A DNA stretch of 64,000 bases, taken from contig DASSMA010000058.1 in the NCBI GenBank assembly GCA_035689115.1, positions 2,573-66,572 on the forward strand. The letters are read 5' to 3'. The notes under the pieces are model-generated. The model had not been told where the DNA came from and ran no database searches. It saw nothing but the letters and a program-made list of their open reading frames with translations. The translations under genes and the position numbers were made by a program. Position 1 is the stretch's first letter; every line of letters starts with the position of its first letter. Positions 1-64,000 of this stretch are shown here, piece after piece. The stretch is from Acidimicrobiales bacterium (GTDB lineage Bacteria > Actinomycetota > Acidimicrobiia > Acidimicrobiales > GCA-2861595).

Positions 1-237
1 CACGCCGTCGGAGAGCGCCGGCGTCACCACCTCCTGGGCCCGGATGACGGTGGTGGTGCGGGCGTCCGAGATGGCCTCCCGCTCGCCGATGCGCCGGCTG
101 GCGATCGAGGTGGCGACGGCCACGATGGCGAGGGCCACCAGGCCGGCGGCGGCGAACTGGCCGACCTGGAGGGCGACCAGCCGCCGACCGGACCGCACCG
201 CGCCGGCCTCGTCCGGGTCGGGGCCGGCGTCGGGCAT
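1..237 (-). CDS. N-terminal fragment of a membrane-anchored protein, possibly a sensor; the gene continues past the window start
   Basis: My own minus-strand translation from the ATG at 237 gives MPDAGPDPDEAGAVRSGRRLVALQVGQFAAAGLVALAIVAVATSIASRRIGEREAISDARTTTVIRAQEVV... It has one hydrophobic helix and GC-rich third codon positions. It runs off the window, so it is absent from the ORF track. Confidence 0.35.
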   Translation of the reverse strand, partial: MPDAGPDPDEAGAVRSGRRLVALQVGQFAAAGLVALAIVAVATSIASRRIGEREAISDARTTTVIRAQEVVTPALSDGV

Positions 238-260
238 CGGTTCCAGCGTAGGGGTGGCGC

Positions 261-767
261 TCAGCCGTCCCGGCCGCTGTCGGGCCCGTCGTGGCCGCCG
301 CCGTCGTGGCTGCCGGCGTCGCCCCCGCCCTCGTGCTCGAGGGTGGTGGACGTGGTGGCGGGCGCCACCGTCGTCGTCGTGGTGACCCGCGCATCGTCGC
401 CATGTTCGTCCCCCACCTCGTTCTCGACCGCGTGCTCGACCGCGTTCTCCGCGCCGTCCTCGTTCTCGGCCTCAACCTCGTGCTCGGGCGCGGTGGTCGT
501 CGTAGCGTGCTCCTCCTCCCGCTCCGGCCCCGTGGTGGTGCTGGCGGCGGGCGCGGGCGCCGTGGTGGTGGACGGGGCGGCGGCGTCGCCCGTGGTGGTG
601 GTCGTGGCGCAGCGGTCGTCCGTGGACGGCGTGGCGCACTCGTCGTGGCTTCGAAGCGCCGGTCGGGACGGACCCGTGAGGGCCGACGCCACGCCGGCGG
701 CCGCCAGCACCGTCGCGGCGGGCAGGGCGAGGCCGAGGAGCAGGCGGCGGATCGGGCTTCGAGGCAT
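261..767 (-). CDS. secreted Thr-rich protein with a His/Asp/Glu-rich C-terminal half
   Basis: Internal ATG at 767 is preceded by AGGAG. The signal-peptide-like N-terminus is MPRSPIRRLLLGLALPAATVLAAAGVASA. It is followed by poly-Thr tracts, EHE/ENE repeats and an HDGGGHDGPDSG tail. Confidence 0.5.
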   Translation of the reverse strand: MPRSPIRRLLLGLALPAATVLAAAGVASALTGPSRPALRSHDECATPSTDDRCATTTTTGDAAAPSTTTAPAPAASTTTGPEREEEHATTTTAPEHEVEAENEDGAENAVEHAVENEVGDEHGDDARVTTTTTVAPATTSTTLEHEGGGDAGSHDGGGHDGPDSGRDG

Positions 768-935
768 GGTGTGTTCTCCTGGTCGTCGGACGGGATCGGG
801 TCCATCGAACGACGACACCGGTCGGCCTTTCCATCGCGCCTTGGTGCTACGACCGAGGTACTACGACCATCGTCCACTACCGCCGGCCCCGGCGGTCGGC
901 GACCATTGCCTCGACGGTCGGAAGGAGGGAGCCTG

Positions 936-1334
936 ATGGCGAAGCGGTTGCTCGGCGTGGTGCTGTTCGGCCTCCTGGCCGCCACCGCCGCCACCGCCTC
1001 CATCCTGGCTGCCTCGGCGGTGAGCACCGAGCCGGCGCCGGCCTTCGTCTCGCCCGACCGCCGCGGCGCCAGCCCGGTCCCCCCGGTGTCCCTCCCCCCC
1101 GACACCGGCGGGGCCGGGCCGGCGGCGGTCGTCACGACCCGTCCCCGGGCACCCACCAGCCCGACCACCGCCAGGCCCGCCGTGCGCGCGACGACGGTTG
1201 CGACCGCCGTGACCACCGCCGGGGCCGGTGCCACGACCACCACCGCGCCGGACTCGCCGACCTCGACCACCGAGGTCGCCCACGACGAGGACGGCCACGG
1301 CGGCGGCTCCGGCGGTGAGCCGGGGCCGGGCTGA
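936..1334 (+). CDS. secreted Thr/Pro-rich protein with a His/Gly/acidic tail
   Basis: ATG at 936 is preceded by GGAAGGAGGGA. The signal-like N-terminus is MAKRLLGVVLFGLLAATAATASILAASA. It is Thr-rich and ends in HDEDGHGGGSGGEPGPG. Confidence 0.5.
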   Translation: MAKRLLGVVLFGLLAATAATASILAASAVSTEPAPAFVSPDRRGASPVPPVSLPPDTGGAGPAAVVTTRPRAPTSPTTARPAVRATTVATAVTTAGAGATTTTAPDSPTSTTEVAHDEDGHGGGSGGEPGPG

Positions 1335-1336
1335 CC

Positions 1337-2722
1337 TCAGTCCGCCAGGGGCGGGATGTTCTGGTTGTGGCGGAACAAGTTGGTGGGATCCCAGTCCCGC
1401 TTGACGGCCTGGAGCCGGGCGTAGCGCTCGGGTCCGAAGGCCGCCTCCACCCGCCCGAGGCCCTCGTCGCCGATGAAGTTCAGGTAGGCCCGCCCGACGG
1501 CCCACGGCTTCATGCTGCCGGCCAGCCCGCGGGTGTAGGCGATGTTCGTGTCGCTGTCCGCCGGGTCCGGCCACAGGGACAGGTAGTGGATGTTCCACTT
1601 GGCGGTGCGCTGCCCGAAGGCGGTGGCGTCCTCGGGGACGCGGGCGATGGCGCCTCCTCCGGGCACGAGGATGATCTGGGTGAGCGGGGACACCGGCTTG
1701 GTGGCCCCCTCGACGAGGGTGTCCACCGCCTCGTCGGGCAACTCGTCGTAGAAGTCGGCCGTCCAGTAGTTCTGCATCCCCTCGGGGTTGGCCGGGTCGA
1801 TCATCTTCTGGAGCTCGACGTACGGCATGGGCTGCACCATGTTGAGCGCCGGCGGCCCGAACTCGAGAAGCGGCCGCAGGACCTCCTGGCCCTGCTCCAC
1901 CGGGCCGGCGTACGACACGATGACGCCGACCATCGGCTTCCCGCGGGCCGGCTCCGGGACGAAGGGGGCGGGCGGGGCGGTGATGAAGGCCACGCCGCCG
2001 CCGACCTCGTCGGGCGCCGACTCGAGGAAGCTTCGGTAGAAGCGGACCAGGTCGCCGGCCATGTGGACGGGGTAGCCGAGCATGCCTCCGAGCACGATGG
2101 GGCCGACCCGGTGGACCCGCAGGTGGAAGGCGGTGACCACGCCGAAGTTGCCGCCGCCTCCCCGCAGGGCCCAGAACAGGTCCGGGTTCTCGTCGTCGGA
2201 CGCCACCACCTGGCTGCCGTCGGCGGTGACGACCTCGGCCTTCACCAGGTTGTCGCACACGAAGCCGAGCTTGCGCTCGAGCCAGCCGCTGCCGCTCCCG
2301 AGGGCCAGGCCGGCGACCCCGGTGCCCGAGACCCGGCCGCCGGTGACGGCCAGGCCGTGGGCCTGGGTGGCGGCGTCGACCTCGCCCCAGGTGCAGCCGC
2401 CCTCGACCGTGGCCACGCGCGACTCCGGGTCGACGGAGATACTCCGCATGCCCCGCATGTCGAGGCACACGCCGGCGTCGACCACCGCCGACCCCGTGAC
2501 CCCGTGGCCACCGCCGTACACCGACAGCGGCAGGTCCTGCTCCCGGGCGAGGTTCACCACCATGGCGACGTCGCCCGCCGAGGCGCACCGGGCGATCAGC
2601 ACCGGCCGGCGGTCGATCATCCCGTTGAACACCCGGCGGGCCTCGTCGTACTGGTCGTCCCCCGGATGGATCAGCTGGCCCCCGAAGCCGGGCAACTCGA
2701 ACAGCGTCGTCCCGTCGGCCAT
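1337..2722 (-). CDS. FAD-binding oxidoreductase (FAD_binding_4 / berberine-bridge-enzyme-like)
   Basis: 461 aa ORF. It has a GGGHG-type FAD-binding region (SVYGGGHGVTGSAV) and a BBE-like C-terminus (YLNFIGDEG...RLQAVKRDWDPTNLFRHNQNI). Confidence 0.85.
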   Translation of the reverse strand: MADGTTLFELPGFGGQLIHPGDDQYDEARRVFNGMIDRRPVLIARCASAGDVAMVVNLAREQDLPLSVYGGGHGVTGSAVVDAGVCLDMRGMRSISVDPESRVATVEGGCTWGEVDAATQAHGLAVTGGRVSGTGVAGLALGSGSGWLERKLGFVCDNLVKAEVVTADGSQVVASDDENPDLFWALRGGGGNFGVVTAFHLRVHRVGPIVLGGMLGYPVHMAGDLVRFYRSFLESAPDEVGGGVAFITAPPAPFVPEPARGKPMVGVIVSYAGPVEQGQEVLRPLLEFGPPALNMVQPMPYVELQKMIDPANPEGMQNYWTADFYDELPDEAVDTLVEGATKPVSPLTQIILVPGGGAIARVPEDATAFGQRTAKWNIHYLSLWPDPADSDTNIAYTRGLAGSMKPWAVGRAYLNFIGDEGLGRVEAAFGPERYARLQAVKRDWDPTNLFRHNQNIPPLAD

Positions 2723-2764
2723 GGTTTCGCCCTCCTCGTCGGGAAAAGGGCCATGGTAGGTGTG

Positions 2765-3049
2765 TCAGTCGCGGAACGCGGTCCCGGGGTCGGGCAGCAC
2801 CGCCAGCCGCCAGCGGGCGACCAGGGTGACGAAGTTGACCGCCGCGGTGACGCCGGCCAGGACGGCCGAGTCGAGGACGGTCAGCGACAGGTGGATGCCC
2901 GCCGCCTGAGCCAGCGGGGGACTGACGAGGGCCGAGGTGAAGCCGGCGACGAACGTCCAGAACAGGCGCTCGGCCATGTCGGCCAGCCGGATGCTGGGCG
3001 CCGCCGGAGCGGTGCCGGCGACGAACGTGGTGGTGTCGGTGGTGCTCAT
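2765..3049 (-). CDS. small two-helix membrane protein, r1t-type holin-like
   Basis: 94 aa. Hydrophobic helices (FWTFVAGFTSALV, VLAGVTAAVNFVTLVA) resemble actinobacterial holin-like proteins. The assignment rests on pattern recognition only. Confidence 0.4.
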   Translation of the reverse strand: MSTTDTTTFVAGTAPAAPSIRLADMAERLFWTFVAGFTSALVSPPLAQAAGIHLSLTVLDSAVLAGVTAAVNFVTLVARWRLAVLPDPGTAFRD

Positions 3050-3127
3050 GATCGTTCCCTCCCTGGGCCGAGCTTCCGGTGTCCAGACGCGGAGGAGGGA
3101 GCGGTGATACGTCCGGTTCGGCGGCTG

Positions 3128-4261
3128 CTACCGGCTGGCGGCGGCGGTGGCGCCGCCGGCGGGGACGTCGTGGCGGTGCTTCTCGATGAACTCCACGAGC
3201 CTCGGGAAGATGTCGCGCGCCACGTTCTTGCCCATGAACGGGTCCTGGTGGCCGTAGCCGGGGAACACGTGCAGTTCGTGGCGGCCCGGGACGATGCGCT
3301 CCATCCGCTCGTGGCACACGATGTTCGAGTTGGTGAACACCTTGTTGTTCTCGCCGGTCATGAACAGCACCGGCGTCTGGATGTCCTCGGCGTAGGTGAA
3401 GTAGTCGTCGGGCAGCCGGTCGAGGGCGGGGTTCGACGGTTCGTACTTCACGGCATGGCCGGCCTGCACCTGCCGCAGCACGTGCCGGTAGTAGTTCATG
3501 CTGGTGGCGCCGTAGAGGTCGCCGCCCCGCCGGTGGGTGACCGGGTCCATGTTCTCGTGGCTGTAGAGCGCCGGCCACCCCGTGCCCCACATGAGGCTCA
3601 GCATGTGGCAGGCGGGCACGTCGCACTCGCGGTGGAACATGTCGATGACCCGGGACACCAGCTTGCCGCGCGACCACCCCGGCTCGTCGCCCCAGTGCGG
3701 GTTCAGGTAGGGGAACCCGAGGATGTTCTCGGCGACGGTGGGCGCCACGGTCAGCTTGAGCTTCGACCACGGCGGCACCCGCGGCGTGAGGGCCACGCTG
3801 TTGGCGATCACGCTCGAGATGCCGGTGACCGCCTTGCCGAACAGCGACATCATGAACGAGTTGGCGCCCAGGCAGTGGCAGATCACGTGGATGGGCTTGT
3901 CGCCGATGTGGCGGCGCATCTCGGCCACCGCCGCCGGATGGTCGAACAGGGCGCAGTCGTCCATGGTGTAGCGGTGCTTGAACAGGTTGTACGAGTGGCG
4001 GTTGCTCATCCGGAAGTCGAAGCACCACACGTCGCCGAAGCCCTGGTCGAGCAGGTAGCTCACCAGGTTGTAGTGCTCCGGCTGGATGAACATGTCGGTG
4101 GACGTGGTGAGGCCGTGGATGATGAGGATGGCCTCGCCCGCCTCGCCCCGCTGGAAGCGGAGCATGCTGAGGCCGAGCTTGTCCTCGGTGGTCAGGTAGT
4201 GGGTGCTGACCTCGGCGTCCTTCACACCCTCCAGGGTGTAGAGAGGGATCTCCCGTTCCAT
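3128..4261 (-). CDS. alpha/beta-fold hydrolase (lipase/esterase-like) with Cys at the nucleophile position
   Basis: 377 aa. It has the IIHGLTTS oxyanion region, the elbow motif VICHCLGAN and a C-terminal GYGHQDPF His region. GC content is lower than in neighbouring genes. Confidence 0.8.
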   Translation of the reverse strand: MEREIPLYTLEGVKDAEVSTHYLTTEDKLGLSMLRFQRGEAGEAILIIHGLTTSTDMFIQPEHYNLVSYLLDQGFGDVWCFDFRMSNRHSYNLFKHRYTMDDCALFDHPAAVAEMRRHIGDKPIHVICHCLGANSFMMSLFGKAVTGISSVIANSVALTPRVPPWSKLKLTVAPTVAENILGFPYLNPHWGDEPGWSRGKLVSRVIDMFHRECDVPACHMLSLMWGTGWPALYSHENMDPVTHRRGGDLYGATSMNYYRHVLRQVQAGHAVKYEPSNPALDRLPDDYFTYAEDIQTPVLFMTGENNKVFTNSNIVCHERMERIVPGRHELHVFPGYGHQDPFMGKNVARDIFPRLVEFIEKHRHDVPAGGATAAASR

Positions 4262-4346
4262 GTGCCTGTCCTCCCGTGCCCGCGTACGCGCCGGAACAAG
4301 GGTAACCGCCCCGTTCGCCTAGTTCGACGGGCTCGCCGCAGGGCCC

Positions 4347-4886
4347 TCAGGCGCGGACGGCGTCGCGGACCCGGTCCACCAGGGCGGCGCCGGCGCCGGC
4401 GGCCACGTTGCCCGGCGGCTCGTCGGGCGCCTTGGGGTGCGGGTGGGTGGGCGCCGTCCGCTTGGCGTCCTCCATGGCGGTGCCCAGCTCGCCGAGCGCC
4501 TTGCGGCCCATGGCCTGGCGCACCTGGGGGAACAGCTCCTGCTCCTCCTCCTCGACGTGGTGCCGGACGTTCTCGATGAGCACGGTCATCTTGGCCCGGA
4601 ACCGCTCGTCCTCGGGGTCGCCGCCGTCGAGCTCCTTGGCCACCCACTTCACGATGTGGTGCTCCTCTAGGGACTCGAGGACCATGTCCTCGGTGTCGGG
4701 CACCGCCTTGCGGATGGCGGGGTAGAAGAGCTGCTCCTCGATGGCGGCATGGACCGACAGCTCGCGCACGATCCGCTCGGCCAGGTCCCGTTGGGCGGCG
4801 TGGGCCCGGGGCCCGGTCTTCTCGAACTTCTTGAACAGGCTCTCAACGGTCTTGTGGTCCTGCTTCAGCAGCGTGATGGCATCCAT
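4347..4886 (-). CDS. hemerythrin-domain protein
   Basis: Starts at MDAITLLKQDHKTVESLF (ATG at 4886). His/Glu ligand-like motifs are spread over a four-helix pattern (HxxxE, HHIVKW, HHVEEEE). Confidence 0.85.
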   Translation of the reverse strand: MDAITLLKQDHKTVESLFKKFEKTGPRAHAAQRDLAERIVRELSVHAAIEEQLFYPAIRKAVPDTEDMVLESLEEHHIVKWVAKELDGGDPEDERFRAKMTVLIENVRHHVEEEEQELFPQVRQAMGRKALGELGTAMEDAKRTAPTHPHPKAPDEPPGNVAAGAGAALVDRVRDAVRA

Positions 4887-4992
4887 ACAGGAGGTGTTCC
4901 CCCGCCGGCGGCCCTTGGAACGGCCTGGCCGAGCCGTACAATTGAGGGTGGCGACCGGGTTTCGTCGACCGCTCGCCCGGAGGAGGTCGGCG

Positions 4993-6753
4993 ATGCGGAG
5001 CACGTCCCACCGGAGCGGTGCGTTGGTGGCCGACCCACCACCGGCGGACGACGTTCCGGCCTCGGGCCGGTCGAGCGTCCCTTCGTCGGTGCTGCTGGTG
5101 GAGGACGACGAGGGCGACGCCCTGATCGTGCGTCGCCTCGTGGCCGCGGCCGGCGGGATCGAAGTCGCTGTGGTCAGGCGGCTGGACGAGGCACGCGAGC
5201 ACCTAGTCGCCCACACCGTGCAGTGCGTGCTGCTGGATCTCTCGCTGCCCGACGCGCGCGGGCTCGACACCGTGGAGGGCGTGCGCAGCGCCGATCCGGA
5301 CGTGGCCATCGTGGTGGTGAGCGGCCTGAACGACGAGGACATGGCGGTGGCGTCGCTCCAGCGGGGCGCCCAGGACTACCTCACCAAGGACGAGATCGAC
5401 GGCCGCTCGCTGTGGCGGGCGATCCGCTACGCCGTCGAGCGCAAGCGCAGCGAGCTGCTGATCCGCTACCAGGCCAACCACGACGCCCTCACCGGCCTGG
5501 CCAACAGGCTGCTGTTCATGGAGCGGCTGCGCGCCGCCGTGGCCCGCCTGGCCCGGCACGGCTCCCACGTGGCGGTGCTCTTCCTCGACCTCGACCATTT
5601 CAAGTGGGTCAACGACAGCCTGGGCCACGACGCCGGCGACGAGCTGATCATGGAGGTGGCGGCCCGGCTGGCGGCCGCCCTCCGCCCCGAGGACGTGGCC
5701 GCCCGCCTCGGGGGCGACGAGTTCCTCGTCCTGGTGGAGGACGTGCGCGCCGAGCTGGACGCCGCGCTGGTGGCCGAGCGCATCCACCGGATGCTCGAGG
5801 AGCCGTTCCTCGTCCGCGGCCTCGAGCTGCGGCTGACGGCCAGCGTCGGGATCTCGCTGTCCGGCGACCCGGGGGTCCAGGCCGACGCGCTGGTGCGGGA
5901 CGCCGACGCCGCCATGTACCGGGCCAAGGCGCTCGGGCGGGACCGGTCCGAGCTGTTCGACGCCGGCCTGCGGCACCTGGCGCAAACCCGCCTCCAGATG
6001 GAGAACGACCTCCGGCGGGCGGTCGACCGCGGCGAGTTCGTGGTCCACTACCAGCCGGTCGTCGAGCTTGAGGAGGGCCGGCTCGTCGGGGCCGAGGCGC
6101 TGGTGCGCTGGTGCCACCCGTCCGGCACCCTGCTGCCGCCCGACCGGTTCATGGCGCTGGCCGAGGAGACCGGCCTCATCGTGCCGATCGGCGACTTCGT
6201 GCTGCGGACCGCCTGCGAGCAGCTGCGCGTGTGGGAGCGCCGGGCCGGCTTCGTGCCCGCCCTCAGCGTGAACCTGTCGTCGGTGCAGGTGGCCGATCCC
6301 GGCCTCGGCCGGCGGATCGGCGGGATCATCGCCGCCGCCGGCGTGGACCCGGCCAGCCTCTGCCTCGAGGTGACCGAGACCACCATCCTCGGCGAGGCCG
6401 CCGCCAGCCTCGACCGGCTCCGCGAGCTGCGGGGGCTCGGCGTGCGCCTGGGGATCGACGACTTCGGCACCGGCTACTCGTCGCTCACCTACCTCAAGCG
6501 CTACCCGTTCGAGGTCCTGAAGGTCGACCGTTCCTTCACCGCCGGCCTGGGCGTCAACGCCGACGACGCCGCCATCGTCGAGGCCATCGTCGGCCTGGCG
6601 CGGGTGCTGGCGATGGAGGTGATCGTGGAGGGGGTGGAGACGGAGACCCAACGGGCGTGGCTCCGCCATCTCGGCTGCACCCGTGCCCAGGGCTTCCTGT
6701 TCGCCGCACCGGCGCCGGCCGACCAGCTCGACCGGTGGCCGCTGGCGGAGTGA
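4993..6753 (+). CDS. response regulator with REC-GGDEF-EAL domains (c-di-GMP turnover)
   Basis: ATG at 4993 follows GGAGGAGG. REC region: [10 protein letters not shown]...[13 protein letters not shown] motif: [14 protein letters not shown] motif: EALVRW, plus [10 protein letters not shown]. Confidence 0.9.
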
Positions 6754-8192
6754 CCGTGGCTCTTCCCGACGCCGATGCCTGGCGGCTGCTCGATCTGGCC
6801 GCCGACGCCATCTTCGTGCGCGACGCCGGCGGGGTCATCACCTACTGGAACGCCGGGGCCGCCCGGCTCTACGGCTGGGCGCCGGAGGAGGCGGTCGGAC
6901 AGGTCGCCGGCCGGCTCCTCGGGACGCGCTATCCCGAGGGCGAGGCGGCGGTGGTCGCGGCGGCGGAGGCCGGCGGGTGGGACGGCGAGCTGGTCCAGCT
7001 GGCGCGCGACGGCCGCCGGGTGCTCGTCGAGAGCCGCTGGGTCGCCGACATCGACGCCGACGGCCTGCTGCGGGGGTTCCTCGAGGTCAACCGGGACATC
7101 ACCGCCCGGCGCGCCGCCGAGCAGCGGGTCCGCCGGCTGCTGGAGGCGGCCCCCGACCCCACGGTCCTCGTCGACGAGCACGGCATCATCCGGATGGCCA
7201 ACCGGCGGGCCCACGGGCTGCTCGGCTACGACCCCGGCGCCCTGCCCGGCATGGCGGTCGAGACCCTGGTGCCCGACGGGGTACGGGCCGGTCACGCCAA
7301 GCTCCGGGAGGGCTACTTCACGGACCCCCAGCCGCGGACCATGGGGGCGAGCGTCGACCTGGCGGCCCGTCGGGCCGACGGGACGGAGGTGCCGGTGGAG
7401 ATCTCGCTGGCGCCCGTCGAGACCGAGGAGGGCATGCTCGTGGCCGCCGCCCTCCGCGACGTGACGGTGCGCCGCCAGGTCCAGCGCCGCCTCGAGGACC
7501 AGGCGGCGGCGCTGGCCCGTTCCAACGCCGAGCTCGAGCGATTCGCCTACGTGGCCTCCCACGACCTCCAGGAGCCGCTGCGAAAGGTGGCGACGTTCTG
7601 CAAGCTGCTCAAGGAGGACTACGGGGGCCGGCTCGACGAGACGGCCGACATGTACATCGACTACGCGGTCGACGGGGCGCTGCGCATGCGCGACCTGATC
7701 AACGACCTCTTGACGTTCTCCCGGATCGGGCGGCGGGAGGGTGCGGCCGAGGACGTCGACGTGGCCGCTGTCGTGGCCACGGCGCTGCGCAACCTGGACG
7801 CACTGCGGGAGGAGTGCGACGCCACCGTCGACGTCGGCGACCTGCCCACCGTGCGGGCCGAGCGGTCCCTGCTCGTGCAGCTGTACCAGAACCTCCTCGG
7901 CAACGCCCTGAAGTTCCGCGCCCCGGGGCGGCGCTGCCATGTCGAGGTCGGTGCCCGGCGCCAGGGCGGCGAGTGGCTGTTCTGGGTGGCCGACAACGGC
8001 ATCGGCATCGACGACGACAAGGGCGAGCAGATCTTCGAGATGTTCAGCCGGCTGCACGCCCGCACCGAGTACCCGGGGACCGGGATCGGGCTCGCCATCT
8101 GCCGGCGGATCGTGGAGCGGTCGGGCGGTCGCATCTGGCTCGACTCCCGGCCCGGGGTCGGCTCGACGTTCTCCTGGACGATGCGCACGTGA
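6750..8192 (+). CDS. PAS-PAS sensor histidine kinase
   Basis: GTG at 6750 overlaps the upstream stop (GTGA). It has two PAS-like segments, an H-box ([16 protein letters not shown]), an N box (LLGNALKF), G1 (DNGIGI) and G2 (GTGIGLAI). Confidence 0.9.
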
Positions 8193-8215
8193 CCCCAGTC
8201 CCGAAGGAGGGTGGC

Positions 8216-8644
8216 ATGCAGCCGGTGGAGATCCTGCTCGTCGAGGACGACCCGGGGGACGTCTACATCACCCGCCGGGCGCTGGAGCGGGCCAAGATCA
8301 GCAACACCCTCCACACCGTCGGCGACGGCGAGGCCGCCATGCGGTTCCTGCGCCGGGAAGGCGAGTACGCCGGCGCCCCGAGTCCCGACCTGATCCTTCT
8401 CGACCTGAACCTCCCGCGCATGGACGGGCGCCAGGTGCTGGAGCAGGTGAAGTTGGACGAGGAGCTACGGCGGATCCCGGTGGTGGTCCTCACGACGTCG
8501 GCGGCCGAGGAGGACGTCCTCCGCAGCTACGACCTCCACGCCAACCTCTACGTCGTCAAGCCGGTGGAGGCCGACAAGTTCCTGCACGTGGTGGGGGAGA
8601 TCGACGACTTCTTCGTGACGGTCGTCCGCCTTCCCCCTCGGTGA
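8216..8644 (+). CDS. single-domain response regulator (REC only)
   Basis: ATG at 8216 follows GAAGGAGG. Receiver motifs: [29 protein letters not shown]. Confidence 0.9.
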
Positions 8645-8657
8645 GCCGGGGGACGCG

Positions 8658-9779
8658 TCAGCTGCGCCGGCCGGACGCCTGCCAGGCGTCCGCCAGGCGC
8701 CGGGCCTCGTCGTCGCCCATAGCCTGCACCGGCTCCGCCGCCCGCCTGGCCTCCTCGTCGCCGGCCGCCCGGACCGGCTCCTCCAGGCGTGCCCTCCGCC
8801 GCTCTACCCGCTCGGCCAGCGGCTCGGGCCGGCGCCGCTGCTCGGGTGGCGGGCCGGCCGCCTCCTTGGCCGCCTGGCGCTCGAGTTCGGCGTTGAGCTC
8901 GCCTCCGGCGACCACGGCGATCGCCGACAGGTACAGCCAGAGCAGCAGGACGACCACGCCGGTGAGCGACCCGTAGGTGCGGGCGTACGACGAGAAGCTC
9001 GACACGTAGAAGGAGAACGCCAGCGATGCGGCCAGCCACAGCAGTGCGGCCACCACCCCGCCGGGGCTGATCCACACGAACCGGGGCGAGTCGCGGTTGG
9101 GCCCGAGGTAGTAGAAGAGGGCGAACATCAGGCTGAGGAAGCCGAGGGCCACCACCCACCGGGCGATCGTCCACACGAGCACGAACAGCGCGCCGAGCGG
9201 CAGGTGGTCGTGCAGGACGTTGCCGAGCGGCCGGCCGAACACGATCAGGGCGGTGGCCGCGCCTCCGCACACGGCGGCGGCGGCGATCAGTTCCAGGGCG
9301 ACGAGCCGGGCCTTGACGAAGCGCCGCTCGGTGGCGACGTCGTAGGCGACGTCGAGGCCCCGCTGGAGGGCGACCATCCCGGCGGTTGCGCCCCACAGGG
9401 CGGCCGCGACGCCGATGACGGCGGCACTGACCGAACTGGCCTTCGACTGCGTGCCGGCCCGCTGCACGGCGCCGACGAGCACGCCGGCGGCGTCTCCCGG
9501 AAGGGCCGAGCGGAGGGCGCGGACCACGGCGTCGGTGCCCTCGCGGCTCAGTCCGACCAGTCCTACGAGGCCGACCGCGGCCAGCACGGCCGGGAACACG
9601 GCGAGGAACCAGTAGAAGGCCATGCCGGCGGCGGCGAGTGTGCCGCGGTCGGCCTTGAACTCGGCCGCCGCCCGCTTCAGGGACGCCTTCCACCCCGCGG
9701 CGCCCCGTTCGGCGGGGGAGTCGGGCCCGCCTCCGCCGCCGACCTGGGGCGGGACCTGCTCGTCTGCCTGGCGCAGCAC
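8658..9779 (-). CDS. YihY/BrkB (virulence factor BrkB / RNase BN-like) family membrane protein
   Basis: 373 aa with a GTG start. It has an FKADRGTLAAAGMAFYWFLAVFPAVLA-type N-terminus, multiple TM helices and a charged C-terminal extension. Confidence 0.85.
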   Translation of the reverse strand: MLRQADEQVPPQVGGGGGPDSPAERGAAGWKASLKRAAAEFKADRGTLAAAGMAFYWFLAVFPAVLAAVGLVGLVGLSREGTDAVVRALRSALPGDAAGVLVGAVQRAGTQSKASSVSAAVIGVAAALWGATAGMVALQRGLDVAYDVATERRFVKARLVALELIAAAAVCGGAATALIVFGRPLGNVLHDHLPLGALFVLVWTIARWVVALGFLSLMFALFYYLGPNRDSPRFVWISPGGVVAALLWLAASLAFSFYVSSFSSYARTYGSLTGVVVLLLWLYLSAIAVVAGGELNAELERQAAKEAAGPPPEQRRRPEPLAERVERRRARLEEPVRAAGDEEARRAAEPVQAMGDDEARRLADAWQASGRRS

Positions 9780-9785
9780 CCCTGC

Positions 9786-10820
9786 TCAGCCGGAGGTGGA
9801 GCGCCGGCGGGTGGTGGCCGGCCGGGTGGCGCGGGGCCGGGTGGAAGCGGACCGCGTGCGGGAGTTCGCGGTCGGCGAACCCGCTGCCCGCGCCCGCGTG
9901 GTCCGCCCCGAGTTGGAGCCGGCCTTGGTCGTGCGCGTGGCCGACTTGGCGGCGCTCTTCACCGTGCGGGTGGCCGACTTGGCCTCGCCCTTCACCGACC
10001 GGGCGGCGGACCTGGCCTCGCTCTTGACGTCCTCGGTGGCGCCCTTGGCGGCACCCTTGACGTCCTCGGCGGCGGCCTGGGTGCGGGTCTTGGTCCGCTC
10101 CGACACCGCCCTGGCCTCGCCCTTGACCTCTTCGGCCGCCTCCAGGGCGCGCTGCTTCACCTGCTCGGCGCCCGACATGGTCGAGCGCCTGATCTCCTCG
10201 GCCGCCGCCCGACCCGATTCCAGCGCCTGCTCCTTGAGGGGCTCGAGCCGCTGCTTGGCCTCGGCCGCCAGCCGCCGCTCGCGCTGGGTGGGGCGCAGGG
10301 TCGACGCGGCCAGGAACCCGGCGCCGAAGGCGATCGCTCCCGCCAGCAGCGGGTTGCCCTCGGTCGCCTGCGGGAGGTCCCGGAGTTTCTCGCCGGCGCT
10401 GCCTGCCACCTGCGACGCACGGTCGGCGATGTCGCCGGCCGAGCCGCGAACCCGTTCGCCGACACCCGACGCTCGGTCGGCGACGTCGCCCGCCGAGCCG
10501 CGCACGCGGTCGCCCACCGAGCGGCCGGATCGGATGCTGCGGCCGTTCGTCGCTGGCGCCCAGTCCGGCTCGGGTGATCCCATCACGCTCTCCTTCGCAT
10601 CGATGACGGCCTGGCGCGTCCGGCGGGCCAGGTTGCGCAGGTTGCGGGTCGGACTGACCCGCTCCTTGACCTCTTCGACCTTCTCGTGCACCTCCGCCTT
10701 GGCCCGGGCGGCCACCTTCTTCGGCGCCACCTTGTCGCCCAGCTCCACCAGGGCGGCACCCAGGTCGGCCTGGCTCTCGGCGATCTGCCGGCGCACCACG
10801 TCTGCCTGTTGCTGGCTCAC
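9786..10820 (-). CDS. DUF3618-type protein with one TM helix and 11-residue amphipathic repeats
   Basis: GTG at 10820 follows GGAGGGAG and overlaps the upstream stop (GTGA). The N-terminus VSQQQADVVRRQIAESQADLGAALVELGDKV is DUF3618-like. The central helix is NPLLAGAIAFGAGFLAAS. The C-terminus has K/A/S/T-rich 11-mers. Confidence 0.7.
   Translation of the reverse strand: MSQQQADVVRRQIAESQADLGAALVELGDKVAPKKVAARAKAEVHEKVEEVKERVSPTRNLRNLARRTRQAVIDAKESVMGSPEPDWAPATNGRSIRSGRSVGDRVRGSAGDVADRASGVGERVRGSAGDIADRASQVAGSAGEKLRDLPQATEGNPLLAGAIAFGAGFLAASTLRPTQRERRLAAEAKQRLEPLKEQALESGRAAAEEIRRSTMSGAEQVKQRALEAAEEVKGEARAVSERTKTRTQAAAEDVKGAAKGATEDVKSEARSAARSVKGEAKSATRTVKSAAKSATRTTKAGSNSGRTTRARAAGSPTANSRTRSASTRPRATRPATTRRRSTSG
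9937..10068 (-). repeat. 4 x 33 nt tandem repeat encoding 11-residue repeats
   Basis: The units start at 9937, 9970, 10003 and 10036 (gtggccgacttggc...cttcaccg...). On the coding strand they give repeats of the type KSATRTVKSAA. Confidence 0.8.
10417..10524 (-). repeat. 2 x 54 nt tandem duplication inside the DUF3618 gene
   Basis: The units start at 10417 and 10471 and encode RVRGSAGD(V/I)ADRAS twice. Confidence 0.75.
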
Positions 10821-11308
10821 CTTGCTCCCTCCGTCTTCCAGTAGCGGTACTGGTCCGGTGGGCCGGAGGCGCCCGCCTTGAACGACTCCTTCGCCACCGT
10901 CACGTCCTGTTTCAGGGTCTGCACCGTCTGCGTGGGCACCGGCGAGAACCCTGCCAGCTTGCGCTTCGCCTGCATGAACAGCAGGCCGGCGGCCACGGCG
11001 AAGACCACGCCGACGATGAGGAAGGCCAGGCCGGGCGGCATGACCTCGGCCAGCCCCCACGCCGCCGCCATGGACACGAGCAGGAGGCCGACGAACGCCG
11101 CGACCGCGGTGCCGCCGAACATGGCTCCTGCCTTGCCCGCTTTGGCGATCTGGTCCTTGGTCTCGATGCGGGCCAGCTCCATCTCGCTGCGGAGCAGGTT
11201 CTGGAGGTTGCTGCTGACGCCGCTGAGCAGCTCGCCGACCGACCGCTCGGAATCCGCCGCCGGCTGGACCCGGCGGCGGGGCCGGTCGTTCATGGGCTGG
11301 GTCATCAT
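10817..11308 (-). CDS. Holin-X / phage holin superfamily III-like membrane protein
   Basis: 163 aa. It has LLRSEMELARIETKD followed by two TM helices (AMFGGTAVAAFVGLLLVSMAAAWGL, GLAFLIVGVVFAVAAGLLF). Its start overlaps the upstream stop (ATGA). Confidence 0.75.
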   Translation of the reverse strand: MMTQPMNDRPRRRVQPAADSERSVGELLSGVSSNLQNLLRSEMELARIETKDQIAKAGKAGAMFGGTAVAAFVGLLLVSMAAAWGLAEVMPPGLAFLIVGVVFAVAAGLLFMQAKRKLAGFSPVPTQTVQTLKQDVTVAKESFKAGASGPPDQYRYWKTEGAR

Positions 11309-11985
11309 CGGGCCCTCCTCGACCCCGAGGCCCGGCGGTAGCCGTTCCCGTTGCCCGCCGGCAGGGCGAGCTGCTCGTCGTACTCGTCCTCGTCGTCGCT
11401 CGAACTGCGGGCGATCCGGCCGACCAGGAACCCGGCGCCGACGGCGCCCAGCAGGAACATGCCTGGGCGGCGGCGGGCGTACGCCTGCACGTCGGCCAGC
11501 GCCGCGCCGACGCCGCGCGTCTCGATGTCGTTGCCGATGATCGAGACCCGCTCGGCCAGGCCGGCCAGCTGCTGGCCGGCGTCGGCCACCAGGTCGCGCA
11601 GGGTGGCCGCCTCCTCGGGGTTCCCCTCGGCCAGGGCGTTGGCCTCGGCGGCCAGCTGCTGGAGCCGCTCACTGAGCCGGTCCAGCTGCGACGCCGCCTG
11701 GCCCTGGAGCACGCTCCGGGTGTCCTCGAGACTGCGGCGAGCCTGCCCGGTGGCCTCTTCGAGCACGCCGGACGCCTCGTACTTCACCTGCTCGACCAGG
11801 CCCTTGGCTTCGGACGCCGTGGCCTGGGCGACCTCCGTCGTCCGCTGCCGGGCGCGGGACCCGACCTCCTCGGCCTGCCCCTTCACCGTCGACGCCACGT
11901 CCTGGCCCTCGTCGGCCACCCGTGACGCGACGCGCCTGCCCTCTCGCGACGCCGATGTTCCGAGTTCTGTGGTTTGCACCGCCAC
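11305..11985 (-). CDS. helical-repeat (apolipoprotein/LEA-like) protein with a C-terminal TM helix
   Basis: GTG at 11985 is preceded by AGGAGG. It has long A/E/Q/R-rich helical segments, then RRRPGMFLLGAVGAGFLVGRI and an acidic tail. Confidence 0.6.
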   Translation of the reverse strand: MAVQTTELGTSASREGRRVASRVADEGQDVASTVKGQAEEVGSRARQRTTEVAQATASEAKGLVEQVKYEASGVLEEATGQARRSLEDTRSVLQGQAASQLDRLSERLQQLAAEANALAEGNPEEAATLRDLVADAGQQLAGLAERVSIIGNDIETRGVGAALADVQAYARRRPGMFLLGAVGAGFLVGRIARSSSDDEDEYDEQLALPAGNGNGYRRASGSRRAR

Positions 11986-12080
11986 GCCGTCTCACCTCCT
12001 GTCGTTCCTCGCCACGCCCTACCCAGGGTTTCGGCGATCGGAACCTCGCCGGGTCGAGGTGAGTGCCGCCGGCCGCATTC

Positions 12081-12200
12081 CGCCGCCGCTGGCGGCCAGG
12101 GGGGTGTGCGGGGCACGGCCCCCCACGCGAAGCCGCCGTGCCGCCTTCGCCGGTCGGCGGCCTGAGCGCCAGGGCGGCCCCGCTAATTCGGCGAGGAACC
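12081..12200 (-). repeat. GC-rich interspersed element, family C, reverse-oriented diverged copy
   Basis: cgccgccgctggcggccaggggggtgtgcggggcacggccccccacgcgaagccgccg... aligns to the reverse complement of C1 (gctggcggcactggggggtgcggggggcgcagccccccgaaaggagccgccg). Confidence 0.55.
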
Positions 12201-12322
12201 TCCGGTACAGAGTCGATGAGAAGTGAATCCTCTTGCGGTTATTCGGTTCTTGCGGTGGGTACGCGGTTCTCCAGGCCCTTCAGACGGAGGGGCGTTGCTA
12301 CGCCCAACCGTTGGAGGCAGCT

Positions 12323-13951
12323 GTGCGGGTGTTGGGGCTGAACGCCGTGTTCCACGATCCGGCCGCGGCCCTGGTCGTCGACGGCGAGATCGTGGCGGCG
12401 GCCGAGGAGGAGCGCTTCACCCGCCGCAAGCACGGGAAGCGGCCGGTGCCGTTCGCCACGTGGGAGCTCCCGGAGCACTCGGCGGCGTGGTGCCTCGAGC
12501 AGGCCGGACTGGACCCGTCGGACGTCGACGCCGTGGCGTACTCCTACGACCCGTGGCTGGCGCCCTCGCCCGGTCCCGACGTCACCGCCGACGGCTGGGA
12601 AGGGTTGCGCACGCTGTACGCCTGGCGGGCTCCGCAGTTCCTGCAGACCGCGCTGCCCGGCCTCGACCCGGCGTCCGTGCGGTTCGTCCCCCACCACGTG
12701 GCCCACGCCGCGTCGGCCCACCTGGCCGCTCCCTTCCCCGACTCGAGCGTCCTCGTGCTCGACGGCCGGGGCGAGACGGCTTCGAGCCTGGCCGGCCGCT
12801 CGGTGGGCGGCGACCTCGAGATCCTGGCCGTCCAGCAGCTCCCCCACTCGCTCGGGCTCCTGTACGAAGAGGTCACCGAGCACCTCGGCTTCCTGCGTTC
12901 GTCCGACGAGTACAAGGTGATGGCCCTGGCCTCCTACGGGGAGGCGACGTTCCTGCCCGAGCTGCGCGAGCTGGTGCGCACGACCGGTGACGGCGGCTTC
13001 GTCGTGGAGCCGATGGACTGGGGCGCCTTCGCCAAGCCGCGCCGGCGCGGGGAGGCGCTCGGGGACGGCCACGCCAACCTGGCGGCCAGCGTGCAGCGCC
13101 GCCTCGAGGAGGTCCTGCTCGACCTGGGCCGCTGGCTCCACGCCCGCACCGGCGACCGCGTCCTCACGATGGCCGGCGGGGTGGCCCTGAATTGCGTGGC
13201 CAACTCCCGCCTCGCCGAGGAGGGCCCGTTCGAGCACGTGTGGGTCCAGCCGGCCGCCGGCGACGCCGGCACGGCGCTGGGCGGCGCCCTCCACGTCGCC
13301 CATGCCGGCGGGGACCGGGTGCGACCGATGCCCGGTGCCGACCTCGGCCGCGAGTTCGGCGACGCCGACCTGGAGGCGTGGCTCACCACTGCCGACGTGG
13401 CGTACGAGCGACCGACCGACGTGGCCGAGGCGGTGGCCGAGGCGCTGGCCGCCGACGCGATCGTCGCCTGGTTCCAGGGCCGGAGCGAGTACGGGCCCCG
13501 TGCCCTCGGGCGCCGCAGCCTCCTCGCCCACCCGGGCCACCGGCGCAACCTCGAGCGTCTCAACGACGTGAAGGGACGCGAGCAGTTCCGGCCGCTGGCG
13601 CCCATGGTGCTCGCCCACCGGGCCGGCGAGGTCTTCGACGGGCCGCTCCCGAGCCCCTACATGCTCTTCACCCAGCGGGTGCGCCCGGAGTGGCGCGACC
13701 GGATCCCGGCCGTCGTCCACGTCGACGGCACAGCCCGCGCGCAGACCGTCGACCCCGCCGGCGAGCCGCTGGTGGGCCGGATGCTCGAGGGCTTCGAGCG
13801 CCGCACCGGCCTGCCGGTCGTCGTCAACACCAGCCTCAACACCGCCGGGCGACCCATGGTCGACGACCCGCGCGACGCCCTCGAGTGCTTCGGCTCGGGG
13901 CCAATCGACCTCCTCGCCCTCGGCCCCTTCACGATCCGGAGGTGCCGATGA
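12323..13951 (+). CDS. carbamoyltransferase (NodU/CmcH family)
   Basis: GTG at 12323 follows GGAGG. The N-terminus VRVLGLNAVFHDPAAALVVDGEIVAAAEEERFTRRKH and the C-terminal region VHVDGTARAQTV...VVVNTSLNTAGRPMV are hallmarks of this family. Confidence 0.9.
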   Translation: MRVLGLNAVFHDPAAALVVDGEIVAAAEEERFTRRKHGKRPVPFATWELPEHSAAWCLEQAGLDPSDVDAVAYSYDPWLAPSPGPDVTADGWEGLRTLYAWRAPQFLQTALPGLDPASVRFVPHHVAHAASAHLAAPFPDSSVLVLDGRGETASSLAGRSVGGDLEILAVQQLPHSLGLLYEEVTEHLGFLRSSDEYKVMALASYGEATFLPELRELVRTTGDGGFVVEPMDWGAFAKPRRRGEALGDGHANLAASVQRRLEEVLLDLGRWLHARTGDRVLTMAGGVALNCVANSRLAEEGPFEHVWVQPAAGDAGTALGGALHVAHAGGDRVRPMPGADLGREFGDADLEAWLTTADVAYERPTDVAEAVAEALAADAIVAWFQGRSEYGPRALGRRSLLAHPGHRRNLERLNDVKGREQFRPLAPMVLAHRAGEVFDGPLPSPYMLFTQRVRPEWRDRIPAVVHVDGTARAQTVDPAGEPLVGRMLEGFERRTGLPVVVNTSLNTAGRPMVDDPRDALECFGSGPIDLLALGPFTIRRCR

Positions 13952-15456
13952 CCAGCAGCACGTTCGACGTGGTCATCCCCACCGTGGGCCGGCCCTCGCT
14001 GGCCCGTACCCTCGACGCCGTCGCGGCCGGACCGGGACCGCAGCCGGCGAGGGTGGTGGTGGTGGACGACCGCCGCTGCGCCGGGACCCGGCTGCTGCCC
14101 GGCCCCCTCCCGGACGGCACCGTGGTGCTGGCCGGCGGCGGTCGAGGCCCGGCCGCGGCGCGCAACGTGGGCTGGCGCTCGGGCTCGTCCGAATGGGTGG
14201 CGTTCCTCGACGACGACGTGGTGCCGGAGCCGGGCTGGCGGGCCCGCCTGGCCGTCGACCTGGCCGCCGGAGGGCCCCGCACCGGCGCCAGCCAGGGCCG
14301 CATCGTCGTGCCGCTGCCCGAGGGTCGCCGGCCCACCGACTGGGAGCGCAACGTGGTCGGCCTGGCGACCGCCCGCTGGGCCACCGCCGACATGGCCTAC
14401 CGACGGGCCGCGCTGGCCGACGTGGGCGGGTTCGACGAGCGCTTCCCCCGGGCGTACCGGGAGGACGCCGACCTGGCCGCCCGGGTCCGGGCCGCCGGCT
14501 GGAGGATCGTCATGGGCGAGCGGGTCACCACCCATCCCGTGCGGCCGGCCGGCCGGTGGGTCAGCGTGCGCCTCCAGTCCGGCAATGCCGACGACGTCCT
14601 GCTGCGCGTCCTGCACGGCCGCCACTGGCGGCGGGCCACCGGCGTCCCGTCCGGCCGCCGCCGCCGCCACCTCGCCATCACTGCGGCCGCCGCCGGAGCG
14701 GTGGGGGCCGCCGCCGCCGGCCGCCCCCGCCTGGCCCTGGCCGCCGCCACCTGTTGGGCGCTCGGCACGGCCGAGTTGGCGTGGGCCCGCATCGCACCTG
14801 GCCCCCGCACGGCCGAGGAGGTCGTCACCATGATCGCCTCGTCGGTGGCCATCCCGCCGGCGGCCACGTGGCACTGGCTGCGCGGATGGGCGGGACTGCC
14901 TCGCTGCCTCCGCGCCCAGCCCGCCAGAAGGGTCGAGCCTCCGGCGGCGGTGCTGTTCGACCGCGACGGCACCCTGGTCGTCGACGTCCCCTACAACGGC
15001 GATCCCGCCCTCGTCGTCCCGATGCCGGGCGCCCGCCAGGCCCTCGACCGGCTCCGTGCCGCCGGGATCCCGATCGGGGTCGTGTCGAACCAGAGCGGTG
15101 TGGCCCGCCGCCTCGTGACCGCCGAGCAGGTTGCAGCCGTCAACCGGCGGGTCGAGGAGCTGCTGGGGCCGCTCGGTTCCTGGGCCGTCTGCCCGCACGG
15201 CCCGGACGACGGCTGCCCGTCCCGCAAGCCGGCGGCCGGGCTGGTGCTCGAGGCGTCGGCCGCCCTGGGCGTCGACCCCACGCGGGTGGCGGTGGTCGGC
15301 GACATCGGGTCCGACGTGGAGGCGGCCCTGAGGGCCGGGGCGCGGGCCGTCCTCGTGCCGACCGCCGTCACCAGGCCCGAGGAGGTGGCGTCCGCACCCG
15401 AAGTGGCGCTGGACCTGCCGGCCGCCGTCGACCTGCTCCTCCGGGGCGCGTCATGA
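13948..15456 (+). CDS. fusion protein: GT2 glycosyltransferase, TM segment, then D,D-heptose 1,7-bisphosphate phosphatase (GmhB-like HAD-IIIA)
   Basis: ATG overlaps the upstream stop (ATGA). GT2 region: FDVVIPTVGRP...VVVVDD. HAD motif I: AVLFDRDGTL. GmhB-like zinc-loop: CPHGPDDGCPSRKP. Motif III: VVGDIGSD. Confidence 0.85.
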   Translation: MTSSTFDVVIPTVGRPSLARTLDAVAAGPGPQPARVVVVDDRRCAGTRLLPGPLPDGTVVLAGGGRGPAAARNVGWRSGSSEWVAFLDDDVVPEPGWRARLAVDLAAGGPRTGASQGRIVVPLPEGRRPTDWERNVVGLATARWATADMAYRRAALADVGGFDERFPRAYREDADLAARVRAAGWRIVMGERVTTHPVRPAGRWVSVRLQSGNADDVLLRVLHGRHWRRATGVPSGRRRRHLAITAAAAGAVGAAAAGRPRLALAAATCWALGTAELAWARIAPGPRTAEEVVTMIASSVAIPPAATWHWLRGWAGLPRCLRAQPARRVEPPAAVLFDRDGTLVVDVPYNGDPALVVPMPGARQALDRLRAAGIPIGVVSNQSGVARRLVTAEQVAAVNRRVEELLGPLGSWAVCPHGPDDGCPSRKPAAGLVLEASAALGVDPTRVAVVGDIGSDVEAALRAGARAVLVPTAVTRPEEVASAPEVALDLPAAVDLLLRGAS

Positions 15457-16487
15457 AGCCCGGGATCCACGTGCTCGTGGCCCGCCTCGACAACCAGGGC
15501 GACGTCCTGCTGGCCGGGCCGGCCGTCCGGGCGGCGGCGGCGGGTGCCGACCGGGTCACCTTTCTGTGCCGGCCCTCGTCGGAGCCGGTGGCCCGCATGC
15601 TGCCCGGTGTCGACGACGTGGTCACGTTCGAGGCGCCCTGGGTCCCGGCCGACCCGCCGCCGTGCGACTCGCCGGCCGTCCTCCGCCTGGTGGGCCGGCT
15701 GGCCTCCCTCGAGGTCGACGACGCCCTGGTGCTGACCTCGTACCACCAGTCGCCGCTGCCCCTCGCCCTGCTCCTCCGCATGGCGCGCGTCCGCACCGTG
15801 GCCGGTATCAGCGCCGACTACCCCGGGTCGCTGCTCGACGTGCGCCATGAGGTGGCCGAAGACCGCCACGAGGTCGAGCGCAACCTCTCGCTCGCCGCCA
15901 CCCTCGGCTACCGGCTCCCGGCCGGCGACGACGGGCGGCTGCGGATCGTGCGGCGCACGCCGGCCGTCCTCCCGCCCGACGTCCCCGAGAGCCCGTTCGT
16001 CGTGGTCCATCCCGGCGCGTCCGTACCGGCCAGGGCGTGGGCGCCGGAGCGGAATGCCGAACTGGTCCGGGCGCTCGCCGCCGCCGGGTGGCCCGTGGTG
16101 GTCACGGGGGGCGGCGGCGAGGCGCCCCTGTGCGCCGAGGTCGCCGGCGACGACGGCGTCGACCTCTCGGGGCGCACCGACGTGGGCGGCCTGGCCGACC
16201 TGCTGGCCCGGGCGGCCGCCGTGGTGGTCGGCAACACCGGTCCCGCCCACCTGGCGGCGGCGGTGGGGACGCCGGTGGTGAGCCTCTACGCGCCCACCGT
16301 CCCGGCCGTGCGGTGGCGGCCGTGGCGGGTGCCCCACGAGCTGCTCGGGCTCCAGGACATCGAGTGTGCCGGGTGCCGCAACCGGGTGTGCCCGTTGCCG
16401 CGGCAGACGTGCCTCGACGGTGTCCCCGTTCCTTCGGTGGTCGCCGCCGTCGACCGCCTGGCCGCAGGACGGCTGGTGCCGGCGTGA
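15453..16487 (+). CDS. GT9 glycosyltransferase (heptosyltransferase family)
   Basis: ATGA overlap with the upstream gene. Motifs: LVARLDNQGDVLLAGPAVRA, VVHPGASVPARAW, VVGNTGPAHLAAAVGTPVVSLYAPT. Confidence 0.85.
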   Translation: MKPGIHVLVARLDNQGDVLLAGPAVRAAAAGADRVTFLCRPSSEPVARMLPGVDDVVTFEAPWVPADPPPCDSPAVLRLVGRLASLEVDDALVLTSYHQSPLPLALLLRMARVRTVAGISADYPGSLLDVRHEVAEDRHEVERNLSLAATLGYRLPAGDDGRLRIVRRTPAVLPPDVPESPFVVVHPGASVPARAWAPERNAELVRALAAAGWPVVVTGGGGEAPLCAEVAGDDGVDLSGRTDVGGLADLLARAAAVVVGNTGPAHLAAAVGTPVVSLYAPTVPAVRWRPWRVPHELLGLQDIECAGCRNRVCPLPRQTCLDGVPVPSVVAAVDRLAAGRLVPA

Positions 16488-17425
16488 ACGTGTTCGTCTG
16501 GCACGTCCACGGCACCTACACCACCGCCCTCGTCCAGGGGCGCCATCGCTACCTGATCCCCGTCCTGCCCGACCGCGGGCCGTACGGCCGAGGGCGGGCG
16601 CGCACCTGGGACTGGCCGGAGTCGGCCGTCGAGGTCACACCGGCCGAAGCGGCCCAGGCGGAGGTCGACCTCGTGATCCTCCAGCGGCCGGGCGAGCTCG
16701 CCCACGTGGCGAGCGCCTGGCTCGGGGGTCGCGTCCCCGGCGTCGACGTGCCGGCCGTGTACCTCGAGCACAACGCCCCCCAGGGGCGGGTGAACGACCT
16801 CCGCCACCCGGCGGCCGACGCGCCGGGCGTCACCGTCGTCCACGTGACGAAGTTCAACGCCCTCTTCTGGGACACCGGAAACTCTCCCGTCAGCGTGATC
16901 GAGCACGGCGTCGTCGACCCCGGCCACCGGTGGACGGGGGAGCTGCCGCAGGCGGTGGCCGTGGTCAACGAGCCGGTGCGACGGGCGCGTGTCACCGGCA
17001 CCGATTTGCTCGGCCCGCTGGCCATCCGCTCCGGCGTCCCCGTCGACCTGTTCGGCATGGCGAGTGAGCCGCTGGGCGGCGTCCACCTGGGCCAGGCGGA
17101 GCTGCACGCCGAGATGCCGAGGCGGCGGGTGTACCTCCATCCGTTCCGGTGGACGTCCCTCGGCCTCACGCTCCTGGAGGCGATGCATCTCGGGATGCCG
17201 GTGGTGGCCCTGGCCACGACGGAGGTGCCGGCGGCGGTGCCGGCCGAGGCCGGCATCGTGTCCAACGACGGCGAGGTGCTGGCCGCCGGCCTCCGCCGGC
17301 TGGCGGCGGACCCGGAGGAGGCCGAGTTGATGGGCAAGGCGGCCCGGGAGGTGGCCCTGGAGCGCTACGGCCTCGGCCGCTTCCTCGACGACTGGGACCG
17401 CGTGTTCGAGGAGGTCGCAGCATGA
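16484..17425 (+). CDS. GT1/GT4-like glycosyltransferase
   Basis: GTGA overlap with the upstream gene. The C-terminal GT-B signature is WTSLGLTLLEAMHLGMPVVALATTEVP. Confidence 0.7.
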   Translation: MNVFVWHVHGTYTTALVQGRHRYLIPVLPDRGPYGRGRARTWDWPESAVEVTPAEAAQAEVDLVILQRPGELAHVASAWLGGRVPGVDVPAVYLEHNAPQGRVNDLRHPAADAPGVTVVHVTKFNALFWDTGNSPVSVIEHGVVDPGHRWTGELPQAVAVVNEPVRRARVTGTDLLGPLAIRSGVPVDLFGMASEPLGGVHLGQAELHAEMPRRRVYLHPFRWTSLGLTLLEAMHLGMPVVALATTEVPAAVPAEAGIVSNDGEVLAAGLRRLAADPEEAELMGKAAREVALERYGLGRFLDDWDRVFEEVAA

Positions 17426-18633
17426 GGGTCGCCATGGTGTCCGAGCACGCCAGCCCCCTGGCCGTGCTCGGCGGGGCCGACGCCGGCGGCCAGAACGTGC
17501 ACGTCGCCTCGCTGGCGGCCGCCATGGCCGCCCAGGGCGCATCGGTGACCGTGCACACCCGGCGGGAAGACGCCCAGCTCCCGAGGCGGGTCGCGCTCAC
17601 CGCCGGCGTCGAGGTCGACCACGTCGACGCCGGTCCGCCGCACCCGATCCCCAAGGACGACCTGCTGCCGCACATGGGCCGGTTCGCCGAGGAGCTCCGC
17701 CGGCAGTGGGTGGCCGACCGGCCCGACATCGTCCACGCCCACTTCTGGATGTCGGCGCTGGCCGCCCTGCAGGCGGCCGACGACCTCGGCATCCCGGTGG
17801 TCGCCACCTTCCACGCCCTCGGGGTGGTGAAGCGCCGGCACCAGGGCCGCCGCGACACGAGCCCGCCCGAGCGCACGGCGGCCGAGGCCATGATCGCCCG
17901 ACGGGCGGTGCACGTGGTGGCCACGTGCACCGACGAGGTGGCCGAGCTGGTGCGCATCGGTGCCGACCCCCGGCGCGTCTCGGTGATCCCCTGCGGCGTC
18001 GACCTTCGGACCTTCACGCCGGCGGGTGCGGCCGAGCTCGGCCGCACCGACCTGCGGCGGGTGGTGGTGGTGAGCAGGCTGGTCGAGCGCAAGGGCATCG
18101 GCAACGTGATCGAGGCGCTGCCGGCCGTGCCTGCGACCGAGCTGGTCGTGGCCGGCGGGCCTCCCGGCGACGACTTCGACGAACGGCCCGAGGTCCGCCG
18201 CCTGCGCCGGCTCGCCGAGCGCCACGGCGTGGCCGACCGCGTGCACCTGCGGGGGCCGGTGGGCCGGAACGATCTCCCGCCGTTGCTGCGGTCGGCCGAC
18301 GTGGTGGCCTGCGTGCCCTGGTACGAGCCGTTCGGCATCGTCCCCCTCGAGGCCATGGCGTGCGGCGTCCCCGTGCTGGCCTCCGAGGTCGGCGGCCTGC
18401 GCGACACCGTGGTCGACGGGGTCACCGGCGTCCACCTGCCGCCGCGGCGGCCCGATCTCATCGGCCAGTCGCTGGCCCGGCTCCTCGCCGATCCCGAGCG
18501 GTGCCGGGCCATCGGTCGGGCCGGCGCCCGCCGGGCGGCGGCCCGCTACGGCTGGTCCACCGTGGCCGCCGCCACGCTCGGGACGTACGCGTCGCTGCTG
18601 GACGCGCCCCGCCTGGTGGGGGCCCGGCGATGA
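17422..18633 (+). CDS. GT4 glycosyltransferase (MshA-like retaining type)
   Basis: ATGA overlap with the upstream gene. Motifs: MRVAMVSEHASPLAVLGGADAGGQNVHV, YEPFGIVPLEAMACGVPVLASEVGGLRDTV. Confidence 0.9.
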   Translation: MRVAMVSEHASPLAVLGGADAGGQNVHVASLAAAMAAQGASVTVHTRREDAQLPRRVALTAGVEVDHVDAGPPHPIPKDDLLPHMGRFAEELRRQWVADRPDIVHAHFWMSALAALQAADDLGIPVVATFHALGVVKRRHQGRRDTSPPERTAAEAMIARRAVHVVATCTDEVAELVRIGADPRRVSVIPCGVDLRTFTPAGAAELGRTDLRRVVVVSRLVERKGIGNVIEALPAVPATELVVAGGPPGDDFDERPEVRRLRRLAERHGVADRVHLRGPVGRNDLPPLLRSADVVACVPWYEPFGIVPLEAMACGVPVLASEVGGLRDTVVDGVTGVHLPPRRPDLIGQSLARLLADPERCRAIGRAGARRAAARYGWSTVAAATLGTYASLLDAPRLVGARR

Positions 18634-19214
18634 CCGCTGCCGCGCTGCGCAGCGCCCACGTGGTCTCGGTGGTCGACGCCCTGACGACCCTCGACGGCGA
18701 CGTCGACAAGCTGCGGCGGTGGGGCACCGACCTGGCCGCCCGCCTGCTGGCCGGCCGGCGCCTGCTGGCGGCCGGCAACGGCGGCAGCGCCGCCCAGGCC
18801 CAGCACCTCACCAGCGAGCTGGTGGGCCGGTACTGCCGCGACCGGCAGCCGTTCAGCGCCATCTCGCTGCACGCCGACTCGTCGAGCGTCACCGCCATTG
18901 CCAACGACTACGGCGCCGGCGAGGTCTTCGCCCGCCAGGTCCGGGCCCACGGCCGGCCGGGCGACGTGCTCGTGGCCTTTTCCACCTCCGGTCGCAGCGC
19001 CAACGTGGTCGCCGCCGCCGAGGCGGCCGTCGAGGCCCGGCTCACCGTGTGGTCGCTCACCGGGCCCGCCCCCAACCCGCTGGCCGCCTGCTCCGACGAC
19101 GCCCTGAGCGTCGACGCCCCGGCGACCGCAACCGTCCAGGAGGTCCATCTGGTGGCAGTCCACCTGCTGTGCGAATTCGTCGACGAAGTCCTCGGCTGCG
19201 GGGTCGACAAGTGA
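18630..19214 (+). CDS. gmhA: phosphoheptose isomerase (SIS domain)
   Basis: ATGA overlap with the upstream gene. Motifs: LLAAGNGGSAAQAQHLTSEL, VLVAFSTSGRSANV. Confidence 0.85.
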   Translation: MTAAALRSAHVVSVVDALTTLDGDVDKLRRWGTDLAARLLAGRRLLAAGNGGSAAQAQHLTSELVGRYCRDRQPFSAISLHADSSSVTAIANDYGAGEVFARQVRAHGRPGDVLVAFSTSGRSANVVAAAEAAVEARLTVWSLTGPAPNPLAACSDDALSVDAPATATVQEVHLVAVHLLCEFVDEVLGCGVDK

Positions 19215-20587
19215 CCGGGCGCCTCACCGTGGCCGGCGACGTGCTGGTCGACCGCGACGTGGTGGGAGGGGTGCGGCGGGTGGCGCCCGACGCACCGGTG
19301 CCCGTGGTCGACGTGGCCTCCCGCACCACCCGGCCTGGCGGCGCCGGCCTGGCCGCCCTGCTGGCCGCCGCCGACGGCCGGCCCGTCACCCTCGTCACCG
19401 CCCTCGGGAGCGACGCCGCCGGCGCCGAGGTGGCCGCCCTCCTGGAGGACGCCGGGGTCGACGTGGTGGACCTGGGCCTGGCCGGGCCGACGCCGGAGAA
19501 GGTGCGGGCCGGGACCCCCGGCCATCCGATGCTGCGCCTCGACTACGGCGGGCCGCCGTCGCCGGTCGGGCCCCTCACCCCCGCCGCCCGGCGGGCCCTC
19601 GGCGGTGCCGCCGCCGTGCTGGTGGCCGACTACGGGCGCGGCGTGGCCGCCCATCCCGAGGTGCGCGCCGCCCTGGCGGCGCTGCCCGCCCGCCGGCCCG
19701 TGGTGTGGGACCCGCACCCGCGGGGACCGGCGCCGGTGGCCGGGGCCCGGCTGGCCACGCCCAACCGCGAGGAGGCCGGCGTGCCGCCCGGCGCCGGCCT
19801 GGCCGCCGTCACCGCCCGGGCCCGGGCCCTGGCCGAGCAGTGGTCGGCCGTGGGCGTGGCCGTCACCCTCGGGTCCCGCGGCGCGGTGCTGGTGGAGGGC
19901 GACGGGCCGCCCCTGGCCGTGCCCGCCCGGCCGGCGGCCGGCGACCCCTGCGGCGCCGGCGACCGCTTCGCCTCCCGCGCCGCCGGCCTGCTCGCCGACG
20001 GTGCCCTCCCCTCCGAGGCCGTCACCGGAGCGGTCGCCGCCGCCGCCGCCTTCGTGGCCTCCGGCGGCGCCGGCGGCGCCCTCCCGTCCGATCCACCCGC
20101 ACCCCGAGCCGGCGGGGACGGAGGCGTCGTCGACGCCCTCGCCCTCGTGGACGGGGTGCGGGCGGCCGGCGGCACGGTGGTGGCGGCCGGCGGGTGCTTC
20201 GACCTGCTCCACGCCGGCCACGTCGGCCTCCTGGAGGCGGCCCGGCGCCTGGGCGACTGCCTGGTGGTGTGCCTCAACTCCGACGACTCGGTGCGCCGGC
20301 TGAAGGGACCGGGCCGGCCCGTGCAGTCCGCCGCCGACCGGGCCCGGGTGGTGCTCGCCCTCGGCTGCGTCGACGCCGTCGCCGTGTTCGACGAGGACAC
20401 GCCCGAGGCGGTGCTGGCCCGGCTGCGGCCCCACGTGTTCGCCAAGGGCGGCGACTACGCCGGCGGCCGGCTCCCCGAGGCGGCGCTCCTGGCCGGCTGG
20501 GGCGGCCAGGCGGCCGTCCTGCCCTACCTGGAGGGCCGCTCCACCACCCGCCTGATCGAGGAGGCCAACGCCCATGCCCGCGGCTGA
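19211..20587 (+). CDS. hldE: bifunctional D-beta-D-heptose 7-phosphate kinase / heptose 1-phosphate adenylyltransferase
   Basis: GTGA overlap with the upstream gene. It has an N-terminal ribokinase-like domain (GDPCGAGDRF) and a C-terminal cytidylyltransferase domain (GCFDLLHAGHVGLLEAARRLGDCLVVCLNSD). Confidence 0.9.
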   Translation: MTGRLTVAGDVLVDRDVVGGVRRVAPDAPVPVVDVASRTTRPGGAGLAALLAAADGRPVTLVTALGSDAAGAEVAALLEDAGVDVVDLGLAGPTPEKVRAGTPGHPMLRLDYGGPPSPVGPLTPAARRALGGAAAVLVADYGRGVAAHPEVRAALAALPARRPVVWDPHPRGPAPVAGARLATPNREEAGVPPGAGLAAVTARARALAEQWSAVGVAVTLGSRGAVLVEGDGPPLAVPARPAAGDPCGAGDRFASRAAGLLADGALPSEAVTGAVAAAAAFVASGGAGGALPSDPPAPRAGGDGGVVDALALVDGVRAAGGTVVAAGGCFDLLHAGHVGLLEAARRLGDCLVVCLNSDDSVRRLKGPGRPVQSAADRARVVLALGCVDAVAVFDEDTPEAVLARLRPHVFAKGGDYAGGRLPEAALLAGWGGQAAVLPYLEGRSTTRLIEEANAHARG

Positions 20588-21269
20588 TCCCGGAACCGTG
20601 CTCGTCACCGGCGGCGCCTCCGGGCTCGGGGCGGCGGTCGTCCGCGCCGTCGTCGAGGCCGGCGGCCGGCCGCTGGTCGTCGACCTCCGCCCGCCCCAGG
20701 CCGCCGCCATCGACCACGAGCTGGCCGACCTGGGCGACGGCCGGGCGGCCGAGGCGGCGGTCCGGGCCCTCGCCGACCGGGCCGGCGGGCTCGACGCGGT
20801 GGTGACGGCGGCCGGCACCGACTCCTGCGGGCGCCTGGCCGAGGTGGACGCCGAGGCGTGGGAGCGCGTCGTCCGGGTGAACCTGCTCGGCACGGCCGCC
20901 GTGGTCCGGGCCGCCCTCCCGTTCCTTGAGACGTCGTCCGGGCGCATCGTCACGGTGGCCTCCACGCTCGGCCTCAAGCCCCTGTCCGACGCCAGCGCCT
21001 ACGCGGCGGGCAAGTTCGGCGTGGTGGGCTTCACCCGGGCCCTGATGCTCGAGCTGGGCGGCCGGGTGGGCGTCACCCTCCTCGTGCCCGGCGGGATGGA
21101 CACCGCCTTCTTCGACGGCCGCGACCCGAAGTACCGGCCCCCGGCCGACGCCAAGCTGAGCCGCCCCGAGGACGTGGCCGCCGCCGTGCTCTTCGCCCTG
21201 TGCCAACCGCCTGGCTGCGAGGTGCGCGAGCTGGTCGTCACGCCGTCGACGGAGCCCTCCTGGCCGTAG
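20574..21269 (+). CDS. classical short-chain dehydrogenase/reductase (SDR)
   Basis: VLVTGGASGLGAA Rossmann motif and YAAGKFG catalytic YxxxK. It overlaps hldE by 14 nt. Confidence 0.85.
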   Translation: MPAADPGTVLVTGGASGLGAAVVRAVVEAGGRPLVVDLRPPQAAAIDHELADLGDGRAAEAAVRALADRAGGLDAVVTAAGTDSCGRLAEVDAEAWERVVRVNLLGTAAVVRAALPFLETSSGRIVTVASTLGLKPLSDASAYAAGKFGVVGFTRALMLELGGRVGVTLLVPGGMDTAFFDGRDPKYRPPADAKLSRPEDVAAAVLFALCQPPGCEVRELVVTPSTEPSWP

Positions 21270-21273
21270 GTCA

Positions 21274-22257
21274 GTGGTGCGCCGGCAGCCCGTCCTCGTC
21301 GTCCTCCGGGCCCTCGGGCTCGGCGACCTGTGCACGGCCGTCCCCGCCCTGCGCGCCCTCGCCGACGCCTATCCCCGCCATCGCCGGGTGCTCCTCACCA
21401 CCGCCGGCGTCGCCCCCCTCGCCGCCGCCGCCGGCCTGGCCGACGAGGTCGTCACGACCGAGGACCCCCGATCCCGAGTACATAGCGTGCGGAAACCGCA
21501 CGCTATGTACTCGGGGTCGGTGGACGTGGCGGTGAACCTCCACGGCAAGGGCCCGGAGAGCCACCGGGCCCTGCTGGCGGCGGGGCCCCGCCGGCTCATC
21601 GCCTTCGGCACCGCCGGCGTGCCGGGGCCGGCGTGGCGCGCGGACGAGCACGAGGTGCACCGCTGGTGCCGGCTGCTGCGGGAGTCCGGCGTCCCCGCCG
21701 ATCCCGGCCGCCTCGACCTGGACCTGCCGGCGGCGCCCGTTCCGGACGGCGTGGCCGGCTCCACGGTGGTCCACCCCGGTGCCGCCTACCCGGCCAGGCG
21801 CTGGCCGGCGGCCCGGTGGGCGGCCGTGGCCCGGGCCGAGGCGTCCGCCGGGCGCGCCGTCGTCGTCACCGGCGGCGCCTCCGAGGCGGGCCTGGCCCGA
21901 GGCGTCGCCGCCGCCGCCGGCCTGCCGTCGTCCGCCGTCCTGGCCGGCGCCACAGGGGTGGTCGAGCTGGCGGCCGTGGTCGGCGCCGCCGGCCGGGTGG
22001 TGTGCGGCGACACCGGCGTCGCCCACCTGGCCACCGCCCTGCGCCGGCCGTCGGTCGTGCTGTTCGGTCCCGTCCCGCCCTCCTTGTGGGGACCGCCGCC
22101 CGACCGGCCGTGGCACACCGCACTGTGGGCCGGGCGCACCGGCGACCCCTGGGCGGCCAGTGTCGATGGGGGCCTGCTGGAGATCGGCGTCGACGACGTG
22201 CTGGCCGCCCTCGACGGCCTGCCCGCCGCCGAGCCGGTCGCGGCCGCGCCGGCATGA
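21274..22257 (+). CDS. second GT9 glycosyltransferase, carrying an in-frame palindromic insert
   Basis: Motifs: LVVLRALGLGDLCTAVPALRAL, DVAVNLHGKGPESH, VVHPGAAYPARRW, VVCGDTGVAHLATALRRPSVVLFGP. Residues PRSRVHSVRKPHAMYSGS are encoded by repeat A1. Confidence 0.8.
   Translation: MVRRQPVLVVLRALGLGDLCTAVPALRALADAYPRHRRVLLTTAGVAPLAAAAGLADEVVTTEDPRSRVHSVRKPHAMYSGSVDVAVNLHGKGPESHRALLAAGPRRLIAFGTAGVPGPAWRADEHEVHRWCRLLRESGVPADPGRLDLDLPAAPVPDGVAGSTVVHPGAAYPARRWPAARWAAVARAEASAGRAVVVTGGASEAGLARGVAAAAGLPSSAVLAGATGVVELAAVVGAAGRVVCGDTGVAHLATALRRPSVVLFGPVPPSLWGPPPDRPWHTALWAGRTGDPWAASVDGGLLEIGVDDVLAALDGLPAAEPVAAAPA
21468..21520. repeat. palindromic element, family A, copy 1 (inside the GT9 CDS)
   Basis: ccgatcccgagtacatagcgtgcgg-aaa-ccgcacgctatgtactcggggtcgg. 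It has 25 nt arms with one T:G position and a 3 nt loop. Confidence 0.9.
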
Positions 22258-22568
22258 CCGGGCCCTGGCGGTTCCCGTTCACCGTCATCGACGAGGCGGT
22301 GCACATCCTCGACTCGCTCGCCGAGCCGTGGGGGATCGAGATCGAGCTCGACCTGCCGGGGCCCGCCGGCTGCCCGCCCGCCGCACCGACCGCACCTGGA
22401 CCTGGGAGGTGGCGCCGGCGCGTGAGCTTAGGGGCGGAGGTGGTGGAGATGGACGGGCACCACAACGCCTGGATGGTGCTGCCCGGCGACTGGGCGGGCG
22501 CCCTGGACGAGGCCATCGGCCGGGTCCTGCGCTCGAACGCCACGGCCGGCGCCTTCCCGGGTCGCTAG
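22254..22568 (+). CDS. hypothetical protein, translationally coupled to GT9
   Basis: ATGA overlap with the upstream gene. Third-position GC is very high at both ends of the 104-codon ORF. I recognise no domain. Confidence 0.45.
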   Translation: MTGPWRFPFTVIDEAVHILDSLAEPWGIEIELDLPGPAGCPPAAPTAPGPGRWRRRVSLGAEVVEMDGHHNAWMVLPGDWAGALDEAIGRVLRSNATAGAFPGR

Positions 22569-22575
22569 ATCTGCG

Positions 22576-23220
22576 CTACCGGCAGTCGACGCAGAGGTCG
22601 GAGCCGGCCACGAACTGCGTGGGGGCCTTGTGCATCCGGCACGAGGGGCACAGCCGGGTGGCGGCCTCCGGCTTGCGCTTGGGCGGCGCCGCCGTCCTGG
22701 GCTTCTGCACCCGCGGCGGGCGGACGGCGGCGGCCCGCTTGGCGCCACCGGCCGGCGGCCGGGACGACGGCGAGGGCGGGGGCGGGGCGGCCGGAGGCGG
22801 GAAGGGCGGGCTCTCGAGGAGCAGGTCGGCCTCGAGGAAGGCGTCCTCCACCTCGGGCGGGACGTCGCCGTACCAATTGCCGGTCTCGAACCGGGTCGGG
22901 ATGCGGCCCTCGGTGCGCACGTAGTGCAGCGGCCGGGCGCCGCCCGACAGCTTGTAGCCCACGACCCAGCGCCGGCCGGGCGTCCAGCGGACCAGGTACA
23001 GCTCGGGGTCGCGCCACACGCCGGCGGCCACACCGGTGGGCCCGTGGGCGGCGGCGCTCACGGGCGGCACCTCCTGGAGGAGCCCGAGCGTGCGCAGCAC
23101 GGTGCCGCCGGGGTCGCCCCTGGAAGGTTCCGCCAGGCGGACCTGCCGCCCCTCCACGTCGATGGCCAGTCCGTGCTCGCTGCGCAGCGCCTCGAGCGCG
23201 TCGGCCATCGCGTCGTCCAT
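22576..23220 (-). CDS. hypothetical protein with a Pro-rich linker and a C-terminal CxxC...CxxC zinc ribbon
   Basis: ATG at 23220 (MDDAMADALEALR...). The C-terminus is CPSCRMHKAPTQFVAGSDLCVDCR. Confidence 0.5.
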   Translation of the reverse strand: MDDAMADALEALRSEHGLAIDVEGRQVRLAEPSRGDPGGTVLRTLGLLQEVPPVSAAAHGPTGVAAGVWRDPELYLVRWTPGRRWVVGYKLSGGARPLHYVRTEGRIPTRFETGNWYGDVPPEVEDAFLEADLLLESPPFPPPAAPPPPSPSSRPPAGGAKRAAAVRPPRVQKPRTAAPPKRKPEAATRLCPSCRMHKAPTQFVAGSDLCVDCR

Positions 23221-23266
23221 GTGCTCATGTTGCCCGCGGACGGCCTGCGGCGACGAAGCGGGGCCG

Positions 23267-24391
23267 TCAGCCGGCATCCCGGAGGGCCGCCTGCACCTCC
23301 ATCCGGACCCGTAGATCGGGGTCGCCGGCCAGCGCCTCGACCGCCTCCCGGCTGGCTCCGGCACCGAGGACGGACAGGCCGCGGACGGCCTTCCACCGTA
23401 CCCACGCGTCGTTGTCGCCCAGGGCCCGCTCCAGGGCGCGGCGTAGCGCCGGCCGGCCGGCGCCGGCCATGGCGTCGACCGCCGCCCGGCGGACGCTGCG
23501 CCGGGGATCGGCCGCCAGCGCCTCCCAGGCCGGGTGGGCGGCCTCGGGCGGGGCGCCGTCGAGGAGGCCGGCCGCCACCCGGCGCTCGGCGGCGTCATCC
23601 CCGTCGGCGGCGGCGAGGAGCATGGCCAGGTCGGCCGGGTCGTCCGCCCGCAGGGCGCCGAGCCGCCGCCACGCCCGCTCCAGCGACGCGTCGCGCGACG
23701 CCGGTGCCGCCGCACCGGGAACGCCGCCGGCGCCGGCCACCGCCGGGTCGCCGCCGCCGGCGAAGCCGTCCTCCACCGCCGCCAGGACAGGCGCCAGCAG
23801 CCCCTCCCACGCACCCGGCCGGCGGAGGGTGACGGAGACGAAGTCGCGGGCGACGAGCACGTTGTCCACCTCGGGGAAGGCCTCGAACAGCGCCGCCACC
23901 CGCCCGTCGGCCGCCGCCTCCGCCGCCGAGCGGTAGGACACGCTCTCGCCGTCGTGCAGGTGCCCCGTGCGGAACGTCATGGTCCGGGGGTTGGGCGTGG
24001 CCTCGGGGGCCACCGGGTGGCCGGCCGCCGGCGCCGCCCCGTCCGCCGCGACGGCCAGGCGGAACCGGCCGTGCTCCCACCCGAAGACGAGGGTGAGGCC
24101 GCCGTCCAGCGGCTCCGACCACCATCCCTCGCCCGGCCCCACCGCCCTGGCCAGCTCGTCGTCGTCGGCCGGACCCCAGTCGGCGGTGGAGAAGTACCGC
24201 TTCAGCAGGGCCTTGGTGGGCCCCAGGGCCTCGAACGGCAGCGACCCGAGGGCCCGCCGGGTGAGCGCGGCGATGGCCGGCGCAACCAGCCCCCGCTCGA
24301 CGACCGCCCGGCGCCCGTCGGCCACGGTCAGGGACCGGCGGCCGGTGGCCCAGACCCCGGCCGCAGGCCGCACGCCGGCCCCAGCCGGCAC
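23267..24391 (-). CDS. CvfC/YpgR-like protein: Nfu_N (NifU N-terminal) domain plus HEAT repeats
   Basis: Nfu_N hallmark: EATPNPRTMTFRTG...FPEVDNVLVARDFVSVTL. C-terminal HEAT-like repeats: DPRRSVRRAAVDAM, DNDAWVRWKAVRGL, DPDLRVRMEVQAAL. An alternative GTG start at 24325 lies 2 nt after the upstream stop. Confidence 0.7.
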   Translation of the reverse strand: MPAGAGVRPAAGVWATGRRSLTVADGRRAVVERGLVAPAIAALTRRALGSLPFEALGPTKALLKRYFSTADWGPADDDELARAVGPGEGWWSEPLDGGLTLVFGWEHGRFRLAVAADGAAPAAGHPVAPEATPNPRTMTFRTGHLHDGESVSYRSAAEAAADGRVAALFEAFPEVDNVLVARDFVSVTLRRPGAWEGLLAPVLAAVEDGFAGGGDPAVAGAGGVPGAAAPASRDASLERAWRRLGALRADDPADLAMLLAAADGDDAAERRVAAGLLDGAPPEAAHPAWEALAADPRRSVRRAAVDAMAGAGRPALRRALERALGDNDAWVRWKAVRGLSVLGAGASREAVEALAGDPDLRVRMEVQAALRDAG

Positions 24392-24690
24392 AGACGGGGG
24401 GCGGCCTGGGCGAGCAGCTCGAGCCCGAAGCGGCGCATCTGACCGGCGTCGCGGGACCGCTCGTCGCCGGCCTCGGCCAGCACCTCGGCCATGGCGAACA
24501 AGGAGCCGCCGCTCTCGAGCATGTGGTCGGTGGTGGCCAGCATCACCGCCTTGACGTCGGACCAGGCCACCGCGGCGTCGCCGTCCTCGCTGCGGTAGTA
24601 GATGCCGTCGGCGTCGATGGCGGTGACGTCGACGGTGAGCATCCGGTCGTCGCGGAAGGTGATCCCGGCGGTGAAGTCGACGTTCCCCAC
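24328..24690 (-). CDS. hypothetical small protein
   Basis: GTG at 24690. Sequence: VGNVDFTAGITFRDDRMLTVDVTAIDADGIYYRSEDGDAAVAWSDVKAVML... It is tightly packed between the lipoprotein gene and the CvfC-like gene. Confidence 0.35.
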   Translation of the reverse strand: MGNVDFTAGITFRDDRMLTVDVTAIDADGIYYRSEDGDAAVAWSDVKAVMLATTDHMLESGGSLFAMAEVLAEAGDERSRDAGQMRRFGLELLAQAAPRLCRLGPACGLRPGSGPPAAGP

Positions 24691-24701
24691 GCCGGGGAAG
24701 A

Positions 24702-25292
24702 CTACGAGCAGCCGTCGCTGTAGCCGACCTCCGGCTGCCGGCCGGCCCGCAGGGCGGTGACCCGCCGGCCGTCGGTCTCGGCCACCAGCCGGAAGCCGGC
24801 GTCGGCGCCGGCCGGCACCAGGGTGAGCTCGTGGCCGCCGATCAGGAAGTCGTTGGGCGTGACCTTGAGCTTCCCGCCGTAGCGGCGCTGGGCCTCGGCC
24901 TCCGTCTGGCCGATGGCGAGACCCTCGGTGGTGGCCGTGGGGCCGCCGGTGACGACGACGCTGGCCACCGTCCCGCCGCTGACGAGGAACGACACGCCCT
25001 CCAGCCCGTCGGGCGGGGCGTAGAGGGCGCAGTCGCCGGACGGCGGGGCGACGGCCTGGAGCGGGCGGCCGAGGGCGGTCTGCGCCTGGGCCAGGGTCAT
25101 GCCGACCCGCACCGGCCCGAGGCCGTGGATGTCGAGGCGCAGGCCGGCGTCCGCCGCCGTGGCGGGAGGAGCCGTTGTGGTCGTGGCCACAGCGGCCGTG
25201 GTGGTGGAGCCGGGCGCGGCGGCCTGCTTGCCGCTGCTGCAACCGCCGGCCACGACCACGGCGGCGGCGGCGAGGCAGCGGCGGACCTTCAC
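24702..25292 (-). CDS. lipoprotein
   Basis: GTG at 25292 overlaps the upstream stop (GTGA). The signal peptide has the lipobox VKVRRCLAAAAVVVAGGCSSG, followed by a Thr-rich linker. Confidence 0.65.
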   Translation of the reverse strand: MKVRRCLAAAAVVVAGGCSSGKQAAAPGSTTTAAVATTTTAPPATAADAGLRLDIHGLGPVRVGMTLAQAQTALGRPLQAVAPPSGDCALYAPPDGLEGVSFLVSGGTVASVVVTGGPTATTEGLAIGQTEAEAQRRYGGKLKVTPNDFLIGGHELTLVPAGADAGFRLVAETDGRRVTALRAGRQPEVGYSDGCS

Positions 25293-26149
25293 GGGTTGCG
25301 GAGCATCGACCGCAGCTTCGGCCCCAGCCAGGGGCGGCGCCCCCACGCCAGCAGCTGGCCCCGGGCGATGGCGCTCCACTGGCTGCGCCGGGCCCACACG
25401 ACGTCGAGCATGGCCACCGGGTCGGCCGACACGTAGCAGTCGACCCGCCGGTCGGAGGGGTCCTCCACCGTGGCGGCGCCGTCGTCGAACACGAAGCGCC
25501 ACCGGCCGCCGCCCCGGAGCCGCACCTCGTAGGTGGCGCGCACGCCGGCCGCCGCCCGCTGGTCGACGAGCGCCCTGGGATCCATCGCCGCCATCGACGG
25601 CAGGAGGAAGCCCTGGTGCACCAGCACGGCGTGGGCCGGGGGGACCGGCCACGGCCGCCCGGCGGCCCTGGCCAGGTCGGCGCCGTGCATCACCATCTCG
25701 TTGAGCAGGTGGCAGGTGAGCATGGTGAGGTCGACGGTGCTGCCCTCGACCAGCCACGGCCGGGGCTCGTCGCCGGCGCAGCCGGCGCAGGCGGCGAAGA
25801 AGCCCTCGGCCCGCTCCTCGATGCGCCCGGCGAGGACGGCCGGGTCGCGCTCGGGATCGCTGCGCACGGCGCCGCCCGAGAAGTCGGCCAGGTCCCACAC
25901 GTCGGCCAGCGGGGCCTCGTCGCCGGTGCCCGAGCCGGCGACCGCCCGCAGCTCCGACAGGTCGCGCCGGGCCAGGCCGGGGACGGCGATCCATGCCTGC
26001 GACAGGTGCATGGCCAGGTCGCCGAAGTTCCAGTCGCCGAGGGCGGGGACGGTGGGATCGGGACGGGACCGGAGCAGGGCCGTGACCCGGCCGACCTCGT
26101 CGCGCAGTGCGGCCTGGGCGTCGGCCCACCCGACCCGCCACGCCGGCAC
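25289..26149 (-). CDS. DinB-like, mycothiol-dependent maleylpyruvate isomerase family protein
   Basis: GTG at 26149 lies 2 nt after the VOC stop. It has an N-terminal metal-binding DinB-like segment (WNFGDLAMHLSQ) and an SCP2-like C-terminal half. Confidence 0.7.
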   Translation of the reverse strand: MPAWRVGWADAQAALRDEVGRVTALLRSRPDPTVPALGDWNFGDLAMHLSQAWIAVPGLARRDLSELRAVAGSGTGDEAPLADVWDLADFSGGAVRSDPERDPAVLAGRIEERAEGFFAACAGCAGDEPRPWLVEGSTVDLTMLTCHLLNEMVMHGADLARAAGRPWPVPPAHAVLVHQGFLLPSMAAMDPRALVDQRAAAGVRATYEVRLRGGGRWRFVFDDGAATVEDPSDRRVDCYVSADPVAMLDVVWARRSQWSAIARGQLLAWGRRPWLGPKLRSMLRNP

Positions 26150-26151
26150 CG

Positions 26152-26517
26152 CTACGACGGTCGGGCCAGCACCAGGCCGACGCGGTTGCCGGCGGGGTCG
26201 TTGAACAGGGCGATGTTCGGGCCGCCCGGCATCACCTCGGTGGGCGGCATCAGGGTGGTGCCGCCGCCCGCCTCGACCGCCTCGAGCGCCTTGGCCAGGT
26301 CGTCGACCTGGATGTAGACGGTGACGAACGGCTTGCCGTCCATGGCCGGGCCGACGCCGCCGCCGATGCCGCCCTCGGCGGCCGGCACCAGGCCGTAGTT
26401 CATGGGGTTGGCGGCGTCGATCTCCCACCCGAAGGTGCCGGCGTAGAAGTCGACGAGGGCGGCGCCCTCCCCGCCCATGATCTCGAAGTGCACGACGGGA
26501 TTCGGCATGTCCGCCAC
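26152..26517 (-). CDS. VOC / glyoxalase-family protein
   Basis: Motifs: MPNPVVHFEIMGG...FYAGTFGWEI...FNDPAGNRVGLV. The start is probably the ATG at 26508; a GTG at 26517 is also in frame. Confidence 0.85.
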   Translation of the reverse strand: MADMPNPVVHFEIMGGEGAALVDFYAGTFGWEIDAANPMNYGLVPAAEGGIGGGVGPAMDGKPFVTVYIQVDDLAKALEAVEAGGGTTLMPPTEVMPGGPNIALFNDPAGNRVGLVLARPS

Positions 26518-26532
26518 GGTAGTTCGGACATG
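26506..26532. promoter_or_regulatory. 8 bp perfect inverted repeat between head-to-head start codons
   Basis: catgtccg-n11-cggacatg. The left arm contains the VOC ATG (26508), and the GlsB ATG is at 26538. Confidence 0.3.
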
Positions 26533-26537
26533 GGAGA

Positions 26538-26810
26538 ATGGGGGCGGTGATCGGGTTCATCGTTTTTGGCCTCGTCGTGGGTGCCCTCGCCCGGTGGATC
26601 GTGCCCGGCAAGCAGGAGCTGTCCGTCCTGATGACGCTGCTCCTCGGCGTGATCGGGTCGGTGGTGGGCGGCGTCATCGCCAACATCCTCGGCACCGGCG
26701 ACATCTTCGAGCTGAACGTCGTGGGCGGACTGGTTGCCATCGCCGCCTCCGTGGTGCTGATCGTGGTCGGCGAGCGCGTGGGTGCCGTCCGCCGGCGCCT
26801 GACCCGGTAG
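26538..26810 (+). CDS. GlsB/YeaQ/YmgE (transglycosylase-associated) stress membrane protein
   Basis: 90 aa. Motif: MGAVIGFIVFGLVVGALARWIVPGKQ..., with three Gly-rich TM helices. Confidence 0.85.
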   Translation: MGAVIGFIVFGLVVGALARWIVPGKQELSVLMTLLLGVIGSVVGGVIANILGTGDIFELNVVGGLVAIAASVVLIVVGERVGAVRRRLTR

Positions 26811-26891
26811 CGCCCCGAGGGGGGCTGGCCCCCGGCGCGCAGGGCGGGCTGCTCCCTTGTCGCCGCGGCGGGGACCGACGACGATCTCCGC

Positions 26892-29258
26892 GTGACCGCA
26901 GTGCTCCTGCGCCTGCGCGCCGAGATCCGGGCCCGCTGGAAGGCGTGGCTGGCGCTCGCCGTGCTCAGCGGCGTCGTCGGCGGCGTGGCCGTCGCCGCCC
27001 TGGCCGGCGCCCGGCGCACGGAGACGGCCTACCAGCGCTTCCTGGCCGGCACCGGCGCCGCCGACGTCCTCCTGACCAACGGCGGCACGACGGCCGACAA
27101 CCTCAATCGCCAGTTCTCCCTCGACCAGCTGGCCGGGCTGCCCCAGGTCGCCCAGGTGGTGCCGATGCGCTACTACGCGCCGGAGGGCAGCACGGCCGCC
27201 GGCCGCCGGATCACCCAGGCCGACTTCTCGCCCTTCGCGCCGGTCGACGGCCGGTGGGGCAGCGAGGTCGACAGGCCGCGGATCCTCGAGGGTCGCCTGC
27301 CCCGCGGCGACCGGGAGATCGCCCTGCCCTTCTTCGCCGCCGACCGCCTGGGCGTGACGGTGGGCGACCGCCTCCGGCTCCGGCTGCTGCTGGCGGCGGC
27401 ACCCCCCGGGACCCCCGAGGCGCCCACCGAGGACGTCGACGTGGTGGGGTTGCTGGCCGTCCAGGGCGGGTTCCCGCCCCTCACCGGCGGCCTCCCGCCG
27501 CCGGCACTGCTGTCGCCGTCCTACGCCTCGTCGCACCCCGGGGCCGCCGAGGTGTTCGCCGTCCGCCTCCGCCGGGGCCGGGCCGCCATCACCTCGTTCG
27601 AGGACGCGCTCGACCGGCTGGCCCACGGCGAGCAGGTGGTCACCAGCAACCAGACCGAGGAGTCCGACGTCGTGCAGCGGGGGCTGGCCGTGGAGGCGAC
27701 CACCCTTCGCATCCTCGCCGCCGTGGTCGCCGGCGTGGCCCTCCTGCTCCTCGGCCAGGCCTTCGTGCGGGCCGCCTTCGTGGAGGCCGACGACTACCCG
27801 ACGCTGCGCGCCCTCGGCGCGAGCCGCGGCCAGCTGCGGTCGGTGGCGGCGGCCCGGGCGGCGGCGATCGCCGTGGCCGCCGGGGTGTTCGCCGCCGTTG
27901 CCGCCGTCGCGCTGTCCCCACTGACGCCCGTCGGCGTGGCCCGCCAGGCTGAGCTGCATCCGGGCGCCGAGGTCAACGTCGCCTACCTGGGCGCCGGGGC
28001 CGCCGCCGTCTCGGTGCTGGTGTTCCTCCTGGCCGCCTGGCCCGCCTGGCGATTCGCCCGTGCCGCCGGCGCCAGCCGACGGCAGGCGGGTTCGGTGGGG
28101 TCGCGCCTGGCGGCCGCCCTCAACGGGACGGCGCTCCCACCGCCGGCGACGTGCGGCGTGCACATGGCCCTGGAGCCGGGTCGCGGCCGCACGGCGGTGC
28201 CGGTGCGGGCCACCATCGTGAGCATCGTCCTCGCCGTGGCAGTCGTCACCGCCACCGTCACCTTCAGCGCCAGCCTGGGGCGGATCTACGGCGACCCCCG
28301 CCTCTACGGTTGGAACTGGGACATCCAGGTCGGGGACAGCTTCTCGCCGCCCAGCGACGGCGCCATCGCCCGCTACGCCGCCGATCCTGCGGTCTCGGCG
28401 GTGGCGGCGGCCACGATCGCGCGCGTGCAGATCGGCTCCGTGCGAGTCGACGCGCTGGCCAGCGAACCGGTGCGGGGCACCGTCGAGCCGGTGGTGATCC
28501 AGGGCCGGGCCCCGAGGGCGCCCGACGAGATCCTCCTCGGCAGCCGGACCCTGCGCGCCCTGGGCCGGCGGGTCGGCGACACGGTGACGGTGGAACTGGG
28601 CGACGGGCGGGCCCGCATGACCGTCGTGGGTCGCGGCGTGCTGACCGAGTTCGCCGGCGCCGCCGGTCTCGGGCGTGGCGCCGCCCTCACCCTCGACGGG
28701 CTGCGCCGGCTCAACCCGGAGGCGTCGGCCGACGTGGCCATGGTCCGCGTCCGGGCCGGGCCCGAGGGGCGCCGCTTCGTGGACAGGCTCACCGCCGCCG
28801 CGCCGGGCAACCTCTACCTGCCGTCGAAGCCGTCCGACCTCGCCGACCTCGAGCGGGTGGGTGGCCTCCCGTCGGCCGTCGCCGGCCTGGTCGCCGGGTT
28901 CGCCGTGGTCACCCTGGCCCAGATGCTCGTGGTCGGGGTGCGCCGCCGGCAGCGGGACCTGAGCGTCCTCAAGGTGCTCGGTTTCACGACGGGCCAGGTG
29001 TCGGCCGCCGTGGCCTGGCAGGCCAGCGTGGTCACCCTGCTCTGCGCCGCCGCCGGCCTGCCCCTCGGCGTGGCCGCCGGCCGGTGGGCGTGGCGGGAGT
29101 TCGCCGACCGCCTCGGGGTGCCCGCCCACCCCGTCGTCCCGGTCGCCCTGTTCGCCGCCGTCGCCGGGGCCGGACTCGTGCTCGCCAACCTGGCCGCCGC
29201 CGTGCCCGCCCGGCTGGCCGCCTCGACCCGGCCGGCGCGCGTGCTCCGCTCCGAGTGA
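26892..29258 (+). CDS. FtsX-family ABC transporter permease (two FtsX modules, MacB-like)
   Basis: 788 aa. An N-terminal TM helix is followed by large extracytoplasmic regions and two 4-TM FtsX-like blocks. There is no adjacent ATPase gene. Confidence 0.85.
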   Translation: MTAVLLRLRAEIRARWKAWLALAVLSGVVGGVAVAALAGARRTETAYQRFLAGTGAADVLLTNGGTTADNLNRQFSLDQLAGLPQVAQVVPMRYYAPEGSTAAGRRITQADFSPFAPVDGRWGSEVDRPRILEGRLPRGDREIALPFFAADRLGVTVGDRLRLRLLLAAAPPGTPEAPTEDVDVVGLLAVQGGFPPLTGGLPPPALLSPSYASSHPGAAEVFAVRLRRGRAAITSFEDALDRLAHGEQVVTSNQTEESDVVQRGLAVEATTLRILAAVVAGVALLLLGQAFVRAAFVEADDYPTLRALGASRGQLRSVAAARAAAIAVAAGVFAAVAAVALSPLTPVGVARQAELHPGAEVNVAYLGAGAAAVSVLVFLLAAWPAWRFARAAGASRRQAGSVGSRLAAALNGTALPPPATCGVHMALEPGRGRTAVPVRATIVSIVLAVAVVTATVTFSASLGRIYGDPRLYGWNWDIQVGDSFSPPSDGAIARYAADPAVSAVAAATIARVQIGSVRVDALASEPVRGTVEPVVIQGRAPRAPDEILLGSRTLRALGRRVGDTVTVELGDGRARMTVVGRGVLTEFAGAAGLGRGAALTLDGLRRLNPEASADVAMVRVRAGPEGRRFVDRLTAAAPGNLYLPSKPSDLADLERVGGLPSAVAGLVAGFAVVTLAQMLVVGVRRRQRDLSVLKVLGFTTGQVSAAVAWQASVVTLLCAAAGLPLGVAAGRWAWREFADRLGVPAHPVVPVALFAAVAGAGLVLANLAAAVPARLAASTRPARVLRSE

Positions 29259-29993
29259 CTACAGCAGCAGGGCGCCGGCCAGGGCGGCGGCCGCCTCCCG
29301 GAGGGGGCCGTCCGGTGCCAGGCCGGCGCCCGCCTTGTCGGACGCCACGACGCCGGTACTGAAGGGGAGGACCCCGGCCAGGGGGACGCCGTGGTCGCCG
29401 GCGACGTCGTCGAAGGACCAGCCGTCGCTCTGGCCGGCCTTGTTGCCCACCAGGCGCACGTCGCCGATGCCGTGCTCCCTCGCCCGGCTGACCACCCGGC
29501 CGGCGGTGACCGACGACTTGACGCTCGGCTCGGCGACCACCAGCAGGACGTCGACGTGGGCCAGTGTGCCCGAGGGCCGGTCGAGGTGCTCGAGGCCCGT
29601 CTCGAGGTCGAGGACGGCGGCGCCGGCCTCGCCGAGGGCGGTGCCCAACACGCCCCAGGGCGGGGCGTGGGCGGCGCAGGCGCACCCCGCCGCCTGCTCG
29701 GCGGCGGCCATGGCGTGCAGCACGGTGACGCCCGACGGGGTCACCAGGCCGAAGCCCGACACCAGCCGCTCGGGGCTGATGCCGCCGCCGCCCTTGCCAA
29801 CGATCAGCGCCCGCGGGACGGGGCGGGCACCGGCCGTCGCCTCGTGGCCGAGCCCGAGGCTGACGGCCAGGTTGGGCGTGGGGTCGGCGTCGACGGCCAG
29901 GACGCGCACGCCCCGCTCGGCCACGGCCAGGGCCAGCAGGGCGGCGACCGTGGTCTTGCCGGAGCCGGTCTTGCCGGCGACGCCGACGCGCAC
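29259..29993 (-). CDS. CooC-like MinD/ParA-type metal-insertion ATPase
   Basis: GTG start. Deviant Walker A: GVAGKTGSGKTTV. DADP motif: VLAVDADPTPNL. Cys-x-Cys motif: AAGCACAAH. Confidence 0.7.
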   Translation of the reverse strand: MRVGVAGKTGSGKTTVAALLALAVAERGVRVLAVDADPTPNLAVSLGLGHEATAGARPVPRALIVGKGGGGISPERLVSGFGLVTPSGVTVLHAMAAAEQAAGCACAAHAPPWGVLGTALGEAGAAVLDLETGLEHLDRPSGTLAHVDVLLVVAEPSVKSSVTAGRVVSRAREHGIGDVRLVGNKAGQSDGWSFDDVAGDHGVPLAGVLPFSTGVVASDKAGAGLAPDGPLREAAAALAGALLL

Positions 29994-30307
29994 GGTCAGG
30001 CCGCGCCCTGGTGGTGGAGCGCCGACGGCGTCATGGTGGGGGAGTCTTGCAGGTCGACGGACGACGGCGGCCGGGCAGGGTGCCCCTCACCCACCCTCCC
30101 CGGCGACGGCCGGCCGGCACGTGGTTGTGCGCAGTGCGCGCTGCCCGGTGACGTGTGCGCCGTGCGGGGCTGCTCGGTGCCGTTGCTGCACGGGCCCCTC
30201 CGCGCGACGAACCCGTTTCCGGGTGTGCGCCGGTCACCATGCCGCCGGCGCTCGGCCTCGTGCCCACTCCGACCGCCGCCGGGTACCTGCTCCTGCCCGG
30301 CCTGCCG

Positions 30308-30790
30308 TCATTCCGCCAGCTCGACTGCCCAGTTGGCCTCCTGGATCCGCACGTCCAGCTCCCGGTGCTGGCGGGCCAGGTCGTCGGCCTCCCGCCGGAG
30401 GTCGGCCACGGGGACGTCGGTGACCTGGCGCAGCTCGCTCCGCAGCTGGCGGGCGGCCCACATCGCCGTGCCGGGCTCGTGCTGGCCGGCGGCGGCGTCG
30501 GCCACCGCGGTCACCAGCCGGCGCCGCTGGGCCAGGGCGTCGCGGCGGGCGATGGCGTCGGTGATGGTGAACCCCGGCTCCAGCTCGGTGGCGGCGTTGG
30601 TGCGGTTGACGCGCCGAACGAGGTCCTCCGCCTCGTCGACGAGCACCCGGGCCTGGGCGAGGAGGGCGTTGGCGTCCTCCGCCGGGTGTTCGCCCTCCTG
30701 GTACCGGGCCGACGCCGCGGCCCGCGCCACCAGCTGCGCCAGCCGCTTCTGGGCGTCGCTCCGCAGGGAAAGGGCTTCCGCCAGCTTCAT
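30308..30790 (-). CDS. DIP1984-family (septicolysin-like) protein
   Basis: Starts at [20 protein letters not shown] (ATG at 30790). Later motifs are [19 protein letters not shown] and QEANW. Confidence 0.7.
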
Positions 30791-30820
30791 GGCCGAGAGT
30801 GTCGCGCCCGCACCTCGCAA

Positions 30821-30858
30821 GTAACAACGGGTTTTGGAGCCGGAAACGGTCCGGAAAC
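30821..30858 (+). promoter_or_regulatory. candidate GlnR-type box upstream of ureA
   Basis: GTAAC-n6-TTTTG-n6-GAAAC-n6-GAAAC, that is, pentamers on an exact 11 nt period, 25 nt upstream of the ureA GTG. Confidence 0.35.
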
Positions 30859-30882
30859 ACCTCCTGTCTAGCTTCCGCCGGC

Positions 30883-31185
30883 GTGAACCTGACGCCGGCC
30901 GACGTCGACAAGCTCCTGCTGTCGGTGGCCGCCATGGTCGCCCGCGACCGCCGGGCCAGGGGCGTGAAGCTCAACCTGCCGGAGGCCACCGCCCTGCTGT
31001 CGTCGTTCGTGCTGGAGGGGGCGCGCGACGGGCGCCCGGTGCGGGAGCTGATGGCCGACGGTCGCCACGTGCTCACCCGCGACGACGTGATGGAGGGAGT
31101 CCCGGAGGTGCTGCACGAGGTTCAGGTCGAGGCCACGTTCCCCGACGGCACCAAGCTGGTGACGATCCACCAGCCGATCCCGTGA
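30883..31185 (+). CDS. ureA: urease subunit gamma
   Basis: GTG start. [35 protein letters not shown]..., 100 aa. Confidence 0.9.
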
Positions 31186-31478
31186 CGGTCCCTGGGGAGG
31201 TGGTCGCCGGCGACGGCGAGGTGGAGCTGAACCCGGGCCGGGCGCGGGTGACGCTGGTGGTCGAGAACACCGGCGACCGGCCCGTGCAGGTGGGGTCCCA
31301 CTTCCACTTCGCCGACGTCAACGCCGCCCTGGCCTTCGACCGGGCGGCGGCCGACGGCATGCGCCTCGACGTCCCCGCCGGCACCGGCGTCCGCTTCGAG
31401 CCGGGCGTTTCCCGCGAGGTCACCCTCGTCGCCCTGGCCGGCGCCCGCTCCGTTCCCGGCCTCCAGCGGCGGGCCTGA
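31182..31478 (+). CDS. ureB: urease subunit beta
   Basis: GTGA overlap with ureA. Motif: PGEV...ELNPGR...[19 protein letters not shown]. Confidence 0.9.
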
Positions 31479-33181
31479 TGCGGATCGACCGCCGGCGCTA
31501 CGCCGAGCTGTACGGGCCCACGGTGGGCGACCGCGTGCGGCTGGCCGACACCGACCTGTGGATCAGCCCCACCGAGGACCGCACGGCGCCCGCCGGCCCG
31601 GGCGACGAGGTGGTGTTCGGCGGCGGCAAGGTGGTGCGGGAGTCGATGGGCCAGGCCCTCACGTCGGCCGTCGACCTGGTGATCACCAACGTGGTGGTGC
31701 TCGACCACTGGGGCGTGGTGAAGGCCGACGTGGGCGTGAAGGACGGTCGCATCACCGCCGTCGGCAAGGCCGGGAACCCCGACGTCATGGACGGCGTCGC
31801 GCCCGACCTGGTGGTGGGCCCGGAGACGGAGGTGCTGGCGGGGGAGGGGCGCATCCTCACCGCCGGCACCGTCGACTGCCACGTCCACCTCATCTGCCCC
31901 GGCGTGGTGGAGGCGGGCCTCGCCGCCGGCACCACCACGGTGGTCGGCGGCGGCACCGGGCCGGCGGAGGGCACCAAGGCCACCACCGTCACCCCCGGTG
32001 CGTTCTACCTGGCGAGGATGCTCGAGGCCCTCGACCCGTGGCCGGTCAACGTCGCCCTCCTCGGCAAGGGCAACACGGTGTCCCAGGAGGCGCTGGACGC
32101 CCAGGCCCGGGCCGGCGCCGCCGGCTTCAAGCTGCACGAGGACTGGGGCACCACGCCGGCCGCCATCGACGCCTGCCTCACCGCCTGCGACCGCCTCGGC
32201 CTGCAGGTGGCCATCCACACCGACACCCTCAACGAGGCCGGGTTCGTGGGCGACACGCTGGCCGCCATCGCCGGCCGGGGCATCCACGCCTACCACACCG
32301 AGGGTGCCGGCGGCGGCCACGCCCCCGACATCATCACCGTGGCCTCGCACCCCAACGTGCTGCCGTCGTCCACCAACCCGACCCGGCCGCACACGGTCAA
32401 CACCATCGACGAGCACCTCGACATGCTCATGGTGTGCCACCACCTCAACCCGAAGGTGGCCGAGGACGTGGCGTTCGCCGAGAGCCGCATCCGCCCGTCC
32501 ACCATCGCGGCCGAGGACTGGCTGCACGACATGGGCGCCATCTCCATGATCGGGTCCGACTCCCAGGCCATGGGCCGGGTGGGCGAGGTCGTGCTGCGCA
32601 CCTGGCAGACGGCCCACGTGATGAAGGCCCGCCGCGGCCCGCTGCCCGGCGAGCCGGTGGCCGGCGCCGACAACCTGCGGGCCCGCCGCTACGTGGCCAA
32701 GTACACCATCTGCCCGGCCGTGGCCCACGGCCTCGACGGCGAGGTCGGCTCGGTGGAGCCCGGCAAGCTGGCCGACCTGGTGCTGTGGGACCCCGCCTGG
32801 TTCGGCGTCCGCCCGCACGTGGTCGTGAAGGGCGGGATGATCGCCTGGGCGCCGATGGGCGACGCCAACGCGTCCATCCCCACGCCCCAGCCGGTGCTCT
32901 CCCGCCCCATGTTCGGCGCCACCACCGCCGGCGCCCTCTCGGTGTCCTGGGTGGCGCCGGCCGCCCTCGACGCCGGCCTGGGCGACCGCCTGGCCCTGCG
33001 CCGGCGCCTCCTCCCGGTGGGCGACACCCGCGCCGTCGGCAAGGCCCACCTGCCCGAGAACACCGCCACGCCGGCCATCGAGGTCGACCCCTCCACCTTC
33101 ACCGTCCGCATCGACGGCGTCGAGGTCGTCCCCGACCCCGTGGCGGTGCTCCCCATGGCCCAGCGCTATGCCCTCTTCTGA
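31478..33181 (+). CDS. ureC: urease subunit alpha
   Basis: 567 aa. Motifs: [27 protein letters not shown], and a C-terminus PMAQRYALF. Confidence 0.97.
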
Positions 33182-33182
33182 C

Positions 33183-33234
33183 CCGTCCCGAGTACATAGC
33201 GTGCGGAATCCGCACCCTATGTACTCGGGAACGG
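33183..33234. repeat. palindromic element, family A, copy 2
   Basis: ccgtcccgagtacatagcgtgcgg-aat-ccgcaccctatgtactcgggaacgg. The arms match copy 1 at 21468-21520. It starts 2 nt after the ureC stop. Confidence 0.9.
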
Positions 33235-33857
33235 CAGTCCTGCTCCTGTTGGGGGACGGGCGGTTCCCGGGCGGCGGGCATGCCCACTCGGGCGGGCTGG
33301 AGGCGGCGGTGGCCGAGGGACGGGTGACGGGCGCCAGCGGCCTGCGGGCCTTCCTGGAGGGGAAGCTCCACACCACCGGGGTCACCGACGCCTGGCTGGC
33401 GGCGGCCGCCTGCGCCGGCGCCGACCCGAGCCTCATGGAGGCGGAGTGCGAGGCCCGCTGCCCGTCGCCGGCGCTGCGGGCGGCCGGCCGGGCGCTCGGC
33501 CGGGGGCTGCGGCGGGCGGCGGCCCGGTCCTGGCCGGAGATCGCCGGCGTCGGCGTCGAGCAGCACCCGGTGGTGCTCGGCCTGGTGGCGCGGGCCGCCG
33601 GCCTGGCGCCGGCCGGCGCCGCCTCGCTGGCGGTGCACGGGATGCTGGCCGGCGGGGCCTCGGCCGCCGTGCGGCTCCTGCCCCTGGACATGGCCGACGC
33701 CATGGCGGTGGTGGCCGGGCTGGCGCCGGAGGCCGACGCGGTGGCGGCAGAGGCGGCGGCCCTTGCCCTGGAGGACGGGCCGGCCCGCTCGGCGCCGGTG
33801 CTGGAGCGGCGGGCCGAGGAGCACGCCCGCTGGGAGGTGCGGCTCTTTGCATCGTGA
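33219..33857 (+). CDS. ureF: urease accessory protein UreF
   Basis: [31 protein letters not shown] matches the usual UreF N-terminal length and motif. A longer in-frame ATG at 33168 overlaps the end of ureC. Confidence 0.85.
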
Positions 33858-34500
33858 CCACGACGCCGACCTGGGCGGGGCCAACGGCACGCCGCCGCCG
33901 CCGGGCGGCCCGCTGCGCGTCGGCATCGGCGGGCCGGTGGGCTCGGGCAAGACGGCGCTGGTGGCGGCGCTGTGCCGCGCCCTGGCGGGGCGCCGGCAGG
34001 TGGCCGTCGTCACCAACGACATCTACACGCGCGAGGACGCCGAGTTCCTCCTGCGGGCCGGCGTCCTCGACCCCGACCGCATCGCCAGCGTGGAGACGGG
34101 CTGCTGCCCGCACACCGCCATCCGCGACGACGTGGCCGCCAACCTCGACGCCGTCGAGGGCCTGACCGCCCGCCACCCGGGGCTCGAGCTGGTGCTGGTC
34201 GAGTCCGGCGGCGACAACCTCACCGCCACCTTCAGCCCCGCCCTCGCCGACGTGCAGCTGTTCGTGATCGACGTCGCCGGCGGGGACAAGGTGCCCCGGA
34301 AGGGCGGGCCGGGCGTCCGGGCCTCCGACCTCCTGGTGGTGAACAAGACCGACCTGGCCCCCTACGTCGGCGCCGACCTGGCCGTCATGGCGCGCGACGC
34401 CGAGCGGCAGCGCAACGGGGCGCCCACGGTGTTCCTCTCGCTGGTCGAGGACCCGCTGGCGTCGCAGGTGGCCGCCTTCGTCGAGGACAGGTTGGGCTGA
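33847..34500 (+). CDS. ureG: urease accessory GTPase UreG
   Basis: TTG at 33847 gives (M)[10 protein letters not shown]... Motifs: P-loop [18 protein letters not shown]-like [19 protein letters not shown]. Confidence 0.9.
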
Positions 34501-35252
34501 TGGACGCCGCCCTCGACGTGGCGGTGGAGGGGCACCGGGTGGTGCGCCTGGCCGCCACGCCGCCGCTGGCGGCCAAGGTGCTCCCCGGCGCTCAGCTGCT
34601 CGTCGTGGGCGCCGCCGCGTCCCTGCTCGAGGGCGACCGGCTGCAGGTGCGGCTGCGCCTCGGCCCCGGCGCCCGGCTCACGGTGCGTACGGTCGCCGCC
34701 ACCCTCGCCCACCCGTGCCCGGGCGGCGGGGAGACCCGGTTCGACGTGGAGGCCGACCTCGGCGCCGGCAGCCGCCTGGCCTGGCTGCCCGAGCCGCTGG
34801 TGGCGTGCGCCGGCTGCGGCCACGCCGGGCGGGCCCGCCTGCGCCTCGGCCCCGGCGCCGCTGCCCTGTGGTGGGAGGCGCTGGCGCTGGGCCGCACCGG
34901 CGAGGAGCCCGGCTCGCTCGACCTGCGCCTCGACGCCGACCTGGCTGGTGCGCCACTGCTGCGCGACGGCCTGATGGTTGGCGGCGGCGCAGGCGGCTGG
35001 GACGGCCCGGCGGTCCTCGACGGCGCCCGTCACCTGGGCACGCTCGCCCTGCTTGGTCTCGATGACCCGGAACCGGCCGCCGGGGTCATGCCGCTGGCTG
35101 GCCCCGGCGCCGTCGCCCGGGCGGCCGGAGCCGACGCTGCTGCCGTCGAGCACTCGCTCGGCCCTGTCCGCGGGCGCTGGAACGCATTGCTCGCGAACCC
35201 GTCACAAAGGGTAAACGTCGCAAAAGGTTGCGTACAGCAGATAGTCATGTAG
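34500..35252 (+). CDS. ureD: urease accessory protein UreD/UreH
   Basis: The ATG overlaps the ureG stop (TGATG). The assignment rests on position and size. The last 17 or so codons have low GC and look like read-through into the intergenic region. Confidence 0.75.
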   Translation: MDAALDVAVEGHRVVRLAATPPLAAKVLPGAQLLVVGAAASLLEGDRLQVRLRLGPGARLTVRTVAATLAHPCPGGGETRFDVEADLGAGSRLAWLPEPLVACAGCGHAGRARLRLGPGAAALWWEALALGRTGEEPGSLDLRLDADLAGAPLLRDGLMVGGGAGGWDGPAVLDGARHLGTLALLGLDDPEPAAGVMPLAGPGAVARAAGADAAAVEHSLGPVRGRWNALLANPSQRVNVAKGCVQQIVM

Positions 35253-35265
35253 CTGACGCCGGCAG

Positions 35266-35281
35266 GCAACGGTTGGGCAAC
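35266..35281 (+). promoter_or_regulatory. candidate GlnR-type half-box upstream of urtA
   Basis: GCAAC-n6-GCAAC (AC-n9-AC), 74 nt upstream of the urtA start. Confidence 0.25.
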
Positions 35282-35354
35282 GGGCGATTCCTAGCGTTCG
35301 TCGGGACACAGGGGCTCGACGGCCGCAGCGCCGTCAGGGAGAGGGGAGTTTGCA

Positions 35355-36662
35355 TTGGGACAGGGACGGGTCGCTTCGCGTCTGCGAGCGGGATGGAAAC
35401 CCGTGGTGGTGGGCCTGGCGCTGGCGACGACATTCGCCGCCTGCGGCAACGACAGCAACTCGGCGGCGGGGACCAAGACGACGGGTGGAAGTGACTCGAC
35501 GGCGGCGTCGGGCGGCACCATCAAGGTGGGCGTGCTCCAGTCGTTGAGCGGCACCATGTCGATCAGCGAGGTGGCGGTGAAGAACTCCGAGCTGCTCGCC
35601 ATCAAGGAGATCAACGACGCCGGCGGCGTGATGGGCAAGAAGCTCGAGCCGGTGGTGGAGGACGGCGAGTCCAAGCCCGAGGTCTTCGCCCAGAAGATCC
35701 AGAAGCTGCTGACCCAGGACGACGTGTCGGTGGTGTTCGGCGGGTGGACGTCGGCCAGCCGCAAGGCCATGAAGCCGGTGGTCGAGGGCGCCCACGGCCT
35801 GCTCTTCTACCCCGTGCAGTACGAGGGCCTCGAGGTGTCGCCGAACATCTTCTACACCGGCGCCACCACCAACCAGCAGATCGTCCCGGCCCTCGACTAC
35901 CTGAAGGAGAAGGGCCTCACCAAGGTCTTCCTGGTCGGTTCGGACTACGTGTTCCCGCGCACCGCCAACAAGGAGATCAAGGCCTACGCGGCGGCCAACG
36001 GCCTCCAGATCCTCGGCGAGGAGTACCTCCAGCTGGGCGACACCAACGTGCAGGGCATCGTCCAGAAGGTGCTCGACGCCAAGCCCCAGGTCGTGTTCAA
36101 CACCCTGAACGGCGACTCCAACGTGGCGTTCTTCAAGGAGCTCAAGGCCAAGGGCAACACGCCGGACAAGATCCAGACCGTCTCGGTGTCGATCGCCGAG
36201 GAAGAGGTCGGCGGCGTCGGCGTCGACAACCTCGCCGGCCACCTGGTGGCGTGGAACTACTACCAGACCACCGACCTGCCCAAGAACAAGGAGTTCGTGG
36301 CAGGCTTCCAGAAGGAGTACGGCGCCGACAAGCACACCGACGACCCCATCGAGGCCGGGTACAACTCGGTCTACATCTGGAAGGCGGCCGTGGAGAAGGC
36401 CGGCTCCTTCGACGTCGCCAAGGTGATCCCCGCCGCCGCCGGGATCGAGCTGGACACGCCGGAGGGCCACCTCACGGTCCACGCTTCCAACCACCACGTC
36501 TACAAGACGGCCCGTATCGGCATGGTGAACAGCAACGGGCTCATCGACGAGGTGTGGAACTCGGGCCAGCCGGTCGCCCCGGACCCGTGCCTCGACACCT
36601 ACCCGTGGGCCAAGGGCCTGGCCACCGGCGAGGCCAGAGCCGAGTGCGACGCCGCCAAGTAG
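35355..36662 (+). CDS. urtA: urea ABC transporter substrate-binding lipoprotein
   Basis: TTG start after GGGAGAGGGGAG. Lipobox LATTFAACG. The body is a UrtA/LivJ-type periplasmic binding protein sequence. Confidence 0.9.
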   Translation: MGQGRVASRLRAGWKPVVVGLALATTFAACGNDSNSAAGTKTTGGSDSTAASGGTIKVGVLQSLSGTMSISEVAVKNSELLAIKEINDAGGVMGKKLEPVVEDGESKPEVFAQKIQKLLTQDDVSVVFGGWTSASRKAMKPVVEGAHGLLFYPVQYEGLEVSPNIFYTGATTNQQIVPALDYLKEKGLTKVFLVGSDYVFPRTANKEIKAYAAANGLQILGEEYLQLGDTNVQGIVQKVLDAKPQVVFNTLNGDSNVAFFKELKAKGNTPDKIQTVSVSIAEEEVGGVGVDNLAGHLVAWNYYQTTDLPKNKEFVAGFQKEYGADKHTDDPIEAGYNSVYIWKAAVEKAGSFDVAKVIPAAAGIELDTPEGHLTVHASNHHVYKTARIGMVNSNGLIDEVWNSGQPVAPDPCLDTYPWAKGLATGEARAECDAAK

Positions 36663-36692
36663 CGGGGCCGTAGCGCGAACGGGGAGGGCGAC

Positions 36693-37586
36693 GTGGAGAC
36701 GGTCCTGAGCAACTTGTACATCGGAGTGACGCTGGCCTCGATCCTGCTGCTGGTCGGGCTCGGGCTGACGTTCACGTTCGGCCAGATGGGCGTCATCAAC
36801 ATGGCCCACGGCGAGTTCATCATGGCCGGCGCCTACGTCCCCTACGTGCTCCAGACGACGCTCTTCGAGCACGCCAGGGGGACGGCCGTCCTCGTCGCCT
36901 TCCCGGTCGCCTTCGTGGTGGCCGGGCTCATGGGAGCGCTGCTCGAGCGGGTGGTCCTGCGCCGGATGCACGGCCGCCCGCTCGACACCCTCCTCGTCAC
37001 CTTCGGGGTGAGCCTCATGCTCCAGCAGCTGGCCAAGGATCTCTTCTCGGCCGAGAACAAGGAGGTGGTGACGCCGACGTGGCTGCGGGGCCAGTGGCAC
37101 CTGGGCGGCGTCACCCTCACCCACACTCGCCTGTTCGTCCTGCTGGTGGTGGTGGCCACGGTCGCCGCCGTGTGGGTCTTCCTGTCCCGGCTGGCCGCCG
37201 GCCGGCGCATGCGGGCCGTCATGCAGAACCGCCAGCTGGCGGCGGTGAGCGGCCTGCCCACCGGGCGGGTCGACACGCTCACGTTCTTCCTGGGGTCGGG
37301 GCTCGCCGGCATCGCCGGCGTGGCCGTCTCCCTGATCGGCTCGATCGGCACCACCACCGGCACCGCCTACGTGCTCAGCGCCTTCCTGGTCGTCATCGTC
37401 GGCGGGCTGGGCAAGCTGCGGGGCGTGGTGCTGGCCGCCCTCTTCCTGGGCGTGATCAACGCCTACGTGGAGCACGCCACCTCGTCCACCATCGGCAAGG
37501 CGGCCGTGTTCGCCTTCGTGATCCTGTTCCTCCAGTTGCGGCCCAACGGCATCGTCACCTTCCAGACGAGAGGTCTGGCTGCGTGA
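36693..37586 (+). CDS. urtB: urea ABC transporter permease
   Basis: GTG start. LivH-type permease with INMAHGEFIMAGAY. Confidence 0.9.
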   Translation: METVLSNLYIGVTLASILLLVGLGLTFTFGQMGVINMAHGEFIMAGAYVPYVLQTTLFEHARGTAVLVAFPVAFVVAGLMGALLERVVLRRMHGRPLDTLLVTFGVSLMLQQLAKDLFSAENKEVVTPTWLRGQWHLGGVTLTHTRLFVLLVVVATVAAVWVFLSRLAAGRRMRAVMQNRQLAAVSGLPTGRVDTLTFFLGSGLAGIAGVAVSLIGSIGTTTGTAYVLSAFLVVIVGGLGKLRGVVLAALFLGVINAYVEHATSSTIGKAAVFAFVILFLQLRPNGIVTFQTRGLAA

Positions 37587-38758
37587 GCGACCTGGAGACG
37601 GCACCCCCGCCCCGCGGCGCGGAACTGTCGCCCGAGCCCGACGTCGTCGACGTACCCGAGGTGGTGCGCCGGCGCCGCACGCCAATGGCGATGCTGGTCC
37701 CGGGCAGCCAGAGCCCGTGGCCGGGCCGGATCGCCTTCGTGGCCTTCGCCGCCGCCCTCTTCGCCCTGCCCGGCGTGCTGGGGCAGTCGAGCGAGGTGCG
37801 GCAGTGGGCCGAGTGGCTCTGCTACGCCATGGTCGCCGTCGGCCTCGACCTGGCCTGGGGCTACGGCGGGATGCTGGCCCTCGGCCAGGGCCTGTTCTTC
37901 GGCCTGGGCGCCTACGCCATGGGCATGCACCTGTCGCTGGAGCAGGTGCCGAAGGGCTCGCTGCCCTCGTTCATGTCCCTGTACAGCGACTACAAGACGC
38001 TTCCGGCGCTGTGGCGGCCGTTCCAGACGTTCTGGATGTCGGCGGCCATCGCCGTGGTGCTGCCCATGCTGATCGCCGGCCTGCTCGGGCTCCTCGTCTT
38101 CAAGCGCCGCATCCGGGGCCCGTACTTCGCCATCCTCACCCAGGCCACGGCCGTGATCTTCGCCCTCGTGCTCATCGGCAACCTGAAGCTCACCGCCGGC
38201 TTCAACGGCCTCACGGGGTTCACCAAGATCTTCGGGCGCAACAAGTACGCGCCCGGCACCGACACCTGGCTGTTCCAGATCGCCGCCGTGGGGCTGCTGG
38301 CCGTGCTGGCGGCGGCCATGAAGATCGTCGGCAGCCGGTACGGCAAGTTGCTCCAGGCCACCCGCGACAGCGAGGACCGGGTCCGGTTCCTCGGCTACGA
38401 CCCGGCGCTGGTGAAGACGGTCGGCTTCGCCGTCGCCGCCGGCATGGCCGGCCTGGCCGGGGCGGTGGCGGCGCCCGTGATCGGCATCGTGTCGCCCGGC
38501 CAGTTCGACTTCCTGCCGTCCATCCTGCTGGTGTGCTGGGTGGCCGTCGGCGGCCGCGGCAAGCTGTGGGGCGCCGTCCTCGGTGCCCTCCTCGTGAACT
38601 GGCTGCGGGTCACGGTGAGCGCCGCCCGGCCCAACGACTGGCAGTACTTCCAGGGCCTGCTGTTCGTGCTGGTGCTGGCGTTCATGCCCGGCGGGCTGGC
38701 CGGGTTCCTCAGGGCCGGCTGGCAGTCCGTCGCCACCCGGCTGGGGAGGGCCTCGTGA
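37583..38758 (+). CDS. urtC: urea ABC transporter permease
   Basis: GTGA overlap with urtB. LivM-type permease with LDLAWGYGGMLALGQGLFFGLGAY. Confidence 0.9.
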   Translation: MSDLETAPPPRGAELSPEPDVVDVPEVVRRRRTPMAMLVPGSQSPWPGRIAFVAFAAALFALPGVLGQSSEVRQWAEWLCYAMVAVGLDLAWGYGGMLALGQGLFFGLGAYAMGMHLSLEQVPKGSLPSFMSLYSDYKTLPALWRPFQTFWMSAAIAVVLPMLIAGLLGLLVFKRRIRGPYFAILTQATAVIFALVLIGNLKLTAGFNGLTGFTKIFGRNKYAPGTDTWLFQIAAVGLLAVLAAAMKIVGSRYGKLLQATRDSEDRVRFLGYDPALVKTVGFAVAAGMAGLAGAVAAPVIGIVSPGQFDFLPSILLVCWVAVGGRGKLWGAVLGALLVNWLRVTVSAARPNDWQYFQGLLFVLVLAFMPGGLAGFLRAGWQSVATRLGRAS

Positions 38759-39552
38759 GCGCGGCGCTCGAGATCAGGGGCCTGTCGGTGGAGTTCGACG
38801 GCTTCCGCGTCCTCGACGGTGTGAACCTGTCGGTCGAGCACGGGGAGCTGCGCTTCCTCATCGGGCCCAACGGCGCCGGCAAGACCACGCTGGTCGACTG
38901 CATCACCGGCCTCACCCACCCCACCGCCGGCGAGGTCGTGTGGGAGGGCCGGTCCCTCGGGCGCATGCCCGAGCACCGCCGGGTCCGCATGGGCATCGGG
39001 CGCAGCTTCCAGACGCCGACGGTCTTCGAGTCGCTCACCGTGCTCGACAACCTCGACCTGGCCGCCTCGTTCCGGCGCCCGCCGCTCACGATGTTCCTGC
39101 GCCGTCGCGGCGTCCCGGCGGCGGTGGCGGCCACCCTCGAGCGCATCGGCCTCGAATCGGTCGCCGGCCGGCCGGCGGGCGCCCTGAGCCACGGCCAGAA
39201 GCAGTGGCTGGAGATCGGGATGCTGCTGGTGCAGGAGCCGCGGCTGCTGCTGCTCGACGAGCCGGTGGCCGGCATGAGCCCCCAGGAGCGCCTCGACACC
39301 GGCGCGCTCCTGAAGGAGCTGGCCGGCGACCACACCGTGCTGGTCATCGAGCACGACATGGCGTTCCTTCGCCGCTTCGCCGACACCGTCACCGTCCTGC
39401 ACCTGGGCCGGGTCGTGTCGGAGGGCACGGTGGAGCACGTCCAGTCCGACCCCGTGGTGCGGGAGGTCTACCTGGGTCGCTCCCGCGACGAGCGCTCCGG
39501 CGCCGCCCCCGCCCTCGAGGCGGCCGCCCTCGGTCTCGGGGAGGAAGCGTGA
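38755..39552 (+). CDS. urtD: urea ABC transporter ATP-binding protein
   Basis: GTGA overlap with urtC. Walker A: GPNGAGKTT. Signature: LSHGQKQWLEI. Walker B: LLLLDEP. Confidence 0.9.
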   Translation: MSAALEIRGLSVEFDGFRVLDGVNLSVEHGELRFLIGPNGAGKTTLVDCITGLTHPTAGEVVWEGRSLGRMPEHRRVRMGIGRSFQTPTVFESLTVLDNLDLAASFRRPPLTMFLRRRGVPAAVAATLERIGLESVAGRPAGALSHGQKQWLEIGMLLVQEPRLLLLDEPVAGMSPQERLDTGALLKELAGDHTVLVIEHDMAFLRRFADTVTVLHLGRVVSEGTVEHVQSDPVVREVYLGRSRDERSGAAPALEAAALGLGEEA

Positions 39553-39670
39553 GAATCGCCTCGCAGGCGGAGCTTGCTCGGCGAGCCGGATCGGCGGCTC
39601 CTTTCGGGGGGCTGCGCCCCCCGCACCCCCCAGTGCCGCCAGCCACGGGGGCCGCCTACGGCGGCGCGGG
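39553..39670 (+). repeat. GC-rich interspersed element, family C, copy 1
   Basis: tcgcctcgcaggcggagcttgctcgg...ggggggctgcgccccccgcaccccccagtgccgccagccacgggggccgcctacggcgg. I estimate roughly 85% identity to the copy at 51299-51393 over the core. Confidence 0.8.
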
Positions 39671-39718
39671 CCGGCCGGCGGCGGTGCCCGTCGGTCTCAG
39701 ATCGCTTGGCGAAGGGCG

Positions 39719-40423
39719 GTGGAAGGCGTGAACCTCGAACTCGACAGCGTGCGGATCGCCTACGGCCGGGCCGAGGTGGTGTTCGGCGTGTCGCTCGACG
39801 TGCCCGACCGCAGCTTCACCTGCCTCATGGGCCGCAACGGGGTGGGCAAGACCACGCTGCTCAACGGGGTGATGGGCATCCTCCCGCTGAAGGCGGGCGC
39901 CGTCCGCCTCGACGGCCGCGACATCACCCGGCTGGGCGCCCCCCAGCGGGCCCGGGCCGGGATCGGCTACGTGCCCCAGGGCCACCAGGTGTTCCCGTAC
40001 CTCACGGCCGCCGAGAACCTGGCCGTCGTCCTGGAGCGCCACGGCCGGCCGGCCAAGGGCGCCCTGGACGACGCCCTCGACCTGTTCCCCGCCCTCCGCC
40101 CCCTGCTCGACCGCCCCGCCGGCCTGCTGTCGGGCGGCCAGGCCCAGCAGCTGGCCATCGCCCGGGCCCTGGTGGCCCGTCCGTCGCTGCTGGTCCTGGA
40201 CGAGCCCACCGAGGGCATCCAGCCGTCGATCATCGTGGAGATCGAGGAGGCCATCGCCGAGCTGCACGCCTCGGGCCTCACCATCCTGCTGGTGGAGCAG
40301 TACGTGGAGTTCGCCCTCCGCCTGGCCCACCGGTTCGCGGTGATGGACGGCGGCATGCTGGTCCACGCCGGGGACACCGCCGGCGTGGACCCCGGGACCC
40401 TGGCCCAGCTTCTCGCCGTGTAG
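39719..40423 (+). CDS. urtE: urea ABC transporter ATP-binding protein
   Basis: Walker A: GRNGVGKTT. Signature: LSGGQAQQLAI. Walker B: LLVLDEP. Candidate starts are GTG at 39719 or GTG at 39728. Confidence 0.9.
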   Translation: MEGVNLELDSVRIAYGRAEVVFGVSLDVPDRSFTCLMGRNGVGKTTLLNGVMGILPLKAGAVRLDGRDITRLGAPQRARAGIGYVPQGHQVFPYLTAAENLAVVLERHGRPAKGALDDALDLFPALRPLLDRPAGLLSGGQAQQLAIARALVARPSLLVLDEPTEGIQPSIIVEIEEAIAELHASGLTILLVEQYVEFALRLAHRFAVMDGGMLVHAGDTAGVDPGTLAQLLAV

Positions 40424-40427
40424 GTTG

Positions 40428-40472
40428 CGCCTCGCAAGCGCCGGCGGCGCTCAGGCCGCCGCCGGCGAGGCG
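40428..40472. terminator. long imperfect GC hairpin between convergent urtE and the YCII gene; its 5' end matches the head of family C
   Basis: cgcctcgc...gcgaggcg outer stem with an internal ccggcggcg/cgccgccgg-like stem. There is no U-tract. The head motif gcgcctcgcaagcg equals the start of elements C1 and C2. Confidence 0.3.
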
Positions 40473-40479
40473 AAACCCC

Positions 40480-40833
40480 CTACGCCCCCTCGGTGGGCCG
40501 GAGCTCGACGGGGCCCTCGCAGGCGAGGGCCGCCTTGGACGCCCAGTCGAGGGCGACCTCCCGGTCGGCGGCCTCGATGATCCAGAAGCCGCCCATCTGC
40601 TCCTTGGTCTCGGCGAAGGGCCCGTCGGTCATGGCGATGTCGGCGCCGGTCGCCCGCACGACCGTGGCCGTGGAGGCCGGGCGGAGGCCGGTGCCGAACA
40701 CCCAGGCCCCCGCCCGCTCGAGGGTGCCGTTGAAATCGCTCACCTGGGCCATGCGGCGCTGCATGTCCGGCGAGTTGAAGTCGAGGTCGTCGTAGGGCTC
40801 GGCGTGCCAGACCGACAGCAGGTACTGGGGCAT
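40480..40833 (-). CDS. YCII-related (DGPF) domain protein
   Basis: ATG at 40833 follows GAAGGAG. Motif: MPQYLLSVWH...DGPFAETKEQMGGFWIIEA. Confidence 0.8.
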   Translation of the reverse strand: MPQYLLSVWHAEPYDDLDFNSPDMQRRMAQVSDFNGTLERAGAWVFGTGLRPASTATVVRATGADIAMTDGPFAETKEQMGGFWIIEAADREVALDWASKAALACEGPVELRPTEGA

Positions 40834-40846
40834 CGGGGGTTCTCCT

Positions 40847-41269
40847 TCAGTCGCGGGCGTGGCGGATGAGGACGGGGACGACGAGGGCGGCCGCCAGCAG
40901 GTGCAGGGTGACCAGCCACAGCTTGGTCGCGACGTCGTCGGGCCAGGCGACGGCGGGCAGGCACGACAGGGCGGTGAGGGCCACCGTGGCGGTGACGAAC
41001 CGGCGCCGGGGCGAGGCGCTCCGGCGGTCGAGCACGGCGACGAGCACGCCGCCGATGACGGCACCGGCGAAGGTCAGCTGGGCGAACCCGGCCAGCGGGA
41101 TCATCTCGCCGCCGACGGCGAACGAGACGCCGGCGGCGTGGAGGGCGGCGGCGGCGGCGGTGACGACGCCGGCCGATCGGAGGCCGGCGACGAGCGTGGT
41201 GCGCCGCAGCGAGCCGGCGGGACGGGCGGCGGTGGTCGGAGCGGTGAGGGCGGTGGTGGTGACGGACAT
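40847..41269 (-). CDS. four-helix membrane protein (DUF6069-like)
   Basis: 140 aa with hydrophobic helices. It lies adjacent to the YCII gene, as is common in actinobacteria. Confidence 0.55.
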   Translation of the reverse strand: MSVTTTALTAPTTAARPAGSLRRTTLVAGLRSAGVVTAAAAALHAAGVSFAVGGEMIPLAGFAQLTFAGAVIGGVLVAVLDRRSASPRRRFVTATVALTALSCLPAVAWPDDVATKLWLVTLHLLAAALVVPVLIRHARD

Positions 41270-41372
41270 CGGGGGCTCCCTTCGGGCCGGCGGCGCCCGG
41301 TGCGCCGCTCACCCAGGACGACGAACGGGACCGCCCCCGATCGACACCTGCGGCTCAGAAATCCCCCGCCGA

Positions 41373-41417
41373 CTGGCATGCGGATCGCGGGGAATCTGAC
41401 GGCGATCTGCATGCCAG
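41373..41417. promoter_or_regulatory. 16 bp-arm inverted repeat in the divergent intergenic region
   Basis: ctggcatgcggatcgc-n13-gcgatctgcatgccag, with 15 of 16 positions complementary. Confidence 0.4.
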
Positions 41418-41566
41418 TGGTGGTGACCGCTGCCGGCCGGCCCCGGAAGAGGCCCCGGAACCCCTGATTCCCCCGGTTGCCCACAGGTTTCGGGGGTGGC
41501 GGTCCACAGGGCGCCTTGCGTATCGTCGCGGGTGGCGGAGGTTGGGGCGTGCTCGGAGGCGATCGG

Positions 41567-41917
41567 ATGAAGGCTGGTTCCCGCACACGCGGCCCTGTCG
41601 GGCCGGCGGCGCCCACCTGCCGGCAGGTCATCGAGGAGGCGGCGGCCGTCTTCGGTGTCACCACCGACGAGTTGTGCGGCCACGGCCTCAGCGGGCGGGT
41701 CATCGCCGCCCGCCAGACGGCCATGTACGTGTGCCACCTCCTGGTCGACGAGCCCCTGCGGGCCATCGGGCGCAGCTTCGGCGGCCGCGACGACGCCACC
41801 GTGCTGGCCGCCGCCAGGCGCGTCGACCGGCTGATGGCCGAGCGCCCGGCCATCCGCGGCAAGGTGGCCGAGCTCACCAACCGCCTCGGGCGCGTCCACG
41901 GGAGGCGGGCCGGGTAG
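41567..41917 (+). CDS. stand-alone DnaA domain IV-like helix-turn-helix protein
   Basis: ATG at 41567. VIEEAAAVFGVTTDELCGHGLSGRVIAARQTAMYVCHLLVDEPLRAIGRSFGGRDDATVLAAARRV resembles the Bac_DnaA_C DNA-binding domain. There is no AAA+ domain. Confidence 0.6.
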   Translation: MKAGSRTRGPVGPAAPTCRQVIEEAAAVFGVTTDELCGHGLSGRVIAARQTAMYVCHLLVDEPLRAIGRSFGGRDDATVLAAARRVDRLMAERPAIRGKVAELTNRLGRVHGRRAG

Positions 41918-41926
41918 GGTCGGGGT

Positions 41927-42496
41927 GTGGCAGCCCAGGCGTCCTTCGTCGATCAGGCGATGGAGCACATGGGCTCGCTGTACGGGGCGGCGCTGCGGAT
42001 GACCCGCAACCCGGCCGACGCCGAGGACCTCCTCCAGGAGACCTACCTCAAGGCCTACCGCTCCTTCGACACGTTCCAGGAGGGCACCAACCTCAAGGCG
42101 TGGCTGTACCGCATCCTCACCAACACCTTCATCAACAGCTACCGGGCCAAGAAGCGGCGCCCGGAGCAGACCGATGTCGACGACGTAGAGGATCTCTACC
42201 TGTACCATCGACTCGGCGGACTGGAAGCGGCTACCGCCGGCCGCAGCGCCGAGGAGACGGTTCTTGAGCGCTTCACCGACGAGGACGTGAAGACCGCCCT
42301 TGAGGCCCTGCCCGAGCAATTCCGGCTGGCCGTCCTCCTCGCCGACGTCGAAGGCTTCTCCTACAAGGAGATCGCAGAAATGACCGACGTCCCCATCGGC
42401 ACCGTGATGAGCCGTCTCCACCGGGGAAGAAGGGCGCTCCAGAAGGCGTTGTTCGATTTCGGTATGGAACGGGGTCTCACCGGAGGACGTGGCTGA
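41927..42496 (+). CDS. sigH: ECF sigma factor of the SigH/SigR type
   Basis: Region 2: [29 protein letters not shown]. Region 4: [25 protein letters not shown]. It is followed by a ZAS anti-sigma gene. Confidence 0.9.
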
Positions 42497-42777
42497 TGCC
42501 GTTCTCGGACCACGAACGGTGCGCCGACGCCGTCGGCTGGCTCTACCAGTTCCTCGACGGCCAACTCGACGAGGTGCGCGCCACCGACATCCAGCGCCAT
42601 CTCGACGAGTGCCTCCCCTGCCTGGAGGCGTTCGACTTCGAGGCCGAGCTGCGCCAGGTGGTCGCCCGCCGCTGCCGCGAGGGCGTCCCCGAGACCGTCC
42701 GCCTGCGCATCATCGGGGCCATCCAGGCCGAGTACCGCTCCGTAGACGGCATGGAGGGAATGTCTCCCTCCCACTGA
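42496..42777 (+). CDS. rsrA: zinc-binding anti-sigma factor (RsrA/RshA type)
   Basis: TGATG overlap with sigH. HxxxCxxC motif: QRHLDECLPCLEAF, plus an N-terminal Cys. Confidence 0.85.
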   Translation: MPFSDHERCADAVGWLYQFLDGQLDEVRATDIQRHLDECLPCLEAFDFEAELRQVVARRCREGVPETVRLRIIGAIQAEYRSVDGMEGMSPSH

Positions 42778-42790
42778 CTGTTGCGGATGG

Positions 42791-42985
42791 ATGATGGTGA
42801 GCGAACGTTCTGTCCAGGGAACGCCGTTTCGAGGCGCCGACCGGCCCTCGAAGTCGTTCGGCAAGGGTCGTGTCTGCAAGGAGCCCGGGTGCAAGACCCG
42901 GCTGTCCATGTACAACAGCGGCAAGTTCTGCTACGAGCACGAGCCGATGACCATCCCGCGCACCCGCGGCAAGAAGATCGCCTGA
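42791..42985 (+). CDS. small basic zinc-ribbon-like protein
   Basis: 64 aa. Motif: GRVCKEPGCKTRLSMYNSGKFCYEHE (CxxxxC...CxxH). Confidence 0.5.
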   Translation: MMVSERSVQGTPFRGADRPSKSFGKGRVCKEPGCKTRLSMYNSGKFCYEHEPMTIPRTRGKKIA

Positions 42986-42997
42986 CGGTGCGCCCCG

Positions 42998-43023
42998 GCG
43001 CCCGGGAGGCTGGCCCCGGGTGC
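42998..43023 (+). terminator. GC hairpin after the small zinc-ribbon gene (weak terminator candidate)
   Basis: gcgcccggg-n8-cccgggtgc, with 8 of 9 positions complementary. There is no U-tract. Confidence 0.25.
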
Positions 43024-43037
43024 CCTACGATCGGGAG

Positions 43038-43175
43038 ATGCACCTCATCGCCGCCGCCAAGGTGTGGCACTACTGGATCGGCATCTTCATCCTCATCCCG
43101 GCGCTGCTGGCCGTGGTCTTCACGATCGTGGGGTACGTGGTGAAGGTGTCGAGCAAGAAGTACCCGCGGGCCTGA
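43038..43175 (+). CDS. 45-aa single-TM mini-protein (tentative)
   Basis: My own translation: MHLIAAAKVWHYWIGIFILIPALLAVVFTIVGYVVKVSSKKYPRA. The stop lies 2 nt before the next ATG. It is below the ORF-track length cutoff. Confidence 0.35.
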   Translation: MHLIAAAKVWHYWIGIFILIPALLAVVFTIVGYVVKVSSKKYPRA

Positions 43176-43177
43176 CG

Positions 43178-44254
43178 ATGCCGTCGGTCGAGGCGATCTC
43201 GTGGAGCCTGGCCGAGCGCGTCGCCGTCCGGGTGGCCGGCTACGAGCCGCTGGCCGACTCGTACCACTACGCCTCGCTGGCCCCCGACTTCGAGGAGCTC
43301 ACCGCCGAGGCCGAGGAGTTGGTCGAGGCGGCCACCGGCCTGCGCTCGGCCGCCGGCCCGGCCCGGGCCCGCGTCACCGACCGGGCGGGGTGGGTCCACG
43401 CCAACATCGCCTCGTTCCAGCGCCTGCTGCGGCCCCTCACCGACAAGGTGGGGGCTCGCCTCGAGTCGAGCCCGATGGCGCCGGTCAGCCGGGCCGTCAC
43501 CGGCGCCCAGCTCGGCACCATGCTCGGCTGGATGGCCAGCCGGGTCCTCGGCCAGTACGACCTCCTGCTCATCGAGGAGGAGCGGCCCGAGGACCAGGAC
43601 ATCGTCTACTACGTGGGGCCCAACATCATCGGCCTGGAGAAGCGCTTCGGCTTCCCGCCCCGCGAGTTCCGGCTGTGGCTGGCCCTCCACGAGGTCACCC
43701 ACCGGATGCAGTTCACCGGCGTGCCGTGGCTGCGGCCGCATTTCCTGTCCCTCGTGGAGGGGTGCCTGGAGGGTGTCGACCCCGACCCCAGGCGGCTCAC
43801 CGAGGCGCTGCGCCGGGCGGTCGACGAGATGAAGGCGGGCCGTAACCCCCTCAACGACGGCGGCCTGGTGGCCCTGCTGGCCGGGCCGGAGCAGAAGGCG
43901 ATGCTCGACCGCGTGGGCGGGCTCATGAGCCTGCTGGAGGGCCACGGCGACGTCACGATGGACCGGGCCGGCGCCGGCCGCATCCCGAGCGCCCAGCGCT
44001 TCGGCGCCGTGCTGCGCCAGCGCCGGGCCGACGCCCGAGGGGCGTCCCGGCTGCTGCGGCAGCTCATCGGCCTCGAGGCCAAGCTGAAGCAGTACGAGCT
44101 GGGCGAGCGCTTCATCGAGACGGTGGAGGCACGCGGCGGCGACCTGCTCGACCACGTCTGGCGCGGTCCCGAGTGGCTGCCCGACCTGGCGGAGATCCGC
44201 GAGCCGCAGGCGTGGGTCGACCGGGTGCAGTCCGGAGCCGGCGCGGGGAGGTAG
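43178..44254 (+). CDS. zinc-dependent metalloprotease (DUF2342 / F420-biosynthesis-associated hydrolase family)
   Basis: ATG at 43178. HExxH motif in LWLALHEVTHRMQF. Conserved LLEGHGDVTMD. Confidence 0.8.
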   Translation: MPSVEAISWSLAERVAVRVAGYEPLADSYHYASLAPDFEELTAEAEELVEAATGLRSAAGPARARVTDRAGWVHANIASFQRLLRPLTDKVGARLESSPMAPVSRAVTGAQLGTMLGWMASRVLGQYDLLLIEEERPEDQDIVYYVGPNIIGLEKRFGFPPREFRLWLALHEVTHRMQFTGVPWLRPHFLSLVEGCLEGVDPDPRRLTEALRRAVDEMKAGRNPLNDGGLVALLAGPEQKAMLDRVGGLMSLLEGHGDVTMDRAGAGRIPSAQRFGAVLRQRRADARGASRLLRQLIGLEAKLKQYELGERFIETVEARGGDLLDHVWRGPEWLPDLAEIREPQAWVDRVQSGAGAGR

Positions 44255-44258
44255 CGGC

Positions 44259-45008
44259 ATGGCGCTGGTCCTTGTCGTCGACGACGAGGCCGACATCCGG
44301 CGGCTGGTGCGCTTCACCCTGGAGCTCGACGGTCACACCGTCCTGGAGGCCCTCGACGGCGTCGACGCCCTGCGGGCCCTCGACGACGCCCGGCCCGACC
44401 TGATCGTGCTCGACCTCACCATGCCCCGGCTCGACGGCTGGGACCTGCTGGTCCAGCTCAAGGCGAAGGGCGGCGACCGGGCCGCCGTGCCCGTGATCCT
44501 CCTCACCGCCCTGGAGGGCGACACCGAGCGCATCCGGGCCGGCATCGAGGGCGCCGTGCGGTACCTCACCAAACCGTTCGACGCCGACGGCCTGCGGGCG
44601 GAGGTGGCCCGGGCCCTGGCCGAGCCCGAGCGGGAGCAGCGGCGGCGGGCGGCCGGCGAGGCGCTGGAGCGGCTGGCCGCCCTCGAGCGGGGGGACACGC
44701 CCACCACGGGCGGCGAGCGGCCGGCCCGGCCCCGCCTCAGCCGTCTCGGCCCGCCGGCCGAGCGGCCCACCCACCGCCCCGCGCCCCGGCTGGCCCGGGA
44801 GGCGGTGGCCGACCTGTCGCCCCGCCAGCGCGAGCTGCTGGAGGCGGTGGCGTCCACCCCCACGGTGCTGGAGGCGGCCGAGCAGCTCGGTGTCAGCCGC
44901 TCCAACGTCTACGCCAGCCTGCGGCGCATCGCCCGGCGGCTCCACGTGGCCTCGGTGCCCGACCTGGTCACGCTCGCCCGCGAGGGGGTCGGCGACGACG
45001 CCGCCTGA
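44259..45008 (+). CDS. response regulator with a C-terminal HTH
   Basis: Motifs: LVVDDEADIRR, LIVLDLTMPRLDG, YLTKPF, and a C-terminal LSPRQRELLEAV...LGVSRSNVYASLRRI. Confidence 0.85.
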   Translation: MALVLVVDDEADIRRLVRFTLELDGHTVLEALDGVDALRALDDARPDLIVLDLTMPRLDGWDLLVQLKAKGGDRAAVPVILLTALEGDTERIRAGIEGAVRYLTKPFDADGLRAEVARALAEPEREQRRRAAGEALERLAALERGDTPTTGGERPARPRLSRLGPPAERPTHRPAPRLAREAVADLSPRQRELLEAVASTPTVLEAAEQLGVSRSNVYASLRRIARRLHVASVPDLVTLAREGVGDDAA

Positions 45009-45873
45009 GCTGCTGGCCCGGTGCACCTTCCCGGAGGCCGGCACCCCGCTCCACTGCGCGGTCTCGGGGGGAGCCGACTCGCTCGCCCTGCTCGTCCTGG
45101 CCGTGGCCGCCGGCTGCGAGGTCACCGCCCACCACGTGGACCACGGGCTGCGGCCCGGGTCGGCGGCCGAGGCGGGGGTGGTGGCGGCTGCCGCCGAGCG
45201 CTTCGGCGCCCGCTTCCAGGGCCACGTGGTGGCGCCGGGGCCGGGCCCCAACCTGGAGGCCCGGGCCCGGGCCGCCCGCCGGGCCGTCCTGCCCGCCGGG
45301 ACGGCGACCGGGCACACCGCCGACGACCAGGCCGAGACGATCCTGCTGAACCTGCTGCGGGGGGCGGGGCTCGACGGCCTGGCCGGCATGCGCCCCGGCC
45401 CGTCGAAGCCCATCCTGGCCCTCCGCCGGGCCGAGACCCGCGCCCTGTGCGCGTCGGCCGGCCTCGAGCCGGTGGACGACCCGTCCAACGGCGACCCCGC
45501 CCACCGCCGCAACCGGGTGCGCCACGAGGTGCTGCCCCTCCTGGACGCGGTGGCGGGCCGGGACGTGGCCGCCGTCCTCGCCCGCCAGGCCGGCGTGCTG
45601 CGCGACGAGGCCGACCTCCTCGACGAGCTGGCGGCCGCCGTCGACCCGGCCGACGGGCGGGCGCTGGCCGCCCTGCCCCCGCCGCTGGCCCGCCGGGCCG
45701 TCCGCCGGCTGCTGGCCGGCGAGCACCCGCCGGACACGGCGTCGGTGGAGCGGGTGCTGGACGTGGCCCGCCACCAGGCGGCCGCCTGCCAGGTGGGCGG
45801 CGGGCGCACCGTTCGCCGCACCGCGGGCCGCCTCCGCATCGAGGGTGGGACAGGGGGCGGGGCCGGCGCGTAG
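44890..45873 (+). CDS. tilS: tRNA(Ile)-lysidine synthase
   Basis: PP-loop: AVSGGADSLALL. Also HHVDHGLRPGS. The start is uncertain. The only canonical start (ATG at 44890) overlaps the upstream gene by 119 nt, and the likely real start is near 45010. Confidence 0.8.
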   Translation: MSAAPTSTPACGASPGGSTWPRCPTWSRSPARGSATTPPELLARCTFPEAGTPLHCAVSGGADSLALLVLAVAAGCEVTAHHVDHGLRPGSAAEAGVVAAAAERFGARFQGHVVAPGPGPNLEARARAARRAVLPAGTATGHTADDQAETILLNLLRGAGLDGLAGMRPGPSKPILALRRAETRALCASAGLEPVDDPSNGDPAHRRNRVRHEVLPLLDAVAGRDVAAVLARQAGVLRDEADLLDELAAAVDPADGRALAALPPPLARRAVRRLLAGEHPPDTASVERVLDVARHQAAACQVGGGRTVRRTAGRLRIEGGTGGGAGA

Positions 45874-45883
45874 GTTCGGGGCC

Positions 45884-46450
45884 GTGCACGAGCCCGGCGC
45901 CGACCCGAACCTCGGCAAGGTGGTCGTCTCCGAGGCCGACCTCCAGCGCCGGATCGCCGAACTGGGCGAGCGGCTCACCGAGGACTACCTGGGCCGCGTG
46001 CCGCTCCTGGTCGGCGTGCTGAAGGGCGCCTTCGTGTTCATGGCCGACCTGGCCCGGGTCATCCGCCTGCCCCTCGAGTTCGACTTCATGGCCGTGTCGT
46101 CCTACGGGAGCGCCACCAAGACCAGCGGCGTGGTCCGGATCGTGAAAGACCTCGACCTCGACCTCACCGGCCGCCACGTGCTGGTGGTGGAGGACATCGT
46201 CGACTCCGGCCTCACCCTGTCCTACCTGCGGCGCAACCTGGCGGCCCGGGGGCCGGCCAGCCTCGAGGTGTGCGCCCTGCTGGTGAAGGAGGGGCTCCAG
46301 AAAGCCGACCTCAAGCTCCGCTACGTGGGCTTCACCATCCCCCCGGAGTTCGTCGTCGGCTACGGCCTCGACGCCGGGGAGCGCTATCGGAACCTTCCGT
46401 ACGTGTGCGGCTACGTGGGACCGATGGGTGTCGGTACCCTGAAAGGGTGA
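45884..46450 (+). CDS. hpt: hypoxanthine phosphoribosyltransferase
   Basis: GTG at 45884. PRPP motif: VLVVEDIVDSGLTL. Also VGYGLDAGERYRNLPYV. Confidence 0.9.
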   Translation: MHEPGADPNLGKVVVSEADLQRRIAELGERLTEDYLGRVPLLVGVLKGAFVFMADLARVIRLPLEFDFMAVSSYGSATKTSGVVRIVKDLDLDLTGRHVLVVEDIVDSGLTLSYLRRNLAARGPASLEVCALLVKEGLQKADLKLRYVGFTIPPEFVVGYGLDAGERYRNLPYVCGYVGPMGVGTLKG

Positions 46451-46502
46451 CCAGCCCGACCGTCCCGCTCAAGCCCGTCTCACAGGTGTCGAAGGGGCTG
46501 GC

Positions 46503-48473
46503 ATGAAGAAGCCGTTCCGGCACCCGCTGGTCTGGGTGGTCGTCGCCCTCGTCGCCCTGCTCGTCGCCGTCGCCCTGCTCACCGGCGGCAACCACCGCAA
46601 GAACGTCCCGCTCAGCCGCTTCCAGGCCCTGGTGGCGGAGAACCGGGTGCGGTCGGCCGAGGTCGTGGGCCAGGACCGGGTGCGGGGCGTGCTGAAGGAC
46701 GGCTCGAAGTACGAGACTCGCTTCCCGCCGGAGTACAGCGACGAGCTCACCGGCCAGCTGCTCAAGGCCAAGGTGAGCGTCGATTCGAGGGAGTCCGGCC
46801 AGAACGTCCTGATGGCGCTGCTCATCAACGTGCTGCCCATCGTGCTGCTGTTCGGCGGCTTCCTGTTCGTCATCAACGCCATGCAGGGCGGCGGGAGCCG
46901 GGTCATGCAGTTCGGCCGGGCCAAGCCCAAGGTCATGTCGAAGGACGAGCCCAAGGTCACCTTCACCGACGTGGCCGGGGCCGACGAGGCGGTGGCCGAG
47001 CTCCAGGAGATCAAGGAGTTCCTCGAGGCGCCGGCCAAGTTCCACGCCATCGGCGCCAAGATCCCCAAGGGCGTGCTGCTCTACGGGCCTCCCGGCACGG
47101 GCAAGACGCTGCTGGCCAAGGCGGTGGCCGGCGAGGCCGGCGTGCCGTTCTTCTCCATCTCCGGCTCCGACTTCGTGGAGATGTTCGTGGGCGTCGGCGC
47201 CAGCCGGGTGCGCGACCTGTTCGCCCAGGCCAAGGCGTCGCCGCCGGCCATCATCTTCATGGACGAGATCGACGCCGTCGGCCGCCACCGCGGCGCCGGC
47301 ATGGGCGGCGGCCACGACGAGCGGGAGCAGACCCTCAACCAGCTGCTCGTCGAGATGGACGGCTTCGACACCAAGGCCGGCGTCATCCTCATCGCCGCCA
47401 CCAATCGCCCCGACATCCTCGACCCCGCCCTGCTGCGACCGGGCCGCTTCGACCGCCAGATCGTGGTCGACCGCCCCGACCTCCACGGCCGGGTGAAGAT
47501 CCTCGAGGTCCACTCGAAGGGGAAGCCCCTCGACGACGCCATCGACCTGGAGGTGCTGGCCCGGCGCACGCCCGGCTTCACCGGCGCCGACCTGGCCAAC
47601 CTGATGAACGAGGCCGCCCTGCTCTCGGCGCGCGCCGGCAGCAAGCGCATCGGCATGCAGGAGCTGGAGGCGGCCATCGACCGCGTCATCGGGGGCCCCG
47701 AGCGCAAGACCCGGGTGATGAGCGAGAAGGAGAGGCTGGTCATCGCCTACCACGAGGGCGGCCACGCCATCGTGGGCCACGTGCTCCCGCACGCCGACCC
47801 GGTGCACAAGGTGTCCATCGTGGCCCGGGGCCGGGCCCTCGGGTGGACCCTCTCGCTGCCCACCGAGGACAAGTACCTCGTCACCCGCTCCGAGCTGCGC
47901 GACCAGCTGGCCGTCCTCATGGGCGGGCGCACGGCCGAGGAGCTGATCTTCTCCGAGATCACCACCGGCGCCGCCAACGACATCGAGAAGGCGTCGGAGA
48001 TCGCCCGGGCCATGGTCACCCAGTACGGCATGAGCGACCTGCTCGGGCCCCTCCAGCTCGGGGAGAAGAACGGCGAGGTGTTCCTCGGGCGCGACCTCGG
48101 CCACCAGGCCAACTACTCCGTCGAGGTCGCTTCCCACATCGACAGCGAGGTGCGCCGGCTCATCGACGGGGCCCACGACCAGGCGGTGCAGATCCTCACC
48201 GCCCACCGGGCCACCCTCGACCGGCTGGCGTCGGCCCTCCTCGACCAGGAGACGCTCGAGACCGGGCCCCTCATGGAGATCCTGGGCGACCTGCCGCCGT
48301 GGTCGGGGACCGCCCGGCCCTCGGCGCCGGCGCTGCCCACGCCGCACGTCCCCGCGCCCGTGCCCGTCGGTGCCCACGCGGTGGAGGCTCCCGTCGCCGG
48401 GCCGGCGCTCACCGCCGTCCGCAAGCTCCGCCGCAAGCTGCGGCGGGCGGGGAACCGCCCCGCGACCGCGTAG
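46503..48473 (+). CDS. ftsH: ATP-dependent zinc metalloprotease FtsH
   Basis: Walker A: [21 protein letters not shown]: [25 protein letters not shown] zinc site. Confidence 0.97.
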
Positions 48474-48509
48474 CTGGATGATTCGGCTCGGGTCTCCTGC
48501 CATGGCCGC

Positions 48510-49094
48510 TTGGAGTTGAGCTCCGGCGGGGTTGATCTGCCCCGCATCGAGCGGGCGGTGCGGGAGATCCTGGAGGCCATCGGCGAGGACCCCGATCGCG
48601 ACGGCCTGCGCCGCACCCCGGCGCGGGTGGCCGCCCTCTACGCCGAGGTCTTCTCGGGCCTGGGAGCGCGCCCGGAGGACGCTCTGAGCGTCACCTTCGA
48701 GTCGGGTCACGACGAGATGGTGATGGTCAACGACATCCCGCTCTACGGCGTCTGCGAGCACCACCTCATCCCCTTCGTGGGGCGGGCCCACGTGGCCTAC
48801 GTCCCCAACGAGGAGGGCCGCATCACCGGGCTCTCCAAGCTGGTCCGCCTCGTCCACGTCTACGCCCGCCGGCCCCAGGTGCAGGAGAACCTCACCGCCC
48901 AGATCGCCGACGCCCTGATGGCGGTGCTGGCCCCGCGCGGCGTGCTCGTGTCCATCGAGGCCGAGCACCTGTGCATGTCGATGCGCGGGGTCCGTACGCC
49001 CGGCACCAAGACGGTCACCACGGTGGTGCGGGGCCTGTTCCGCACCGACCCGAGGACCCGTTCGGAGGCGATGGCGTTCATCCACGGGCGCTGA
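48510..49094 (+). CDS. folE: GTP cyclohydrolase I
   Basis: Motifs: [43 protein letters not shown] start. Confidence 0.95.
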
Positions 49095-49181
49095 CCATTT
49101 CGGTATCTGCGGGGGGAGTGGCTGGTCTAGTCACCTGAGCGGCCGCTACGGAGGCGGCCCGCACGGGGGAGAGACCCAGCC

Positions 49182-51296
49182 ATGAACCAGGCGAGCAGGC
49201 CCGCCAACGACATCGAGCGCCACATCCAAGCGCGCTCCCGCTTTGCCTCGCTCCTCGTCCAGGAGCCCGAGTACTTCCAGAAGATCTTCCCGGTCAGCGG
49301 GAGCACCATCTTCGAGCAGCTCACCTGCGTGGGGCTCGAGCCCGACCAGCACGCGCTGTACGCCACCATTGCCGTGAAGCACACGACCGGCTACGGCGGC
49401 GACCTGTGCACCCGCGCCGGCGGCCGCGAGTACGTCCGGTTCTTCGTCGACTGGAACGGCGACGGCGACTTCACCGACGCCGCCGAGGACCTGGGCGTGG
49501 CCAGCGTGGCCGTCCACGACATCCCCGGTCCCAAGCCGCTCGTGTACTCGGTGACCGTGCCCCTCACCCGCGAGCAGGGGCTGTGCTTCCTCGCCCGGCC
49601 GGTGAAGGTGCGGGCCGTCCTCATGTACAACGCCGTCCCGCCGGCCGGGGACCCCGACCCGTTCATCGTCTGGGGCGGGATCCTCGACGTCAACGTGCAG
49701 CCGCGGTCCGGGAGCCTGGTTCTCGGCGACCTGCTGGCGCACGCCCAGGTCAAGCTGGCGCCGGCCTTCGCCGAGCTGGTCGACACCAAGGCGCCGGTGG
49801 CGAAGTCCACGACGCTCACGCCCGCCCAGGTGGTGGCCCTCTACGCCGGCGACGAGACCATGCCCCTGCACCGGTCCCTCGGGCCGCAGCTGGCCACCAT
49901 CGCCCAGGCCATGTCGGCCGACGCCGGCAAGGCGCAGCCGGCCGCCCTGGCGTCGTCGCTCCAGGCCGCCGTCGGCACCGAGGTGGCCGCCAAGCTCGAC
50001 CTGTCCAACGTGATCGGCGCCTATCTCGACCTGGACGGCGACACCAGCTTCGAGGAACTGCACTGCGTGGGGCTGCACCCCGATCTCAGCGCGGTGGTCG
50101 GCGTCCTGGAGATCAAGCGGCCGGCCGGCTACTCGGGCGGCCCGTGCACCTCGGGCAGCCTGGAGTTCGTCAGCTTCTGGGCCGACTGGGACGACAGCGG
50201 GTCGTGGGACCAGTACCTCGGCACCGCCCAGGTCCGCGTCCACGACGAGCAGGTGCCGCCCGGGGGCATCCGCTACGCGGTGTTCCTGCCGGTGAACCTG
50301 GCCCCCCACCGGCGGCCTTGCGGCCAGTCGCACACCGCCCGCATCCGGGCCGTGCTGTCCTGGAACACCCCGCCCGCCTCCACCAACCCCTACGCCGTGC
50401 CCAGGTGGGGCAACCACGTCGAGGCCCTGGTCCAGCTCCCCGTGGGCGAGCCCGAGATCGGGCAGGTGCCGTTCATCAGCGTGGTGGGCGGCATGGCGGT
50501 GGCCGACATCGACGGCGCCGGCCTCGCCACCGGCACCGCCGTGATGGCCGGGTTCCACGCCTCGAACAGCCCGTTCGCCGGCATGGTGTCGATCGCCGGC
50601 CACATCTCCAACCCGCCGGACCTGAGCGCCGGCCAGCCGGCGCTGACGTACGGCCTCAAGTTCCGCAAGGACGGCGACGTGGCGGTGCACGACATCGCCG
50701 ACTCCTTCCAGGTGACCCTGAGCCGCTACTCGGGCTCCGTGTGGACCCAGACCCAGCCGATGCAGATCGCCAACCCGGGCACCCACCGGTTCCCCTACCT
50801 GGAGGACCTCACGCCCAACGGCCCGGCGGGGGACATCACCTTCGTCGAGGGCTTCCTGCTGGGCAAGTGGAAGACCGGCGTCTTGGCCGATGGTCGCTAC
50901 GAGGTGTGGATGGAGGCCGACATCGGGGGCTCGACGGTCGAGAGCAACCACGTGTGGGTCCAACTGGACAACACCGCCCCCAAGGCGGTGCTGGCCCTGA
51001 ACGGCGACCCGTTCACGCCCAAGGGCACCGACATCACCGGGACGTTCGAGGCCACCGACGACCACTTCGGGTCGTGGTCGCTCGGGGTCGTGCCCGGCGG
51101 CTACCCGCACGCCCCGTCGCCGGCCGGCGACAGCGCCCCCAGGGCGGCGGGCACCCCGTTCACGCTGTCGACGAACCTGGCCACGCCGGGGGGCTACGTC
51201 CTCCACCTGCAGGTGACCGACCGCTCGATCGTGAACAGCGGCTCCATCGGCCTCACCACCCCTGCAGACGTGGGCTTCTGCGTCGAGAAGCCCTAG
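49182..51296 (+). CDS. 704-aa uncharacterised protein with two copies of a novel ~130-aa Cys-containing domain and a C-terminal beta-rich (Ig-like?) region
   Basis: High third-position GC. The internal repeat covers aa 44-173 and aa 290-418. There is no signal peptide, and I recognise no family. Confidence 0.7.
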   Translation: MNQASRPANDIERHIQARSRFASLLVQEPEYFQKIFPVSGSTIFEQLTCVGLEPDQHALYATIAVKHTTGYGGDLCTRAGGREYVRFFVDWNGDGDFTDAAEDLGVASVAVHDIPGPKPLVYSVTVPLTREQGLCFLARPVKVRAVLMYNAVPPAGDPDPFIVWGGILDVNVQPRSGSLVLGDLLAHAQVKLAPAFAELVDTKAPVAKSTTLTPAQVVALYAGDETMPLHRSLGPQLATIAQAMSADAGKAQPAALASSLQAAVGTEVAAKLDLSNVIGAYLDLDGDTSFEELHCVGLHPDLSAVVGVLEIKRPAGYSGGPCTSGSLEFVSFWADWDDSGSWDQYLGTAQVRVHDEQVPPGGIRYAVFLPVNLAPHRRPCGQSHTARIRAVLSWNTPPASTNPYAVPRWGNHVEALVQLPVGEPEIGQVPFISVVGGMAVADIDGAGLATGTAVMAGFHASNSPFAGMVSIAGHISNPPDLSAGQPALTYGLKFRKDGDVAVHDIADSFQVTLSRYSGSVWTQTQPMQIANPGTHRFPYLEDLTPNGPAGDITFVEGFLLGKWKTGVLADGRYEVWMEADIGGSTVESNHVWVQLDNTAPKAVLALNGDPFTPKGTDITGTFEATDDHFGSWSLGVVPGGYPHAPSPAGDSAPRAAGTPFTLSTNLATPGGYVLHLQVTDRSIVNSGSIGLTTPADVGFCVEKP

Positions 51297-51298
51297 GG

Positions 51299-51393
51299 TT
51301 TCGCCTCGCAAGCGGATCTTGCTCGGCTGCTTTGTGGGGGGCTGCGCCCCCCACGCCCCCCGTGCCGGCAGCCGTGGGGGGCGCCTCCGGCGC
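51299..51393 (+). repeat. GC-rich interspersed element, family C, copy 2
   Basis: tttcgcctcgcaagcggatcttgctcggctgctttgtggggggctgcgccccccacgccccccgtgccggcagccgtggggggcgcctccggcgcc. It starts 3 nt after the TAG of the 704-aa gene. Confidence 0.8.
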
Positions 51394-51494
51394 CGTTCTG
51401 CGGCCGCCGGCAGCCGATGCACCCGCCGGCGACCGGGCAATGGGGCCCGGTCGTCCGGCGCGAAGAATCGCCGGAAGCTGCCGATACTGAAAGG

Positions 51495-52748
51495 GTGAGG
51501 CTCGGTCTCGCGGGGGTTGTGGTGGCGGCCGCTGTGGTGGCCGCCGGCGGCTCGGCGGGCGCCGGCGTGCCGGGGTCGTCCTGCCCCGTCTTCCCGGCCG
51601 ACAACGTGTGGCACGCCGACGTGTCGTCGCTGCCGGTCCACCCGTCCGGCGCCGCCTGGCTGGCGTCGATGGGAGGCCCGGCCGTGCGGATCCACCCCGA
51701 CTTCGGGCCGGCCGGGCCGGGGGAGCAGCCCTACGGGATCCCGTGGGTCACCGTGGCGGGCGACGCCCCCAAGGTCGACGTGGCCTTCGAGTACGCCGAC
51801 GAGAGCGACCCGGGGCCCTACCCCCTCACCCGGGCCACGCCGGTGGAGGGCGGCAGCGACCGCCACGCCATCATGGTCGACCGCGACCGCTGCACGCTCT
51901 ACGAGCTGTACGGGACGGCGTGGGATGCCGAGGGGGCGGTCGCCGGCTCCGGGGCGGTCTGGGACCTGCGGTCCGACGCCCTCCGGCCCGACGGCTGGAC
52001 CTCGGCCGACGCCGCCGGCCTGCCCATCTTCGCCGGCCTCCTCCGGCGCGACGAGGTGGCGTCGGGCACGGTCGACCATGCCATCCGGATGACCGCCCAG
52101 CGCACCGACCGGTCCTACGTGTGGCCGGCCCGCCACCAGGCCGGCGCCGCCCGCGACCCGTCGCTGCCGCCCATGGGCGCCCGGTTCCGCCTCAAGGGGG
52201 CCTTCTCCCTGGCCGGCTTCCGCCCCGACACCCAGGCGGTGCTGCGGGCCATGCAGCACTACGGCCTGATCCTGGCCGACAACGGGTCGAATTGGTACTT
52301 CACGGGCACGTCCGAGGACGGCTGGGACCCCGCCATGCTCGACGAGCTGAAGACGATCCCGGCCGGCGCCTTCGAGGCGGTGGACGCCTCGTCGCTCATG
52401 GCCAGCCCCGACTCGGGCCGGGTACGGGCGCCGGCGCCGGCCACCACCCTCCCGGCGGCCACGACCACCACCACCCGGCCGCCGACCACCACCACCCGCC
52501 CGGACACCACGACGACGGCGCCGGCCACCACCACGTCGTCGTCGACCACCGTGCCGCCTCCCAAGCGGGTGCTGCTGCTCCCGCCGACCACCGAGGCGGC
52601 GCCCGACGAGACCGTGTCGGCCGCCCCGGCGGCGGCCACGTCGGGCGGAGGGCCGACCGCGTGGCTGCTGGCCCTCGGCGCCGCCGGCGCGGCGGCGGGC
52701 GCCGGCTGGGCCGTCCTCCACCTGCGCCGGCGCCGCCCACCCCCCTGA
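51495..52748 (+). CDS. secreted protein with a Thr-rich stalk and a C-terminal membrane anchor
   Basis: GTG at 51495. The signal-like N-terminus is VRLGLAGVVVAAAVVAAGGSAGA. After a conserved-looking globular part (DESDPGPYP, GWTSADAAGLPI, PPMGARFRLK) come a poly-Thr linker, a TM helix and an RRRR stop-transfer. Confidence 0.65.
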   Translation: MRLGLAGVVVAAAVVAAGGSAGAGVPGSSCPVFPADNVWHADVSSLPVHPSGAAWLASMGGPAVRIHPDFGPAGPGEQPYGIPWVTVAGDAPKVDVAFEYADESDPGPYPLTRATPVEGGSDRHAIMVDRDRCTLYELYGTAWDAEGAVAGSGAVWDLRSDALRPDGWTSADAAGLPIFAGLLRRDEVASGTVDHAIRMTAQRTDRSYVWPARHQAGAARDPSLPPMGARFRLKGAFSLAGFRPDTQAVLRAMQHYGLILADNGSNWYFTGTSEDGWDPAMLDELKTIPAGAFEAVDASSLMASPDSGRVRAPAPATTLPAATTTTTRPPTTTTRPDTTTTAPATTTSSSTTVPPPKRVLLLPPTTEAAPDETVSAAPAAATSGGGPTAWLLALGAAGAAAGAGWAVLHLRRRRPPP

Positions 52749-52776
52749 CCGCCGCAGCAGGGTACGGTCGGGGGCC

Positions 52777-54201
52777 GTGGCCCGCTACGACCTGGTCATC
52801 GTGGGGATGGGCTCGGGGGGGATGGTGGCGGCCGAGTTCGCCGCCTCGCTCGGCCTCCGGGTGGCGGTGGTGGAGCGGGCGAGGGTGGGCGGCGACTGCC
52901 TGTGGACGGGGTGCGTGCCGTCCAAGGCCCTCCTGGCGTCGGCCAAGGTGGCCCACCACATCCGGACGGCCGACCGCTGGGGGCTGCCGGCCCGGGAGCC
53001 GGAGATCGACACCGGCGAGGTGTGGAAGCGCATCCGGGCGGTGCAGCAGGAGGTGGCCGCCACCGACGACAGCCCGGCCCGCTTCGAGGCGCTGGGGGTC
53101 GAACTGGTCACCGGCACCGGCCGCCTCGCCGGTCCCCATACGGTCGACGTGGACGGGCGGGCGCTGGAGACCCGGTTCGTGCTGCTTTGCACCGGCAGCC
53201 GGCCGGCTGTCCCGCCCGTGCCGGGGCTGGCCGAGGCCGGCCACCTCACCAGCGAGAACGTGTTCGAGGTGGAGCGGGCGCCGGCCCGGCTGATGGCGAT
53301 CGGCGGCGGGCCGATCGCCGTCGAGCTGGCCCAGGGGTGCAACCGCCTGGGCGTGGACGTCACCGTGCTCCAGCGGGGGCCCCGCATCCTGCCGCGCGAC
53401 GAGCCCGAGCTGGTGGCCATCCTGGCCGACCGGCTGCAGGCCGAGGGCGTGCGGATCGTGGTCGACGTGGCCGTGGAGCGGGTGGAGGTGTCGGGCGGGG
53501 TCAAGGTCGTGCACGGCACGGTGGCCGGGGAGCCGTCCTCCTGGGAGGCCGACGAGATCCTGGTGGCGGCCGGGCGGCGGCCCAACGTGGAGGCGCTGGG
53601 CCTGGAGGCGGCGGGGGTGCGCACCGGGCCCCGGGGGATCGAGGTCGACGACCGCATGCGCTCGAGCGTGCCGTCGGTCTACGCCGCCGGCGACGTGGCC
53701 GGCCGGTACCTGTTCACCCACTCGGCCGCCCACGAGGCCCTGCGGGCGGTCCGGGACATGTTCTTCCCCGGCCGGGGCACGGTGAGCGACCTGGTGCCGT
53801 GGTGCACGTTCACCGACCCGGAGCTGGCCCACGCCGGGCTCACCGAGGCCGAGGCCAGGGCCGCCCACCCCGGCGAGGTCACCGTTCACCGGATCGACCT
53901 GTCCCACTCCGACCGGGCCCGGGCCGACGGCGACGCCGAGGGCCGGATCGTCGCCGTCTGCGGCAAGCGTGACCGCCTGCTCGGGGCCAGCATCCTGGCG
54001 CCGGGCGCCGGCGAGCTGATCCACGAGCTGGCCCTCGTGATCAAGCAGGGGGGCCGCCTCACCGACCTGTCGAGCCTGATCCACGTGTACCCCACGCTGT
54101 CGACCTCGGTGAGCCAGGTGGCGGCAGAGGCCACCTTCGCCTCGGCCCTGCGCCTCAAGTGGGTCACCCGCCTGGCCCGTCTGCGGCTGCCGGGGCGCTG
54201 A
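52777..54201 (+). CDS. FAD-dependent pyridine nucleotide-disulfide oxidoreductase (mercuric reductase / dihydrolipoamide dehydrogenase family)
   Basis: Motifs: YDLVIVGMGSGG, redox CxxxxC GGDCLWTGCVPSK, and a C-terminal dimerisation HxxxxE region (IHVYPTLS). Confidence 0.9.
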   Translation: MARYDLVIVGMGSGGMVAAEFAASLGLRVAVVERARVGGDCLWTGCVPSKALLASAKVAHHIRTADRWGLPAREPEIDTGEVWKRIRAVQQEVAATDDSPARFEALGVELVTGTGRLAGPHTVDVDGRALETRFVLLCTGSRPAVPPVPGLAEAGHLTSENVFEVERAPARLMAIGGGPIAVELAQGCNRLGVDVTVLQRGPRILPRDEPELVAILADRLQAEGVRIVVDVAVERVEVSGGVKVVHGTVAGEPSSWEADEILVAAGRRPNVEALGLEAAGVRTGPRGIEVDDRMRSSVPSVYAAGDVAGRYLFTHSAAHEALRAVRDMFFPGRGTVSDLVPWCTFTDPELAHAGLTEAEARAAHPGEVTVHRIDLSHSDRARADGDAEGRIVAVCGKRDRLLGASILAPGAGELIHELALVIKQGGRLTDLSSLIHVYPTLSTSVSQVAAEATFASALRLKWVTRLARLRLPGR

Positions 54202-54255
54202 GCCTGCCCGATCGGGCAAGGGCGGGCGGTCCCGCCGGCGGTACGCTCGGAGCCG

Positions 54256-55023
54256 ATGGCTCCCCTCGTGATGGGCGTGGTGAACGTGACGCCCGACTCG
54301 TTCTCCGATGGCGGCTTGCACGCCGACCCCCGACGGGCGGTGGCCCACGGGCTGGCTCTGCTCGCCGAGGGCGCGGCCGTGCTCGACGTGGGGGGCGAAT
54401 CCACCCGCCCCGGCGCCGAGCCGGTGGGGGAGGCCGAGGAGCTGCGCCGGGTGCTGCCGGTGGTGGAGGCCCTGGCCGCCCACGGCCGGGTGTCGATCGA
54501 CACCACCAAGGCGTCCGTGGCCCGGGCGGCGGTGGCGGCGGGGGCCACGCTGGTCAACGACGTGTCGGCTTTACTGCACGAGGTGGCGGCCGAGGCCGGC
54601 GTGGGGTGGGTGGCCATGCACCGCCGGGGGGACCCCCGCACCATGCAGGCGGCCCCCCGCTACGACGACGTGGTCGCCGAGGTGCGGGCCTTCCTGCTCG
54701 AGCGGGCCGAGGCGGCGAAGGCGGCCGGCGTGGCCGAGGTCTGGATCGACCCCGGCATCGGCTTCGGCAAGACGGCCGGTCACAACCTGTCCCTGCTGCG
54801 CCACCTCCGCTCGCTGGTGGACACCGGCTGGCCGGTCCTGGTGGGCACCAGCCGCAAGTCGTTCCTCGGCGCCCTGGCCGGCGGGGCGGCGGCCGCCGAC
54901 CGCCTGGAGGGCTCGCTGGCCACCGCCGTGTGGGCCATGGCCCAGGGGGCGGCCATGGTGCGGGTCCACGACGTGGCCGCCACCGCCGAGGCGGCCCGGC
55001 TGGTGGCGGGAGTGGCGGCGTGA
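54256..55023 (+). CDS. folP: dihydropteroate synthase
   Basis: Motifs: MGVVNVTPDSFSDGG, DVGGESTRPGA, IDPGIGFGK. Confidence 0.95.
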   Translation: MAPLVMGVVNVTPDSFSDGGLHADPRRAVAHGLALLAEGAAVLDVGGESTRPGAEPVGEAEELRRVLPVVEALAAHGRVSIDTTKASVARAAVAAGATLVNDVSALLHEVAAEAGVGWVAMHRRGDPRTMQAAPRYDDVVAEVRAFLLERAEAAKAAGVAEVWIDPGIGFGKTAGHNLSLLRHLRSLVDTGWPVLVGTSRKSFLGALAGGAAAADRLEGSLATAVWAMAQGAAMVRVHDVAATAEAARLVAGVAA

Positions 55024-55529
55024 GGGGCAAGTGGGCGGCCGGGCTGCCCCCCCGCAACTTCACGTGGATCATCAAGGACAAGCTGGCGGTCAGCGAGCGG
55101 CCAGGCGGCTACGCCCGCAACCACCGGCGGGTCCGGCGCCAGGAGGAGATCATCTGGCTGCGGGAGCAGCACTTCGACCGGATCGTGTCGCTGCTCGGGT
55201 CGCCCCACAACCTCCATGCCTACGAGGAGCAGGGCATCACCTCGTCGCACGTGCCCTTCAGCGCCCTCGACGACCCCCGCACCGTGCTGCCCGACCTGTA
55301 CCAGCAGCTGGCCGGCTGGCTGGGCGGCGGCGAGAAGCTGCTGGTGCACCAGGAGGAGATGGGCGACCGGCTCATGGGCGTCATGGCCGGCTACCTGCTC
55401 TGCATGAACCTGATCCCCGACGGCCCCCAGGCCATCGCCGTCGTCGAGCGCATCACCCAGCGCCAGATGGGCCCGCCGGGCCGGGAGCTGGTCGCCCTGG
55501 TGCCCACGCTCTCGTGGCCGACGCCGTAG
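55020..55529 (+). CDS. dual-specificity-phosphatase-fold protein lacking the catalytic Cys
   Basis: GTGA overlap with folP. NFTWIIKDKLAVSERPGG and LLVHQEEMGDRLMGVMAGYL align to the DSP HCX5R P-loop, with Gln replacing Cys. Confidence 0.6.
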   Translation: MRGKWAAGLPPRNFTWIIKDKLAVSERPGGYARNHRRVRRQEEIIWLREQHFDRIVSLLGSPHNLHAYEEQGITSSHVPFSALDDPRTVLPDLYQQLAGWLGGGEKLLVHQEEMGDRLMGVMAGYLLCMNLIPDGPQAIAVVERITQRQMGPPGRELVALVPTLSWPTP

Positions 55530-55876
55530 AGCTGCGCGGCCTGCGGGTCGTGGGGCGCCACGGCCTGCTGCCCCACGAGCGCGACCGCGACCAGCCCTTC
55601 GAGGTCGACCTCGACCTCCACCTCGACCTGGCACCGGCCGGCGCCTCCGACGCCCTGGCCGACACGGTGGACTACGGGGCGGTGGTCGCCGCCACCGCCC
55701 GGGTCGTCGCCGGCCCCAGGGTCGACCTGCTGGAGACGCTGGCCCAGCGCATCGCCGACGCCGTGCTGGCCGACGCCCGGGTCGAGGCGGTCACCGTCGC
55801 CGTCCGCAAGCTGCGCCCGCCCGTCCCCGCCGACCTGGCCACCGCCGGCGTCCGCATCAGCCGCCGGCGCCGGTGA
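55514..55876 (+). CDS. folB: dihydroneopterin aldolase
   Basis: VELRGLRVVGRHGLLPHERDRDQPFEVDLDL...DTVDYGAV. GTG at 55514. Confidence 0.85.
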   Translation: MADAVELRGLRVVGRHGLLPHERDRDQPFEVDLDLHLDLAPAGASDALADTVDYGAVVAATARVVAGPRVDLLETLAQRIADAVLADARVEAVTVAVRKLRPPVPADLATAGVRISRRRR

Positions 55877-56316
55877 CGAGGGCGTTCGTCGCCCTCGGGT
55901 CGAACCTGTGTGACCGGCGGGCCCACCTGCGGGCGGCGGTGGCCGGCCTGCCCGGCGTAGTGGCCGTCTCGGACGCCTACGAGACGGACCCGGTGGGCGG
56001 GCCCGCCGGCCAGCCGCCGTACCTGAACGCGGTGGTGGAGCTGGACACCGACCTGTCGCCCCGGGAGCTCCTGGCGGTCGGCCAGGGCCTCGAGGCGGCC
56101 GCCGGCCGGGTGCGGGCCGAGCGGTGGGGGCCGAGGACGCTCGACGTGGACGTGCTGCTCGTCGGCGACCTCGTGGTGGAGGAGCCCGACCTCGTGGTGC
56201 CCCACCCCCGGATGCGGGAGCGGGCCTTCGTGCTCGTCCCCCTCCACGACCTGGCGCCCGAGCTGGTGGGGGAGCGCCCCGCCGACCCGTCCGTCCGGGG
56301 GATCGGCCCGCTGTAG
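55873..56316 (+). CDS. folK: 2-amino-4-hydroxy-6-hydroxymethyldihydropteridine diphosphokinase
   Basis: GTGA overlap with folB. Motifs: AFVALGSNL, WGPRTLDVDVL, PHPRMRERAFVLVPL. Confidence 0.9.
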   Translation: MTRAFVALGSNLCDRRAHLRAAVAGLPGVVAVSDAYETDPVGGPAGQPPYLNAVVELDTDLSPRELLAVGQGLEAAAGRVRAERWGPRTLDVDVLLVGDLVVEEPDLVVPHPRMRERAFVLVPLHDLAPELVGERPADPSVRGIGPL

Positions 56317-56368
56317 GGTGGAACCACGAACGGCACTCCACGCGGAGGCCGGAACGTGAAGGAGCAGC

Positions 56369-57190
56369 GTGGACCTCATCACCACCGTGGCCGCGTTCCG
56401 CGCCGCGCTCGAGGGCGAGCGGGCGGCGGGGCGCTCGGTCGGGCTGGTGCCCACCATGGGCGCCCTCCACGACGGCCACCTGTCCCTCATGCGCCGGGCC
56501 AAGAGGCAGTGCGACGTGGTGGCGGCGACGGTGTTCGTCAACCCGCTCCAGTTCGGCCCCAAGGAGGACCTCGACGCCTATCCGCGGGACCTCGAGGGCG
56601 ATGCCGCCAAGGCCAAGGCGGCTCGCGTGAAGTACGTCTTCGCCCCGTCGCCGGCCGAGATGTTCCCCACGCCCCCGCTCACCACCGTGCACGTGGCCGA
56701 GCTGGGCGACGAGCGGGAGGGGGCGTCCCGGCCCGGCCACTTCGACGGCGTCGCCACCATCGTCGCCAAGCTCTTCGCCGTCGCCGGGCCCTGCAGGGCC
56801 TACTTCGGCGAGAAGGACTACCAGCAGCTCGAGGTGGTGCGCCGGCTGGCGGCCGACCTGTCGCTGCCGGTGGAGGTCGTCGCCTGCCCCACCGTGCGCG
56901 AGCCCGACGGCCTGGCCCTGTCCAGCCGCAACGCCTACCTGTCGCCCGATGAGCGGGCCGCCGCCACCGTGCTCTACCGGGCCCTGCAGGAGGGGAAGAA
57001 GGTGGTGGAGCGGCAGGGCGACCTGGCCATCGCCAGCGCCGTGATGGCCACCACCATCGCCCACGAGCCCCTCGCCACCTTCGACTACGCCGACGCCGTC
57101 CCCGAGGGCGTCTTCCGTGTCCGCCTCTTCGTGGCGGCCCGCATCGGCAGCACCCGGCTCATCGACAACATGGAGGCCACCCTGCCGTGA
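56369..57190 (+). CDS. panC: pantoate--beta-alanine ligase
   Basis: GTG follows GAAGGAG. Motifs: [33 protein letters not shown]. Confidence 0.95.
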
Positions 57191-57546
57191 GGCGCCAGTT
57201 GCTCAAGTCCAAGATCCACCGGGCCACCGTCACCGACGCCGACGTCGACTACGTCGGCTCGGTCACCGTCGACGCCGACCTCCTGGCGCTGGCCGACATC
57301 CGGGAGTGGGAGCAGGTCCACCTGCTCGACATCGACAACGGCGCCCGCCTCGTCACCTACGCAATCCCCGGCGGGCCCGGGGAGATCTGCGTCAACGGGG
57401 CCGCCGCCCGGCTCGTCCGCCCCGGCCACAGGGTCATCGTCATCACCTACGCCGACTACGAGGAGGCCGAGCTGGACGGCCACCAGCCGGTGGTGGTCCA
57501 CGTCGACGCCCGCAACCGCCCGGCGGCACCGGTGCCCGCCCAGTAG
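57187..57546 (+). CDS. panD: aspartate 1-decarboxylase
   Basis: GTGA overlap with panC. Motif: [24 protein letters not shown]. Confidence 0.95.
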
Positions 57547-57556
57547 CTTCGCCCGC

Positions 57557-59080
57557 GTGGACCTCGACCTCCTCGTGCTCGGCTCGGGCGTGGCCGGCCT
57601 GTCGGCCGCCGTGCGGGCCGCCCTGGAGGAGCCGGGGCTGCGGGTGGGCGTGCTCACCAAGGCGGAGCTGGCCCAGACGGCCACCCGCTGGGCCCAGGGC
57701 GGCGTGGCGGCCGCCCTGGGCGGCGACGAGGACTCCACCGACCTCCACCTGGCCGACACCCTGAAGGCCGGCGCCGGCCTGTGCGACGTCGACGCCGTGC
57801 GGGTGCTGGTGGACGAGGGTCCGGGCCGGGTCAACGAGCTGATCGGCCTGGGCGCCGTCTTCGACACCGACCGCTCGGGCGCCCTGCTCCTGGCGCGGGA
57901 GGGCGGCCACTCCGTCGCCCGGGTCGTCCACGCCGGCGGGGCGGCGACGGGCGCCGAGATCGAGCGGGCCCTGGTCGACGCCGTGCGGGCCACTGCCGCC
58001 GGCGTGTTCGAGCGCTGGTTCGCCGTCGACCTGCTGGTGGAGGGGGGCCGGTGCCGGGGCGTGGCGGCCCTCGATGAGGCGGGTGCCCGCCACGAGGTGC
58101 GGGCTTCCCACGTGCTGGTGGCCACCGGCGGCGCCGGCCAGCTGTACTCGGTCACCACCAACCCGCTGGAGGCCACCGGCGACGGCGTGGCCATGGCGCT
58201 GCGGGCCGGCGTGGCGGTGGCCGACGTCGAGTTCATGCAGTTCCACCCCACTGCCCTGCACCACCCCGAGATGCCCCGGCCGCTGCTGTCGGAGGCCCTG
58301 CGGGGCCACGGCGCCCTGCTGCGGGACGCCGGCGGCGAGCGCTTCGTCGACGAGCTGCTGCCGCGCGACCAGGTCAGCCGGGCCATGACCGAGCGGCTGC
58401 TGGACCAGGGCGTCGACCATCTCTGGCTCGACGCCACCGGCCTGGAGGACTTCGACCGCCGGTTCCCCACCATCGCCGCCTCGGTGCGCAAGGTGGGGCT
58501 CGACCCCACCGCCGACTGGCTGCCGGTGGCACCGGCCGCCCACTACCTGTCGGGCGGCGTGGTCACCGACCTGCGGGGCGCCACCACCCTGCCCGGCCTC
58601 TGGGCCTGCGGGGAGGCGGCCTCCACCGGCGTGCACGGCGCCAACCGGCTGGCGTCCAACTCGCTGCTGGAGGGCATGGTGTTCGGGCCGCGGGTGGTGG
58701 AGGCCGTCCTCGCCGGCGCTGACGGCCCCGAGCCCAGCGGCGTCATGCGCGCCGTCCTGGCCGGCGAGAGCCCGCTCCTGTCGCTGCCGCCGGCGCCGGC
58801 CGCCGGGGCACCCGTCGAGGCGGTGAAGGCCCGCTCCGTTCTCCAGCACGCCATGACCGAGGGCGCCGGCGTGCTGCGCTCGGCTCGCTCGCTGGCCGCC
58901 ACCGCTGCCACCCTCGACGAGCTGGGCGACGAGTCCGACCCGGAGCTGGCCAACCTGCGCGCCGTCGCCCGGGCGCTGGTGCTCGCCGCCACCGCCCGCG
59001 AGGAGACGAGGGGCTGCCACGCCCGCACCGACTTCCCCGCCACGCGGCCCGAGTTCGCCCGCCGGTTCGTGATCCGGTGA
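57557..59080 (+). CDS. nadB: L-aspartate oxidase
   Basis: Motifs: LVLGSGVAGLSAA, WAQGGVAAAL, RGCHARTDFP. Confidence 0.95.
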   Translation: MDLDLLVLGSGVAGLSAAVRAALEEPGLRVGVLTKAELAQTATRWAQGGVAAALGGDEDSTDLHLADTLKAGAGLCDVDAVRVLVDEGPGRVNELIGLGAVFDTDRSGALLLAREGGHSVARVVHAGGAATGAEIERALVDAVRATAAGVFERWFAVDLLVEGGRCRGVAALDEAGARHEVRASHVLVATGGAGQLYSVTTNPLEATGDGVAMALRAGVAVADVEFMQFHPTALHHPEMPRPLLSEALRGHGALLRDAGGERFVDELLPRDQVSRAMTERLLDQGVDHLWLDATGLEDFDRRFPTIAASVRKVGLDPTADWLPVAPAAHYLSGGVVTDLRGATTLPGLWACGEAASTGVHGANRLASNSLLEGMVFGPRVVEAVLAGADGPEPSGVMRAVLAGESPLLSLPPAPAAGAPVEAVKARSVLQHAMTEGAGVLRSARSLAATAATLDELGDESDPELANLRAVARALVLAATAREETRGCHARTDFPATRPEFARRFVIR

Positions 59081-59916
59081 CGCCGTTCGACCCGCCCCTG
59101 CCGGCGGTGCGCGAGCTGGTGGCCCGGGCCCTGGCCGAGGACCTGGAGCCGCTGGGCGACCTCACCGCCGCCCTGCTCGACGGCTCCGTCCCGGTGAGCG
59201 CGGCCGTGGTGAGCCGGGAGGACGGTGTGCTGGCCGGGTCGCTGTGCTTCGAGGAGGCCTACGTCCGGCTCGACCCGGCGGTGTCGGTGTTCTTCCTGGT
59301 GGCCGACGGCGACCGGCTGGCGCCGGGCACCAAGGTGGCCGAGCTGGAGGGGCCGGCGCCCTCGCTGCTGGCGGGGGAGCGCACCGCCCTCAACCTGCTG
59401 TGCCACCTGTCGGGCGTCGCCACCCTCACCCGCCGCTTCGTGGACGCCGTCGAGGGGTCGCACACCCGCGTCCTCGACACCCGAAAGACCCTGCCCGGGC
59501 TGCGGGCCGTCCAGAAGGCGGCGGTGCGGGCCGGCGGCGGCCACAACCACCGGGGCAGCCTGTCGGAGATGGTGCTGGTGAAGGACAACCACCGGGCCGC
59601 CCTCGGCGTGGCCGAGGCGGTGGGCCGGGCCCGCCAGCGGTGGCCGTTCCGGGCCGTCGAGGTGGAGTGCGACACGATCGAGCAGGTGCGGGAGGCGGTG
59701 GCCGCCGGCGCCACCGCCGTGCTCCTCGACAACATGGGCCCGATCCAGGTCCGGCAGTGCGTGGAGGAGGTGGCCGGCCGGGCGCTCACCGAGGCGTCGG
59801 GCGGCATCACCCTCGAGCACGTCGCCGCCTACGCGGCGGCCGGCGTGGACTTCGTGTCGGTGGGCGCCCTCACCATGTCGGCGCCTTCCCTGGACCTCGG
59901 TCTGGACCTCGCCTGA
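59077..59916 (+). CDS. nadC: nicotinate-nucleotide diphosphorylase (carboxylating)
   Basis: GTGA overlap with nadB. Motifs: DTRKTLPGLR, GGGHNHRGSLSEMVLVKDNH, LLDNM. Confidence 0.95.
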   Translation: MTPFDPPLPAVRELVARALAEDLEPLGDLTAALLDGSVPVSAAVVSREDGVLAGSLCFEEAYVRLDPAVSVFFLVADGDRLAPGTKVAELEGPAPSLLAGERTALNLLCHLSGVATLTRRFVDAVEGSHTRVLDTRKTLPGLRAVQKAAVRAGGGHNHRGSLSEMVLVKDNHRAALGVAEAVGRARQRWPFRAVEVECDTIEQVREAVAAGATAVLLDNMGPIQVRQCVEEVAGRALTEASGGITLEHVAAYAAAGVDFVSVGALTMSAPSLDLGLDLA

Positions 59917-59917
59917 G

Positions 59918-60685
59918 ATGCTGCTGGCCGTCGACACCGGCAACACCCAGACCGTGCTCGGCCTCTTCGACGGACCCGAGCTGGCCTCCAGCTGGCGCAT
60001 CGCCACCAACGCCTCCCGCACGGCCGACGAGCACGCCCTCGTGATCACCCAGCTGCTCGACCTCGACGGCTACCCGGCCGAGGAGGTGGTCAGCGGCATC
60101 GCCGTGTCGTCCACCGTCCCGGCCCTCACCGCCACCCTGCGGGCCATGACCGAGCGGTGGTTCGAGGTGCCCACGGTCGTGCTGGAGCCGGGCGTGCGCT
60201 CGGGCGTCGCCATCCTGGCCGACAACCCGAGGGAGGTGGGCGCCGACCGTGTGGCCAACACCGTCGCCGTCCACGCCTTCGTCGAGGGAGCGGCCATCGT
60301 CGTCGACTTCGGCACGTCCACCAACTTCGACGTGGTGTCGGCCAAGGGCGAGTACCTGGGCGGCGCCATCGTCCCCGGCATCGAGATCAGCCTCGACGCC
60401 CTGTTCGGCCGGGCCGCTGCCCTCGGCCGGGTGGAGCTGGTCGAGCCCCGCAGCGTGATCGGCAGGAACACCGTGGAATGCATCCAGTCCGGCGCCCTCT
60501 ACGGCTACACCGAGCTGGTCGACGGCATGTGCCGGCGCATGCGGGCCGAGCTGGGCGAGGCCACCGTGGTGGCCACCGGAGGCCTCAGCGGCCTCATCAC
60601 CCCGCTGTCCACGGCGATCGACCGCCACGAGCCCTGGCTCACCCTCCACGGCCTCCGCCTCGTGTTCGAGAGGAACCAGACGTGA
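59918..60685 (+). CDS. coaX: type III pantothenate kinase
   Basis: Motifs: MLLAVDTGNTQTV, GADRVANTVA, VVDFGTSTNFD. Confidence 0.9.
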   Translation: MLLAVDTGNTQTVLGLFDGPELASSWRIATNASRTADEHALVITQLLDLDGYPAEEVVSGIAVSSTVPALTATLRAMTERWFEVPTVVLEPGVRSGVAILADNPREVGADRVANTVAVHAFVEGAAIVVDFGTSTNFDVVSAKGEYLGGAIVPGIEISLDALFGRAAALGRVELVEPRSVIGRNTVECIQSGALYGYTELVDGMCRRMRAELGEATVVATGGLSGLITPLSTAIDRHEPWLTLHGLRLVFERNQT

Positions 60686-62079
60686 TCCCCTACCGCTTCG
60701 AGCGGGACCGCGACGCCGCCTCGCTCCAGGCCGAGTTCGGCGGGCTGGAGGCCGGGGCCGAGACGGGCGCGACCGCGTCGGTCGCCGGCCGCCTCATGCT
60801 CCGGCGGGTGCAGGGGAAGCTGGCTTTCGGGACGCTCCAGGACTCGTCCGGCCGCGTGCAGCTGTTCGCACGCAAGGGCCGGACCCCCGACTTCGACACG
60901 TTCTGCGCCCTCTCCCTGGGCGACTGGATCGGGGTGCGGGGCGAGGTGTTGAAGACCCGCACGGGCGAGCTGTCGGTGAGCGTGGACGAGTGGGTGCTCC
61001 TGGCCGAGGCCCGCCGCTCCTTCCCCGACAAGTGGCACGGCATCACCGACGTCGACACGCGCTACCGCCAGCGCTACGTCGACCTGTGGGTCACCGACGA
61101 GGCCCGCCGCACGTTCCTGCTCCGCAGCCGCCTCATCAGCCTCCTGCGCCGGTTCCTGGAGGACAGGGGCTTCGTCGAGGTGGAGACGCCGATCTTCCAC
61201 CCGGTGGCCGGCGGGGCGGCGGCCCGGCCCTTCGTCACCCACCACAACGCCCTCGACCTCGACCTCTACCTGCGGATCGCCACCGAGCTGTACCTCAAGC
61301 GGCTGGTGGTGGGCGGCTTCGAGAAGGTGTTCGAGGTGGGCCGCACGTTCCGCAACGAGGGCCTGTCGCCCCGCCACAACCCCGAGTTCACCATGCTCGA
61401 GGTCTACGAGGCCTACGCCGACTACGGCGACATGATGGCCCTCACCGAGGGCCTGGTCGTCCACCTGGCCACCGAGCTGTGCGGGACGACCCACCTCACC
61501 TACGGGGGCCGGGAGCTGGACCTCACCCCGCCGTGGCGGCGGGCCACCCTCACCGAGCTGGTGGAGGAGCACGCCCACGTCCACGTCGACGTCGACATGC
61601 CGGTGGAGGACCTGCGGAAGGTCGCCGAGGACCACGGGATCGAGCCCCAGTCGGGCTGGGGACCGGGGAAGCTCGTCCTGGAGATCTACGAGAAGACCAC
61701 CGAGTCGCAGCTGTGGGGCCCGGTGTTCGTCTGCGACTACCCCCAGGAGGTGTCCCCCCTGGCCCGCGTCCATCGCGAGCGCCCCGGCCTGGTGGAGCGC
61801 TTCGAGGCCATCCTCGCCGGCCGGGAGCTGGCCAACGCCTTCTCCGAGCTGGTCGACCCCGACGACCAGCGCCGGCGCTTCGAGGACCAGGCCCGGGCCA
61901 AGGCGGCCGGCGACGAGGAGGCCATGGACCTCGACGAGGACTTCCTCCGGGCCCTCGACTACGGCTTCCCGCCCACCGGCGGCCTCGGGATCGGCATCGA
62001 CCGCCTGGTGATGCTCCTGGCCGACGCCCACCACATCCGCGACGTCCTCCTCTTCCCCACCCTCCGCCCCGAGCAGTGA
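60682..62079 (+). CDS. lysS: lysine--tRNA ligase (class II)
   Basis: GTGA overlap with coaX. It has an OB-fold N-terminus. Motif 2: FRNEG. Motif 3: GGLGIGIDRLVMLL. Confidence 0.95.
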   Translation: MIPYRFERDRDAASLQAEFGGLEAGAETGATASVAGRLMLRRVQGKLAFGTLQDSSGRVQLFARKGRTPDFDTFCALSLGDWIGVRGEVLKTRTGELSVSVDEWVLLAEARRSFPDKWHGITDVDTRYRQRYVDLWVTDEARRTFLLRSRLISLLRRFLEDRGFVEVETPIFHPVAGGAAARPFVTHHNALDLDLYLRIATELYLKRLVVGGFEKVFEVGRTFRNEGLSPRHNPEFTMLEVYEAYADYGDMMALTEGLVVHLATELCGTTHLTYGGRELDLTPPWRRATLTELVEEHAHVHVDVDMPVEDLRKVAEDHGIEPQSGWGPGKLVLEIYEKTTESQLWGPVFVCDYPQEVSPLARVHRERPGLVERFEAILAGRELANAFSELVDPDDQRRRFEDQARAKAAGDEEAMDLDEDFLRALDYGFPPTGGLGIGIDRLVMLLADAHHIRDVLLFPTLRPEQ

Positions 62080-62084
62080 ACGGA

Positions 62085-62127
62085 CTCGGGACGTTTTCGA
62101 TCGCTATGCGATCGGAACCGTCCCGAG
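62085..62127. repeat. palindromic element, family B, copy 1
   Basis: ctcgggacgttttcgatcgc-tat-gcgatcggaaccgtcccgag. It starts 6 nt after the lysS stop and encodes the last 7 codons and the stop of the DUF559 gene. Confidence 0.85.
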
Positions 62128-63021
62128 AACGCGGCGGACCTGGGCGGCGACCCGGTCGGGGCGCCGGACGACGTCGGCCCAGGTGAACCGCAGGACGGTC
62201 CAGCCGAGGGCCACGAGGGCGTTCTGCCGCTCGAGATCGTGCTGGAACGCCTGGGGCGAGGCATGGGCGGCGTGGCCGTCGACCTCCAGGGCCAGGCGCC
62301 GGTCGGGGTAGGCGAAGTCCACCCGGGCGACGAAGCGTCCGGCCTCGCGCACCTCGTGCTGGAAGGCGGCCGGCGGGAGTCGGTGGACCCGCATGAGGCG
62401 GGCCATGCGGGGCTCGAGCAGGGAGTCCGGCCGGTCGGCGCCGAGCGCCCGCCGGTCGAGGACGCCCCGCAGCACGCCGGCGCCCGAGCGCCCCGGCCCG
62501 GCCACCTCTTCGAGTGCCTGCTCCACGCCGGCGACCGTCAGCAGGCGCGCCTCCAGCGCCCGCTCGAGGGCGTCCTCCACCGCGCCGGCCGGCAGGACGG
62601 CCCCCAGGTCGACCAGCGCGCGCATCGGCGTGGTCGTCGGGACCCCCCTGCGGCGCACCGCCCGGGCGGCGCCGAGGTCGCCGGACCGGTGCAGCACGAC
62701 GCCGTGGAGCCGGGGCCGGCGGGGGCGCGGCACGGACACCTCGACGGTGTCGTCGTCCAGCAGGCCCCACAGGCGCGCCGCCGAGCGGTGGGACGCCACC
62801 GCTCCCTGGCCGGCGCCGAGCACGGCGGCCAGCACCCGCTGCTCCCAGGTGACCGGTGCGCCGGCCACCCGGTACACCGAGGGGAACACGGCGACGACCC
62901 GGCCGGCGCCCAGCCAGCGGCCGACGGTCGGCTCGCTCACGCCGGCCGCGTGCAGCTGCTCCCTCGTCACCAGCCCGTGCTGGCCGGCGCCGAGCCCGTC
63001 CAGCCATGTGATCGGGCCCAC
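62104..63021 (-). CDS. AbiEi_4-like N-terminal domain plus DUF559 (Vsr-endonuclease-fold) protein
   Basis: GTG at 63021 follows GAGGAGGGG. N-terminal region: GLVTREQLHAAGVSEPTVGRWLGAGR. C-terminal DUF559-like region: VDFAYPDRRLALEVDGHAAHASPQAFQHDLERQNALVALGWTVLRFTW. Confidence 0.8.
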   Translation of the reverse strand: MGPITWLDGLGAGQHGLVTREQLHAAGVSEPTVGRWLGAGRVVAVFPSVYRVAGAPVTWEQRVLAAVLGAGQGAVASHRSAARLWGLLDDDTVEVSVPRPRRPRLHGVVLHRSGDLGAARAVRRRGVPTTTPMRALVDLGAVLPAGAVEDALERALEARLLTVAGVEQALEEVAGPGRSGAGVLRGVLDRRALGADRPDSLLEPRMARLMRVHRLPPAAFQHEVREAGRFVARVDFAYPDRRLALEVDGHAAHASPQAFQHDLERQNALVALGWTVLRFTWADVVRRPDRVAAQVRRVLGTVPIA

Positions 63022-63042
63022 GGCCCCTCCTCGTTGACGCGG

Positions 63043-63087
63043 TCTGGGGACGTTTTCGATCGCTCTGCGATCGGAAACGTCCCGAGA
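63043..63087. repeat. palindromic element, family B, copy 2
   Basis: tctggggacgttttcgatcgc-tct-gcgatcggaaacgtcccgaga. It lies 22 nt upstream of the DUF559 start codon. Confidence 0.85.
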
Positions 63088-63113
63088 CTGTTTTCGGGTG
63101 GAGGGGGAAGGGG

Positions 63114-64000
63114 CTAGATGGTGTCGAGGAGGCGGTGGCCGAGGTCGGCCATGGCGTTGGTGACCGGGCCGGGCGGCAGGGCGCCGGCGGCCTCGGCCGC
63201 CTGGTCGGCGAAGCGGGTGGCGGCGGCGAGGGCGGCGTCGATGGCGTCGGTGGATTTCACGATCTCCCGTGCCTTGTCGCGCTCGGGGACGTCGAGGGGG
63301 CGGCCGAGCAGGGCCCGCAGCTCCTCGCCGGGCTGGGGCTGGGCCAGGGCGTAGATGACGGGCAGGGTGTAGGTGCCCTGCACGAGGTCCTGGCCGGCCG
63401 GCTTGCCCAGCGACTCCTCGGTGCCCACCACGTCGAGGATGTCGTCGCGGATCTGGAAGACCATGCCGAAGGCGTGCCCGTAGGCGGTGAGGGCGTCGAC
63501 GTAGGCCCGGTCGAGCCCGGCGGTGAGGGCGCCGATCCTGCACGAAGCCGACATCAGGGACGCGGTCTTGCCGGCGATCGAGGTCAGGTACGCCTCTTCG
63601 GTGCGGCCGGTGTCGAACGCCGTGCGCAGCTCGCTGACCTGGCCCTGGCACAGCTTGCCGATGGTGGCGGCCAGGAGGCCGGCCACCTCGGTGCCGAGGG
63701 AGGCGGCGATCTCCGACGCCCGGGCCAGCAGGAAGTCGCCGGCCAGGATGGCCACCAGGTTGCCCCAGCGGGCGTTGACCGTCTCCACGCCCCGCCGGCT
63801 GGTGCCCTCGTCCATCACGTCGTCGTGGTACAGCGACCCGAGATGGACGAGCTCCACAGAGACGCCGCCCTGGAGGACGTCGTCGGTGGCGTGGGTGCCG
63901 CCGGCGGCCGCCGCCGCCACGGCCAGCGCCGGGCGCAGCCGCTTGCCGCCGGCGGTGATCAGGTGGCCGGCGACCTGGGACAGGAAGGGGTCGTCCGTGG
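63114..64000 (-). CDS. polyprenyl diphosphate synthase (trans-isoprenyl diphosphate synthase family); 5' end lies outside the window
   Basis: First DDxxD motif: LYHDDVMDEG. Second motif: FQIRDDILD. The GGKRLRP motif is visible in the minus-strand translation near 63940. Confidence 0.9.
   Translation of the reverse strand, partial: TDDPFLSQVAGHLITAGGKRLRPALAVAAAAAGGTHATDDVLQGGVSVELVHLGSLYHDDVMDEGTSRRGVETVNARWGNLVAILAGDFLLARASEIAASLGTEVAGLLAATIGKLCQGQVSELRTAFDTGRTEEAYLTSIAGKTASLMSASCRIGALTAGLDRAYVDALTAYGHAFGMVFQIRDDILDVVGTEESLGKPAGQDLVQGTYTLPVIYALAQPQPGEELRALLGRPLDVPERDKAREIVKSTDAIDAALAAATRFADQAAEAAGALPPGPVTNAMADLGHRLLDTI

What the first reader, a model, noticed from the sequence alone, without database searches (positions are those of the whole stretch)
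39549..39731. A 61-codon ORF built from a GC-rich repeat bridges urtD and urtE with GTGA overlaps at both ends
The urtD stop (TGA 39550-39552) overlaps a GTG at 39549. That frame stays open for 60 codons (VRIASQAELARRAGSAAPFGGLRPPHPPVPPATGAAYGGAGRPAAVPVGLRSLGEGRWKA). It ends at TGA 39729-39731, which overlaps a GTG at 39728 that gives a normal UrtE N-terminus (VNLELDSVRIAYG). Most of this spacer is repeat family C. The other urt junctions (urtB/C and urtC/D) are direct GTGA overlaps, so here a 166 nt element has been inserted while a chain of coupled start and stop codons is preserved. Mycobacterial MIRUs behave this way: they are small intergenic repeats in operons whose ORFs overlap the flanking stop and start codons. 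The sequence here is unrelated to any element I recognise.
Basis: partly seen in the sequence, partly recalled or inferred. Interest (0 to 1): 0.7.

Follow-up and report, generated by a model that had tools for sequence, protein, structure and literature searches.

The report
Repeat inserted at urtD/urtE start-stop overlap
A roughly 165-base GC-rich mobile-looking repeat has landed on the four-base stop/start overlap between two urea-transporter genes and duplicated that overlap, so the 61-codon "bridge ORF" is most likely a non-coding by-product that may still pass ribosomes from one gene to the next.

Summary
The urtD stop (TGA 39550-52) overlaps GTG 39549. That frame runs 60 codons to TGA 39729-31, which overlaps the urtE start at GTG 39728. 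urtB/C and urtC/D are plain GTGA overlaps.

In eight loci from the closest UrtE relatives (78-84% identity), urtD/urtE overlap directly: NTGA in seven and TGATG in one. The spacer is therefore an insertion.

It belongs to a real repeat family with two more copies in the window (alignment z = 17 and 8). It is flanked by a direct duplication of the ancestral ribosome-binding site plus GTGA (GGAGGAAG-CGTGA / GGTGGAAGGCGTGA). This was the only such pair at that spacing among 63,500 window positions.

That duplication alone explains GTGA at both ends. The open frame is not informative. All three forward frames of the insert lack stops, 64% of shuffles stay open, and only the phase (1 in 3) is needed.

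The ORF has non-coding composition (GC1/2/3 = 0.80/0.74/0.77, against about 0.7/0.45/0.98 for the urt genes). It has no homologue.

It is a MIRU-like situation for this one copy. A family-wide tendency could not be tested, because no further copies were found in any collection.

The parts
38755..39552 (+). urtD (265 codons plus stop). It starts at the GTGA overlap with urtC and ends at TGA 39550-52.
   Evidence: TIGR03411 hit E 6.6e-97. Junction read. GC1/2/3 = 0.76/0.47/0.97.
39540..39552 (+). Left copy of the duplicated target, GGAGGAAGCGTGA. This is the ancestral urtE Shine-Dalgarno sequence plus the GTGA overlap. It now serves as the urtD stop and the start of the bridge ORF.
   Evidence: Relatives have GGAGGAcGC GTGA ACCT at the undisturbed junction. 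Its anti-SD duplex energy of -10.8 kcal/mol is like that of the relatives.
39553..39717 (+). Repeat element C1, about 165 nt and 78% GC, absent from all relatives. The left end is GAATCGCCTCGCAGGCGGAGCTTGC. The reverse complement of the right end, GCCCTTCGCC--AAGCGATCT, is an imperfect inverted copy of the family's left end.
   Evidence: Searches show the family similarity. Searches show the empty sites and the lack of copies in relatives. One search shows that the ends pair in the minimum-free-energy fold, at -99 kcal/mol against a window background of -82 +/- 11.
39606..39631 (+). Core of the element, GGGGGGCTGCGCCCCCC-GCA-CCCCCC: a G6/C6 hairpin followed by a second C6 run.
   Evidence: One search found a second copy at 51336-51361. 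One search found the same 26-mer pattern in 91 stretches of GTDB genomes from many phyla.
39718..39731 (+). Right copy of the duplicated target, GGTGGAAGGCGTGA. It provides a Shine-Dalgarno-like sequence, the urtE start GTG 39728 and the bridge-ORF stop TGA 39729-31.
   Evidence: It is at edit distance 2 from the left copy. This was the only pair that similar at this spacing among 63,500 window positions.
39549..39731 (+). Bridge ORF of 60 codons plus stop. It is judged to be a non-coding by-product that is probably translated.
   Evidence: GC1/2/3 = 0.80/0.74/0.77 with no codon periodicity. No NCBIfam family. No hit among 5.8 billion proteins. One marginal hit (E 5e-4) among 1.84 billion representatives.
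39728..40423 (+). urtE (231 aa), intact.
   Evidence: TIGR03410 hit E 1.4e-84. Homologues of 231-232 aa begin at the same residue.
40424..40477 (+). Short palindromic relative (H): GTTGCGCCTCGC...GCGAGGCGAAAC. It shares the family's end motif GGTTTCGCCTCGC on both arms and lies between the convergent stop codons of urtE and a YCII-domain gene.
   Evidence: -39.5 kcal/mol. One search gives H versus C3 z = 6.6. One search identifies the YCII gene.
51297..51470 (+). Family copy C2. It begins directly after the TAG stop (51294-96) of a GEVED-domain gene and lies upstream of a conserved hypothetical gene that starts at GTG 51495. Its right boundary is uncertain.
12003..12198 (-). Family copy C3. 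It has 9-10 nt perfect terminal inverted repeats (TTCCTCGCC / GGCGAGGAA) and is flanked by ACCGGAGGT / ACAGGAGGT. It lies in a divergent intergenic region. The right flank repeat is the SD of the minus-strand gene that starts at GTG 11985.

Best explanation
A non-autonomous, GC-rich, palindromic repeat (MITE-like, about 165 nt) transposed into the ancestral urtD/urtE GTGA overlap of this Acidimicrobiales-like genome. It duplicated 10-14 nt of target, comprising the urtE Shine-Dalgarno sequence plus GTGA.

The left copy keeps the urtD stop and leaves the old urtE ribosome-binding site and GTG facing into the element. The right copy re-creates an SD and GTG for urtE, together with a TGA. The insert is 78% GC and has no stop in any forward frame, and the two GTGAs happen to lie 179 nt apart (2 mod 3). 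The old start therefore reads 60 codons and terminates on the new urtE start.

The ORF is a by-product, not a gene. Shown: the insertion, the flanking duplication, family membership, non-coding composition, lack of homologues and the chance level of the open frame. Inferred: ribosomes probably still initiate or re-initiate at GTG 39549, translate through the structured element and terminate at the urtE start. That would help keep UrtD and UrtE production coupled and may be why this insertion is tolerated. urtE also has its own duplicated SD, so the bridge may not be required.
For: Empty sites. Eight loci of the nearest UrtE homologues have urtD/urtE overlapping by 4 nt (seven loci) or 1 nt (one locus). 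Deleting 39553-39731 restores GGGGAGGAAGC GTGA ACCTCGA, which is collinear with the relatives.

Duplication. GGAGGAAG-CGTGA and GGTGGAAGGCGTGA flank the insert. This was 1 of 63,500 positions at this similarity. For the 10/11-mer core it was 7 of 63,500.

Family. C1-C2 z = 17, C1-C3 z = 7.9 and C2-C3 z = 6.9, with the alignment. C3 independently shows perfect 9-10 nt terminal inverted repeats plus an 8/9 flanking direct repeat that also contains an SD.

Not coding. There is no GC3 periodicity, no protein family and no homologue.

Openness is expected. All + frames are stop-free, 64% of shuffles are open and 66% of background windows are open.

Both GTGAs are held by the flanking genes. The urtD stop and a GC3-favoured G fix the left copy. 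The urtE start and the conserved Asn codon fix the right copy.

The left site retains an SD as strong as in relatives.
Against: Only three full copies and one short relative could be examined, so the element ends and the length of the duplication are not firmly defined. C2 shows no convincing flanking repeat or right terminal repeat.

All three copies carry a purine-rich GGAAG/GGAGG-like motif a few bases beyond the conserved ...CGAA right end. Part of what I call target duplication in C1 could therefore be element-borne. That would favour the MIRU-like rival.

No transposase with matching ends was found. Translation of the bridge and its effect on UrtE are untested. The accessibility and SD-energy calculations did not discriminate between models.
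Confidence: 0.68

Rival explanations
1. Family-level MIRU analogue. The element is adapted to operon junctions. It carries its own SD-like motif and start/stop at its right end, is kept stop-free in one phase, and preferentially lands on ribosome-binding sites or start-stop overlaps. Its internal ORF then relays ribosomes by termination-reinitiation.
For: C1 behaves exactly this way. In C2 the same element-relative frame (xASQAxLAR...GGLRPP) starts right after the upstream TAG, is open for 66 codons and is in frame with the downstream gene's GTG 51495. C1 and C3 both sit on an SD sequence. All three right ends have a GGAAG/GGTAGGG-like purine motif at a similar distance from ...CGAA. MIRUs set the precedent.
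Against: The sample is three copies. C3 lies between divergent genes and has stops in two of three frames, including the C1-equivalent frame. C2 has no start codon overlapping the upstream stop, and its stop in another frame lies 4 nt before the downstream start, not overlapping it. Stop-free frames are the default at 78% GC. The left-flank similarity is explained by duplication, not by an element-borne motif. The phase coincidences are post hoc, at roughly 1/3 to 1/9 each.
Confidence: 0.17
2. The 60-codon ORF encodes a genuine small protein that became part of the urt operon.
For: It has an intact ancestral SD and GTG and overlapping stop/start signals.
Against: Its GC1/2/3 is flat at 0.80/0.74/0.77, against about 0.7/0.45/0.98 in neighbouring genes. 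The sequence is a repeat also found in non-coding contexts. There is no family and no homologue among 5.8 billion proteins. Only one marginal low-complexity hit appeared among 1.84 billion representatives. It is absent from all related urt operons. The collection's gene caller did not record it.
Confidence: 0.02
3. The insert acts mainly as an RNA or DNA structural signal inside the operon, such as an internal attenuator or terminator, an mRNA-stability hairpin or a protein-binding site. On this view it changes the UrtD:UrtE ratio, and the ORF is irrelevant.
For: It has strong predicted structure, -99 kcal/mol against a window background of -82 +/- 11. A short relative (H) sits exactly between convergent stop codons, like a bidirectional terminator. 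G6/C6 hairpins of this type are common after genes in many GC-rich genomes.
Against: Fold stability is not exceptional, with z = -0.8 against its own shuffles and about -1.6 against window segments. There is no terminator-like or promoter-like site and no Rfam match. With three diverged copies, covariation cannot be assessed.
Confidence: 0.1

Closest known systems
Mycobacterial interspersed repetitive units (MIRUs; Supply et al. 1997, as summarised in PMC3184786 and PMC12548453)
   Same: Both are GC-rich intergenic repeats inside a polycistronic operon, with filled versus empty orthologous sites and short flanking direct repeats. Both contain an ORF whose start and stop overlap the neighbouring stop and start at -4 spacing, which is thought to minimise the impact on the downstream gene.
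   Different: This is a single unit of about 165 nt, not 40-100 nt units often in tandem arrays. It is in an Acidimicrobiales-like genome, not Mycobacterium. Its sequence was not compared with MIRU consensus sequences. The overlap property holds for one of three copies only and is explained by a 10-14 nt target duplication plus composition. MIRU flanking repeats are described as tetranucleotides.
Bacterial MITEs (for example Nezha, Correia/CREE, RUP, MITEAba12)
   Same: It is small (under 200 nt), has no transposase, has imperfect terminal inverted repeats that pair into a long hairpin, shows target-site duplication, occurs in multiple diverged copies, has a demonstrable empty site in relatives, is co-transcribed with genes and forms incidental ORF fusions.
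   Different: No parent insertion sequence with matching ends was found. The ends are poorly conserved between copies. The architecture is modular, with an H-like hairpin module and a G6/C6 core, and so resembles BIME-type mosaics more than a simple MITE.
REP / BIME / REPIN elements
   Same: These are also GC-rich palindromic extragenic units that often lie just after stop codons, combine in a modular way and may act as terminators or stabilisers.
   Different: REP units are about 20-40 nt with a conserved GTAG head. They are mobilised by RAYT (HUH) transposases without target duplication. Here there is a clear flanking duplication, a much longer unit and no detectable RAYT in the 64 kb.

Membership tests
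MIRU | An ORF inside the repeat whose start and stop overlap the stop and start of the flanking operon genes (-4 spacing) | tested here: met
   This holds for copy C1 only: GTGA 39549-52 and GTGA 39728-31 with the frame open between them.
MIRU | The overlap and coupling property is shared by the family's copies | tested here: inconclusive
   C2 has no overlapping start at the upstream TAG, although the same frame is open and in phase with the downstream start. C3 lies in a divergent intergenic region and has stops in two frames. Only three copies were available.
MIRU | Units of about 40-100 bp, frequently as tandem arrays (VNTR) | tested here: not met
   This is a single unit of about 165 nt. 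Tandem Repeats Finder found nothing in 39400-39900.
MIRU | Filled versus empty orthologous sites with short flanking direct repeats | tested here: met
   Eight empty sites were found in relatives. The flanking repeat is GGAGGAAG-CGTGA / GGTGGAAGGCGTGA. It is longer than the tetranucleotide described for MIRUs.
MIRU | Sequence similarity to MIRU class I-III consensus; mycobacterial host | not tested
   No MIRU sequence was available in the tools. The host is Acidimicrobiales-like according to the UrtE homologues.
MITE | Terminal inverted repeats | tested here: met
   C3 has perfect 9-10 nt repeats, TTCCTCGCC / GGCGAGGAA. The reverse complement of C1's right end, GCCCTTCGCC--AAGCGATCT, resembles C2's left end, GGGTTTCGCCTCGCAAGCGGATCT. 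H has GGTTkCGCCTCGC on both arms. C2's right end was not identified.
MITE | Target-site duplication | tested here: met
   C1 has a 10-14 nt duplication, 1 of 63,500 by position scan. C3 has 8/9 identity, which is weaker because 0.2% of positions reach that level before allowing for choice of boundary. C2 is not convincing.
MITE | Small, no transposase, multiple copies | tested here: met
   The copies are 165-195 nt and show no coding signature. There are three copies plus one short relative in 64 kb.
MITE | A parent IS with the same ends and the same duplication length | not testable with these tools
   There is no further end-motif pair in the window. The source genome is not in any searchable collection.
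REP/REPIN (RAYT-mobilised) | Palindrome of about 20-40 nt with a conserved GTAG head, no target duplication and a RAYT gene in the genome | tested here: not met
   The unit is about 165 nt and is flanked by a duplication. No conserved GTAG is present at the C1 or C3 ends. The presence of RAYT could not be tested without the genome.
Protein-coding small gene | Codon-position compositional periodicity and conserved homologues | tested here: not met
   Its GC1/2/3 is 0.80/0.74/0.77, against about 0.7/0.45/0.98 in the urt genes. No homologues were found.

The most novel reading that the evidence does not exclude
Family C is an Acidimicrobiia counterpart of mycobacterial MIRUs. On this reading it is a mobile GC-rich palindromic element that preferentially lands on ribosome-binding sites and start-stop overlaps, duplicates the SD and start, and is maintained stop-free in one phase. 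A translated bridge then relays ribosomes between operon genes. In addition, its G6-hairpin-plus-C6 core would belong to a cross-phylum sequence grammar (a G-run/C-run hairpin followed by a third run of the same type) with a shared, still unrecognised function.
Probability: 0.15. Interest if true: 0.6.

Novelty: new member of a known kind. Interest (0 to 1): 0.35.

Why it matters
This is a clean natural example, outside Mycobacterium, of how a small mobile repeat can sit inside a translationally coupled operon without breaking it. The target duplication regenerates the stop, the ribosome-binding site and the start. In a very GC-rich genome an open 'bridge' frame then comes almost for free. It also offers a mechanistic reading of the MIRU-type arrangement as duplication of an NTGA target. 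UrtD and UrtE are the two ATPase subunits of one transporter, so the locus would be a good test case for termination-reinitiation across a long structured spacer. It is also a caution for annotation: open frames with overlapping start and stop signals in 75-80% GC genomes are weak evidence for a gene or for selection.

Tried and rejected
1. Finding more family copies. This failed, so the genome-wide census could not be run.
- A genome-contig scan with the core pattern returned 91 stretches, but from unrelated families in many phyla and none from the source genome.
- Two metagenome-contig scans with family-specific patterns returned nothing.
- Two viral-contig scans returned nothing.
- Exact look-up of the window's UrtE found no contig.
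- About 130 kb from eight relatives' loci contains no copy.

2. Bridge ORF as a protein. Rejected.

3. Known RNA family. There were no Rfam hits at gathering thresholds, and only noise appeared at E up to 10.

4. Terminator or promoter in the insert. None was found.

5. A weaker SD or an occluded start at urtE that would force dependence on the bridge. The duplex energies were -15.7 against -10.8 kcal/mol. Unpaired probabilities were 0.44 (urtE site), 0.37 (bridge site) and 0.36 (reconstructed empty site). These do not discriminate.

6. A second empty site for C2. Relatives have folE directly upstream of the downstream gene, not the GEVED gene, so the comparison only showed that GCCGATA...GTGAG is native 5' sequence.

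7. A coupled mini-ORF at C3. GTG 11995, which overlaps a TGA, is not the real start. GC3 phase supports GTG 11985.

8. Literature search for the core sequences. No paper contains them.
Full report
**Check of the observation**

- The urtD frame ends at TGA 39550-52, inside GTGA 39549-52.
- The frame from GTG 39549 is open for 60 codons (VRIASQAEL...GEGRWKA) and stops at TGA 39729-31, inside GTGA 39728-31.
- GTG 39728 opens VNLELD..., a 231-aa protein that matches UrtE (TIGR03410, E 1.4e-84). The upstream ORF matches UrtD (TIGR03411) and the ORF at 36693 matches UrtB.
- The protein collection's own gene call for this contig is the same 231-aa UrtE (P0001).
- The urtB/C and urtC/D junctions are plain GTGA overlaps at 37583-86 and 38755-58.

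**Is the spacer an insertion?**

Yes. UrtE's nearest homologues (78-84% identity) come from Acidimicrobiales and Acidimicrobiia metagenome assemblies. I fetched eight loci carrying them.
- In seven loci urtD and urtE overlap by 4 nt (ATGA or GTGA).
- In one locus they overlap by 1 nt (TGATG).
- The relatives read ...GGGGAGGAcGC GTGA ACCTsGAGCTCGAC.
- Removing 39553-39731 from the window gives ...GGGGAGGAAGC GTGA ACCTCGAACTCGAC, which is collinear with them.

**What was inserted?**

The 165 nt at 39553-39717 (78% GC) belong to a repeat family.
- Copy C2 lies at 51297-~51470, on the same strand.
- Copy C3 lies at 12198-12003, on the minus strand.
- Local-alignment scores are far above dinucleotide shuffles: C1-C2 z = 17, C1-C3 z = 7.9, C2-C3 z = 6.9.
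- All three share the core GGGGGGC(T/C)G(C/T)GCCCC..CCCCCC followed by G(T/G)GCCG(C/G)CAGC.
- A 54-nt palindrome directly after the urtE stop (H, 40424-40477) carries the family's end motif GGTT(T/G)CGCCTCGC on both arms. It also resembles the left part of C3.

The ends are imperfect inverted repeats.
- The reverse complement of C1's right end, GCCCTTCGCC--AAGCGATCT, mirrors C2's left end, GGGTTTCGCCTCGCAAGCGGATCT.
- C3 has perfect 9-10 nt terminal inverted repeats, and these pair in its minimum-free-energy fold.
- No Rfam family matches. There is no tandem structure and no promoter- or terminator-like site.

**The flanking duplication**

This is the key point. Immediately left of the insert is GGAGGAAGCGTGA (39540-52). 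Immediately right of it is GGTGGAAGGCGTGA (39718-31). They differ by one substitution and one inserted G.
- I scanned all 63,500 window positions at the same spacing. This was the only pair of 13/14-mers within edit distance 2.
- For the 10/11-nt core, 7 positions reached edit distance 1 or less.
- The duplicated segment is the ancestral urtE Shine-Dalgarno sequence plus the GTGA overlap.
- A target-site duplication therefore accounts by itself for GTGA at both ends.

C3 shows the same signature independently. It has terminal inverted repeats plus the flanking repeat ACCGGAGGT / ACAGGAGGT (8/9 identical). The right copy is the SD of the gene starting at GTG 11985. That start is supported by GC3 phase. 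C2 has no convincing duplication or right terminal repeat.

**Is the open frame more than chance?**

No.
- None of the three forward frames of the insert contains a stop.
- 64% of dinucleotide shuffles of the 177 internal bases stay open in frame.
- 66% of random 59-codon windows of this 74.6% GC window are open.
- The same frame is already open from 38940.

The only real requirement is that the two GTGAs lie 2 mod 3 apart. They are 179 nt apart, which is a one-in-three outcome, so the combined probability is about 0.2.

Retention of both GTGAs does not need selection on the bridge either.
- On the left, TGA is the urtD stop, and the preceding G is a third codon position in a genome with 97-99% GC3.
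- On the right, GTG is the urtE start, and the A begins the conserved Asn codon.

**Is the ORF a gene?**

No.
- Its GC1/2/3 is 0.80/0.74/0.77. For urtB, C, D and E it is 0.67-0.78 / 0.44-0.49 / 0.97-0.99.
- It matches no NCBIfam model.
- It has no hit among 5.8 billion clustered proteins. That result also means the gene caller did not record it.
- A full HMMER pass over 1.84 billion representatives gave a single marginal hit (E 5e-4, 36 bits, four stretches in a 990-aa protein).

**How it most likely works**

Shown: a MITE-like repeat inserted at the NTGA overlap with duplication of SD plus GTGA. The resulting ORF is compositionally non-coding and is expected by chance.

Inferred: the left copy keeps the full ancestral urtE ribosome-binding site, with an anti-SD duplex of -10.8 kcal/mol, as in relatives. 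Ribosomes leaving urtD should therefore still start at GTG 39549, translate through the structured element and terminate on the urtE start. That favours re-initiation and unfolding of the element. It would keep the two ATPase subunits coupled and could explain why the insertion is tolerated.

However, the right copy also provides an SD-like sequence (-15.7 kcal/mol). Predicted accessibility of the two sites and of the reconstructed empty site is similar, at 0.44, 0.37 and 0.36. The bridge may therefore be dispensable.

**The MIRU-like rival**

Reviews describe MIRUs as mobile repeats that insert at start codons. An internal ORF becomes coupled at -4 to the gene. They show flanking direct repeats and empty sites in M. 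leprae (PMC3184786; PMC12548453). C1 fits that picture.

Some hints point to a family property.
- In C2 the same element-relative frame (GFASQADLAR..GGLRPP, compared with RIASQAELAR..GGLRPP in C1) starts right after the upstream TAG. It is open for 66 codons and is in frame with the downstream gene's start, GTG 51495. That start is also the gene caller's choice.
- C1 and C3 both sit on SD sequences.
- All three right ends carry a purine-rich GGAAG-like motif at a similar distance from ...CGAA.

Other evidence goes against it.
- C3 lies between divergent genes and has stops in two frames.
- C2 has no start overlapping the upstream stop.
- Stop-free frames are the default at this GC content.
- The phase coincidences are post hoc.

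With three copies this cannot be settled. I give it about 0.17.

**Limits**

- Exact look-ups failed.
- The GTDB scan with the core pattern returned only other families.
- Both metagenome scans and two viral scans returned nothing.
- The relatives' loci hold no copy.

**Comparison with known systems, and novelty**

The element works like a MITE: terminal inverted repeats, target-site duplication, no transposase, multiple copies and an empty site. At this locus it reproduces the MIRU arrangement.

It is not a MIRU by size, tandem structure or host. It is not a REP/REPIN, because it has a flanking duplication and is far longer.

I rate it a new member of a known kind. The sequence family appears undescribed: there is no Rfam match and no paper holds the core sequences. 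The behaviour, however, is known and is here largely explained by duplication plus composition. Interest is moderate to low, at 0.35.

Noticed in passing
window 21472-21516 (second copy 33186-33234): A 44-nt perfect palindrome, CCCGAGTACATAGCGTGCGGAAACCGCACGCTATGTACTCGGG, lies inside ORF 21274..22257 (+, 327 aa). By my own reading of its sequence, not by any family search, that ORF looks like a GT9/heptosyltransferase. The palindrome is read in frame without a stop (..PRSRVHSVRKPHAMYSGS..), like a Rickettsia-type in-frame palindromic insertion. The second copy (92% identical) is intergenic, just after a TGA.
   Followed up: partly
window 62060-62133 and 63038-63111: This is another palindromic repeat pair (..CGGGACGTTTTCGATCGCTATGCGATCGGAAC.GTCCCGAGA, 92% identical), seemingly a third small repeat family in the window.
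   Followed up: no
window 40421-40482: The 54-nt palindrome H fills almost exactly the gap between two convergent stop codons: the urtE TAG at 40421-23 and the YCII-domain gene's TAG on the minus strand at 40480-82. Both of its ends read TAG+GG(G)TT(T/G)CGCCTCGC. C2 also starts directly after a TAG. Three of the five well-defined GGTTTCGCC-type ends therefore abut a TAG stop.
   Followed up: partly
loci L007-L097 (GTDB genomes) and window 39606-39631, 51336-51361: The exact core GGGGGGCTGCGCCCCCC-NNN-CCCCCC occurs in 91 stretches from many GC-rich phyla, including Streptomyces, Rhodobacterales, Dehalococcoidia, Verrucomicrobia and Solirubrobacterales. It is embedded in otherwise different local repeats. 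Among 88 other G-run/C-run hairpins in those loci that were not selected by the search pattern, 58 have a third run of the same type next to them and 12 have a run of the opposite type. The grammar 'hairpin plus same-type run' therefore recurs. Rhodobacter loci L073 and L096 also share the 12-mer GGTTTCGCCTCG with family C's left end, directly 5' of the core. No paper holds these sequences.
   Followed up: partly
window 49182-51296 compared with loci L100-L103: In relatives the conserved hypothetical gene (window 51495-52748) directly follows ftsH-folE. In the window a 704-aa GEVED-domain gene is interposed between folE (48510-49094) and that gene, and repeat copy C2 sits at its 3' boundary.
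   Followed up: partly
window 51297-51497: In C2 the frame that begins right after the upstream TAG is the same element-relative frame as the C1 bridge ORF. It stays open for 66 codons and runs in frame into the downstream gene's start, GTG 51495. ATG 51417, inside the element, is also in that frame.
   Followed up: partly
locus L098 8004-10699: In one relative the gene caller reports urtC and urtD as a single 665-aa ORF. Its junction with urtE is TGATG (-1) and not NTGA.
   Followed up: no
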